Shown piece by piece: positions 1 through 64,000 of a stretch of 64,000 bases of DNA; the first letter of the stretch is position 1, and each line of letters starts with the position of its first letter. This DNA is from Octopus vulgaris. Its lineage: Eukaryota. The notes below the pieces were generated by a model. The model did not search any database. It was given only the letters and a program-made list of their open reading frames with translations, and had not been told where the DNA came from. The stretch covers positions 78,864,001-78,928,000 of the forward strand of contig OX597827.1 in assembly GCA_951406725.2 (NCBI GenBank). Direction: 5' to 3'. Position numbers and translations under genes: made by a program.

Positions 1-450
1 TGGCACTGGAAAAACTATCAGCAATGACATCACACTTCTTTCTCTGTGTGTAGAGTTCAATTTCACTTTAACAAATATCATTTCCCTGCAGAAGGACCAT
101 CACTAGACCCCCTAGACACATCCAACAGCCAAGCACTAACCCCATCAATGCATCCCACATCTTATTGATGACATCATGGTCAGGTGAGCTGACCTGAAAG
201 ATGCTCTCCTCCTTCATGCAGTGATGGGAGCCAAATGTGAGACAGACCAGTCCATGATTTTAACTAGAAGCTGTTTATTGTATTTGGGGGTCTTCTGGGG
301 ATGTATCTTAGTGTTTTGAGACATTGTCAACAGAATATTTGTGGAATATTCTCAAAGGGATTGGTTGCTCACCTGAATTCCCTAAAGAGTTAGCCCTTTA
401 GTGAAAAAAAAATTAGGCAAGGCTTCTCTTGTTTAATATCTTTCATCATC

Positions 451-667
451 AGAGCAGCAAAACGGGCAGAAACGTTAGCACATGCCAGGTGAAATGCTTA
501 ACAGTATTTCGTCTGTCTTTACATTCTGAGTTCAAATTCCACTGAAGTCGACTTTGCCTTTCATCCTTTTGGGGTCGATAAATTAAGTACCAGTTGCGTA
601 CTGGGTTTGATCTAACCAACTGGCTCTCTCGCCCAAAATTTCAGGCCTTGTGCCTGGAGTAGAAAAG
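451..667 (+). mobile_element. tRNA-derived SINE family A (Meta-like core) with 16-bp TSD
   Basis: B box gagttcaaattcc; core gcctttcatccttttggggtcgataaattaagtaccag; TSD AATATCTTTCATCATC at 435-450 and 668-683. Confidence 0.85.
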
Positions 668-769
668 AATATCTTTCATCATCTGTGTAACCATACAGCT
701 ATGCAGAAAGGAATGGAGAGTGAGCAGAAGTGAGATTAAGCACAGAAGGTTGCAGTCCACCACCAATCT

Positions 770-1420
770 CACACCTGAACTGATCAATCAGGTACAATAT
801 GGCAATGACTGGTGGTTCACAGTCTTTGGAAACTGGTCACAGTCTTTGTCTGCAAAGCTCAGCTTTTCAGTTTTACCACATAGACATTTAGTAAGATAAC
901 CAAGTGCACCTATAATTGCAGGTGGAAATGTAAATTGATGACCTGGGTAGGGAAGCTGTAGTTTTTGATGCAGTTCTCCATAAATACTCTCTTTCTCCCT
1001 GATTGAGAAAAAATGTTCGTATCTGTAGGGCAAATGTCTTGTATAATAATAACACAATGACCCAAACAATACGAGAAGCCTGTTATGTTTTGAGGGGAAT
1101 GTCCCTTCCAAAATTTGTTATCGTGAAATGAATGTATGTACCCCATGCCAGAAATAGCTTTTGTATTTGTCCATCGAAGGTGGGGGACAGTTTTCCAACA
1201 TCAAGGTATTAACAACATGATGATGATGTATTGGAAGGTATTATCTTAATGACATTTTTGGGGGTAGCTGATGGTCACGTGTATTATCTTCCACTGAAAT
1301 GGGATGTAATTGACATTTCCAGTTGCTTCTGGGGCAGGGGTTGAAGGCTCTCGCTGTCCCTTTTTGTGTTCAATATGTGTTTTGTAGCTATCACCTGCTC
1401 TTGAAACCCTGAAGCTTAAC
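770..1420 (-). mobile_element. Decayed R4/Dong-like non-LTR retrotransposon 3' fragment (zinc knuckle + REL endonuclease)
   Basis: Broken frames give SKHNR.. and IREKESIYGELHQKLQLPYPGHQFTFPPAIIGALGY, typical of the REL domain, preceded by a decayed CCHC knuckle. Confidence 0.6.
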
Positions 1421-2580
1421 CTCTCGATTTCAATGTAATGTATTATTAATAAGTTCAAAAGATACCACAAGACTTCCTGTCAATATTATGTATACGTATG
1501 TACATATATGGGTGTGTGTATGAATACGTATATGTATGTGTATCTCCATGTATGATTGAGAAAAGAATTGATTTAACAAAAATGAAAAGCTCCATAGGAA
1601 AACAAAAGCAGTTTGTTGTTTAAGTTCATCTGTTTTATTCATAAGAGTTGAAAATGGAACATGGCTGTTCCCAGGAAGAAAATTACAAAATAAGGTCAGA
1701 AGAATTAGATTAACCTTGTGGCCTGATTCTATAAGAGAATCTTGTGATCAGCTTTGTTTGGACATAAGGTGTTGCATAATGTTTAGGCTGACCCATTTAA
1801 TTGCTGGAAAACAACTGATATTGAAGTTAACTTAATGCATGAGTGCATCTCTGTGTCTGTCTGTTTGTCCAGCTCCATTTGTGACCCTGTTCTTCTTCCC
1901 ATTTGCCTATTCCTTGCTACGCTTTTTATTAGCTGAGTTTAGATCAGTCAATGCTTCACTGATTTTCAGCCAACAATGTTTGGTCGTTGTCAGTCCAAGA
2001 ATTTGATGGGCAGTCATTTGGGTGTCATTGCTTACATTTTTCATGATGTCGTCACTCAATCTGAACAATTTGTTATTTGCTAAAACCTTCTAATAGGAAA
2101 AAGAATCCAGGTTCAAATTGAAGCAGAGACTGCTGTATATATCTAACTACACACACACACACACACACACACTATTCTGCTGCTCTACACTATCAGACAT
2201 CCCCTACTCCCCCACTCACTCTGGTACCCCTGATACCTCATCACCACAATTTTTTTATCCCTTTGCCTCTCCACCAATGCACACCCTCTCTTCTACATGT
2301 CTATAGTCATGTTTCCCTTCTTCAGCAGCCAACCCGTTCTGCTCAGACCCTTTTGTCTCATGTTTTACTACTATCTACTCCTCAATTCTTCTAGCATAAT
2401 GTTGTTGCTCCCCACCTTGGGGTTTGTAGTCTTGCATGTATGTCCAGTAAAAGGAGTAATCCTGCTGTATGATGGCATATGGTAGCCAATAACTGTATAG
2501 GAGCTTTGATATGCACGTTATGAGGAGGTTGTTACCCATATATATATATCTCAGAATTTTAATTGATTTGCTTTTCGCAG

Positions 2581-2826
2581 GAAGGAAAGTTTCTTGTCGA
2601 AGATACGTCTCGCTTTTATCCTTCGAAACGTAGAGTAGATGAAACCTTAGCGACTGAAGAAGGGGTTTTTTCGTTGTGTTAACTGTCCTGTACTCCATTT
2701 TTTGTTGTTTTTTAAAAAAATGTCCTGTTCCTTTGGTTTGTGTCTATGTTTTCGTTTCTCTATGTGTTCGACGTCCCTTTGGTGTCCTGTACTCATATAT
2801 GCGTGTATATGTACATGTAGAGGTAG
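2581..2826 (+). other. Candidate non-coding 5'UTR exon of ZF-A
   Basis: Acceptor-like ttgatttgcttttcgcAG ends at 2580. Unique, locally CpG-enriched sequence. Donor-like AG|GTAGGT / AG|GTACGT at ~2822-2826. Confidence 0.4.
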
Positions 2827-2873
2827 GTACGTACATATATGTTTATATATATGCATATGTTTTATTTCATTTA

Positions 2874-2918
<45 letters not shown>

Positions 2919-3114
2919 TATGTATACTCACGATCATTTTAACATCCACTTGTACCTACTTGCATGGGTCAGATGAAATTCATTGAGGCAGGTTTTCTAT
3001 GGCTGGATGCTCTTGCTATCACCAACCCTCATCTGTAATATTTCCTTACAACTGGACATGGTTCCATGGAACAATGGAAAAATGACAACTTGTATCGTGA
3101 CATTTATTTACGAC

Positions 3115-3163
<49 letters not shown>

Positions 3164-3244
3164 TGCATGCATATACAGAAGTATATATGTATTCATATCT
3201 ATCTATCAATCTATGTATATATGTATATACACATAAGATACATG

Positions 3245-3455
3245 AGTATGTGACCTCGTGTGTACCGTTGGCGATTTTTTTTCCTCTGTCTTCCCTTCTC
3301 TGGATCTTTCCTTCTCCTATGTGTCTGACGAAGAGCTCCGCTCGAAACGTTAAACCCTCCTTCTTCCCTTCTTTCTTGAGCGTCCAATAATACTATATTT
3401 GTTCCACGTCCTCGCGTTGTTGTGTTTTTTTGTGTTTTCTTGTTTGGATTAACTA
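3245..3455 (+). mobile_element. Penelope-like terminal repeat fragment with minimal hammerhead (3321-3355)
   Basis: CTGACGA-a-GAGC-tcc-GCTC-GAAA-CGTT-aaac is the minimal PLE-type HHR pattern; followed by a T-rich tail ending in (TA)n. Confidence 0.65.
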
Positions 3456-3641
3456 TATATATATATGTGTTTGTGTGTGGTGCACATGAAAACTTTTGAA
3501 GTTATTCTTTCATGTTACCACATCACTCAGCATCCATTCAATAAAAGCCTCCTCTCTCTCTTTCTCTCTCCCTCACTCTCTCTTTCTCTCATAATATATC
3601 TTCTCTTGGCATCTGAGATCTGGCAGTAATATTAGAATATA

Positions 3642-3683
3642 CTTTCCTGATGAGGTCTAGCAAGAGTGAAATATGTTAAGAGT
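3642..3683 (+). ncRNA. Degenerate hammerhead motif (PLE-type)
   Basis: CTGATGA-ggtct-agca-agagt-GAAA-tatgtta; stem II imperfect. Confidence 0.45.
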
Positions 3684-3909
3684 TGTCACCTCATTACCAA
3701 TGATAAACATTTCCTCCTTGCATTGTTTTCCTAATTAATTCTAATTAATTTAATTATAGACTAGGCCTACTTACTACAATTAATTATTAAGATAATGATT
3801 TTTTTTCTAATGATTAAGGCTGCAGTTAAATTAATTAAAATATCTTGGCTCACTACATTAATATGTTAATGCCTTTTTACTGTCTTTTTGTATATAAATA
3901 TAGAAGACA

Positions 3910-4216
3910 TAAAGATTGTTTGCCAACACAACATGGCAGTCCTGGTTTAGGACGAATGTTGCTGTAATTTAAGCCCCAGGAGACATCCTGGAAATAACCT
4001 GAAAATCATGATACACAGATTTTGTTTTGAATAGTGGGGGTGCTAGAAAATATAAGGACACAGATCATGTCATATAGCCAGCTGGAGACGATGTCTCCTG
4101 GGGCTAAATTACAGCAACATTCATCCTAAACCAGGACTGCCATGTTATGTTGGCAAACAATCTTTACTCCAAAGTACTGTTGCTGAATATCTCTCATTGT
4201 GGGATTTAGAAATACT
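3910..4216 (+). mobile_element. 5'-truncated copy of the 353-bp HHR repeat with an inverted 5' duplication (fold-back)
   Basis: 3989-4216 matches the 45.4-46.0 kb unit from HHR stem II onward. 3910-3987 is the reverse complement of 4090-4166. Confidence 0.8.
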
Positions 4217-4600
4217 CTTTTACTCGTTTCAGTCGTTTGAATGTGGTCATGCTGGAGCACTGCTTTTAGTCGAATAAATCAACCCTAGGACTTATTTTTT
4301 GTAAGCCTAGTACTTATTCTATCGGTCTCTTTTTTGCCGAACTGCTAAGTGACAGGGACGTAAACACTCCAACATCGGTTGGCAAGAGGGGACAAACACA
4401 GACACAAACATCAAACACTTACATACATATATATATAACGGGCTTCTTTCAGTTTCCATCTACCAAATCCACTCGTAAGGCTTTGGTCAGCCAGAGGCTA
4501 TAGTAGAAGACATTTGCCCAAGGTGCCATGCAGTGGGACTGGACCCGGAACCATGTGGTTGGGAAGCAAGCTACTTACCACACAGCCACTCCTGTGCCCA
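4214..4600 (-). mobile_element. tRNA-derived CORE-type SINE family B
   Basis: Minus strand: gcacaggagtggctgtgtggtaag..ggcaccttgggcaa (CORE-like)..gactgaaacgagtaaaagag. Confidence 0.85.
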
Positions 4601-5037
4601 TGTCTCATTTCCTAATAGAAGAAGTAATATAAAAAATACACAAAATGTTTATTCAAGGCAGTGATCTGGCAGGGCTGTTGGCACCCCAGGGGAAATGTCC
4701 AGTGGTATTTCGTGTATCTTTACATTCTGCATTCAAATTCTACCAAAGTCTACTTCACCTTTCATCCTTTCGGGATCAATAAAATAAGTACCAGTCATGT
4801 ACTGGGGTCAATGTAACTGCCTTATCCCCTCCTCCAAAACTTGCTGGCCTTGTGCCAAAATGTGAAATTAATGTATGATGCTTATTTACATACAATGTTC
4901 GTTATGTTTATTCCTATATTTATTTATATACAATGTATATTTACATGTAATTCTTATTTGCATCTGATATTTATTAATATGTAATGTTTATTGATAGACA
5001 GTGTTCATTGTTATACGTTTATTAAGGGTACATGTGA

Positions 5038-5253
5038 AGGCAGTGAGCTGGCAGAATCGTTAGCACGCTGGGCGAAATGCTTAGCAGTATTTCACCTGTC
5101 TTTACGTTCTGAGTTCAAATTCCACCAAGGTCAACTTTGCCTTTCATCCTTTCAGGGTCGATAAATTAAGTACCAGTTGCGTACTGGGGTTGATCTAAAT
5201 GACTGGCCACCTTCCCAAAAATTTCAGGCCTTGTGCCTAGAGTAGAAAAGAAT
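5038..5253 (+). mobile_element. SINE family A
   Basis: ggcagtgagctggcagaatcgttagc..gagttcaaattcc..ggtcgataaattaagtaccag. Further copies at ~4655, 10729, 12365, 12745, 13037, 24120, 24562, 40240, 40381, 54920(-) and 63400(-). Confidence 0.85.
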
Positions 5254-5257
5254 ATTT

Positions 5258-5365
5258 CAAGTGGCTTGAACTCTTTACATGAACACCACCCTGTACATAA
5301 CTCCATGTCCCCCTACATGGCCTTGCTTTTTGCTTTTTGAGCCAAAAAATTAACTAACTAACTAA
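5258..5365 (+). mobile_element. Extreme 3' tail of the same CR1 LINE
   Basis: Matches the reverse complement of 48808-48910 and ends aattaactaactaactaac. Confidence 0.8.
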
Positions 5366-5394
5366 CATTATATTTATTTGTCAACACCAACATC

Positions 5395-5746
5395 AAAATA
5401 AAAATCAAATGGAAATTGTAGTTAAGATACCTGTGTCGGTGACACGTAAAAACACCAACCGAACATGGCTGATGCCAGCGCTGCCTTACTGGCATCTGTG
5501 TCAGTGGCACATAAAAAGCACCAACCGATCGTGGCCGTTTGCCAGCCTCCTCTGGCCCCTGTGCTGGTGCCACATAAAAAGCACCCGCTACACTCACGGA
5601 GTGATTGGCATTAGGAAGGGCATCCAGCTGTAGAAACACTGCCAGATCAGACTGGAGCCTGGCGCAGCCTCCTGGCTTCCCAGACCCCAGTCAAACCATC
5701 CAACCCATGCTAGCATGGAGAGCGGACGTTAAACGATGATGATGAT
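5395..5746 (+). mobile_element. 5'-truncated RTE 3'UTR copy, (GAT)n tail (representative of ~12 copies)
   Basis: ggcacataaaaagcacc units + ggaagggcatccagctgtagaaac + ggacgttaaacgatgatgat. Other copies at ~23030, 23400, 24350, 24855, 32172(-), 33951, 34663(-), 35345, 43340, 54774(-) and 57350. Confidence 0.75.
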
Positions 5747-5820
5747 GTTTATTTATATGCCATGCGTATTATATAACATTTATCTATATGTTATTATATA
5801 ACATTTATCTATATATAATG

Positions 5821-5846
5821 CTTATTTCCCACCTTTTATTTTGCAG
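5821..5846 (+). promoter_or_regulatory. Splice acceptor for the ZF-A coding exon (exon from 5847; ~1 kb of 5'UTR)
   Basis: Polypyrimidine tract cttatttcccaccttttattttgcAG, at the boundary between repeat-rich and unique sequence upstream of the ATG at 6879. Confidence 0.6.
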
Positions 5847-6878
5847 ACAAAGACATTCTCAAGATGGACTCCATATCTGTTGTGTTTGAGAGACACCGAA
5901 GTAATTATATTCGATAAAATATGGTCACTATGCGCCCATCAACTGCTCTACAACCTCCGTGTTTATTATTATCAAGCACCATCATTGACTTTACATAGTC
6001 TCTATTCTTCGTTACATTTATTCTTTTCTTTTTTTTAAGTAATTATTTAATTTCTGAAATTAGCAATTTGATTTCAAGATATTTACTGGTGGAAGACAAC
6101 AATAGAATATTGCCAGACTCGTGATTGTGATGTGCAAAGAAAAACCCATCAAATTTATTAATTACTCTTACATGATTGATGGATTAATTAATGTGGGATC
6201 AGCGAAAATCTTCCAGTTGTAAAATCAGGCTGCAAAAGGAGCAAAGAAAGTCTCTGCCTGAAGAATATTGAATAAAAAAAAAAGTGCTGAGAGACTTTCA
6301 CCAAACACACACACACATATACACACACACACTGTCTTTGGAAGAAAATAGTGAACCATCTCTGTTAAAACATCAATTTTCAAAAAAACTCAGATAGCTT
6401 GCATCTTTAATTCAGACATACAGCATACATCTATATGTATATATATCTATATTAAGTGACACAATATATATATTACATGTATATAAACATAAATATATAT
6501 TAAACTACATAAAGCACACACACACCCACATGTATACATATACACACATTCATTGAATAACTTAACTTGTATATGTATATGCACACACATACACATACAC
6601 GCTTGTGATTAATCTTGAATCAAACCTCATTTTATCAGTGTCCAACCATGACAGTCACTGTGAGCTCTGTTGCTATAACAGCAGGTACGATATCTCACAT
6701 GTAATATTTTCCTGATTAATCTCTACACCCACTGGATCTATACAATCATTTAATTTATCACACGCAGTTTATCCCCTTCAAACCAATTAATCTTTTACAT
6801 ATCCAGCCGATATTGACCACAAGACCAGAGTGCAAAATTTCTTGTATGGTTTAATTAAAACCAGGTTAAAGCTTGAAA

Positions 6879-7357
6879 ATGGACGGATACATGAGTGAGA
6901 AGACGATCCATTGCAATGTCCCCAGCCAACAGTTCCAGCCTCATTACGCTCTGCCCACGCACGGCCGGATGTCACATGCAGCTGAAAAGCAATTCTCTAT
7001 GGACATGTGCAGCAAGCAGTTTGCACAGAGCTGCTATTTCCAGGCTGCCGTCTCGCATGACCGACCAATGATTGTGCCATGCAGCAACATCTACGCCAAG
7101 CAATATGCATCCCAGAACTGTTATCTGCAAGCGGCTGCCGCTTCCCTGTCTTTGAACGACCAGCGTTGTCAACAGAGTCCCGTTCACATGACCACGCCGC
7201 ATCCTCCTCAGAGTCCCCTACAAGGGTCAGTCCTGAGGCAGGCCCACGACCAGCACATTTCAAACCAGAGTCACCACGGTCAGGTCCTGGAACCGCTCTC
7301 CATTGAAAAACCGTCTCTGCTGTCGCCAAGGAGCAGTTCCACCGAATCAGCTTGTCA

Positions 7358-7408
<51 letters not shown>

Positions 7409-9065
7409 GCAACGGCAACAACAACAACAACAGCAACAACAAACACAACCTCAACAACAACAACAACAACAACCAGAAGCTGCCAAACCGTTTGTGAGCC
7501 ACAGCCCCTCCCCCAAGACACTGCTTCCTCCCAACCACCTCCACCACCACCACCACCACCATCACCATCCCCACGGTAATCATAGTATTAGCTATCATCA
7601 TCATCATCACGTTCATAATAGCACCAACAGCAACAACAGTTGCTGTGGTGGTGGAGGTGGAGGTGGTGGTGGCGGTAGTAGCTGCAGAGCGAACAATGCC
7701 ACCCCAAACTGTATCACCCCCACTCCCACCCCTACACCTCCCGCCTGCAGCAGCACCCCCACCACCAACAGCAGCAACAGCAACAATATCAATAATAACA
7801 ATAATAATAATAATAACAATAACAGCAGCAGCACCGGCAGCAGTAACAACAGCAGCAAAATCAGCAACAACAACAACAATAGTACCAACAACAACAACAA
7901 CAACAGCAACAATGACATCAATAAAAGCATCAGCATCAACAACAACAACAACACCAACAACAGCGAGGAGAAGAGTGTAAAATGCGTGAAGCCTTTCCAT
8001 TGTACAGATTGTCCGAAGCAGTTTGCTCAGAGACACACTCTTCAGATTCACAAGAGATCCCACACAGGAGAGAAACCATTCCACTGTGACACTTGTTCCA
8101 AGCAGTTTGCTCGACGTGACAACTTGAAAATCCACCAACGTATTCACTCAGGTGAGAAACCGTTCACCTGTGAGTTTTGCCAAAAAAAGTTTGCCAGAAA
8201 CGACAAACTGCAAATCCACAGGCGTTCTCACACCGGCGAGAAACCATTTCCTTGTGATTTCTGCTGTAAACAGTTTGCGCAGAGGGACAAGCTACGAATG
8301 CATCGCAGAACACATACGGGGGAGAAGCCATATTCTTGTGATATATGTTCCAAATGTTTCGCCCAACGAAATACTCTTCAAACCCATAAACTCACTCATT
8401 CCGGAGAGAAACCTTTCCAGTGTCAACTTTGTCCGAAGCAATTTGCTCGTAAAGACCACCTGCAAATTCATACACGAACCCATACAGGGGAGAAACCGTT
8501 TCAATGCAGCGTTTGTCCCAAGAAGTTTGCACGAAGAGATAAACTGCAGATGCACCAAAGAACTCATTCTGGGGAAAAACCGTTTTGTTGTTCCCTTTGT
8601 CCTCGGCAATTTTCCCGCAAGGATAAGCTACAGATCCACCACAGGGTACATTCTGGTGAGAAACCATACGAGTGTGGAGTTTGCATGCGCCGATTTGCCC
8701 AGCGGGACCGCCTCCAGCTACACCAACGAACCCACACAGGGCTAAAACCATACCCGTGTGATCTGTGTATCCAGAGGTTTGCCCGCCGGGACACGTTACA
8801 AATCCACCGACGGACTCACACTGGAGAGAAACCGTTCCATTGTGAGGTGTGTGGTAAAGCTTTCTCCCAGACGGGCAAACTACAACGACACAGACGAACA
8901 CATAAGCAACTAAGAAAAAGCAGTACGAGTGGAGCTGTCGGTTCTACTTTAGGGGCTGGTTTAGGGGCTGGTTTAGGGGCTGGGGCTACAACTGCTGCTA
9001 ATTCATGTAAAAATGTTAAAGAGTACACCCCATTAAATACCATTTTATGGCAGACTATATATTAG
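6879..9065 (+). CDS. C2H2 zinc-finger protein ZF-A (11 tandem fingers; N-terminal polyQ/polyH/polyG/polyN low-complexity region)
   Basis: Open frame 6873-9065 with first ATG at 6879 (MDGYMSEK). Eleven C-x2-C-x12-H-x3-H fingers joined by TGEKP/SGEKP linkers (~7995-8905). Intronless CDS. Confidence 0.95.
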
Positions 9066-10344
9066 TGGTTAATTGGTAGTCGTGTGAGAAGTTTATGGCT
9101 TCTACAGGGAAGCAACCCCCTGGGTCAGGGAAGCAACCCCCTGGGTCAGGGGCAGTTTTATTATTGCATGTTACTCACCGCAAACATTAGTCTCTCGGTG
9201 GGTCTGAATGGTTATTACGAAATAATAACAAATGGAATTGATGTGTCTTCTGACCCTAAAGTGTTTCTAAAAACAACTTTATCTTTCACTCATTCTTCCA
9301 TCAATTTTTCTTAGAGAGTTTTTGACTCGATTCTTCTGAATTAGTTCTGTAAAATTCTGTCAAAGGTCAACATTTGACAAACTAGTGACCCGGTTGTTTT
9401 GTAGTTTAGTTTCACTTTAGGCCCCTGCGGTCCTATAGAAAATCCGTTTAGCTGTAAATAGGAATGATGTGGACAATCCTAATTAATTAAATATTTCTTG
9501 TTAACATCCTGGTATATCCTCATTGGTTAAACACCACCCTTAACATACCCCACTTTGCCTACCTCCCCGGGTGGGGAAGAAATGAAATAAAATATTAAAA
9601 AATATACTTACAAAAAAAAATGGAAGCATTTTTGAAAATTATTTCAAGCAAAAGTTATAATTTATTTGTAAATTAAAAAAAACAACAAAATTTCCCCTGC
9701 CATCATCATCATCACCATCAGTATCATCACCATTGGCATCTATCATCAGTAGGGAGTTAACCAGTTTTGACTGGTTACAGTTGTCACTTGCTCCTCTGAG
9801 TAACATAAATCAGCTGGGAGGATTCGGTAGATGTGGACCCTTCATTCTGTTCTTGTCAGTCACTTAGCAAATAGTTAGTGGGGAACAATGCGTGGGGTTA
9901 TCATTGGTGGGTGGGACAGACGTGGATCTGATTGGATTAGGGTCCTTCATTTCTTCACACACAGACACTCCCCTCCCCCTTCTGTGAGGTGTCCTAATGT
10001 CCTTGATGTAAACTCTTTCACCCAAACCCTGCTAGGGGACACTTGAGTGTTGCGGTTAAATATTTCTTGTCTACAGTATGGAGGGAATGTAAAACAGATC
10101 TGTCTTCTGGGATAGGTTGCTAGTCTTCCACATGTTAACTTCTTCTCACTGGCTAAGTTCTGTCTAAGAGTTAACTGTGCTACCCAGAGTAAAAAAACAA
10201 ACAAAAAGCTAAATATGTTGGTAATGGGAAGGAACTCACAACCTCTGGGTTAGAAGATCAGTAGTTTACCCACAGGACCATCATAACTCACCCTGCCAAT
10301 CATCAAACATTGATTTCTTAACTCATCCCCATGCACACACACAC

Positions 10345-10377
<33 letters not shown>

Positions 10378-11349
10378 CTCTATTCATGGTGTGTCTTTTT
10401 TAATTATCATAATTAGTACTGCTAATGAAGTTTCAAAAACAGTGGTGTCCAACACTAAATACTTTGTGCTGTATTGCATTGCTGAAGACTGTGTCTTTGG
10501 ATTTGCCACCTTAATTGCAGTTTGTTATTGTCAAAATATGAAGATGCCATTGCAAGTGAGAGGCATCAACCAATCAACTAAATGGAATTAATTAGCTTAA
10601 ATATAACAATTTGGTGCAGGATGGAGAATTATGCAGCTTTTAATGCACCATAGGAATTAATTCTGTATTAGTACAAACACACACACACACACATATATAG
10701 AGAGAAAGTTATTAATAGGGATTATCACTAAGGTGGTGAGCTGGCAGAATCGTTAGCACTCTGGGCGAAATGCTTAGCAGTATTTCATCTGTCTTTACGT
10801 TCTGAGTTCAAATTCTCCCGAGGTCGACTTTGCTTTTCATCCTTTCAGGGTCGATAAATTAAGCACCAGTTGCATACTGGGGGTCTATCTAATCAACTGG
10901 CCCCCTCCCCCAAAATTTTGGGGTTATCAATCTGGGCAAAATACTTCTCAAGCTCTTTGTTAATGCACAAGGCTAGCAAAAGGTTTTCAGCTAATTCTAA
11001 AGCAGGGTCTAAGCTTAAAGCCCATCACCAGTTGATCCTTGTAAATTCATGGTTGCATTCCCCAGTTAATCTAGTCTTTTATATGTATATACTTGTGTGT
11101 GTGTGTGTGCATGTATATATACACAAAAAATCAAGCACTAGTATATTGGTCACTAGAGTGGGTATATAAATATTCATACAATACAGTATTTTAGAGCCAT
11201 TTCTGCTGGTTTTAACAATTCGTTTCATACACAAGACTTTTAGGAAACCCAATCTTAGCATTTCTTGTGTACGAAACTAATTGGTAAAATCTGTTGAAAT
11301 GGATCAACAATACTTTATAGTATAAATAGCAATACACACACACACACAC

Positions 11350-11745
11350 TGAGTTGTATTGACCAGACTATTGGATATTGTTATACACCATGGGCCACAA
11401 TGTGCTTACAATTCTGTCTTGATTTCACCCTTGTTTCCCATCTTGGCCTAACTTGTTTAACTAAATTGTCTTCCCATTATTGTGGATGCCTTCTGAGTGG
11501 CCTTTTCTGATTTCTTGGATACCATTCAGCAACTGCATGGCTCCACCTGGTGTCTGTGAACCTTGTGACATGTCCAGTCCAATAGGACTTGTGCTTTTGG
11601 TGTTCTCTGATCACATTTCTCACTCTGCTCTGCTCTTGAATTCTCTTGTTGTGGATATGCTTTTGCAATGATATTCCTTGCATGGATCTTTCCATGGATC
11701 TGTGTTGCCAGTTGATCTTCTTCCCTGGGCTATGCTACTCCATAG
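11350..11745 (-). mobile_element. RTE-clade LINE 3' fragment
   Basis: MERSMQGISLQKHIHNKRIQEQSRVRNVI..YWTGHVTRFTDTRWSHAVAEWYPRNQKRPLRRHP matches the RTE ORF C-terminus. Confidence 0.8.
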
Positions 11746-12504
11746 TTATGGTCCTAGACTAAGATCTACAAGTACTAAAATCCCTCAATATTGCAGTAGT
11801 GACCAGTTGATTTGGCAGACTCTTTAGGGCTTTGCACAAAATATATGTTACTTAGGTACCATTCTGTATATTTTTAGTTCAAATCATGGTGAAGTTAGCT
11901 TTGTGCTTCCAGGTTCAATGAGTTAAGTATCAAGGTCAAATTAAAATTCCTCTAAAACATCTGAGACGAAAATGGGATTATTAATTGAAAATCCAATCTA
12001 AAAGATTTTATATTATTTTTGTCAGTTCTTACTAGTTCCACCTGTTTAGTATGGTGAACACCATACAAGAGGTACTATCTCAGTGATCTGAATCCACTGG
12101 CTGTTGTAACCACTTCAATTGTATTTGCTAACACCCTCAAGGGAGGCATAACCTTCATATAACCTAAACCTCTTCTCCTTTAGAAATACAGGGCATTGTG
12201 CTTTAAGGACTCCTTTTCCTTCTCTCATAAATCCAAAACTTTATGCTTAGCAAGTCAGTCAGATATCATCATCATCATGACCACCACCATTTAATATTTG
12301 CCAGAAATGATCCAGTATTAGTTTAATTACATTAAACTATTTTAGTTTCAGTCTCTTATGATCTGGGTTCAAATCATATTAGGGATCAGTTTTCCATTTC
12401 ATACTTCTGGGGTCCATAAAATGAATTCCTGTCAGTTGCTGTGGTCCATGTAATTGACTATAATCACCCCTATAAATCTGTGGCCTTGTGTCTATGTTAG
12501 AAAC

Positions 12505-12538
<34 letters not shown>

Positions 12539-13604
12539 GGTTAACCTTAATACATGAATCAATAAAACCTTGACAGACATAAATGCCATTTCATCCTTCT
12601 ACCTTCTGGTTTGCCTTTCAATCCTCCAGGGGTTGATCAAACAGCTCCTAGTACAACTAAGCGGTTCACTATATTCCCTGCCCTCCTCTTGAGCTTATGA
12701 TTATGGGATCAATATTAGCATCCTTATTGTTATATTATTAGAGCTATTGGTCAATGATAGAATCAGTAGAGCATCAGATAAAATACCTTGTGGTATTTAA
12801 CTCCATCCTTTTATCTTCTGAATTCAAATTGCATGGAGGTTGAGAAACTGAACTCTAATTCTCCTCCTTCCAAGTATGTGGGGTCAGGGGGAGGGTTAAA
12901 ATATGTAAGTACCAGTCATACAATGAGGTCAGTTTAATAATTTAGGGCTTTCCTCTACCCCCTAGAACATTGTATGGGTTTGTGCCAAAGTTAGAAACCA
13001 TTACTACTACTACTACAAAGTATGTTAAGGGCATATTAAGGCAGCATGCTGGACATAATGCTTAGCAGTGTTGCTCCCAGCTTTACATTCTGAGTTCAAA
13101 TTCCGCTGAGGCCAACTTTTGCCTTTCATCATTTTGGGGTCAATAAAATATGTACCAGTTGAATATTGGGGGCCTATGTAATCAACTATCACCCTCCCCA
13201 AAAATTTCAGGCCTTGTGCCCTATAGTGGAAAGGATTATCATAGGACATGTTTGTGTATGTAAGATAAATAGTAAATGAAATCTGGGAACCTTTTACGAA
13301 TTGCACCATTTCCTGCATGTTTTGAAGAGAGGCATCCTTGCCACAACTTATCAATTCCTCCCCTCCTCATTTGACCTTTAACCTCTTTCCTCATACTAGC
13401 CACAAGAAGTTCTAAGGGCCATATCACTGCCTTTCTGACTAAAAAAAATCCCTTTCTATCACTGGCTTTATTTTTATCTGAGACAAACCAGATATTTCTA
13501 AGGGATCATTTAGGGGTTATGTAAAGTAATAGCAGCAGTTGTTGCATACACACGCACACAGACACACACACACACACACACACACACATGGGTAAACACA
13601 TAAT

Positions 13605-13745
13605 TGTGAAACAAGGTGGGGAAAAAATAGTACTCAAATACCAAAGGTAGAGCAGCATGTTTTTTTTTTATTAAAGTTGCAAAACCATCACAAAAAACCT
13701 GCTACTCAGAGTTTCATGTTCCTGTTCATTGGGAAGTTGTGATAC
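13605..13745 (-). mobile_element. Decayed PLE terminal-repeat fragment
   Basis: Minus strand reads ccaatga-acaggaacat-GAAA-ctctgag-TA (decayed HHR), then AATAAA and gtatttgagtactattttttcccc, similar to the terminus at ~20325-20350. Confidence 0.4.
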
Positions 13746-14387
13746 ATATATACATTAAGGGTCAGGCTCTAAAGACCAAATTAATATCCCTTGACAATCA
13801 CACACACACACAGAGTTAGTGGTGCAATAAATTCTGTAGGGATTTCAAGAATCCCTAACATGTGAGAAGCAAACTTACAAAATAGAGATTTCGATGTTCT
13901 ACATCTTAAACCCAGTGAATATGATTTAAATATAGATGTGGGGTTTCTGATTAGGGTGACCCCCTACTGGTCACGTGAAGTGGGTGTGAGTACAGTTATT
14001 GGATGCATACATATATATATATACACACAGTGCTGATTAGAGATTTGAAGACAGTCTCAGCCATAGTATAGATGAGGGTAGGCTTATCACTGTTTAAATA
14101 TAAGAAATAATATATATATATTCAATTAGAGGTTGTGTTGACCTCGTGAAGGGATGGTTTCATCCAAGGAAATACTGGTTCAATACCTAGTATTTTGGAG
14201 GAATTAATTTCCTTAGAATAATAGGTGTATATATAAAAACATAGTTTATATTCATTAAACATCACATAAATATATAATATATATATATGTATATGAATGT
14301 GTGTGTGTTGTTTGTTTTGTGTTCTGTTATAATAAAAACAAGTTTCCATTTATCTGATGGATTACTCCTAAAAGTAAAAATTTATTA

Positions 14388-14494
14388 TTCTTAAACATGG
14401 ATATTATTGCCAGTGACTTTGAAGTTTTGGCCCATCCAATGATGGCCTAACTGGTCGAATCTTCAAAGGCACTGTCAATATTCATGTTTAAGAA
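14388..14494. mobile_element. Fold-back of the HHR-bearing PLE terminal repeat seen at 26.8/27.1 kb
   Basis: ttcttaaacatg..gactttgaagttttggcc / ggtcgaatcttcaaag..catgtttaagaa inverted arms; homologous to 26755-26820 and 27114-27185. Confidence 0.6.
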
Positions 14495-15475
14495 CAATAT
14501 ATACACACACATATGTATATATATATATGCGTGTGTGTATACATACATACATATAGGTGTGTTCATAGCATGGTTCTGTACTGTATGTGGTAGGTATAGT
14601 TGTGTATGTGTATTATAGTGAGTTAGCTATATCAATGGAAAATGGCCTTTCACATTGACTGAGTTTTGTTATCTGCTCAAACGATACTGTAATATTTATC
14701 TGTATGGACACACACGCTTGACCTAGCTCACCATACTCATGGAGGAGAAACACACACACACACACACACACACACATAATGTCGTATACAAACACATTGT
14801 ATTTATTTGTTTTGGGATTTAAAAGTGAAAATAAAAATGGGAAAATAAGGTAAATAAAAACGATGATATCCTCCCCCCATGCAAGACCAGCCCAGCCCAG
14901 CTCAGCTCCACTCTTAACACTGCTCTCTCAATGATAATATAACAAGAACAACAACATTTGTCAACCATGTAGTCTGTTTATATGATGTACCCTGCTGTGT
15001 TGTATAGCAGCATATTCTTTCTACAGGACATAGGATCAATTGACAGAGAAGCCATCGGTCAAAGCAAAACATTATTGCCATCACCATCATCATCATCATC
15101 ATTATCAATGACAATGTCTGTAGTAGTCAGACACCAGCACTATCATCATCATCATCATCATCATCATCATCTTTGTTGTCATCATCATCATTATTATTGG
15201 TGTACCATGGATTTAGCTAATGCTGACATTATAATGTGGGGGTGGGCATATGTGGTTTGGTGAAGTGATCTACAAGATATAGGGTTTGCCAGAAGTCAGC
15301 AAATAATAGCACCACTGCACACACACACACACACACACACATACTCATGGATGTGTACAGACACAACAATACACCCTGTATATACTTATAAAAACACATG
15401 TATAGATGGATACAGTTAACAGTTTACCTGAATTACTATCTCCATATAAATAAAGATATATAAATCTCTCTCTCT

Positions 15476-15621
15476 CTATATATATATATTGGTTCTATAT
15501 TGATGTACATATGCATGTATAAATATATATATATACAAGAATGTGTGTGTGTGCATATGTACATACATATTGAATTTATGTACAAATATGCATACATATA
15601 CAAACATATGCATGCATATAT

Positions 15622-15658
<37 letters not shown>

Positions 15659-15730
15659 GATATGTATATATATCATATATAATGATATATGTGTATATAT
15701 ATATATATGTATATATATCATATATAATGA

Positions 15731-15771
<41 letters not shown>

Positions 15772-15975
15772 CATACAATATGATATGTGTGTGTGTGTAT
15801 ACCTATGTATTTCATACATATATATGTATGTATGTGTATATATATATATATGTATGTGTATATATATATATATGTATGTATATATATATATGCATGTATA
15901 TATGTATGTATATATATATGTATGTATATATACATGTATATATATATATATGTGTATATATATATATAATATACA
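15476..15975. repeat. Compound (TA)/(TG) microsatellite
   Basis: Direct reading. Confidence 0.95.
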
Positions 15976-16029
15976 TATTTAATGATGGTATAAACAGGAA
16001 AATAGAATAAATAGAACTCAAACACATGA

Positions 16030-16230
16030 GTATATACATATATTTATTTTATTAATCTGCAGAAGTCACAGTGTGACTCAAAGGCTTAGAGTTTCGTGCA
16101 CTGGAACTGAGCAAACTGGTTTCACATTATTGGAATTAATTTGATACCAGTTTGGTAAGTTCTGTTGCATGAAACCCTCAGCCTTTGAGGCATTCCGTAA
16201 CCTCTGCTGTTCCCTAATAAAAATATATTT
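16030..16230. repeat. Imperfect fold-back palindrome (~85-bp arms)
   Basis: gcagaagtcac..tcaaaggct..gtttcgtgca..gaact..caaactggtttca / tgataccagtttg..agttc..tgcatgaaac..agcctttgag..ctctgc. Confidence 0.7.
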
Positions 16231-16475
16231 AATCACATACACAAATATTTGCAAGAGACCCCTGCATTGGGCCCATCTTTGTTTTTATTTATTGCTTCTC
16301 TCTCTCCCTCTCTTTCTGCATCCATACACACATATAAAATGACACAGGTGTGGAACACTTAGATTCAGGACTCTGAGTTTCTGTGCAGCAACTCAACAAA
16401 TGCTGTGTGTCATCAGCTTTTGTAAGTTTAATTCATGTTTACTACATACGTACATAAAAAAATAAAGGAAAAAGG

Positions 16476-16773
16476 AGCACTCCGTCGGTTACGACGACGA
16501 GAGTCCCAGCTGATACGATCAACAGAACAGCCTGCTCATGAAATTAATGTGCAAGTGGCTGAGTACTCCACAGACACATGTACCCTCAACGTAGTTCTCA
16601 AAGTGTGACAAGGGCGACCCTTTGAAATACAGGTACTACTCATTTTTGCCAGCTGAGTGAACTGGAGCAATGTGAAATAAAGTGTCTTGCCCAAGGACAC
16701 AACACGTCACCGGGAATCGAATTCACGACCTTACAATCGTGAGCCGAATGCCTTAACCACTAAGCCACGCGCC
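16476..16773 (-). mobile_element. tRNA-derived SINE family C
   Basis: Minus strand head gggcgcgtggcttagtggttaagg..tcgattcccgg; ttgtgtccttgggcaagacactt; tail cgtcgtcgtaaccgacggagtgc. Confidence 0.85.
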
Positions 16774-17504
16774 CTAAACATACATACATACACACACACA
16801 CATACATAGAAATGATTGTTATCTAGTATAGTCTTCTAATGAAACAAAAGCCCTGTTAATTCACTGATGATTCATTAATCAGTGGAGCTGTTGATGAAGT
16901 ATTATATGCAAATTGGATCTCTCCAATATACTGAAGCCCCTAATAATACTGGGTTTATTCGTAGTTCTAACGGAGACTGTTAAAAAGGGGGCACACAGTC
17001 ACTGATGGAATCCTTACACAGGGATTGAACCTAATACAGCTGACTTCTTATTACTGTCCACACTTATATACAGTACAGAGATCAGGTATGTATATGTATA
17101 TATATGTATGTATGTATATATATGCCTATATTACATAAAATAGTATATTGAGACTAGTGTAAATATATGGATGTATTTTTATTCATACAGTATATAGAGA
17201 GCAGGTGTTTATATATCTGTCTGTGTTGCATTATACAGTGTGTATAAGGACCAGGTGTACATATCTCTATATGACATCATGTAGCATTGACTAAAATCTG
17301 AATAATTCTATATATTTCATCCCGCTGTGAAATTAGGCCCCATGGGGGTCCTCTTTTTGTCAGCTGTGGGTGAAGAACCTGTGGACTGGCTTCGTTGATA
17401 TTTCACACTGCTGAAAAACACACACATCCATGACTCTGTATATTTATCCACAACACATACAATGGATTGACACTGTACTTATACATACATACATACATAT
17501 ATAT

Positions 17505-17892
17505 TCTCTTACTTGTTTCAGTCATTTGACTGCGGCCATGCTGGAGCACCGCCTTTGGTCGAGCAAATCGACCCCGGGACTTATTCTTTGTAAGCCCAGT
17601 ACTTATTCTATCGGTCTCTTTTGCCGAACCGCTAAGTGATGGGGACGTAAACACACCAGCATCGGTTGTCAAGCAATGCCAAGGCACAAACACAGACACA
17701 TACATACATATATATATATACATATATACGACAGGCTTCTTTCAGTTTCCGTCTACCAAATCCACTCGCAAGGCTTTGGTCGGCCCGAGGCTATAGTAGA
17801 AGACACTTGCCCAAGATGCCACGCAGTGAGACTGAACCCGGAACCATGTGGTTCATAAGCAAGCTACTTACCACACAGCCACTCCTGCGCCT
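17505..17892 (-). mobile_element. SINE family B
   Basis: Full-length reverse complement of the 46876-47288 copy. Confidence 0.9.
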
Positions 17893-17911
17893 ATAAAAAT
17901 TATATTGTGGC

Positions 17912-17942
<31 letters not shown>

Positions 17943-19289
17943 AATGTCTGTATCTATTTTGCCATCACAGCATGTTTATAAATGAATATTGAAACCACAA
18001 ACAATATGATTCATAAGATATATATCCACAGTAAGTGTAGAGGCCTGTGTGGTTTATCCATGGGTCAGATACATTAAACATAATATATGATATCGGCAAA
18101 TGTGTGTGTGTATGTACAATGTTTTTATACGTGTATTCTTTCACGTTATCACCGTTCACATCACCAAACTCTGGGCGTGTGGGTGTTTAACGTTAACCTG
18201 TGCCATATTTCTCGCTATCCCAATGGCCTACACCATCTGGTTGTTCAACTTCCAGTCCTCCATAAAAATAGATTTGGGCCTTGTCTAGAGTAATAACAGA
18301 GCCGGCTTTCTGATGGAGAAAGAAAAAGATCATATGGCTATCAACTGATACATCTTTATATGTTTACATACACACATATGTATACACAACTATGCACTTT
18401 CTGTTTCTCTGTCTCCTCACACCTACATACACACACACACTTGAATTATATATGTATGTATATGTTCATTTGTATGTATACATGTATATAATACCTTTGT
18501 TCTTCAAACCACTTGTTTCATTTTAAAATGATTCCCATCAGAGTGAGAAGTCCATGAATGATTACTTTAGCTCTGCATTCCTAGCATTGAGTACTTTTGT
18601 TGATTGTAGTAAATCCTGTTATCAATAACATACACCTTCAGTTATGTGTGTGTGGAACTAATTTAACAATATATATGTGCATATGTACACACACATACGT
18701 ACACCATTTATTTGTGTATGTGTGTATATATATATATATATAATTATTTAAAAGTTTGCATTATGATTTAGGAGTTGTAGTGCAAGCTCTTAAATAACAA
18801 AGCTATGGTACTCTACACTTATATTTTGTATTGAGTACTACACCTGAAAGGTAGTCCACTTTTTAATCAATTTCAGTAAATTAATGACATAGCTTTACAT
18901 ATATACACACACACCACACATATCTTTTTACATATGTGTATATATATATATAATTATATACACTAATTTACATATATGTGTGTGCTTGCACAGATGTGTG
19001 TCTGTGTGTGTATATATGTATATATACACACAGCTGGAAACTTACTCTCCCACTCGCTACTACACACACACATACATATATACATACATACACACATATA
19101 TATATGTATACAGTCTCAATCCATCTCAGGCCCTGTGTCTGTCTCATTCACCATTGTTCCACTAAAAACTGTTTAAAATAATCAAAAAATTAATAATAAA
19201 GTAACCATTAAAACAAAGAACCATTGTTATTGTTGCGTTTGTTATTGTTGCAGTCTTGTGTGTCTCTTTTCCATTCTCTTCTCTGTGAA

Positions 19290-19670
19290 GAGAGCACGGG
19301 CCACCTTGTTCGTGGCGCCCTAGATGGCAAGTGCAGGCAAAGCAGAGAGAAAAAGCGCTTTGAGGACACAGTCAAAGCATCACTGAAGAGTTCTGAGATC
19401 AACCCCGACACTTGGGAAACACAAGCACAAGACCCCCCCCCTGCCTGGTGACGCTGCTCCAACAGAGGTGCCACCTCTTATGAACAGAATTGTAAGGGCA
19501 CAAAGAAGGCGCAGACTGCACAAGTCCACTGCCAACTCCTGCTTTCAGTCCCAACAAGTAACCAGTGGCTCCGCCTGCAGCGGAATCTTTTGTGTACACA
19601 TCAGACTGATTGGCCACGGCTGGATGTCTTCTCCCATGTGATGTTCTTCGTCATTGTCGACAATGATGAA
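19290..19670 (+). mobile_element. RTE-clade LINE 3' fragment (BovB-like subgroup)
   Basis: GALDGKCRQSREKKRFEDTVKASLKSSEINPDTWETQAQD..W resembles YGEL..GKR..GGQKKRFKDTLKASLK...INPDTWE..AQDR..W. Confidence 0.75.
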
Positions 19671-19996
19671 CTAATTAATTAAATATGCACCCACACATCC
19701 ATTCTCTGCATCCCTCTTTTTATCAATGTTTAAATCAGTTTCATAAATCCTCAGGATCTCCATGTTGTGCATCTCCATGGTGAGCTCTTGGTTCATGTGG
19801 CATCTACGTTATTGTGGATTGTTAATGCCTCAGATGACCCCTAGGCCACAGGGCAGTACACAGGAGGACTTCCCTCCCATTGAGTCCGGAGTACAGGTGA
19901 CCTCCAGCTCCATCAAACATTACATAAGATAACTTGTTTACTATGACACTGTATCAGGTGAGCTGTAGGTCATTATGGCAATGAACCAAATGTACT

Positions 19997-20227
19997 AAGG
20001 CTGCGAGCTGGCAGAATCGTTAGCACACTGGGCAAAATGTTTGGTGGTATTTCGTCTGTTGTTACGTTCTCAGTTCAAATTCCGCTGAGGTTGACTTTGC
20101 CTTTCATCTTTTCGGGGTTGATTAAATAAGTACCAGCTATGCACTGGGGTCGATGCAATCGACTTCATCCCTTTGTCTCTCCTTATTTGTCCCCTCTATG
20201 TTTAGCCCCCTGTGGGCAATAAAGAAT
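19997..20227 (+). mobile_element. SINE family A (alternative tail)
   Basis: Same head/core; tail tttgtcccctctatgtttagccccctgtgggcaataaagaa. Confidence 0.85.
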
Positions 20228-20324
20228 AATATAAAATAAACCAAACGTACTAAGAGGGAAGTTCAAAATGGTCTGAAAAATAAATCCATGAAAATGCAGA
20301 AATGTTTAAAGTAAGATTTTGAAA

Positions 20325-21690
20325 ATAAGGAGAAAGTAGTATTCAATACCAGAATAAAGTGTAAAAGTTATTTAGGCTGATCCACTGACCTCTTAATCTG
20401 GATTTAGCTTAAATAAAGTACATGTACTGTACATATACTTTTGGTAATAGTTTTGACTCAGCTCCATACGACCTGGACGCTTAGGACTGTCCATCTCAGA
20501 TACGAGGGGCAGAGTGGGACTTATAAAAGAAATTCAAGATAGCTTCTAGATGTTTAGGCGTCTGTTGGTCAACTCAGAGAATCAGAAAGAAAATAATCTA
20601 ATACAATCTTCCAGTCAACCTAGAAATTTCACCTAACATAGCTAGGAGCTGCCTGATGCTAATAGAACCTGTAGATGTTATAAACCCTTCAATCCCCACA
20701 ATGTCAAGATCACTTACTCCTGCTTGTACATCACATACTACAATAAACACAAACTACTGACCCTGAATCACTAGTACAAAAATTCTACCAACTGTCTACT
20801 TGAAGGACCTCGTCTCTTAAAAGCTATAGTCTATGGAGCCTCCTTCACACCATCCAATGGCATCACAAGACACTGGATGTGCATGACATCCAATAACTTT
20901 AAGGGAAGGTATACACAGCATATGCACTCCTGATGCTGGGATTGTGAAGACTCCCACTTCACTGTACTGCTTCATCTGAATACTCTGACCATTGAAATGA
21001 ATTCCCCAACATCAAATAGAGTGTCATTGTTGTGCCCCACCCTTATAATCATCTAGAGCTTGCAATTGCCAATTCTGTCTGCAAGAGAGACAACACATAT
21101 TCCACCAACCATCAAAGGAAGAATGAATTATCTTATTATTGCCACCAAAGGTAAGCCCTGACGATGAACTTCAAGCTACAGGCAGCTAACAACCCAGATA
21201 TACCACACTAGGCCTAGCTATCCCACATATGAGGGCAGGCTATTTAATCTCTGCCCCCTCCACCCATATAAACTACAGCCCAGCCATGTTGGTCAACCAG
21301 CCTCAATAGTAACTCAACATCATCATCAAATACCTCATGTAAAGACTGTTGCAGTTAACGAATCATGACTGATCTTCTAACTTGCATCAGCAACTCACTC
21401 CACCATGTGTGGTACTCAATACAGGGCACTAATGTTGCTGAACACACTATGCTGCAAGCAACCTGTCAACATCTTATTAGAATATATGAATCTAATAAAG
21501 AAAACAGTTGGGGTAGCTTTGATAACATTAATGCCATGTGACTTGAGCTGACCAATAGAGGTCATCTTGAATTTCTCTCAAAGCACCAACTCTGCTCTTA
21601 ACATCTGATGAGATGGTCATGTCCTACACAATCACAAAAACTTTAAGTTATGGGAAGTTGAGTTAAACTTATAAAAAATGTGTAATTCCT
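20325..21690 (+). mobile_element. Decayed Penelope-like retroelement (Naiad-type GIY-YIG region) with inverted 5' pseudo-LTR
   Basis: Broken reading RIRKKII*YNLP..NIARSCLMLIE..FNPHNVKITYSCL..NCLLEGPRLLKAIVYGA..MTSNNFKGRYTQH..CQFCLQERQHI (20578-21150). HHR relic CTGATGA at 21605. 20440-20550 is an inverted copy of ~21555-21675. Confidence 0.75.
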
Positions 21691-22119
21691 GCTCAATGTG
21701 TCAAGTGATATTCTCATTTGTTCACTCACACCTGAATGGATTTGGTATCGTCTCCTTGCCTTGATATCATGTGATAGCTGTAAATGAGAGTCCCTGCCAT
21801 GCAAGTGGTGTCTCCTTCATTTCCAATGCTTTGTCTGGTTATGGGGAAATATTTCCTTGCCTAAAAAGTGAGGATTGGTGACAGGAAGGGCACCCAGCTG
21901 TAGAAAATCCGCCTGAACAAAATTCTGCTCGATCCATGTGGGCATAGGAAAATGGACATTGAAGCAGTGATAAATACATAAGTGGCCCTCTTGTGGGGCC
22001 AGAAATCAAGCTGTTGCAGCCAACGATGTCCTCTTGAAGAGTTTATGAATCCAGAGTGAAGTAGCCATAGGGAAGGTCTTGGAAACGTTAGTTTTACAAT
22101 AGACTTTTCCCAAATGTAT

Positions 22120-22487
22120 ACTCTTTTACTTGTTTCAGTCATTTGACTGCGGCCATGCTGGAGCACCGCCTTTAGACGAGCAAATCGCCCCCCAGGACTT
22201 ATTCTTTGTAAAGATTACTACTTATTCTATTAGTCTCTTTTGCCGAACCACTAAGTTACAGGGACATAAACACACCAGCATCGGTTGTCAAGCGATGTTG
22301 GGGGAACAAACACAGACATATATATGACGGGTTTCTTTCAGTTTCCATCTACCAAATCTACTCACAAGGCTTTGGTTCACCTGAGGATATAGTAGAAAAC
22401 ACTTGCCCAAGGTGCCACGCAGAGGGACTGAACCCAGAACCATGTGGTTGGTAAGCAAGCTACTTACCACACAGCCACTCTTGTGCC
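22120..22487 (-). mobile_element. SINE family B
   Basis: Full-length; head-to-head with the older copy at 22545-22925. Confidence 0.85.
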
Positions 22488-22544
22488 TCCCAGTTATTAG
22501 TACAGCCACCCTCACCATAACTATGTTGATACTGAAATACTAGC

Positions 22545-22925
22545 TGCGTGGCAAGCAGTTTGCTTCCCAAATACATGGTTTTAGATTCAGACCTGATGCA
22601 TGGAACCTTGGGCAAGTGTCTTCTACTATAGCCTTGGGTCAACCAAATCCTTTGAGTGGATTTGGTAGATGGAAACTGGGAGAAGCCCATCATATATGTG
22701 TATATATCTTTGTGTCTATGTTTGTCCACCACCACTGCTTGTCAACTGGTGTTGGTTTGTTTATGTCACCATGACTTAGTGGTTCAGCAAGAGAAACCAA
22801 TAGAATAAGTACCAGGTTTAAAAAAAAAAGTCCTGAGATTGATTTGTTTGACTAAAACCCTTTAAGGTGGTGCCCCAGCATGGCCACAGTCTAATGACTG
22901 AAACAAGTAAAAGATAAAAGATAAG
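22545..22925 (+). mobile_element. SINE family B (older)
   Basis: accttgggcaagtgtcttctactatagcc..gactgaaacaagtaaaagataaaag. Confidence 0.8.
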
Positions 22926-25900
22926 CAAAGACTTGGGTGTTGTCAAAAACTCCAGAAAGACCCCAATGCTATTCCTGGTGAAGACAATTTGCAAATCAAT
23001 GCAGGAATATTTTTTAAATATTCTGTATAACCCACTACACTCTCGGGGTGGTTGGCATTAGGAAGGGCACCCAGCTGCAGAAACACTGCCAAATCAAGAT
23101 TGGAGTCTGGTGCAGCCATCTGGTTCGCCAGTCCTCAGTCAAACCGTCCAACCCATGCTAGCATGGAAAGCAGACGTTAAACGACGAACCAGGGAAGAAA
23201 ACTGCAACCCAAATACCATCAGAGAATTCTAATAATGATGTGGCTGTGTAACAAGAAGCTTGCTTCCCAACCACATGGTTCCGAGTTCAGTCCCACTGCG
23301 TGGCACCTTGGGCAAGTGTCTTCTGCTATAGCTTCAAGCCAACGAAGACTTTGTGAGTGGATTTGATAGACAGAAACTGAAAGAAGCCCATCATAAAAGG
23401 CACCCATGCCAGTGCTGCATAAAAGCAGCCAGTACCCTCTGTCAAGTGGTTGGTGTTAGGGAGGGCATCCAGCTGTGGAAAACAGAGAACTGGAGCCCAG
23501 CAGCTCCTATCAAACCAGACCAGCATGGAAAACAAGCATTAAATGATGATGATGATGATGATGATGATGATACACCTGTGTGCGTATCATTGTTTGTCCC
23601 CAACGACTGCTTGACAACTGGTGCTGGTGTGTTTACATCCTGTAACTTAGCAGTTTGGCAAAAAAAAAAAAAGTACAATAAGTACCAGAGTTTAAAAAAT
23701 CAAAAGTATTGGGGGTCTATTTATTCAACTAGAATTCTTCAAGGTGGTGCCCCAGCATGGCCACTGAAAACAGTAAAAGAAACCCCATTTCCAAATAACT
23801 AAAATACCAAAGCCTGGAAGTGGAACGATCCCGAGAAAACAAGTGAAGAATTGTTGGTCTTTGAGAAGATTCTTGGTGTCAGCCTTCAGAATGACTGGTC
23901 CTAGTTATGGTCCCTTCACAGCATCAACATTACTAAGGCATTGGGAGTAATCTAAAGGCTCTCCACAAAAACGGATTGCTCTTGTGCACCAAGAGAACTG
24001 CTGAGAGAAGTTCAATATTTGAAGACTTTATTCTTTAGAGTGAAGACAGGAGAGTCAGGTAGCAATCTACACCTGGAAGGAGAGACAACACTCTGTGGCA
24101 CTGAGTAAAATGTGGCATTAAGGTGGCGCAAGATGGCAGAGTCATTAGCATGAAGGGCAAAATGCTTAGCAACATTTTGTCTGGTTTTACACTCTGAGTT
24201 CAAATTCTGTTGTAGTTGACATTGCCTTTCAACCTTCTGAAATCAATAAAAATAAGTACCAGTTGTGTACTGAGGTCATAATAAGTGAATTACCTCCTCC
24301 TGCAAAATTGCTAGCCTTGTGCCAAAATTTGAAACCAAGTCAAGTAAAACCAATATCGTAGCTGTGGCTAGTGACCCCCTGACTGGCTCCTGTGCTGGTG
24401 GCACATAGAAAGCACCCACTACACTTTGTAGAAACCTTGCCAGATTAGATTGGAGCTTGGTGCAGCCGCTGGCTCTCCAGATGTCAGTCAAACCATCCAA
24501 CCCATGCCAGCATGGAAAGCAGACGTTAAATGATAATGATTATTATTATTATTATTATTAATGTGGCAAGCTGGACAAAATGCTTAGCAGCATCTCATCT
24601 GTCTTTACACTTCGAGATCAAATTCTGCCAAGAGTGATGCCTTTCATCTTTCCAAGGTTGATAGAATAGGGTCCAGTTGAGTACTGGGGTCAATGTAATT
24701 GACATACTCCCCCCCCCCCTAATTGCTGGCCTTGAGCCAAAAATTTAAAACCGATATTAAGCTGGTGTAGAATGGCAAGCTGGCAGAATCCTTGGCACTT
24801 CAAGCAAAATGCTTAACGGTATTTCGTCCATTTTCACTTTCTGAGATTAATTTCTGCCGGTGGCATGTTAAAAGCACCAACCGATCGTGGCCGATGCCAG
24901 ACTCCCCTGGCACCTGTGCCGGTGGCACGTAAAAAGCACCCACTACACTCGCAGAGTGGTTGGCGTTAGGAAGGGCATCCAGCCGTAGAAACACTGCCAG
25001 ATCAGACTGGAGCCTGGTGCAGCCCCTGGCTTCCCAGACCCCGGTTGAACCGTCCAACCCGTGCTAGCGCGGAAAAGATGTTAAACGATGATGATGATGA
25101 TGATGATGAACTCTGCTTTTCATCCTTTCGAGGTCAATAAAATAAGTACCAGTTGAATATTGGGGTCGATGTAATTTACTTACTGCCCATCAGATCCTAT
25201 CAAGCTCTCCGACCCATGCCAGCATGAAAGTAGAAGTGTTATATAGTGATGAGGATGATGTTGAGGAATGCACACCTGTTCTGCCCAATTGCGAATTTCT
25301 TACATCTTAGCCTTCACATTCTTTGATGTCTTTTATTCTTGTAAAGTGTAAAGTACCTGTGGATTCATAGTCTGAAGGGATTGCTCACTGTGGTATTGTT
25401 TGGTATACTTCAGGTGTGTAACCTAATTACACTTGGACAAGGCTTATTATTGGTGTCTAGTTTTGGCAGATTCTGTGGCAATGTTCCTTTTTCCACACTA
25501 TCACGGGTTAGACAAATAATACACATTATTGAAGCATTGATGTTTTTTACAGCCAAATGTCCTTCCTGTGATTAGCCCTGACCCCTCTGTGCGTGTTTCT
25601 TAATGTCTGTGTTTATGTTAACAGCACTTCCACAGTGGAGCTCTTTGTTGATGTCCTGTAACTTAACAGTTTGGCAAACAGACACCAATAAAGTAAGCAT
25701 CACACTTAGAAATTAGTACTGGAGTCAATGTGATCAGCAAAAAACCCTTCAGGGTGATGCTCCAGCATGGCGAGTCTGCTAACTGAAACAGGTAAAACAA
25801 TTAAAGAATACATACAAACACACATATATGAAAAAGAATACACACAAACACACATATAAAAGAATATACACATATATACACACAGATATATATATATACA

Positions 25901-26181
25901 CACACAGTGGACCAAAAGTAGTTTTTAATTCATTTTCTTTTTTACTTTCAGATAGAAATTACTGAAATAAATCATAAATTGTAGTTTAATTTATGCGTTT
26001 TTCTTCGATTCTTTTTTTTAAAGTTTAATTATGAAAATTAATTATTCCTAATGACAATCCCATCCCATGAAATTGTTGATGAAGTGATGGTCTTCGTGAA
26101 ACAATGTATTCTAGAAGCTAAACCTCTTTCATCTCATGCATGTCATGACATCCAACACATGTGGCTCATTTACATATATAT

Positions 26182-26209
<28 letters not shown>

Positions 26210-26216
<7 letters not shown>

Positions 26217-26410
26217 AAATTTTGAAAAAAAACACCTTTTATCAATTCAAAATGAACAATTAAATTACACCATCTAGTAAATTACATATAATAGAAATAT
26301 TAAAATTAATTTAATATTTCTATCATATGTAATTTTCTAGATGGTGTAATTTAATTGTTCATTTTGAATTGATAAAAGGTGTTTTTTTTCTAATTTTTTA
26401 TATATATATA
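26210..26410. repeat. Near-perfect AT-rich palindrome (~95-bp arms)
   Basis: aaaacaccttttatcaattcaaaatgaacaattaaattacaccatctag..|..ctagatggtgtaatttaattgttcattttgaattgataaaaggtgtttt. Confidence 0.9.
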
Positions 26411-26518
26411 TATTATATTGTGTGAAATTTGATTTAGTATTTCTAAATTGAATTTTTTTTCCTTGTAAGTTTTGGATTTTATTCCCTCAAATATTAATTA
26501 TTATATATATATATATAC

Positions 26519-26588
<70 letters not shown>

Positions 26589-26632
26589 CACATAATATAT
26601 ATATACACACATAATATATATATATACACATA

Positions 26633-26667
<35 letters not shown>

Positions 26668-26754
26668 TTAATGTTTGTTTTCATGTCCAGTTGTAATAAA
26701 AACAATTTTACATTAATATGATGGGTCACTTTATACATTTGTTGAGTAAAGATT

Positions 26755-27185
26755 TATCATCCTTAAACAAGAATATTATTGACGGTGACTTTGAAGTTTC
26801 GGTCAGTTAAGCCATTGCTGGACTGCAAAGGATTAAATCCTATAAAAGCAAAAATAACTAAATTACAGACCCATCTTTTTACCTCCCTAACAAAAGGGAC
26901 ATACCTAAACATACACACTAACTCACAAAGTTCTACATACATGGATTAATGAATAACATAACCCCAAATTTAATTAATAAAATTTCCTTCAAAACACCTC
27001 TCCATAACAATCCACCCCAACAACCTGATTACCATTTCATTCAAACCCATATACCTAAGGAAGGTGTAAACCTAACAGAGACTATATAAATCAAAGATTA
27101 ACTTTTATGCATTACAGTCTGACGATGGCTTAACTGGTAGAAACTTTGAGGTCACTGTCAACAACATTTTTGTGTAAGAATGATA
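26755..27185 (+). mobile_element. PLE 3' remnant flanked by inverted HHR-bearing repeats
   Basis: HHR 27114-27158: acagt-CTGACGA-tggcttaactggta-GAAA-ctttgag-GTC-actgt (perfect 5-bp stem I). Inverted degenerate copy at 26755-26825. Confidence 0.7.
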
Positions 27186-27187
27186 TA

Positions 27188-27367
27188 TAGATGCAAGAGT
27201 GGCTGTGTGGTAAGTAGCTTGCTTGCCAACCACATGGTTCTGGGTTCAGTCCCACTGTGTGGCACCTGGGGCAAGTGTTTTTTACTATAGCCTCAGGCCG
27301 ACCAAACCCTTATGAGTGGATTTGGTAGACAGAAACTGAAAGAAGCCTGTCATATATATATATATGC

Positions 27368-27439
<72 letters not shown>

Positions 27440-27652
27440 ATATGTTTGCGTGTCTGTTTGTCCCCCCCCCACTTCGCTTGACAACCAATGCTGGTGTGTT
27501 TACGTCCCCGTAACTTAGCAGTTCAGCAAAAGAGACCGGTAGAATAAGTACTAGGCTTACAAAGAATAAGTCCTGGGTCGATTTGCTCGACTAAAAGTGG
27601 TGCTCCAGCATGGCCGCAGTCAAATGACTGAAACAAGTAAAAGAATAAAAGA
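27188..27652 (+). mobile_element. SINE family B with expanded internal (TA)n
   Basis: Head gagtggctgtgtggtaag, CORE-like block, tail aagtaaaagaataaaag. Confidence 0.9.
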
Positions 27653-28259
27653 ATATATATATATCTATATATATATGTGCAGCCAGTGAGAAAAGTTTGG
27701 TTATTGAACCATAAAGACCATTTAAAGTTCCCAGATACAGTTCCCAACAATTTGCTTTTGTCCTTCAACAAGGTTTTTATCTTCAAGAGAGAGTTTTTAC
27801 TGTCTTCTTAATGAAACAACATTTCTGCAAACAAGAAAGATTTTCCCGCACTTCTGTTGAATCCCGTATTTTTTACTCCCACAACCCACATCAGTGACAG
27901 TGTCAGAGCAGAACAAAGATGCTTTTTTGGTTTTGGTAATTTCATTGAGTTTTTCTTTTTGATTTGGACCCATCTATTATACGGAACGAGACAACTTGGC
28001 GCAGCTGTTTGACTGCTGATCATCTGGCACTGCCGAGATGGACGTTTGGCTTGTTTTGGGGACTGCTTTTCGGTGGTAGATGCAAACACTCAAACACAAG
28101 CACACATGGAGAGAGTGGGAGAGGGAAAAGGAGAGAGAAGGTAGAGAGGGAGGGGGAGAGAGAGCGAGGCATCACAATTTATTAATAGAATATGACTGAC
28201 ATCAACTCTTTTCCTCTCCTGATACACACAGAGAAATATGCTCACAGACATAAACAACA

Positions 28260-28560
28260 AAGAGGGAGAGACAGAGAGAGGGGGGAAGAAGGAGAGAAGA
28301 GGGAGAGACAGAGAGAGGGGGAAGAAAGAGAGAAGAGAGAAAGAGACGGGGGAAGAAAGAGAGAAAGAGACAGAGAGAGTGGGGAAGAAGGAGAGAAGAG
28401 GGAGAGACAGAGAGAGGGGGAAGAAAGAGAGAAGAGGGAGAGACAGAGAGAGGGGGAAGAAAGAGAGAAGAGAGAAAGAGACGGGGGAAGAAAGAGAGAA
28501 AGAGACAGAGAGAGTGGGGAAGAAAGGGAGAAGAGAGAAGAGAGAGAGAGAAACAGAGAA
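28260..28560. repeat. GA-rich compound minisatellite with higher-order duplication
   Basis: Repeated agagggagagacagagagagggggaagaa(a/g)gagagaag units. Confidence 0.9.
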
Positions 28561-30232
28561 TGAGAGAATCATTAAAAAGTCTGATGTCAAATAAGTCAGC
28601 ATCAAATCAGTGATGCCAAAATGTCTCATACCCTCTATTATATATATGTATGTATGTATGTATAGATATAGCTGTAAATATATATATGTATACACATGCA
28701 TACATACATCACAAAAGAAAAACAGCATCCACTGACAAGTAAGTTCGGCCTGGTAGCATGGGCCATGGTTTTGTCAACTGCATTAAGTGTGTGTGTAGTC
28801 AGGATCAAACACAGACAGCTCCTTGGTTCTTCCACCTTTGATTCAGCAGAAAATCCAAGGATGTGACAGCTGGAAGGGGAGGGAGAGAGAGAGAAAGAGA
28901 GAGAGAGAGAACTGTACCACTAGCACTCATCCTGGCAGAGATCGGGGTAGCGTGAAATGAAGTACCTTGCTCAAGGGCACAATGAACTGTCTGGTTCAGG
29001 AATTGAACCTAATACCTTATGATCATGAACCCATTACCCTAACTACACGGACTTGCACCATCACACTCACATATATCCACACATATTTAGAAATACAAAC
29101 ACACATATATATATGTATATATAAATATATACATACATACACACATATATATTTGGCAAAACAATCTCTATTATTATCTGCCTGATAGCCTTGAGCTATG
29201 GATGAGTTTAATAGGCTAAACACCAGGATTAACACCTGACCACAAGAAAGGGACTTGCTCAGATCAATGGCCTAGTGTTCAGGGCCAAGACATGTCTCAG
29301 GTAGAGGCATATGGTTGTGGCTGACAGCCTGGGTGCCACCAAGTTAACTTGCCCATCATACATTCATGATGCTGACAATCAGACTGGGATCCATACCTCA
29401 CCAGTCAATGCCCAGGGTAACATCGCAGCCTGACTGGCCAGGCCTCAGTTTTGCTGACTGACAGAGGGCAGCAAAAGACCAAAAGAAGTGACAAAATCAG
29501 GTTGCAACGTTGTCAATGAATGTTCCAATGGCTATGTGGTCAAGGGATAGGAAGGAAGGATATATATATATACACACACACATACATACATATGTACACA
29601 CACACATACATGATATATGTATCCACACACATATATTTATATATGAACACATATACACTCATATACTCATAAACACATGCACACACAAACACCCATACCT
29701 GTGTTCATCTATTGGTGCATTTTTGATTAAGTGTGAATGTAAACAGTAAAACAATTTCTAATGCAACGTAGAGTTTCACAAGTGCTCTAGGTTAGAAATA
29801 TACTTACTATTGGGTGTAATTATTTATATGTCGTGGACAGGAAACTTTAGCAGAAAATAGAAATATTTAAAAAATAGAATACTAAATAAAGGTCTAATTG
29901 TGTGGCAGAGAATCGTATATGTTTAGAGACTAGAATTATAAGTGATGAGAATGTGAAACAGGTGTGTATTACACACAAACACACACACACACTGACATAC
30001 TCACACACATACGTTACACACATCTATATGTATGATAATGATAAGAAACAGAAAATATGTTTGTCTTTTTAAAGAAGAGATTTAAATAGTTTAAGAGTGT
30101 TGGAAGGAATTTAGCCGAATTGTTCACTAATAAAAGGTGAGATGGAAATAGTTTGTTTCCAGTTTTTTCTTTTTTTTCAAACTGACAGCTAAAGACGAGA
30201 AGAACAAAATGATGGTGGGAGAGTTCCATGGC

Positions 30233-31549
30233 TCATTGCTGGCCAGCAGTATCAACATGAGGGGTGACCATCACTTCTGCCAATTGTTTTGTCGTGTAGA
30301 CAGGCGCGGTAGCAATATTTACTGGTGTGCTGATGGGGTACATTTGCAGGGTGGGGAATATCTGTGCTGTTGCAGCGTTCATTTGTATGGTCGTTGGGAA
30401 TATTTGGGCTGCGGTCGGTGACATCTGTATGGTGGTTGGAAAGATCTGAGCCATTGAATACATTTGTACAGTCTGGGCCCCGGTATTTGTCGTAGCAATG
30501 GCTGAATAGAGTTGTTGCTGTTGCTGCTGCTGCTGTTCATCTTGTTGTTGTTGTTGTTGTTGTTTTTGCTGAACCAGTCCAGCATTAATGGTGTTGTTGT
30601 GGCTGATAATATTGTTGTTGTCAACACTGGTCGTTGCTATTTGTTGTGGTTGGTTGAGATCAACTTGACAAATTGTAGGTTGCTGTAGGACCTCTGTGCT
30701 CACAGGTACTGGTAGCACCTCTGTACTCACGGGTAGCACCTCTGTACTCACGGGTACCGCAAGTTCTAACTGTGTCTCGGGTTCAACTTTCAACTGGGAA
30801 ACTTGAGGTACGCAACTCAGTTTCCGACGACCTTTATTTGGCTGGTTGTGCTTGACCAGGTGGTCATGGCGAGAAAAGGCAAATCCACAGATGGTACACT
30901 TGTAAGGGCGTTCTCCAGAGTGAATTCTCTTGTGGACCTTCAGATGATCCCGCCGGGACAGTGCCTTGCCGCAAATGTCACATTTAAAGAGCTTCTCCCC
31001 ATGGTGGCTGCTCATGTGTCGTACTAGATGGTCGTTGCGTGAGAAGGCGTAACCACACATCTCGCATCGGAAAGGCCTCTCCCCTGTCTGGGACCGTCTG
31101 CCAGTCTTCACCGATGGCTGGCCATAAAGAGGTTTCATGTGAGAGTGATGTTCGTACTGATGGTTGTGATGACCATGAATGTGATGATGATGATGGTTGT
31201 TGCTGTTGTTGTTACTGTTGTTGCTGTGGTGGTGATGATGGTGATGGTGATGATGATCGTTATTTTCAGAACCGGTGCTGAAATCAAAACAGTCATTGCC
31301 AAAAACTTTCTTTTCTTCCACCTCGACAAGCTCAACCACTGCCTGCTGTAATGTCTGCGGCTCAGAGCGTTTCTGCTTCATCGATGCACTGTTGATGTTG
31401 TTCTCGGGCTGCTGCAGCTGCGTGTGCACAACGGTCGATATCGGTGTTGTCGTTAATGATTCCATCGACGCAAAGCCCTTGTCACTGCAAATGTTGTTGT
31501 CCGACGTCGACTTCCCAACCATTTGCTGGGCTGTCAGGTTGTCCTCCAT
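30233..31549 (-). CDS. C2H2 zinc-finger protein ZF-B (3 fingers, third atypical; His-rich and Gln-rich regions)
   Basis: ORF 30233-31588 with first ATG at 31549 (MEDNLTAQQ). Fingers FRCEMC..RNDHLVRHMSSH, FKCDIC..RRDHLKVHKRIH and YKCTIC..RHDHLVKH (last His absent), with TGERP/SGERP linkers. Confidence 0.9.
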   Translation of the reverse strand: MEDNLTAQQMVGKSTSDNNICSDKGFASMESLTTTPISTVVHTQLQQPENNINSASMKQKRSEPQTLQQAVVELVEVEEKKVFGNDCFDFSTGSENNDHHHHHHHHHHSNNSNNNSNNHHHHHIHGHHNHQYEHHSHMKPLYGQPSVKTGRRSQTGERPFRCEMCGYAFSRNDHLVRHMSSHHGEKLFKCDICGKALSRRDHLKVHKRIHSGERPYKCTICGFAFSRHDHLVKHNQPNKGRRKLSCVPQVSQLKVEPETQLELAVPVSTEVLPVSTEVLPVPVSTEVLQQPTICQVDLNQPQQIATTSVDNNNIISHNNTINAGLVQQKQQQQQQQDEQQQQQQQQLYSAIATTNTGAQTVQMYSMAQIFPTTIQMSPTAAQIFPTTIQMNAATAQIFPTLQMYPISTPVNIATAPVYTTKQLAEVMVTPHVDTAGQQ

Positions 31550-31958
31550 TGCTATGGTAACCGCAGTGGAAAACACAAACAAAAACAAAATATGTCCTAA
31601 AAGGGCAGAAGTGTTATTAGAAACGTAATTTCCGTGTAGAGACTGTGGCAGTCTGCAAGTGCGGTGGGTGTGGTAGATTCTTCATTTCTATCATCGCATT
31701 TGTTTGGGTGACACAGCTGAGAGGAATAGTCAAGTGTAACGCAAGAGAGGCTTCATTTACAGTGATTAGGCTGGAGATCTCGTTATCGCATTCATCAATG
31801 GGAAATAGCTGAGTGGTAAGAGAAGGTGTTGTAGGATTTAGATTTGGTGAAAATGTATTTGAGGGAAATGTTATCAAGAGGAGAATTGCATCACACGAGT
31901 GACGGTTCCTTCTTGTGTTGCAGACAACTTTGTGTATCTCTCAAACAGCAGCAGTTAT

Positions 31959-31980
31959 CTGTAAAAGAAAAATAACGAAA
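31959..31980 (-). promoter_or_regulatory. Splice acceptor for the ZF-B coding exon (exon starts 31958 on minus)
   Basis: Minus strand reads tttcgttatttttcttttacAG|ataactgc, ~410 nt upstream of the ATG at 31549. Confidence 0.6.
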
Positions 31981-32039
31981 GTATCAGAACAAAGGAGACA
32001 AATCATAAGGGATGGCAACATTAGAAAGAAAACCAAGGC

Positions 32040-32591
32040 CAATGGTTCTTGACCAGGGTCCTTATGACCTTTAGGGGTCCATTTAAGATTTTGTTAACAT
32101 TTATGTGCAGGAAATTGGTTATATTTCTATAATATACAATATATTTTCACAATTTTTTATACAATTTCTTAGATGATGATGATGGTCATCGTCATCGTTA
32201 TCATCATCGTTTAACATCCGCTTTCCATGCTAGCATGGGTTGGACGATTTGACTGAGGACTGGCGAACCAGATGGCTGCACCAGGCTCCAATCTTGATCT
32301 GGCAGAGTTTCTACAGCTGGATGCCCTTCCGAACACCAACCACTCCGAGAGTGTAGTGGGTGCTTTTAGATGCCACCGACACGATGGCCAGTCAGGTGGT
32401 ACTGGCATTGGCCACGCTCAAATGGTGTTTTTTATGTGCCACCTGCACTGGCAACGACCTCGCTCGAATGTTTTTTCACATTTAATTATAAAAATATAAT
32501 AGGATATTTTAACATGGGGGTGGCCTTGGGGACAGTAGAGTGAAATAGGAATGAAAGGGGTTGATAGTAAAAAAATGGTTGACAACCACTG
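32040..32591. mobile_element. hAT-like MITE interrupted by an RTE 3'UTR copy
   Basis: caatggttcttgacc .. ggttgacaaccactg termini; TSD not evident. Confidence 0.5.
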
Positions 32592-33211
32592 ATGTAAACA
32601 TTGAGTACGCAGTATTGGAGGGGAGGGGCATTAATAGATGGATTAGAAGCAGGAGTGATTGGCCCTTTTGTTACCCTATTGCTCTTGAAATACACTGCCT
32701 TTGTTTCAATTGTGAGAATAATGTTTAATTTAAGTTTCTTTAAAGCAAAGTTTGTCTCATAGAAGCAAGGGAGTGGGGGGGGTTGCTCAGGCAGGGTGGT
32801 ATCAAAAGAGTGAAATGGATTTGGGGAAAAGAAGGTCAAGACCTGTGGAAATGGTAAAAACGAAATAAAGAATTAGTGAGAGGAGGAATGATAGCAGCCG
32901 TTACTCCAAGACTTTTCTTTCAGGATTTCTGAGACTGTTGGGGAAAAGTTATCTTCATACCAGGGGTCTGGTGGACCCTGTTAAAGGTACCTAAAGTCCA
33001 GGTGAAGGATTACGTTTATCGCCTAATCTCTTTGACAGGTTTCTTAACAGTTTCCACTGACCAAATTTTATGGAGAAAACAAAAAAAGGGTTCCTTATAC
33101 ACATTAAAATACAGTAATTCGTTTTTGGAATATCTCAAAGTATAAACATGTAAAGTTGAAATAGCATATAACTATTAGTTTGCAAAACTGCCTGTGGGAT
33201 TTATATATGAA

Positions 33212-33605
33212 CTAGCAGTATAGCCCAGCATTGCTCGGGCTTGTTTTCTTTTCGACCCTTCAGAATTGGAATTTTTGAAAAGTAAAAATTTTGCCTTATG
33301 TAGCTTGTTATTCTCTTGAAGTGAACATTTTTCTGGTTGAAATACACCAAAAAATGGTGACACAGCAGTCAAAAAATCGTAAAAAATTGGGATTTTCATT
33401 GAAAAAAAAGCACCTTTTTGATGTAAATAATTTTTGGTCTTAACATGGTCCAATTTGAATTTTTTCTCCTACAAAATGAAGAGCAAGCCTTCTTCTATCA
33501 TACTCTCAATTTTGGTCAACTTGCATCACAGGGTCTTGGAGGAGATAGTGTTAGTTGAAGGCTACCAAACCTGCCATACACAGACAACTTCAGTTTTATA
33601 TATAT
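33212..33605 (-). mobile_element. Non-autonomous Helitron (related termini)
   Basis: Minus strand: tataaaactgaagttgt.. ..gcccgagcaatgctgggc-tatactg-CTAG|T; same termini as 44765-45089. Confidence 0.75.
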
Positions 33606-34662
33606 ATATATGTGTGTGTGTGTGACTGTGTGTGTATGTGTTAGTACCTCCTTGCTTCGACAAAGTGTAATAGTTGTGAATGAGCATCACTGCCACAGAA
33701 GCAATGTCCTTTGTTTCCAATCTGCTGTGAAAGCATTTCCTTACTTGGAAACAGATGAGGGCTGACAACAGCAAGGGCATCTGACCATAGAAAATCTCCT
33801 CAGTGGATTCTGCCTGACCCAAGTGAACCTCAGCAAAGTGGATGGTAAATGATGATGATGATGATGACGATGATGAAGATGATGTTGATGTGTGGATGAA
33901 ATATAGTGTGGCATCTTTGTTCAGCAAACATTAAGATTGTTTTAAAACATAGTTACCAGTGCCGGTGGCACATAAGAGAACCATCCGAACGTGGCCGTTG
34001 CCAGCGCCGCCCCGACTGGCCTCGTGCCAGTGGCACGTAAAAGCACCATCCGTTCGTGGCCGTGTCAGCCTCGCATGGCCCCCGTGCTGGTGGATGATGA
34101 TGATGTCTGGCTCCGTGATGATGATGACAATGATGTTGATGTGTGGATGAAATATAGTGTGGCATCTTTGTTCAGCAAACATTAAGATTGTTTTAAAACA
34201 TTTGCTCAGTCATTCCTTTTAACCTCTCTTCATGTTTCTGGTTTCAAAACCAACGTTTGTATTTCACCCCTATTATACCCAGTTCACCCAGATGAAGTTA
34301 ACATGGTCAAATGATGCAAATTCAAGACATCCTATTTACCCCCACACATATAGAAGCATCACGAGCGGTGTTTTGTTGGCTGGTCTGAGGTGATGACTGC
34401 CTGAGTTAATGAAAGAAAAAGTGTTTCTGTGAGAAGAAGTAAATGGAGAACAACCGCGAATATTGAACAGAAGATTTTATTATTTTGTAAAGAGTTTAAC
34501 TGTGTTGGTCTTTTACAAATAATAACAGCAATAAATATACCAGGAAACACCTACTGCTTGGAGTTTATGGCAAGCTTACTGATACAGCAATCTGTGGTTG
34601 GCCCATTATCATGGTGGACACAACACAGATCTGCCTCAACATCCTGCAATTACAGCCTTTTT

Positions 34663-35033
34663 ATCATCATCATCATCATTGTTTAATGTCTGTTTTCCAT
34701 GCTAGCATGGGTTGGACAGTTCGACCGGGGTCTGCACCAGGCTCCAGTCTGATCTGGCAGTGTTTCTACAGCTGGATGCCCTTCCTAATGCCAACCACTC
34801 CGTGAGTGTAGTGGGTGCTTTTTACGTGCCACTGGCACAGGTGCCAGATGAGACTGGCAATGGCCACGATCGGTTGATGCTTTTTACATGCCACCGGCAC
34901 TGGTATCACAACTACAATTTCCATTGATTTTTTTATCGATTTCGATTTCACTTGCCTCAACAGGTCTTCACAAGCAGAGTTTTGTGTCCAAAGAAGGGAA
35001 GGTATGCATAAGTGGACTGGCTACATCACAGGG
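34663..35033 (-). mobile_element. RTE 3'UTR copy
   Basis: Reverse complement of the 5395-5746 family, extending further 5'. Confidence 0.7.
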
Positions 35034-35216
35034 TACAAGGAAAAAATTCTAGAAGACTGAATCATGTGCTGGCTTGATGCTGACTGGTTGCTTAAGAGAT
35101 TGAACATGTAAAATTATTGTGGCTTGATCATGATGCACGACCAGTTACCTAGTGGTTCAGATTTGAGTCACTGCAGGAAATACCCCGTCACATGAAAATC
35201 TAATCTGAAAGGCATT

Positions 35217-35578
35217 GAGTCTTTAGCATTTAAACTGGCCACAGACACTGGCTCAAATACTCTACCTGTTTTATGTTCAGACTAGACAGATCTGGCCTCT
35301 CACACGTGCCCTACAATGTCATTCTTAAAATACACAATCACATCAAACTCTGCCAGATCAAGATTGGAGTCTGGTGCAGCCACCTGGTTCGCCAGCCCTC
35401 AGTCAAATCGTCCAACCCATGCTAGCATGGAAAGCAGACGTGGAACGATGATGAGGATGATGATGATGATGACATCACCAAAATCTTGGAAGCTAAGAGA
35501 TAATGAAGGATAAATTTGAAACAATGTGAATAAATAAGCCTTACATTTGAAAGAATAATCTGAATGCTGAAGGGTTAA
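35217..35578 (+). mobile_element. piggyBac-like MITE (TTAA-CCCT termini); related copies at ~46416-46812, 49786-49965(-), 58887-59075
   Basis: ctttagcatt..aatgctgaagggTTAA; internal cagatctggcctctcacac..cctacaatgtcattct shared among copies. Confidence 0.6.
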
Positions 35579-36169
35579 ACACAAACACATTGCTTGTGGT
35601 CACAACACGCTTGGACAGGAGCCCAACTTACAATGATGGCTGCATAGATTATCCATTACATGGATGGAAATTGGGTGAAAACATGCCACCTGCAAACATT
35701 AGGGGGTTAATAGGCCTGATGTGAGGCGAGAAAGACTTGAAAGGTAAGGTAATTAGTTGAGATGAAGACCAAACAAAAAAACAGGTGGCATTTGTATGGG
35801 AACATCAGGTAACATAGTGTGCCCCCTGGTGGTAATTTAGTGAAGCTCTCTGTTGCCTGTCTTCCAAGACCACCACCCATCGGACTTCTCAGTGGAAAAT
35901 CATATAAATTCACAAAGAAAATGCCTGTTTTCTTGCAACCTGCATTTCTCATCTTAAACAAAAAAAAAAACTGATTAAATAAAAAATTTTTGCCTTAAAA
36001 AGTTTAGATCAACGTCTTCATCGTTGTCGCCCAGACGTCGCCGCCGCCCCCGTCGCCACTAATACCACTACCATCTCACCCCCGCCACCACCACCACCAC
36101 CGACACCATTCTATGAACAACAAGTCAGTGTTTAGTTCTAAATTCTGATTAGTCAGATAACAATCACTT

Positions 36170-36390
36170 CTTGTTATTGCTGTTTAACCCCAGGTCAACC
36201 GCGAATAAACAAACGTATGATCAAAAAGCATTCCAGCCGTGACTATCACACCATTTCTGTTTTGCAGACACCTTGAACTTAGGGTTACATTATTCAATGA
36301 AAACCTTTATTTCTTTTCTCAAGATTATAGGGTGTAATTTGAGGGAGATATGGCTGCTATTTCTACCAGCTCTAGCAACCACTTAGAGGC
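36170..36390 (+). repeat. Unclassified dispersed repeat (ggctgctatttctagc family)
   Basis: ccccaggtcaacc..tatgatcaaa..cattccagcc..gagggagatatggctgctatttcta. Related copies at ~37790(-), 40700, 44660(-), 47415(-), 47690(-) and 50050. Confidence 0.6.
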
Positions 36391-37167
36391 TCTGTTGTTC
36401 AACAGATTGGTGAATAAAATGACAGAATTTGAAGAGACTTGCCCTGGCAATTCCATCTCTAAATGTCACTTACTAACCACACGACGACAACCAACCTGTT
36501 TAATTAACTCCCAAAGCTGTCACTGTCTCCATTCCAATGAATTCCAGAACTAACCAAACTTTTATTTTTGACGAAGTTCATCATGGCATGGGGTGGAGAC
36601 ATCTGATATTTTAGGGCAGCTCCTTCTGTCGAGAGAGTAAAAAGGAAAGAAATTCTCCTTTTGATGCCAAGACCGATTCTGGTCCTAAGGTACAAACTTA
36701 CCGTTTTCAGGTGATTTAGTGATTTAAATTAAAACTTTTCACCAAACTCTTTGTAAATTTATGTTCCAAATACCAGCCAAAGAATGACAGTTATGTTACC
36801 GAATTTTTCAAAATTAAACGAAGCAAAAAAATACAGAAAACCTCAAAAGAAAAACAGTAACACAAGTGTTTAAAAACTTCCTTCGATCTCCCAATCTATT
36901 TATCATATATTATAGACAATCAGATTAAGAGACAGGCCCCGAAACGTCAGCCTCCCCGGATTCTGTTGTCTAACTTTACTGGAAGAAATGTCAGAACGTC
37001 GGAAAATGGGTTTTGTGGCATTATCTCAACTTCTCTATGTTCTGAGTTCAATCTTATTTTTTATTCCTTCGGGAACTATAAAATACCAGTCGAGTACTTG
37101 GAACAATAGACTACCCCCACCTTCTACAAAAAATTAAGCCTAAATTAAGAAATCATTATTATAGTTT

Positions 37168-37427
37168 GGCAGAGGTAAAGAATACGTACACCACCCTAAC
37201 CCTAATCCTAAATCTAAACCTATTTCTTTACTACCGACAAGGGGCTAAACACAGAGGGGACAAACAAGGACAGACAAACGGATTAAGTCGATTATATCGA
37301 CCCCAGTGCATAACTGGTGCTTAATTTATCCGAAAGGATGAAGTCGTCCTAAATCTAAACCCTAGCCCTAATCCTAAATCTAAACCCTAACCCTAAACAC
37401 CGGGTGTACGCATTCTTTACTTTCGCC
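37168..37427. mobile_element. MITE with 25-bp TIRs, 8-bp TSD and internal CCCTAA-like repeats; contains a nested SINE A fragment
   Basis: TIR ggcagaggtaaagaatacgtacacc / ggtgtacgcattctttactttcgcc; TSD TATAGTTT. SINE (-) at ~37221-37345 flanked by tcctaaatctaaacc. Confidence 0.8.
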
Positions 37428-38988
37428 TATAGTTTTAAATCCTAATCTATGCTTTAATTTAATACAGCAATTCAATCATGCCGACTGTTAGACACTATTC
37501 TCATTTAAGCGGAAAAAATATTCCCCAGGGTCGTATTTACTGTTGCATGAAAGAGAGGAATATTAAAAGAAAAGTGTAAGAAAATAAAACCATTCTTTTC
37601 CCTGTCCCTGAAGAATGGGACATCTATTCCGAAATACTGAATGATTTAAAGGATTCCAGATTTTCAGTTTACTAAAACTTAATTTTAAAAAACCAGCAAT
37701 TTCAGTGCCGAGACAATCTGGACACAATTTTAAGCGATTTAACACAAATACATAGGTTTGTATGTAGATTGTATTTGTGGTCGTCAGACTTGCTAAAGAT
37801 AGCAGCTAAATCTCCCTCAAAATCACACCCCTAACTATTTTTTTTTTAATGGTAAAGACGTATAGGATAATGTAGTCCTAGATGCATATCTGAAATCTCA
37901 GATGAGATGGTCATGGGTGGAATTTTCTTTAATGATAAGGTCTGGTGGATGAAGGCGAAGTGCGGGTTAAACAATAACAAAGGTGGACCAGGGTGTGAGT
38001 GAGAGGCTGTTGGCAAATGCCCGCGCATTTGGAAGCGATGTTGTCATTTAATATTAAATAATATATGAAAGAAACGTGTTGATGGCTTTTGTGGAAACGA
38101 AAGTAAAAGAATCCAACAAGGAAAGCCATAGATTGTCGGTGGTTGAGGCTTATTTGTATGGATGAGGTCATTTTTTTAAAAATTGGTTTCCCTCCGAATT
38201 GAGATCGGAGAAAGTAGAGAGGGGGAGGGAAAGAGACGAAGACATATAGAGAGAGGGGGAGAAAACAGCATAAGAGTGAGGGAGGGTGGAGAGAAAGAGG
38301 AGAGATAGCAGTGGAGAGAGGGGAGAGCGAGAAAGAGAGGAGAGATATAAAGAGAGAGAGAGAGAGCAAACGAAAGGAGAGACGAAGGAGAGAGACAAAA
38401 AGCAAAAAAAGATAGAGAGGAGATAGCAAGGGAGGGAGAGAGAGAGAGGATGGAAAAGTGAGTGAGGAAAGATAGGAAGAGGAGAGAGATAGAGAGTGAT
38501 AAAGGGGGAAAGAGAGAGGGAGAGAGATAATGAGAGAGGAAGTAAGCGTGAATTCAAAAGAATTGGAGAAAGATTTTCCTTTGGAATTAACGAACCAAAC
38601 TAAAATGTTGAGCTATTCTGAAAGGAAACGGTAAGGAAACCCGCACATTTGCTCTTTGATCACACAAAGGCAGCTAAACATGTGTAACTGTGACCTTAAA
38701 CGAAACAGATCTATTTAGTTGGAAAGCCATAACAATTGTCTTCTATTCTGTTTTCCTCCGATCGTCCAACGAAATTCTTCGAAAACATCACCAACAACAT
38801 CTCCCAGTGGACTTGGAATTGATGTGGATGCAGACAATGTGATCTGGAAGGCTTCCTAGAGGTATCTATACACACATCTCTCTCTATATATACATCTCCA
38901 CTTGGTTCTACACACACACACATATATTTATATAAACCGCGATATCTATCGTTACATTCAAACACTGTTTCAATAGCAATGGTCCGTA

Positions 38989-39400
38989 GCTTACCTTTTT
39001 TCGCGAAATATTTTGCTGTAACACTGAAAGCACCATAAATGTTGTCCGTAATATTTGAAATCGGTCGCTTCGGAAGGTGTTCCCTGTGAGAGGGAAGACC
39101 AAAGTTTTTCGAAGATCACCGAGGAAAGCCGTCCATGTAAACACAGGGGAGACAACCGCTGCAATGACAACCCACCGACTCGATTCACTCCTAATTATCT
39201 CATTAACAAACGTTAATTAACGAATTCAGTCATCTACATCGCACTTAGATATATTTCCGTGGTTATTCCGAAGCAATTTATGACTAATAAACTAAATAAT
39301 TAACCAAGATATCCCGGTGAGGTTCGTGTAAATGGTTGAAGCCACACCGTTGACACCGGTTTCCCCTTATTGTTCTCTTCCAGACAAAGAAAGCTGAAAA
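38989..39400 (-). promoter_or_regulatory. Candidate promoter/first exon of ZF-B with donor at 38995|38994
   Basis: Repeat-free, CpG-enriched island (~38750-39400). Minus-strand consensus donor AAG|GTAAGC at 38995/38994. Confidence 0.45.
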
Positions 39401-41235
39401 GGTCAGCTTTTTGGGGTTTAGGGATTCTTCTGAGATAATCCTCGCATTTTACTCTTCACATTCTCTCACCTTACTATCTAAATAACACCTAATCAGCAAT
39501 AAATATCTACCATTTCTGTTATCTAATTATCTACAATAATAATCACATTTTATAGAAATATTCAAATTCCCAGAGATTTTTTTTTTAATATTCTTTCAAA
39601 AATATGTCTTTATTATGTTTTTAAAATTAATTACTGCACCCGCCTAGGTTTTAATTCACACCGTTTAATTATTTACTTGGGACGAAAATCGTTACAACTT
39701 GTATATCTTCATCTTTCTTCGCGTTTTAGCATTTATTTAATGCTTTGGTTAATGTTGTAAAGTGAAATTAGGTTGGAGTATGTGATGGAAGGAAGGCTGG
39801 GAATCGGCGCACACTTGCATGACAATGAGCTGATGGATAGAACGAGCTGCTATTTGGAAATAGGTTAATAACACAAGTTGTATATCATAAATTGGGATTT
39901 TGCAGATATTGAGGCAACTTTGTACAAGCCGGAGTGCAGCTGCTGAGATATTGTAATAAATCTCTGATCAACAGGTTGCTGTGAAATAAGTTCCATGGGT
40001 TCAAGAGAGCCGCAGCACACATTACACAGACCCATTCCTCTTTTCTTTAAAGATTTATTTGTGCCAAAGTAACGAATCGTGTTGATAACATTTAATCTCT
40101 GAATTCTTCATCATCATCATCGCTTAACGTTCACGTACCATGCTGATGTGAGTTAGACCATGAATTATTAAATTGTATTACATAGAATTCTTTTATGCTT
40201 TGTTTATTTTTCGTATTTCTGCGATCAATGTTAATTATTGAGGTTTGCTTTGCCTCCCATCCTTTCGGGGCCGATAAAATAAGTACCAGTTGATCATTTG
40301 GGGTCAATGTAATCGACTAGCGCCTTCCTCCTAAATATCTGACCTTGTGTCTATGGCAGGAAAGATTATCGTCCGTCTTGGCGTTCTGAGTTCAAATTCC
40401 GCCGAGGTCGACTTTGCCTCCCATCCTTTCGGGGCTGATAAAATAAGTACCAGTTGAGTACTGGGGTTCGATGTAATCGATTCACCTTCGCCCCCAAAAT
40501 ATCAGGCATTGTTTCTAGTAGAAAGGATTATTAGCATTAATACATCCATGTGATTTCCAACTCTGTAGTTCTGAGTTCGATCCCACAGCATGGCACCTTG
40601 GGTGCCATGCTGTGGGATCTTCTAAATTAGATTGACCAGTTCTTTGTGAACTGTATGGAAACACATGGTATACTATGTGTATGGGTGTGTGTTTGGGTAT
40701 TGCTATTCTAGTCCAGGTCAACCCAGACTGACAGACCTATGATCAAAGGCTTGCCATCCATGACCATCCCATCTTTTTAGAGGTATATAGAAATACATTA
40801 TGTAACCTGTCCTTTCCTAGACTTGGCTGCTATTTCTAGCAGATTGTGTTGATATGCAGAAGCTCCCACATTTGCTTCTGTATCTATGTGTACCCGGGTG
40901 AAACGATGTCTTGTGACATTTTACATTAAAAGATATTTCCTACAAGCCTTAAAAAGATGGGTGGGTCATAGATGGAATGCCTTTCATCGGAGTTGACCTC
41001 TGGCCAAATCGTAACATTCTTGGCTGCATCCAAAGAAAACTGATGTGGCTGACAGCCATACCTTCACAAAACAACCCCTTCACTTCCTTTCTCTTCCATT
41101 GCTCCCTTTTATATTCAGTATTCCACCATTGACCAAATCCCCTCGCACTAAACACCTTTCCCCACTTTTTGCTTCCCACCTTCACAGTGCATCTTATTCC
41201 AGGTGAAGGCATGTTGCTTAATGATTAAGATACTC

Positions 41236-41450
41236 AGCGGTGAGCTGGCAGAATCGTTAGCACGCGGGGCGAAATGCGTAGCCGTATTTTGTCTGCCGTT
41301 ATGTTCTGAGTTCAAATTCCGCCGAGGTCGACTTTACCTTTCATCCTTTCGGGGTCGATAAATTAAGTACCAGTTACGCACTGGGGGTCATGTAATCAAC
41401 TTAATCTGTTTGTCTCCTCTATGTTTAGCCCCTTGTGGGTAATAAAGAAA
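41236..41450 (+). mobile_element. SINE family A
   Basis: Near-consensus head, B box and core. Confidence 0.85.
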
Positions 41451-42225
41451 CAGATATTCAGCTCATGACCATAAGGATGTGAATTTGATTTCTGGCAGCA
41501 CATTTGGTCCTTGAGCAAGGCACTTTATCTCATGTTGGTCCTAGTCACTCAACTGGTAAAAATGAGTTGTACCCATATTTCAAAAGGGCCAGTCTTGTCA
41601 CATTCTGTGTCGTGCTGAATTTCCCTAAGAACTACATTAAAGGTGTGCATGTCTGTGGAGTGCTCAACCACTTGCTTGTTAATTTTACAAACAGGCTGTT
41701 CCATTGATCGGATCAGCTGGAACTCTCGATACCATAACCAACAGAACTCCAGTTTATTCCTGGATGCATACAGGGTTCAATCCCTTAATTCTGACCCTTA
41801 GTCCACAATCTCTGACCCTTGGTCTATAATCATGGACCATTAGTTCACATGTCCCTGAACCTAAGTTCATTACAATGACCCCTCATTCACAAGCATTGGC
41901 CTTAGTTTCTCACTGGCTGTTGCCCTAGTACCACTGACCCTTAATTCATGTCACAGACTGTTAGTGGAATAGTAGGGTGTATGTAGACTGAGCAGGGTGG
42001 CCACAATATAGACATGTGTTTGCTGTAGTCAAAGATGTGTTAGATTTAATGAAGCGGGTGAGCACCCAATACCCCCACTACACCACTGCATTGGCCCTTA
42101 CTCCTGTATCACAGGTCTTTAGTTCACAACTGGCCCCAGTTTCTCAAGAATATTTTAAATGTTTAGAAATATCTAATGTGGTTGTGAGTTTAAGGGTCCG
42201 GTTCATTAGTTGGATGCTCAGGAGG

Positions 42226-42360
42226 CACTAGTGTAGCAAGGGTGGTGTGGTCTGCTCCAGGCAGCACTTTTGGGTCTGCTGTAGGCAGTATGTGCTTTTG
42301 TGGGGTCTGGGGCAGGCAAACGGAAGGGCCACCCTGGGTGGCACACTAGCTATGCTAGTG
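42226..42360. mobile_element. hAT-like MITE (135 bp)
   Basis: TIR cactagtgtagc/gctatgctagtg; 8-bp TSD TCAGGAGG on both sides. Confidence 0.75.
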
Positions 42361-42677
42361 TCAGGAGGTCAGGTATTGCTACTTTTCAGAGCTTTCTCAA
42401 AACTGTCAGATTATTCTGCATCCCATAAAACTAGTGTGTCCACTGCAAAACTCTCCTGCCCACTGAAGGAGCATTCTGTGATCTCTTGTAAGAGGATAAA
42501 GTATATCAACAACTCCTACTTTATTTCAGCCAGCCTTGTAAATGTCATCTCTGTCCATGCTATGGTCAGTCATGATAGGGTTTGAACTCAGTAATACAAG
42601 TTGACGAAACAGCCATCATGCATAATTTTTATTTTAATGGTTTGATAATATCCACGACCCCTTTTCAGGGTTCCAAA

Positions 42678-42834
42678 CAGAGCTGTGGAGTTGGAGTCGG
42701 AGTTGGTAAAATAGACCCCAATCACTTAATTACATAGAGGAGTCGGAGGTGCCACTAGTAGAGGAGTCAGAGGTGCCAATAGTAGAAGAGCTGGAGTCGG
42801 AGTCAAAGTTTTTTGTTCCGACTCCAAATCCCTG
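42678..42834. mobile_element. hAT-like MITE with GGAGTC repeats
   Basis: TIR cagagctgtggagttgga/tccgactccaaatccctg; 8-bp TSD GTTCCAAA. Confidence 0.8.
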
Positions 42835-43968
42835 GTTCCAAAACTGATGGGAGGGAGAGGGTGGAGGAAGCCATGTTGAGAAGATGTTAGACATGACCTA
42901 AACGATTGCGAATGATTGGACTTGTTTAAAGACAGCCAAGAGCCAGGGGCCTGGGGTTAATCCAGGCAGCACATTACGTCTGTCACTCAAGAACAGGATT
43001 GTCTCTCTCTCTCTGACAGGATTCATCATAGTTTCTATCTACCAAATTCCACTCACAAGGCTTTGGTTGACTTAGGATAATGTAAAAGACACTTAACAAA
43101 GCTGCTGTGCAACAGGATTGAACCTGAAGCCACTTTTTTGTGCTTGAAAACTTCTTATCCAGTCACACCAGCCACATGGTATGGTTTGTTCTTTTACAGC
43201 CAAGAGCTGAGCACCTCCCCTTAAAACCCTTTAATAGGGAATTGTTAAAGTCATTAAAGTGTTGTGGCTTTGTGTGCTCCAGGTTCAATTCTTACTGAAG
43301 TCAACTTTTTCCTTTCATCCATTTTCAGGCTGGTAAAACGACATCCCTGTGCCTCTCTCATACCCCAACCTCTCATCTGGCACATGGCCCACTTGTCGCA
43401 GTTCCTCTCTCAACTGAGACGTCTTTGTCTTGCAAGTTACCTGGTGACCCTTGTTGATGTTGGTGTCACACAAAAGGCGTCTGTGGTGGCACCAGGTAAA
43501 CAGTTCCCAGTGCACTCTGTGAAGTTGTTAGGAAGGGCATCCAGCTGTAGAAGCCATGCCAAAGCAAACACCTGGGGCTTGGTGTGGCCCTCTCACTTGC
43601 CAGCTCCTGTCAAACTGTCCTACCCATGCCTGCATGGAAAACGGATGCTAAATGATGATGATGGTGGTGGTTGTGGCGGTGGTGGTGGTGTGGTGAGGAG
43701 GAGGAGGGTTGGAGAAGAGGCCTTGCAACATCTGTTCCAACTGTTTGTTTTCTAACCACAATGTCTATGACAACACTGGTGCCAAGCTGTGTCAGTCCAA
43801 GTCAGTGACCTTCCCCATTGATAAACATTACTTTGGCAGAGAGGGGCAACTTGTATACACGGACAGCAGCCAGTCTTCCTCAAAATATCCTGCCCATATT
43901 TGCAGGTATGTGTGTGTGTGTGTAGATGTACAATCAACCTCTACTAATGGATACCCTAAATATGGGTA

Positions 43969-44180
43969 TTAACCCATTAAGTCCCAGAGTACTTAAATTT
44001 CTGAATATTAATTCTAAATTTTTACAGATGATTGAAAATAGGTTAAAATGAAAAAACTAATTATTAAAACTCCTTTACATCAAGTAGAAATGGAAATACT
44101 CGGAGACAATGTGATGTAGCTTGATTAATGTTCTCATTAATATAGTGTCCTATTTATAGGACAATGGGACTTAATGGCTA
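43969..44180. mobile_element. piggyBac-like MITE
   Basis: TTAAcccattaagtccca .. tgggacttaatgg termini. Confidence 0.55.
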
Positions 44181-44764
44181 TCAAGCTTAGGGTCTGTGTA
44201 GAGAAGATGCAGTAATCTCTCGCCATATCATGGTTCACCTATCAAGCACTCAGTACTTTGCAGATTTTTCTGGATAATATGTGTAATTTTATATCATGGA
44301 ATCCTCAGTGTATCGTGGGTTTCTGCAGCCGATGGGTTTTTATATTTCTTTAGGTTTTAATTATTTTTGTGGGAGGCTTTGGAACGTAACACCTGCGATA
44401 GTTGAGGGATTACTGTATTGGACAACTGGTGTTACAAGTGGTCACTTTATAATTATTGTAGGTATATTTTGTGTTTATAGACAGAACACTTTATTCTACA
44501 TTCCCATCTGTTGGAGATTGGTACCAGATCATCTAACAATGCCACCTCTGCTACACTGAGGGATTGCTGAAGGGAGCATTTACCTTTTGCTCCCTTCGTG
44601 CTATGTGATCAAAGGTAAGCACCTCTCTTTAAAAGTCCTTCAGGTGGAGTCAAATCTGGTTGGTTGATCTATTAGAAATAACTGTCAAATCTCCCTTAAA
44701 TCACTCTCAACTAATGTAAAAAGTGAAGGAGGTGTAAATGCAAGATAATGTAGCTCTGGATATA

Positions 44765-45089
44765 TCTTTATATGATGATGATGATGATGATATAAAATTG
44801 AAGTTGTGTGTGTGAGACTCTGTCTCCTCCGATTTAGATTCCTAACTACTCCCACATTTTGAGGTGCAGTGTAACCAAAAGCAGGTATCTTATAGTCGTG
44901 ATTCATATCGAGCCCTTCTGGGTATTAGCACGCGTCTACGATGAGTCTACAATTCAAAAAAAAATTTACCATCATTTTTCCGCATTTTTAATGATTTTTG
45001 CTCGGTTTATATAAGGGAAGTAACTCTCTAAAAATGCTTATATAGTTATTTCCCTTATAAACCCGAGCAACGCCAGGCGATACTGCTAG
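44765..45089 (+). mobile_element. Non-autonomous Helitron
   Basis: Begins A|TC; ends with hairpin cccgagcaacgccaggc then CTAG|T; no TSD. Confidence 0.75.
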
Positions 45090-45442
45090 TTTTATCATAA
45101 ACAAGGATCTGCTTAATCAGGGTTGACTTGGAGCTAAACAACAGCAACAACTTTTCAGGACCCCTTACACATATTTAGTTATTTAAAGAAGAAAAAGAAT
45201 CAAATCGTTGAAGTTAACTACTTAGTGATGCCATCTGCATAAAACACCAATAGTTAAGTGAGAGTTAATAAATTCAATGTAGTGAACATTGAATACCTAG
45301 CATTAAATATCCAATTAACATCAAATAGTTAATTAGAAATATTTATGTAATGCATCATTAGAAAATCAGACAGAAATGTCACTTTGAAAACTATACATTT
45401 CGAACAGGAATTTGGCAGCGTCACCTCTTGCCAAACAATTAT

Positions 45443-45487
45443 TCTGTGCCGATGAAGGGAAATAACCCGGAAATCGCGATACATAGA
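45443..45487 (+). ncRNA. Type I hammerhead ribozyme (core variant CCGATGA)
   Basis: Same fold as 45796-45840, with perfect palindromic stem III TCGCGA and a U4-to-C change in the core. Confidence 0.65.
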
Positions 45488-45795
45488 TATTGTTTTGAGC
45501 TGAGTGGGTGTGCGAGATTCCCTTGTTCGAAAATATAAGGACACAGATCGGGTTGTATAGCCAGCTGGAGACTATATCTCCTGGGGTTAAATTACAGCAA
45601 CATTTGTCCTAAACCAGGACTGCCATGTTATGATGGCAAACACTCTTCACTCCAAAGTACTGTTGCTGAATATCTCTCATTGAGAGATTTACAAATACTA
45701 ATTTTCTATTTTATATATCAGTGACTAGTTGTCACTTTGAAAACTATATATTTGGAACAGGAATTTGGCAGCGTCACCTCTAGCTAAACAATTAT

Positions 45796-45840
45796 TCTGT
45801 GCTGATGAAGGGAAATAACCCGGAAATCGTGATACATAGA
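45796..45840 (+). ncRNA. Type I hammerhead ribozyme (intact core)
   Basis: tctgtg-CTGATGA-aGGG-aaataa-CCCg-GAAA-tcgtga-TA-cataga. Stem I tctgtg/cataga, stem II GGG/CCC, short near-palindromic stem III, AUA cleavage triplet. Confidence 0.8.
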
Positions 45841-46875
45841 TATTGTTTTGAGCTGAGTGGGGGTACTAGATTCCCTTGTTCAAAAATATAAGGACACAGA
45901 TCGGGTTGTATAGCCAACTGGAGACTGTCTCCTGGGGCTAAATTACAGCAACATTCGTCCTAAACCAGGACTGCCATGTTATGTTGGCAAACAATCTTTA
46001 CTCCAAAGTACTGTTGCTGAATATCTCTCGTTGTGAGATTTAAAAATAGTAATTTTCTATGTCTTACCATATTTGTTAAAAAATTTATGTTCTGAGTTCA
46101 AACCTTGCCAAGATCGACTTTTCCTTTCATCTTTGCAGGGTCAATAAAAATAAGGCATCAATCCAAAGTAGTAGATTAACAAGGGCTGTAAAAAAGCACC
46201 AGACCAGATGCTTTATGGGATTTGTCCCAGCCCTTGGTGTTCTGAGTTCAAATCCTTTCTGGTCTCACCTGAGTGGTAGATTTAACTCCACCACCTGACA
46301 CTTTGAGTGGCTGGAGTAGAATCCTCTCTGCTGCAAGCATTCAGTTCTGGTTTCTGATTTGAGGATACCTCATCCATCCCCCGTTCCTTTCCTCCCAAAA
46401 ATCTCAGGGACCCCCTTAGCCCTTCAGCATTTAAACCAGCTTTATAATAATATCCAGGGCTTCATTGCTACTGAAGGAGGAACCCGTCCCTGAACTCCTT
46501 CTGCCGCTGTCTCTCTCTCTGGCCAGTTGTGGCCATCTATTAAGCTCTCTCTAGGTCGTAGGTTAGATCATCTCATCACCTTGTCTTTGGTTGGCCTCTT
46601 GACCTTCTCCATTGAAAATTGGGAACCAGCCATGTCAGGCCTAGATATTCCTTGTTTTATGTTCAAACTGGCCAGATCCAGCCTCTCACACTTATCCTAC
46701 AAAGTCATTCTTAAAATAAACAGTCACATCATCAGAAAAGATAATGCATGGTAAATCCCAAACAATGTGAATAAGTAAGCATCCCATTTGACAGTCATCT
46801 GGATGCTAAAGTCAAGGGTCAAGGGTCAAGGGTACTGATTCCTCTCTTAATTAATAGCTAAAGTAAACAAGCAAA

Positions 46876-47288
46876 TAGGCACAGGAGTGGCTGTGTGGTA
46901 AGTAGCTTCTAACCAACCACATGGTTCCGGGTTCAGTCCCATTGCGTGGCACCTTGGGCAAGAGTCTTCTACTATAGCCTCGGGCCGACCAATGCCTTCT
47001 GAGTGGATTTGGTAGACGGAAACTGAAAGAAGCCTGTCATATATATGTATATATATATAAGTGTGTGTGTATATGTTTGTGTGTCTGTGTTTGTCCCCCT
47101 AGCATTGCTTGACAACCGATGCTGGTGTGTTTACGTCCCTGTCACTTAGCGGTTTGGCAAAAGAGACCGATAGAATAAATACTGGGCTTACAAAGAATAA
47201 GTCCTGGGGTCGATTTGCTCGACTAAAGGCGGTGCTCCAGCATGGCCGCAGTCAAATGACTGATACAAGTAAAAGAGTAAAGAGAGTA
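46876..47288 (+). mobile_element. SINE family B
   Basis: A box tggctgtgtgg, B box ggttcagtcc, CORE-like ggcaccttgggcaag, tail gtaaaagagtaaagag. Confidence 0.9.
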
Positions 47289-47959
47289 AACAAATGAAAC
47301 CGAAACTATGGAAACCCAGTAGTGACAAAACCTTTATGGGTTTGAGGCAGACTTTATATCAGACTAACACAAAGATCTTGCAAACTGAAAAGGGAAGCTC
47401 TATGTGATTACTAGGCCTACTAGAAATAGCAGCCAAATCTTCCTAAATTCTCATCCTACCATCTTATAAGAGGAAAGACTGTATAATATAGTTTTAGATG
47501 TATATTTCAAAATAAGATGTGATGGCCATGGTTGGAGTGTTTCTAAATTATAATAAAAGACTAAGATTACATTGATACAAAGGGATGTTTAAGTTTCATG
47601 GTAAATCATCGTTTGACACAAGTGTGAATGGAAACATCGATAAATATCTGATTGTCAACAATGAGAGAACGTGTGCTTGGTTGCACAGTCACTTGACTTG
47701 CTAAAAATAGCAACCAAACTTATCTCAAATCAAAACCTGTCATCTTTAAAAAAGCAGGTATTCTAATTTAGCTGTTTGAAAGAAAAAAAAAATGAATAGC
47801 AAGATAGGCATGGATGGAATGTCTTGGCTGGAGGTAACCTAGGACTAAACAACACCAACTGAAATTATAATTTCTGATCAAAGTCAAAACTGAGACAAAT
47901 GTTTAATCTTAAATGCCAAAAGTTTTATTCTTGGATTAAAATTATTACCATTAATAATA

Positions 47960-48086
47960 GACCACCATCACCACCACCACCACTACCACTACCACTACCA
48001 CACAACCCACCATCACCACTACCACCACCACCACCATCACCACTACCACCACACCGTCACCACCACCACCATACTTCTTCCTTTTA

Positions 48087-48120
<34 letters not shown>

Positions 48121-48393
48121 TCTTCTTCCTCTTCTTCTTCTTCTTCCTCTTCTTCTTCTCCTTCTTCTTCTTCCTTTTCTTCTTCTCCTTCCTCTTCTTC
48201 TTCTTCTTTCCTTCTTCTTCCTCTTCTTCTTTTCCTTCTTCTTCTTCTTCTTCCGCTTCTTCTTCTTTTCCTTCTTCTTCTTCTTCCTCTTCTTCTTCTT
48301 CTTTTCCTTCTTCTTCTTCTTCTTCTTCTTCTTCTTCTTCTTCTTCTTCTTCTTCTTCTTCTTCTTCTTCTTCTTCTTCTTCTTCTCCTTCTT
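47960..48393. repeat. (CCA)n followed by a long (TTC)n tract
   Basis: Direct reading; the ~300-bp homopurine/homopyrimidine tract could form triplex DNA. Confidence 0.95.
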
Positions 48394-48805
48394 CTCGTCC
48401 AAGTCAGTCCTTATCCTGAGTTGCTGCCCTTCCAGATGGTTAGGAGGGCTACGTCTTGACATATCTCCCATTTAACCTTGGTTTCTATGACTTGATACCC
48501 TTTCTAGCACTGAGGATGTTGTCCTTAACGAAACTAAGGGTTTTCTCAACCCTACATTGTCTTCACTCTCCTCTTGCTGGCCAATCATTTTACAGAGGAT
48601 GCTGGGCACATTTTGTTGTGCTACCAGCTCTAGTGGGGTTGCCTTGTTTCTCACAAAACTGTTCAGAGCAACATGACTGAGAGGATGAAGAAAAGAGAAC
48701 GATGACAGATGGAAAACAGTGAAGTAGATGAGAGTATGATAGGAAGAAACAAACTGATTAGAGTGACAGGCAAATGGAGGAGGCAGTAATGGAAGAGAGA
48801 CAGTG

Positions 48806-49188
48806 ATGTTAGTTAATTTTTTGGCTCAAAAAGCAAAAAGCAAGGCCATTTAGGGGGACATGGAGTTACGTACAGGGTGATGTTCATGTAAAGAATTCAG
48901 GCAACTTGTGGTCAAAGGAGACTTTGAACCGAGCGGTTGTCGGCATCTTCACTATCTCATCCGGCAGCTTATTCCATGGATCCGCAACCTGGACGGAGAA
49001 AGCCCCTCTCCTTTGATTGAGATGAAATCGTCGCAGATAGAGCTTTTCGGAGTGACCCCGCAGCTGACGCTCTGGAGCAGGAGTGAAGAACAGCTCTTTC
49101 GAGAGGTTACACTTTCCGCTTATGATGTTGTGAGCAAGAATGAGATCTCCACGGCGGCGGCGTTTTTCTAGAGAATAAAGGTCGAGGC
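48806..49188 (-). mobile_element. CR1-clade LINE 3' end
   Basis: LDLYSLEKRRRRGDLILAHNII..LRGHSEKLYLRRF..GAFSVQVADPWNKLPDEIV; tail ends in (TAAC)n. Confidence 0.85.
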
Positions 49189-49400
49189 AATGTTGGGAGC
49201 TTTATATGTCTGTTGGTAAGAAGGACCCCAGTATAAATAAATTTTGGTTCTTTGTTGTGCTTTATTTTATGGACTCTGGAAGGATGAAAGGCAAATTAAC
49301 TTTGATGAGATTGGAACCTAAAGAGCACTGAATAAATTCTGCAAGTGACTTTATCGGATATTTATGATTGTTTGTCCATCTTTCCTATATTACCCTTTAG

Positions 49401-49781
49401 TGGAGGCACAATGGCCCAGTGGTTAGGGCAGCAGACTTGCGGTCGTAGGATTGCAGTTTTGATTTCCAGACCGGGCATTGTGAGTGTTTATTGAGCAAAA
49501 ACACCTAAAGCTCCATGAGGCTCCGGCAGGGGGTAGTGGCGATCCCTGCTGTACACTTTCAGCACAACTTTCTCTCACTCTTTCTTCCTGTTTCTGTTGT
49601 ACCTGTATTTCAAAGTGCCAGCCTTGTCACACTCTGTGTCACGCTGAATCTCCCTGAGAACTACGTTAAGGGTACACATGTCTGTGGAGTGCTCAGGCCA
49701 CTTGCACATTAATTTCACGAGCAGGCTGTTCCGTTGATCGGATCAACTGGAACCCTTGTCATCATAACCGATGGAAAGCCA
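49401..49781 (+). mobile_element. SINE family C
   Basis: tggaggcacaatggcccagtggttagggc head; tail shared with 16476 and 41455-41752. Confidence 0.8.
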
Positions 49782-50371
49782 CGATTACTCTTTAACATTC
49801 AGATTTCTGTTAAATGTAATGCTTATTTAATCACATTGTTTTGCATTAACCTTGTAACTTCAAGATTTCAACAATTTCATTGTTTATTTTTAGAATGGCA
49901 TTGTAGGGTAGGTGTGAGAGGCCAAAGTAGGCCAGCTTGAACATTAAAACAGATTTTTTGGGGCATATTGAGGCATCATAACAAACTTTGACTTTATTTA
50001 TCTTAGACAAGTCAGCCTGCTTGCGGGCCATTTGCTCTTCCACCTATTCTTGTTGTTGTCGTTGTTTAACCTTGACTGAGCAGATTCATGATCAATTGTG
50101 TTCCAACCATGTCCATCCAGTAATTTCATCTGTAATCATTATATCTAGGAGTACTTCATCCAATGTGTACCTCTCTTTAAAGATCATATAGTTTAATTCA
50201 AGGGGAAAATTAGCTGCTATTCTTCACAGGTCAAGCAACAACAGACGATCCAGTATTGGTTCACCGTCCTTTACTTAAAACATTTAATTTACTGCTAACA
50301 TAATTAATGTAATGAGCATCCAGATTCTAATTAAAAACATTTATGCAACGAAAAAAATACAATATTAGCTC

Positions 50372-51353
50372 ATCATCATCATGATCATCATGATTGTTCA
50401 GCATCTGCTTTCCATGCTGGCATGGGTTGGAAGGTGTGACATGGAGCTGGCCAGCAGGGGTCAGCTGTCCGGACTCCAACTGTCTGTTGTGACATGGTTT
50501 CTACAGCTGGATGCCCTTCCTAATGCCAACCACTTAAGAGAGTGTTCTAGGTGCTTATGTAGTCCCGGCACAGGTGCGTCAATGCCACACCAGCATGGGT
50601 GCTTTTGTATGGGGCACCGACACCTGAAAGGACAAGCCTGTGTGTGGGGAAGGCAGCGATTTTACTGAGCATGACATGTCTTATCCAGGTACAGCAAATC
50701 ACCACATCTCCCAGCATCCGAAAATCCTTTCTCACCACTTCATCCCACATCTTCCTGGGTCTACCCCTTCCACAGGTTCCCTCCACAATTAGAGCTCAGC
50801 ACCTCTTTACACGTGGAGGCGCGTGGCTTAGTGGTTAGGGTGTCAGCATCATGATCGTAAGATTGTGGTTTTGATTCCTGGACTGGGCAACGTGTTGTGT
50901 TCTTGAGCAAAACACTTCATTTCACGTTGCTCCAGTCCACTCAGCTGGCAAAAATGAGTAACGCTGCGATGGACTGGCGTCCTGTCCAGCTGGGGAACAC
51001 ATACGCCATTGAAACTGGGAAACCGGTCCCATGAGCCTGGCTAGGCTTTAAAAGGGCGAGAAAGAACTTCTTTACGCAGCTGTCCTCATCCAAACGCATC
51101 ACATGACCAAACCAGTGCAGTCTTCTCTCTTACACACACTATTCAGATACCCCTTATACCCAGTTTTCCTCTTAAATCATTTACACTGTGCCATGCATGC
51201 ACACTGAAATTACCCACCCAGCAGAGCATCCTGGCTTCATTTCTTTCAGGCCTTCACAAGTCCTCTGTAGTCAAAGCCCATGTTTCACTGTTTCGTAACA
51301 TAGCTGTAGGTACACAGGTATCATACAATCTTCCTTTCACTCTGAGGGAGAGG
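50372..51353 (-). mobile_element. RTE LINE 3' end with (GAT)n-tailed 3'UTR, interrupted by a SINE
   Basis: LPLRVKGRLYDTCVPTAML..SETWALT..RRLHWFGHVMRLDEDSCVK then EGTCGRGRPRKMWDEVVRKD. Continues into ggaagggcatccagctgtagaaac...(gat)n. Confidence 0.8.
50815..51060 (+). mobile_element. SINE family C variant inserted in an RTE LINE
   Basis: ggaggcgcgtggcttagtggttagggtg head; flanked by an imperfect duplication acctctttac/acttctttac. Confidence 0.85.
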
Positions 51354-51391
51354 TAATATTATTCTAATAATTTTGACGAGTATGGGAAACA

Positions 51392-51435
51392 ACTGCAGAC
51401 ATGTTTCGGTCTTAATTTACCTCTTCAGTGAAGCA
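51392..51435 (-). ncRNA. Minimal hammerhead ribozyme (PLE-type)
   Basis: Minus strand: gcttca-CTGAAGA-GGT-aaattaag-ACC-GAAA-CATG-TC-tgcag. Palindromic stem III, GUC triplet, stem I with one mismatch. Confidence 0.65.
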
Positions 51436-51726
51436 TAAGGTCCACCATATTTGTTGAAATGATTTTGAAAAAAATTTATATATTTACAATATTGTACATA
51501 ATTTGGCTGGAAAACTTAATATAATCATGGAGAAAATTATCTAGAATTGCCATTAACATGAAAAGCAATATCGAAATTAGTATTAATATATTAAATACAG
51601 GGAGCAGAGTATTGAAAAGCTAATTAAAACTAATTAGGCAGGAGGAAAAGACAAATTTACGTTCAAGACATAAAATAAATCAAACAACGACTGTTTTTAA
51701 TGTAATTGGCTATTCTTAAAAACTGA

Positions 51727-52102
51727 AATAATAATAATAATAATAATGATGATAATAATAATGATGATAATGATGATGATAATGATAATAATAATGATGA
51801 TGATGATAATAATGATGATGATGATGATGATAATGATGATGATGATGATAATGGATAATAATAATGATGATGATGATAATGATAATAATGATGATGATGA
51901 TAATGATAATGATGATGATAATGATGATAATAATAATGATAATGATAATAATAATAATAATGATGATAATGATAATAATAATAATAATGATGATGATAAT
52001 AATGATGACAATGATAATAATAATAATGATGATGATGATAATAATAATAATGATGATGATGATAATGATAGTAATAATAATGATAATAATAATAATGATG
52101 AA
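51727..52102. repeat. (AAT/GAT)n trinucleotide microsatellite
   Basis: Direct reading. Confidence 0.95.
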
Positions 52103-52369
52103 TAAGATTTTAATGTATTTTTATAGAAGAATATTTAAATAAATATAATTGAAATTAAAGGGAAACGAATTGAGATTTCATTGTAAAACCTGGAGAGAAT
52201 TCGATATTCAGAAGATTTATTAAGAGGAATCGCATGAAAATAGCCGCCTTTTTTTTGTTGTTTTGTTTTTTTGGCATCGTTCTTTTTCTTTCTTTCTTTT
52301 TTGTTTTTGTTTCTTAGTAGCATTAAATAGTATAAATGCAAAAGGAAGCCAAAATCTCTGAGGAAATAA

Positions 52370-52890
52370 TTGTAGAGACGTTACAATTAGGTAAATCACC
52401 GCCTCTCACTTTCTCTCTCTCTCTCTCTCTCTAATATATTCTGTCTGTGTGTCCACAGCTGGCAGCTTGGGGCAATTTTTTATTTATTTTATTATATATT
52501 TTATATTGTATTTATATATTGGTTACATTATTATTATTATTAGTAATCTTTTCTCAGAAGTCTATAATTCTATATCGATATATATATACGTATAGCGAGA
52601 GAGAAAAAAAAAACGCCGAAAAACTAAATAAATTTTTAAAAATAATAATAATAATTAAGTGATTGTGTGTGTAATGCATAATTCGTTGAAGGGCGGGGCT
52701 TGTGTTTTCCCGCATAAATCAACGAGGGAAAAATGTCCCCCTAATATCTTACACAATAACAATAACACAGTCTGAAAAAAAAAAAAATAATAACACATTA
52801 TCAATGAAAATCTCTCCAAAGATACTAATAAAAGCCCCCGACAGCTGGTCTGCAAAATAAAAAACAAAACCCGATAAGGTTCAGGTGAGT
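52370..52890 (+). promoter_or_regulatory. Candidate promoter/first exon of ZF-C (GC box 52691-52699; donor at 52884)
   Basis: Repeat-free CpG-enriched segment with GGGCGGGGC box. Perfect donor CAG|GTGAGT at 52884/52885; second perfect donor CAG|GTGAGT at 53885/53886. Confidence 0.45.
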
Positions 52891-54334
52891 TGATATTTCG
52901 TTTCTTGTTCTATTTTCCATTTGAGTATGTCTCGGTCTCTCCTTCGCGGCAAAGAGACAACGATTACTGCTGTACCACATCTCTCTCTCTCTCCCTGTCT
53001 CTGTCTCGCTCTCTCTCTCTCCCCTATTTTCTCCTGCTTCGGCTTTAATAAATAATACAATAAACCATGTAGGTATATATATATAGATACATACATATCT
53101 ATCTCTATCTATATATATGTAATATCTATGTATGTATGTGAAGATATGATCCAGTTCTCTTACAATAGCAGACATAAGCATAACATATCGATCTCACAGT
53201 CTCTTTGCCCCCTACCCCCGAACCTCATCGTTCAATATACTTATATCTATATCTACATATATCTATATATATATATTTATTTATATAATGGGTGTAGTTG
53301 ATATCAAACCGTATAAATTAGCTTCGTATATATACGTTGACATGGGCATTTCCTCACATACGCTTCATCACTTCCATAGACATATATATGTGTGTGTGTG
53401 TGTATATCTATATATATATACGCACGCATACATTTATATACACAGATCTATCTTTTTATCAAGTTTGGTGCATCTCTTAGCTATTTCATACGGAAATGGT
53501 TATTTTTTTTGGCTCTGTTCTCGTTTAAAAAAGGGAATTGTTCTTCACAATGAATGTAAATTTTCGTTGTGAAGTCTCCATTGTGAGAAGGTGGGGGGGT
53601 GCAATGGTGTAGCTTGTAATGAAATAGTCTTGTAATGAATTTGTACTTTTAATCTATGAAACAAACAATTTGCTGTGATTTCTGTTCCTGCAAACCCTCT
53701 TTCTCCGGTCACTCTCGTATTTGTGTATATATCTTCACAAACAGTCATTTATGAACATGTATACATATACACACACATATATAGGTCGCTTACACATTAG
53801 ATACACACACACACAGAGAGAGCTTCGTCAAAATTAGTGCACATATTTTTCAATTTTTACACACACACACGCACAGATATTTCAGGTGAGTCAATGTTTT
53901 GTTTCAGTGAAGTCCACGCACCAAAGAATCTAAATCTCTGACCAAAACTATAATTGACGAATACAAACAACCTGTATTTATCTAAAATATGTTTTTGGAC
54001 ATAAAAAAGAGGGGGGGGTCAGCTGGACTGGTTTCAGTCCCCAGTTGGGATTTCATCAATGATGAGTCTTTAGCTGATTAAAAAATAAAAAAACCCCACA
54101 GAACTGTGAATGGTTCAATTTGGTAGGGAAAGCAAAGAATCTGCTGTTTATCAGTGACAAATGGCAAAATGTCTAATTTAGTCCCCCCCCCTTTTTGTTT
54201 TCTGAATTTAGATGTCATCATGGTCATATAAATTCATTTGACTAATTTGCATATCTGACACATTCTTGGCAGCTAGGGTGATTAATAAATCGCTGCTGTG
54301 TTAACACTGCTTTGTTTCATTGCCATGTTGGATA

Positions 54335-54634
54335 TCAATCACTCCATCGACCAGACTTTTTGGATGTTGTTATACATCACTGGTCACAATGTACTTCCTT
54401 GCATTGTTGTAGCTTTTGAATGATGTTCCCATGGTTGCTGGGCAGGCAAGCCAACATTCCCTCTGATCAGAAGGCTACTCCATTGCAGGGTGACCCTTTG
54501 ACAGCTGAGTAGACTGGAGCAACTTGAAAAGAAGTGTTTTGCTCAACAACACAATATGCCGCCCAGTCTGGGAATTGAAACCATGGTCTTGTGATTGTGA
54601 ATGCAACACTCTAACCACTAGGCAATGCGCCTTC
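54335..54634 (-). mobile_element. SINE family C variant with RTE-derived tail
   Basis: tRNA head gaaggcgcattgcctagtggttagag; tail matches the 3' end of the RTE LINE at 11355-11410. Confidence 0.75.
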
Positions 54635-55508
54635 ATGTGTTGTAAGTAAAATGCACACGCACATGTCTGCATATTATGACATGTAAAGAACCAGAGTTTG
54701 TATTTTGCAGGAAAGAAAAGGAATCAGACATGTTGTGTCTCACACTTGATCTGAGAGAAAAGAAAGGTTTTAATCATCATCATCATCATCATCATCATTT
54801 AGCGTCCGCTTTCCATGCTAGCATGGGTTGGACGGTTCAACTGGGGTCTGGGAAGCCAGAAGGCTGCATCAGGCCCAGTCTGATCTGGCAGTGTTTCTAT
54901 GGCTGGATGCCCTTCCTAGGGGACAAAGTCTGCAGGTTCGGGGGAATGGGTAAGTTGATTACATCGACCCCAGTGCTCGACTGGACCTTATTTTATCGAC
55001 TTTGAAAAGATGAAGGGCAAATCAACCTTGGTGGGAATTGAACTCAGAACGTAAAGACAGACAAACTGCTGCTAAGCATTTTGCCTCGTGTGCTAACAGT
55101 TCTGCCAGTTCACCACCTTAAGTTAAGAATCTATAAAGACAAAGTGAGGTGAGATAACAGGGATACAACTTGGTTCCGTTCTTTGTATTGAAGCCTAAAT
55201 ATTTGCCAAATTCATTGATGTGCATGGCTGCTAAGGTTGATGAGTGCATCGTCACCACTTCTCTCATCAGGCAACAACAAGCCATCTCTTACACCAACGA
55301 TTCTCACTTGCCACTAGAGATCCCTTCCATTCATTCAACATCCACCTGTCCACCTCTTCATACTATAAGACGACTTACTCCTGCTCTTATCTCAGTCATT
55401 CTCTTGCCCCCCTCCCATACCAAATCCATTATTCTCCTCTATTTCCGTCCCCTGTGCAGTAAGGACTTCCATTCTAAATCTAAAAAGACACAACACTTCT
55501 TCAGTCCT

Positions 55509-55897
55509 AGGTGTAGGAGTGGCTGTGTGGTAAGTAGCTTGCTTACGATCCACATGGTTCCGGGTTCAGTCCCACTGCGTGGCACCTTGGGCAAGTGTCG
55601 TCTGCTATAGCCTCAGGCCGACCAATGCCTTGTGAGTGGATTTGGTAGATGGAAACTGAAAGAAGCCCGTCGTATATATGTGTATATATATATGTGTGTG
55701 TGTCTGTGTTTGTCTCCCCAACATTGCTTGACAACCAATGCTGGTGTGTTTACATCCCCGTAACTTAGCAGTTTGGCAAAAGAGACCGATAGAATAAGTA
55801 CTGGGCTTACAAAGAATAAGTTCTGGGGTCAATTTGGTCGACTAAAGGCGGTGCTCCAGCACGGTCACAGTCAAATGACTGAAACAAGTAAAAGAGT
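55509..55897 (+). mobile_element. SINE family B
   Basis: Full-length copy. Confidence 0.9.
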
Positions 55898-55929
55898 AGG
55901 GTCCTTACTATACTTCCCTTGTTAGGGAT

Positions 55930-56400
55930 TTCACTCTACAATCACCATAGGGGTCATTTACAAAGAGGGACTGAACACACGGGTCATAGATTCTGCTCTC
56001 GTTTTGAGGAAATTCCTTGTTTGGGAATTGTTCAGCAGACAGGAACAATGTGTATACAATGGCTAATTACCCAATCAACAATATGGCCCAGTGATTGTTG
56101 GGTCAAGTCTGCAATATTAGTTGTCAATAAATGTGATGGTTCCCACATCAGAAGCCCTGTCTGAAAACCATGCCCTCATTAAGGAACACCCACCTAGACA
56201 GAGCAGTGTAGAAATTATCTGGAGAAAGGCCTCACCCAAGACTCTATTGCTACCCTCAGGGTAACAGAATGGAGCTTTGGTCATTTGAAGATTAAGAAGG
56301 TTCGTTTATAAAAAGAATCCTGTGTGAAGCTGATTGGCTATGATAACAATTGCATCGTTCAGTGCATGCTGCAAAAATCAAAAAGTGCCAGCTTGTCATC
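55930..56400 (+). mobile_element. Highly decayed PLE GIY-YIG endonuclease fragment
   Basis: Frameshifted reading NISCQ*/KCDGSHIRS..IKEH ..SFIKRILCEA resembles the PLE pattern Y-x-I-x-C..C..YIG.T......RIKEH...R.ILEA. Confidence 0.4.
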
Positions 56401-56487
56401 AACCTCCATTTCCTTGTTTTAACCCACAAATACTGAAAGACAGAGTAAAATGTAAACTGTTGTTTTCCCTTTGATAGGTCTCTCTTT

Positions 56488-56883
56488 CTTTTACTCTTTT
56501 ACTTGTTTCAGTCATTTGACTGTGGCCATGCTGGAGCACCGCCTTTAGTCGAGCAAATTGACCCCGGAACTTATTCTTTGTAAGCCCAGTACTTATTCTA
56601 TCGGTCTCTTTTGCCGAACCGCTAAGTGACGGGGACGTAAACACACCAGCATTGGTTGTCAGGCAATGCTAGGGGGATAAACACAGACACACATACATAT
56701 ATATATATATACATATATACGACGGGCTTCTTTCAGTTTCCGTCTACCAAATCCACTCACAAGGCATTGGTCGGCCCGGGGCTATAGCAGAAGACACTTG
56801 CCCAAGATGCCACGCAGTGGGACTGAACCCGGAACCATGTGGTTGGTTAGCAAGCTACTTACCACACAGCCACTCCTGCGCCT
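56488..56883 (-). mobile_element. SINE family B
   Basis: Full-length inverted copy. Confidence 0.9.
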
Positions 56884-56991
56884 ATATTGGTCTGCTATTC
56901 TTTATTTCCATTTTGCTGTCCTTTGGCTTTTAAACCAATTTTAACAACTCCATCACACAATGCTTCATTTGAATTATACTATTGTGTATAA

Positions 56992-57222
56992 AAGGCGGCG
57001 AGCTGGCAGAATCGTTAGCACGCCGGGTGAAATGCGTAGCCGTCTTTCGTCTGCCGTTACGTTCTGAGTTCAAATTCCGCCAAGGTCGACTTTGCCTTTC
57101 ATCCTTTAGGGGTCGATAAATTGAGTACCAGTTACACACTGGCGTTGATATAATCGACTTAATCCCTTTGTCTGTCCTTGTTTGTCCCCTCCGTGTTTAG
57201 CCCCTTGTGGGTAGTAAAGAAA
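56992..57222 (+). mobile_element. SINE family A (young, CpG-retaining copy)
   Basis: ggcggcgagctggcagaatcgttagcacgccgggtg..gagttcaaattccgcc..gggtagtaaagaaa. Confidence 0.9.
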
Positions 57223-57739
57223 TATATACTACTGTGTGTGTGTGTGTGTGTATTGCAGAGTGCCGAGCTCTAATTGCGGAGGGAATGTGTGGTAGGGGTA
57301 GATCCAGGAAGATGTGAGACAAAGTGGGGAGAAAGGATCTGCAGGTTTTGGGCCTCACACGGAGGATGACGAGGGACCAAGACTTTTGGCAGTTTGCTGT
57401 GTTTGAGAAGACATGTCAAGTAAATCTGGCTGTCTTTGCATCCGTCTCCAGCTGAGTATTCCTAACCTTTCTGCTTGTGGGTGTTGGTGCCACGTAAAAA
57501 GCATCCATTCCAGTGCCATGTAAAAGCACCCAGTGCCACTCTGTAAAGTGGTTGGCATTAGGAAGGGCATCCAGCCAAAACTGACATGGGTCCCAGGCAG
57601 CTCTCCAGCTGACCAGCTCCTGTCAAACTGTCCAAGTCAACAGATGTTAAATGATGATAATGGTTGGTCAGACAAAAACACCTGGTAATTTTCTTTTTGA
57701 TTGTTCTAGAGAAAGGGTCCTTACCATTGGCCTTCACGG

Positions 57740-58075
57740 CCCCACCAACACCAGTGACATCAACACAGTTGATGTCCCTCTTGAACATTTGTAAGTTTAT
57801 AGCTGTAGCTAAAAGATGGGCATGGAAAAAATTCGAGAGGGATGATATCCTGGGAAGACTAGACTGAATAAAGTGATTAGTGTGAGGCCTAGGGTAGAGG
57901 ACTCAATATGGGTGATGACAGAAGGAGAGATGAGAGAGTTGAAGGGTGGTGTAAAACTAGCAGAGTCTACCATAGTAGTAGCAGTGGACAAGACAACCTG
58001 AAAAGACAATGTGTCACCTAGAGGTAAAAGGATGCAGTGTGTTTGAGAACAACTCCATACCAACCTTATATACCC
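57740..58075 (-). mobile_element. Decayed CR1-group LINE 3' fragment
   Basis: LHPFTSR*H..HCYYYGR..HPY*VLYPRPHTNHFIQSSLPRISSLSN..INLQMFKRDIN resembles the CR1-group RT C-terminus. Confidence 0.55.
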
Positions 58076-58254
58076 CTTTGAGTTCAAATCCTGCTAACGT
58101 CAGTTTTATTTTTCAGCACTTCAGAGTTTAGTAAAATAAGAAGCAGTCATGCACAACAGAAGATTCCATTGACTCCATACATCTCCACCCATTTAGATAC
58201 ACCACCACCACCACTACCCATCTATAAATTTAACACTTTAACACAGTTTAAGAG

Positions 58255-58682
58255 ATGAGGAATTATGTACATTATTTGCATTATTTACATTTAATGGATG
58301 TTTGTCCTCATCTTGTTTGTTGTTAACACGTTTCGGCTGATTTACCCTCCAGCCTTCATCAGGTGCTGCTTCTTTTAGCTTTCGTATTTTCAAAAAAAAT
58401 TACGAAAGCTAAAAGAAGCAGCACATATGCTAGGACACAGCAACCTCCTAAGCAGACCGAGTGCTGATATGAGCAGCATATGGGAACCGGTATTAAGAAA
58501 GGATAGGAGAATATTAGATTTATGAGCCCTAAAATTCACTCCATAATTGCCTACAGGCATATGGTGTAGTGGTTAAGAGCACAAGATTTCAAGTTCGATT
58601 CCAGGCAGTGACCTGAATAACGATAATGATAATGATAATAATAATAATAATGATAATAATAATAATAACGATAATAATAATG

Positions 58683-58713
<31 letters not shown>

Positions 58714-58885
58714 TAATAATAATAATAATAATAATGATAATAATAATAACAACAACAACAACATTGAAAAATACCTTAGGAATGAGAACCCAGGTTCAAA
58801 ATTTCCCTAAGACACCTGATAAAGGCTGGAGGGTATATCAGCCAACAAGATGAGGACAAATAGCCATCAAATGTAAATAATGGAA
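58255..58885 (+). mobile_element. Penelope-like element 3' end: ORF C-terminus, tRNA-like cassette, (AAT)n, HHR-bearing repeat, and inverted 5' repeat
   Basis: 58400-58525 reads LRKLKEAAHMLGHSNLLSRPSADMSSIWEPVLRKDRRILDL*. tRNA-like 58556-58613. HHR relic 58812-58845, with an inverted copy at 58323-58365 (CTGATGA-a-GGCTG..CAGCC-GAAAC on minus). Confidence 0.75.
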
Positions 58886-59120
58886 ATAACCCTTTAACAT
58901 TTAATCTGGCCCCAATATCCTACCCATTTTATGTTAAAATTGATCAGATCTAACCTCTCAGACCTACCCTATAATGTCATTCTAAAAATATACAAATCCA
59001 CCATTGAACAATGCATGATTCATTGAAAACAGTGTGACTGAAATACGCTTTACATTTGCCAGAGCAACCTGAATGCCAAACGGTTGATCCTTTTTTATTC
59101 TCAACAACTTCACCATAACA

Positions 59121-59145
59121 CTTCTCTTTCTTTCTTCTTTTTCAG
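59121..59145 (+). promoter_or_regulatory. Splice acceptor for the ZF-C coding exon (exon from 59146)
   Basis: Pure pyrimidine tract cttctctttctttcttctttttcAG, ~630 nt upstream of the ATG. Confidence 0.65.
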
Positions 59146-59776
59146 AAAGCTTGTTTCTTTTCACCCCAGAACTTAACGTTGGCAGTTTGTGGTGAAGAAC
59201 CGGAATCAAGTGAAACCGTGTTTCCTTTCATGATTTTAAGCCTCACCATTGATCCCTGTTGAAGAATACTGAACGTAACTGAATGCTTACTATAAGACTA
59301 TCATCATCTAGTTATGACTCCACTGAGGTCTTATTGTGAACACTGAGAACAGTCTTTCTACTTCTATAACTACTACTACTACTACTACTACTACTTGTAC
59401 ACCTTAGACTTTGTTGCTGTTGTTGTTGTCGTTGTTGTAGCCAAGTGGTGTTTTACTGTTGCTGTTCATTGATGTTTTAGTTTAAAGTCTTGGTTGAGAC
59501 TTCTGTAGAAACTCTCGGAGTTTTATGATTTATTTATAACTGAAAAAAGTTTCTTTTAGGGATCTGGAAATATTTAATGAGGTATAAAAGAACACAAACA
59601 TTATTTTGATTTTGAAAAATTGCAAGAAAGGGGCCCTTTTTTGTGTTAGTGTAAGAGAGTGTCAGGTTAAATTAGGGATACCTTTAAGTGATACCAATTG
59701 ACAGACCCCTAAATGATCTGTGTTTATTAGTGAAAAGTCTTATTGCTTAAGTAATCTGTATGACCCAGAACTACCA

Positions 59777-61567
59777 ATGGCAGCAGGGGTCAGAGCATCT
59801 GTGAAACTGCCACACACAGGGGAACTGGTGTTTCCTCCTGATGCCGATTCTAAGCATTTGCAATATTATCTTTCCTCGATTGCAAAACCAAGCAACACTA
59901 CCATGACTGGGCCCAGTAACAGCAATAAATTCCAGACAATTGATACCAATGATATCCTAACGGGCCAGAAGAAAGACTCGCCTGTAATGTTGACCCAGGG
60001 GAATAATGAGAACCATTCTTCAAAAATTGCCACACATCTTGGAGAAAGGTATTTTTGTGATTTTTGTGGCAAACACTTTGTTCAGAAATATATTTTAGAA
60101 ATGCATCGACGTACTCACACGGGTGAGAGGCCCTACCATTGCGACATGTGTTCAAAGCAGTTTGCTCGTAGAGACACTTTACAGATCCATAAGCGGTCTC
60201 ATTTAGGTCTGAAGCCCTTCCAGTGTGAAATCTGCCAGGAAGCCTTTGCTCAGAGACACTACTTGATTATACACCGGAGGAAACACACTGGCGAAAGACC
60301 CTTTGAATGTGATTTCTGCTTGCAAAGATTTGCTCGCAGGGACACATTACAGATTCACCAATTGAGACACAGTGGAGAGAAACCGTTTGAATGTGAAGTT
60401 TGCTTCAAGAAATTTGCGCAGAAATATTACTTACGGATCCATCGAAGACTTCATAACAAAACCGAATCTGAGGGTCAGTTGTACAAATGTAGTTTATGTT
60501 CCAGTAGCTTTGCTAACAAAGCTCACCTACAGCTCCATCAGCGAACCCACTTAGTGCCATATCTCTACAAATGCGATATTTGCCCCAAAAGTTTTACACA
60601 GAAGCAATATCTTCAGTCCCATAAAAGGGTCCATATGGCTGTTGCAAGACTTTACCAATGTGATATTTGCCAGGAACCTTTTACAAACAAGGATTACCTA
60701 AGAATCCACAAGCGTTCTCACAGTGGGGAAAAACCCTATCAGTGTGACATTTGTATCCAGAAGTTTGCACGTAAAGATACTTTGGTAATCCATCGCCGGA
60801 CACATACCGGGGAGAAACCTTTCCACTGTGATGTCTGTGGTAAGGACTTTGCTAAGCGAGATAAACTTCAAGTACACCGTGGGACACATGTACGGCAAAA
60901 GAAATATAACTGTGACGTTTGCGATAAAATGTTCACACGCCGTGATACTCTCGAGATTCATAAGCGTGTCCATACAGGAGAGAAGCCATTCCAGTGTCAG
61001 ATTTGTTTAAAGCAGTTTTCACAAAAAGACAAGCTTCAAATTCATACTCGAATTCATACAGGTGTTAAACCATTTCATTGTGATGCATGCCCGAAATCTT
61101 TTTTTCAAAGAAATGCTCTTGAGAAACACAAAAGAACCCATACAGGTGAGAAACCCTACCAGTGTGCCATGTGCCTGAAGCAGTTTGCCCATCGAGATTA
61201 TTTAAAAATACACCAGCGAATGCACACGGGGGAGAAGAGGTTTCACTGCGAAATCTGCTTGAAAAAATTTGCTCGCAAAGACACCCTGCAAGTTCATCAG
61301 AGGACCCACACGGGGGAGAAGCCGTTTCAGTGTGAAATCTGTTACAAAACATTTGCACAGCGAAATAAACTTCAGATTCACAGTCGCACTCATTCCGGAG
61401 AGAAACCCTACGCGTGTGAGGTTTGCTTGCAGAGATTCTCCCGGCAGGATTCCCTTCGACGTCACTCCAAAACGCACAAAGAAAATCAGAACAACAACAC
61501 TGCTATCTCGTTGTCGATGAAACATATTGATCACCTTCCGGCGGTCACCAAGTATTTATGTCTGTAA
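59777..61567 (+). CDS. C2H2 zinc-finger protein ZF-C (17 fingers)
   Basis: ORF 59720-61567 with first ATG at 59777 in good context (ccaATGG; MAAGVRAS). Seventeen C2H2 fingers, mostly with TGEKP-type linkers. Confidence 0.95.
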   Translation: MAAGVRASVKLPHTGELVFPPDADSKHLQYYLSSIAKPSNTTMTGPSNSNKFQTIDTNDILTGQKKDSPVMLTQGNNENHSSKIATHLGERYFCDFCGKHFVQKYILEMHRRTHTGERPYHCDMCSKQFARRDTLQIHKRSHLGLKPFQCEICQEAFAQRHYLIIHRRKHTGERPFECDFCLQRFARRDTLQIHQLRHSGEKPFECEVCFKKFAQKYYLRIHRRLHNKTESEGQLYKCSLCSSSFANKAHLQLHQRTHLVPYLYKCDICPKSFTQKQYLQSHKRVHMAVARLYQCDICQEPFTNKDYLRIHKRSHSGEKPYQCDICIQKFARKDTLVIHRRTHTGEKPFHCDVCGKDFAKRDKLQVHRGTHVRQKKYNCDVCDKMFTRRDTLEIHKRVHTGEKPFQCQICLKQFSQKDKLQIHTRIHTGVKPFHCDACPKSFFQRNALEKHKRTHTGEKPYQCAMCLKQFAHRDYLKIHQRMHTGEKRFHCEICLKKFARKDTLQVHQRTHTGEKPFQCEICYKTFAQRNKLQIHSRTHSGEKPYACEVCLQRFSRQDSLRRHSKTHKENQNNNTAISLSMKHIDHLPAVTKYLCL

Positions 61568-61878
61568 GAAACCAAATGGTCGAGTATCTAGGCAACAGAA
61601 AACTAACATGTAGATTGATTGTGTGTAATCTACTGGGATTGTAATTGGATTAACATTGCTAGATTTAACAGCATTTAGGGCAGTAATCTTCACCAGACTT
61701 TTCTTTTCCTTTGTATTTCATACCAAATGACAATCAGATCTAATTGCTTTCTAGAACTGATTAAGCTGTAAAATCATTATTTTTGAAATACTTTTCACCT
61801 CATCCAACCATTCTGGTATTTGTAGTCCACGTAATTAGCTGTTTGTAGCTTCCTTAATGTCTTTCTTTTCTTCATCTT

Positions 61879-62110
61879 TTAACCCTTTTCATACCAACCT
61901 GAAATTGCCCTTTCTATGATACAAACCCACTCCATATTAAAGGATACATATTTACCTGTTTTAATTTTGTATTAAACATTTTATGTTCCAAACACCTGCT
62001 TAATAATGATAAAGGTAACTATTTTATCAAACCATTCCATCTTGAATATTTTCCAGATGAATTGAAACATACAGGTGTACTTCATTAAAAATATGGCTAT
62101 GAAAGGGTTA
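61879..62110. mobile_element. piggyBac-like MITE in the ZF-C 3' region
   Basis: TTAAcccttttcata .. tatgaaagggTTAg inverted termini. Confidence 0.6.
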
Positions 62111-62378
62111 GAAGGGTAAAAGAACCTACCTTTGTCCTGAATATCAAGCTTAATTTAATAATGAAGATTTCATTGATCAGTCAGTTTGCTGTAGAATTGT
62201 TTTCTTGTTATACATCCGTCATTTTTAGTCGTTAGACAATCCATTTCCTTCCTGACAGTTTGGTCATGGTTTACTCGTAGTGTACACGTAGATATATTCG
62301 CTAGTAGAATCTCCTTCATCCAAATGGAGGGCTGGTCGCCTATTACTGAGGCAAGCAGATTGCTGTAGCTATCACAAG

Positions 62379-62420
<42 letters not shown>

Positions 62421-62583
62421 CAAACAACTCAAATACAAAATGGGAGTGTTGGCTACTTTCAGTATTTAGCTTAAATGGATTAAGTAGAATGAAGTGCCTT
62501 GCCTAAGGGTACATTGGAATGTCATTAGTAAGTTTTCAACTGATGACATCTGTGTCTGTTGAACATAACAAAAAAACCTTCAT

Positions 62584-62626
<43 letters not shown>

Positions 62627-63011
62627 CTGAATGAGAAACTCTGTAATATGGAATAATTACTTAGGTCTCAGCATCAGTCCTGACAGTTGTTAGATCTTCG
62701 TATTTGTCTATTTTGATCCAATAATAAGAACTAAAGAATTTCACGTGTTTCCAACTTGGTAGCGTAGAATCTCTTCTTTCTTTGGCTGTTTTCACAATCT
62801 TTTAGAACTGTGTTCCTCAGTTTATTTCCATGGTTCCACTAGTCACCAATTTATGTAGCAAAAACACTTCTTCATTGTCAATTTTTGGTTGCAAATTTAT
62901 ATAAATGTGGGGACATGAGTCAAAAGGGGAACATGTTTACTTTGTAGGGGAGGTGGGGCTCAGATCCTGGATATCTTTGAGTTGTGTCTGTATGTGTGTG
63001 TGTGTGTGTAA

Positions 63012-63049
<38 letters not shown>

Positions 63050-63071
63050 TCACATGTATGTATATTGTATA

Positions 63072-63233
63072 CCATATTTTTACGTGTATAAGGAACCCCC
63101 TAATTTTTGGGGGGCTTAAAATTTGGAAAAAGGTTTTGTAAGGGATTATGATACTATCCATGTATAAGAAATTTCCATTTTTTAAAACCTAATTTTTGAC
63201 AAAAAAAGGTTCTTTATACATGTTAAAGTACGG
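63072..63233. mobile_element. Tc1/mariner(pogo/Tc2)-like MITE
   Basis: TA|ccatatttttacgtgtataagga .. ttctttatacatgttaaagtacgg|TA. Confidence 0.6.
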
Positions 63234-63819
63234 TACATACATATGTATATGTGTGCATGTGTATATATAATTATATACATATACAGTATGTCTTGAGTCT
63301 TTTTAAAGCTAGTCAGGGCCATCTCTCTCCAGGTCTGAAGAAACTTATTTCTTGTAGAGAAAGAAAGAAAGAGGAGAAGAATTGATCCTCATACTAACTG
63401 GTATAATATTTATTGACCCTGAAAGGGTAAAAGCATAGTTGACCGTGGCAAGATTTGAACCCAGTGTACAGAGACCCAGATTGAATATCACAAAGCATTT
63501 GAGCTAAAGCTGTGTAATTACTGTCTTCTTGCCTTGTATGTATGTGTGTGTGTGTGTGTGTATGAATATATATTTGTGTGTGTTTACAAACCAGAAAAAG
63601 ATTATTCAATATATATATAGAGAGAGACATACACACAAAAAAATAAGAATTATTGTGTAACTGAAGACTGGGTTTTTGAATTACCCCCTCCAGCCCCTCT
63701 TCTAATTGTAGTGAGCTGTTGTAGGTTTCAAAGCCAGGTTGCTGGAACACAAAAGAAGACCTTACATGTGTCTTGTGTCAGCCGTACTTTTTGTTAATTC
63801 TTATAACATAATTTGAAGA

Positions 63820-64000
63820 AGTTTGCTTCCCAACCACCTGGTCCTGGGTTCAGTCCCACTGCATGGCACCTTGGGCAAGTGTCATCTACTGTTTCAACTA
63901 CAGCCTCAGGCCAACCAAAGCCTTGTGAGTGGATTTGGGAGATGGAAACTAGAAGAAGCCCATTGTGTGTGTCTTTGTGTCTGTGTCTACCGCTTGACAA
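63820..64000 (+). mobile_element. SINE family B (runs off the window end)
   Basis: gggttcagtcccactgcatggcaccttgggcaag..gcttgacaa. Confidence 0.8.

Follow-up and report, generated by a model that had tools for sequence, protein, structure and literature searches.

Non-LTR retrozymes of metazoans are the closest described systems. Those of coral, mussel (350-390 bp) and axolotl (331/353 bp) have non-coding units of about 350 bp with about 40% GC, a type I hammerhead with a short palindromic helix III, and a highly self-paired predicted circle (PMC7229834). As a class, such elements are multicopy non-coding units of 150-400 bp and low GC, with no LTR, PBS, or PPT. They are present in hundreds to thousands of copies with target duplications of more than 4 bp, are arranged in tandem from dimers to 62-mers, and are expressed as circles (PMC7229834). 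The newt and axolotl hammerheads cleave only as dimers, and helix II of axolotl Amex2 is closed by U·U (PMC7229834). The enzyme that mobilises animal retrozymes is treated as a hypothesis (PMC7229834, PMC7761336). Vertebrate retrozymes co-occur with endonuclease-bearing (EN+) Penelope-like elements (PLEs), and mobilisation by PLEs has been proposed from this co-occurrence and from pLTR homology, with no mollusc in the sampling given in the main text (bioRxiv 10.64898/2026.07.22.740005).

PLEs carry hammerheads in their pLTRs, and they insert into AT-rich targets with an inverted 5'-truncated arm and a one-sided tail (PMC4209133; PMC11167929; 10.1101/2021.04.23.441226). The tail, 30-40 nt in PLEs, was traced to two internal reverse transcription (RT) start sites, and the tail was called unique to PLEs (PMC11167929). 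The pattern of an inverted truncated arm plus a one-sided tail was described separately (10.1101/2021.04.23.441226). The hammerhead of Schistosoma PLEs has a U3-A8 core variant (PMC4209133). An anole PLE could work from uncleaved RNA in vitro, with its hammerhead dispensable (PMC11167929). The comparison also drew on PMC6155905, PMC6765202, and PMC10886601. No cephalopod retrozyme was found in the literature, of which the supplements of PMC7229834 and bioRxiv 10.64898/2026.07.22.740005, outside the search, may list some; for the giant squid genome, 235 Rfam Hammerhead_1 matches were counted and not described (PMC6962438). The 'tail' and 'inverted' anatomy is absent from the main texts of PMC7229834 and bioRxiv 10.64898/2026.07.22.740005.

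In this study, we analysed 64,000 nucleotides of Octopus vulgaris DNA (assembly GCA_951406725.2, contig OX597827.1, positions 78,864,001 to 78,928,000, forward strand), hereafter the window. We read the insertion at 45377-46060 as a 5'-truncated near-dimer of a dispersed hammerhead repeat, inserted by a PLE RT-endonuclease from a small, probably circular RNA, and we give this reading a probability of about 0.8. The repeat is called family A. The features are as follows.

45377..46060, + strand: whole insertion; a 5'-truncated family A copy of about 1.94 units that stops at the long 3' end (unit ~332)
45377..45729, + strand: unit 1, 353 bp
45730..46060, + strand: unit 2, 331 bp
45443..45487, + strand: type I hammerhead 1, with U4C, A10.1·G11.1, and AUA; predicted cut after 45481
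45796..45840, + strand: type I hammerhead 2, with a canonical core and A10.1·G11.1; predicted cut after 45834
45482..45834, + strand: predicted 353-nt monomer between the cut sites
45391..45538, + strand: predicted long rod that has the hammerhead at its apex (limits approximate); second copy at ~45744-45891
46004..46059, + strand: 'tail' between the two 3' end sites (unit ~277 and ~332), putative internal RT starts (PMC11167929)
3912..4224, both strands: second family A insertion, inverted, with a minus arm at 3912-3986 (unit 198-271) and a plus arm at 3990-4224 (unit 82-331)

The earlier note on this DNA had described two head-to-tail units, and the description holds: the units are 93% identical across 333 nt, with the final ~20 nt missing from unit 2. 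The motif positions that it gave are also correct: 45443 and 45796 mark the 5' strand of helix I, whose 3' strand is at 45482 and 45835. So is its arithmetic for a 353-nt monomer. Two of the internal hairpins that it listed, tgccat..atggca and atctctcattgagagat, are perfect in unit 1 only; unit 2 has ttggca and gtgagat. Each hammerhead comprises a 6-bp helix I, a helix II of 3 bp capped by a 6-nt loop, a palindromic helix III of 8 nt, and an AUA triplet, and the core is at 45449 in unit 1 and at 45802 in unit 2. A relaxed type I descriptor, scanned over both strands of the window, matched these two sites only, and gave a mean of 0.0 matches over 100 shuffled windows. The Rfam scan returned no hammerhead family at E ≤ 1 in 44000-47500 and none at E ≤ 10 in 45760-45880, and TRF did not list the unit pair as an array.

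Positions 10.1 and 11.1, at the base of helix II, form an A·G mismatch in both units. Natural U·U exceptions at these positions exist (PMC3088659). Core position 4 is C in unit 1 (U4C, 45450), and unit 2 has the canonical core letters (C3 U4 G5 A6 N7 G8 A9 ... G12 A13 A14 A15.1, U16.1 H17). U4C was reported to lower hammerhead activity considerably in vitro, yet it allowed viroid infectivity (PMC3088659); AUA is a natural but slower cleavage triplet (PMC1636495). No ORF of at least 120 aa lies over the insertion, and the GC content of the unit is 0.38-0.41. At non-CpG sites, unit 1 differs from the family A majority by 5.5% and unit 2 by 2.0%. The dimer has the long 3' end only, without an inverted arm and without a clear target duplication.

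The unit is, by its sequence features, a metazoan non-LTR retrozyme except for the 10.1-11.1 pair. It shares with the described retrozymes the unit size, GC content, hammerhead type, palindromic helix III, predicted self-paired circle, target duplications and copy number (PMC7229834), and, with those of vertebrates, co-occurrence with EN+ PLEs (bioRxiv 10.64898/2026.07.22.740005). Three differences stand against these: family A consists mostly of truncated inverted pairs in which two-hammerhead copies are rare, rather than of tandems; its helix II is closed by A·G, where that of axolotl Amex2 has U·U; and its circle is predicted, whereas circles of the described retrozymes are expressed (PMC7229834). 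The connection to PLEs is also of another kind, an insertion scar here, with no pLTR homology among the PLE loci searched, and co-occurrence plus pLTR homology in vertebrates (bioRxiv 10.64898/2026.07.22.740005). Compared with PLEs, family A shares the inverted truncated arm, one-sided tail, and AT-rich targets but has no ORF, its tail is ~55 nt long, and its hammerhead, unlike the minimal PLE form, combines a short helix II with a real helix III (PMC4209133; PMC11167929; 10.1101/2021.04.23.441226).

Elsewhere in the window, three long reading frames of C2H2 zinc-finger type with low-complexity N-terminal parts lie at 6870-9065, 30233-31681, and 59717-61567, the insertion sitting between the second and the third. 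The N-terminal regions of the two frames searched returned no homologs. A long inverted repeat at 44998-45070, 300 bp upstream of the insertion, is apparently unrelated.

Exact genome matches numbered 352 for a hammerhead 25-mer and 1,337 for a 3' 28-mer, with 0 for the reversed controls. Estimated at ~4% divergence, these suggest ~1,000 hammerhead-bearing arms and ~4,000 arms in total for family A; a first look gave 3,122 candidates for the unit in the genome, some of which may belong to sister families. In a sample biased to good matches, 65 long copies at 53 loci differ from the majority by 3.9% at non-CpG sites. Conservation among copies is 0.957 in the core and 0.951 in the rest of the unit; with the core preserved no better than other positions, the copies decay neutrally. 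As expected for such copies, covariation within family A did not rise above shuffles. The core and all three helices are intact in 15 of 28 aligned copies. The A at 10.1 is opposite G or A in all 28, and the mismatch is thus ancestral in the family. A genome search with RF00163 gave 59 matches, and none of the 20 loci fetched resembles the unit; since Rfam misses them, hammerhead families with a 10.1·11.1 mismatch are likely under-counted. The fetched loci (L099-L118) include at least three other RF00163-matched hammerhead families unrelated to the unit, some with a long helix II insertion.

The family is dispersed, ORF-less, circularly permuted, and multicopy, and it does not consist of tandem arrays. 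Among 29 insertions selected with the hammerhead probe, 24 are inverted pairs, 14 extend across the junction between units, and a single one carries two hammerheads on the same strand, which makes the tandem arrangement an exception. Most family A insertions are 5'-truncated inverted pairs.

Insertion ends were analysed in a 3'-selected set of 150 locus records, in which 240 distinct arms were left once those below 84% identity or shorter than 40 bp had been removed. The 3' ends lie at unit 262-290 in 102 arms, at 326-346 in 117, and elsewhere in 21; 219 of the 240 arms thus finish at one of two fixed sites ~55 nt apart. Inverted arms were found in 102 of 133 insertion records, and 85 of these 102 pair one short with one long end. 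Direct repeats in the flanks have a mean length of 7.5 nt, compared with 5.1 nt for cross-locus controls, and many insertions have target duplications of 8-17 bp. The inverted 5'-truncated arm, the one-sided tail, and the target duplication of PLE-type insertion are therefore present family-wide. This signature is the most informative feature of the family, and the earlier note had overlooked it.

Of the 219 terminal family A arms, 37 cross the unit junction into the previous unit. The cut site is read through by 74 family A arms and 62 family C arms (family C is a sister family, described below), and a second cut site is passed by 4 of the 219 and by 6 family C arms. Read-through of this kind means that reverse transcription copied circles or uncut multimers rather than linear monomers already cut. 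The 5' stops of 14 family A arms lie at 102-110 against 33 in the 52 nt flank (p = 0.006), with a peak at 105-106; discovery gave p = 0.053, over a range of positions chosen after seeing the data, and replication gave p = 0.043. The corresponding 5'-end peak is absent from family C (0 in the tested range, 10 in the flanks); for want of this replication, the cut-site footprint is a lead only. Family A 5' truncations also cluster at unit 137-160 (34 stops in 137-152), where RT would enter the long rod, and a similar cluster lies at 164-169 in family C.

In the life cycle that we propose, a multi-unit copy would be transcribed, and two hammerheads would pair via the palindromic helix III and then cut. 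The 353-nt monomer would be ligated into a rod-like circle with the core folded shut. A PLE protein would nick AT-rich DNA on both strands and start cDNA at unit ~277 and ~332, ~55 nt apart; of this step, we observe the pair of end classes, the inverted arms, and the target duplications, and we infer the enzyme. Copying would pass the cut site and round the unit junction, with occasional dimers such as 45377-46060 as products. Family A is now decaying, and the window locus is probably an inert fossil copy.

Predicted folding is compatible with this cycle. The circular fold of the window monomer has an energy of -94.6 kcal/mol (z = -4.1 against 40 shuffles), and those of the majority monomers have z = -6.8 in family A and -8.1 in family B. 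The hammerhead core is paired shut in the minimum-energy fold, and opening both monomeric hammerheads costs +15.2 kcal/mol. Two helix III palindromes pair as a duplex at -8.2 kcal/mol. In the folding model, these energetics fit dimer-only cleavage as in newt and axolotl.

Related families were found by patterns and DNA queries only. They are located as follows.

Family C: L183-L212, L366-L395, L483-L535; unit L184:1482-1841
Other ORF-less hammerhead families with inverted insertions: B, L149-L178; E, L233-L252; D, L253-L272; G, L213-L232; H, L273-L302

Family B is 8.4% diverged and differs from family A at 50 of 357 columns. With the rod structure taken from A, the A-B comparison gives 4 compensatory changes, 10 one-sided changes, and 6 broken pairs, where 14.8 breaks would be expected (P = 0.0004). 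Helix II of family B is for the most part disrupted by A·A and A·C; family B spread nonetheless. Family C is the youngest, with 1.3% divergence, a unit of ~360 bp, 805 exact matches to a 23-mer, and a location mostly in (TA)n. U3 and A8 replace C3 and G8 in all 33-35 of its copies that cover the site, a core also described for Schistosoma PLEs (PMC4209133). In the family C hammerhead, helix II is 4 bp long, the triplet is GUC, and the palindrome is unlike that of family A. Families D and E (related to A), G, and H keep the hammerhead fold with other sequences; for G and H, homology to A was detected in the hammerhead only. In 20-30 loci of each of D, E, G, and H, no joined ORF was found. The base of helix II is A·A in B, G-C in E, C·A in D, and G-C in G and H; positions 10.1-11.1 are A-U, C·A, or G-C in related families, and family A lacks such a closing pair. 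A loop-2 pattern excluding family A gave 219 matches against 13 in the control, and a family with helix II closed by U·U appears among these matches.

Across families, covariation consists of the U3-A8 swap, new palindromes, and new helix I and II sequences. Core and palindromic helix III covary between families and not within family A. Because core, palindrome, and rod were kept with compensatory changes across families, selection appears to have acted on the ribozyme during spread. Judged from these comparisons, the data support family A and its sisters as a real ribozyme lineage with predicted cleavage, and family C is the best candidate for current circles.

The same element and the same PLE enzyme could also have worked without circles, from an uncleaved partial-tandem template, with the family A hammerhead a weak or dead relic. 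Circles are not needed to explain the insertions, since the anole PLE used unprocessed RNA (PMC11167929), and most arms traverse the cut site. The A·G at 10.1·11.1, the degenerate helix II of family B, the neutral decay, the 1/9 cleavage reported for Xenopus dimers (bioRxiv 10.64898/2026.07.22.740005), and the energy by which both monomeric hammerheads lie above the minimum point in the same direction. However, the ribozyme features were kept across families, multi-unit arms recur though most copies are shorter than one unit, and the family A stops at 102-110 are those that a cut 5' end would give. We consider a cycle without circles rather unlikely, and insertion from a probably circular RNA remains our reading.

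Whether the dimer arose by RT past one unit can be judged from rare variants. In family A, arms of one insertion have rare variants in common ~7-fold more often than arms of different loci; sharing per 100 bp is 0.72 and 0.64 against 0.09 in family A, and 0.30 and 0.23 against 0.008 in family C. From these counts, the sharing is consistent with one template per insertion, and part of it may stem from local duplication or conversion. Had a monomer insertion been duplicated locally as DNA, this would account for the three rare variants common to the window units and for the inactivating changes common to both units in some arrays (L024, L009). Such a duplication is nevertheless an improbable origin for the window dimer, which is 1.94 units long, ends exactly at the family 3' site, and has no duplicated flank; moreover, the rate of rare-variant sharing is similar in inverted arms (0.64 vs. 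0.72), and these cannot have arisen by tandem duplication.

Expression was assessed in two raw RNA-seq runs (~6% read) and two contig sets, all of uncertain species and library type. Family reads run in both directions about equally, and those at least 99% like the locus number 22 of 4,167 and 19 of 3,678. Depth in the left flank (45200-45343) is zero in all four runs. No read ends pile up at the cut sites, the sole pile-up being 8 molecules at 45407, and reads that span the unit junction could come equally from genomic tandems or from circles. In two runs, depth peaks at 45926-46002 with shared loose ends on both sides, which suggests one well-expressed diverged copy elsewhere.

In the strong form of the reading in the earlier note, the window locus would now be transcribed, cleaved at both AUA sites, and yield an abundant 353-nt circle. 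The locus is among the few with two same-strand hammerheads (1/29), helices I-III pair in both units, the palindromes can form the duplex given above, and AUA is natural, if slower (PMC1636495). We still regard present activity as very unlikely: unit 1 has U4C, which lowers activity in vitro (PMC3088659), in a core on which one of the two cuts depends, and the RNA data show neither left-flank depth nor ends at the cut sites, in runs that may be of other species and libraries that may lose circles. With the neutral decay of the family, the claim of abundant circles from this locus is unsupported.

The genome contains PLEs whose RT and GIY-YIG ORFs are intact (148 matches of 150 scored). No such ORF is joined to the unit among the family A loci searched. 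In 203 overlapping locus records of family A (53+63+87), PLE ORF pieces flank 4 distinct insertions, and none of these pieces enters the arm's 5' side in the same orientation. BLAST and profile comparison of the unit with 30 GIY-YIG loci and 8 extended PLE loci returned separate retrozyme insertions only. It is highly improbable that the unit is no more than a pLTR, surviving as truncated copies of an ORF-bearing PLE, as the earlier note had allowed, for arms beyond the unit start enter the previous unit and the family profile found no pLTR among the PLE loci searched, even though the insertion anatomy is of PLE type, Xenopus retrozymes resemble pLTRs (bioRxiv 10.64898/2026.07.22.740005), and the set examined is part of the family copies and part of the PLE families. 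On present sequence evidence, family A was likely mobilised by PLEs and is not a pLTR remnant.

A PLE with the family A helix III was predicted, but this did not hold: the pattern gave 53 matches against 0 in the control, and the 30 fetched loci were mostly family H, which is ORF-less and circularly permuted. At L095:2330-5470, a 5'-truncated PLE has an inverted arm and a hammerhead with helix II closed by U·U. Another PLE is young.

L091:430-5672: young PLE with 456-bp pLTRs that are 99% identical and an intact 781-aa RT + GIY-YIG frame

The 781-aa frame is open in many copies. An upstream overlapping frame of 359-479 aa precedes it, and a U3-A8 hammerhead lies near the 3' end. For a PLE that has an endonuclease, such an additional upstream ORF seems unusual. 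The pLTR hammerhead has a U3-A8 core and a helix III palindrome identical to those of family C, and both elements are located in (TA)n. The core swap is the stronger link between them, because the palindrome is also found in other families.

In its two-site tail, this ORF-less hammerhead repeat bears a mechanistic fingerprint that points to PLEs. More tentatively, at somewhat less than an even chance, the octopus genome may bear the trace of a succession of ORF-less hammerhead circles of ~330-360 nt, reverse-transcribed by PLE proteins from two internal starts, of which an active pair of family C and the young PLE may persist. If so, this would be the first direct genomic fingerprint of animal retrozymes as PLE parasites, and at least five related families, ~1% to >8% diverged, would record the retrozyme life cycle in their insertion scars. 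Molluscan retrozymes are already known; the value of the finding lies in the PLE scar and in the pairing of family C with a PLE more than in the window locus. An in vitro assay already exists (PMC11167929) for which young family C and the young PLE make a concrete pair, and the pair, if active, could be reconstituted in vitro.
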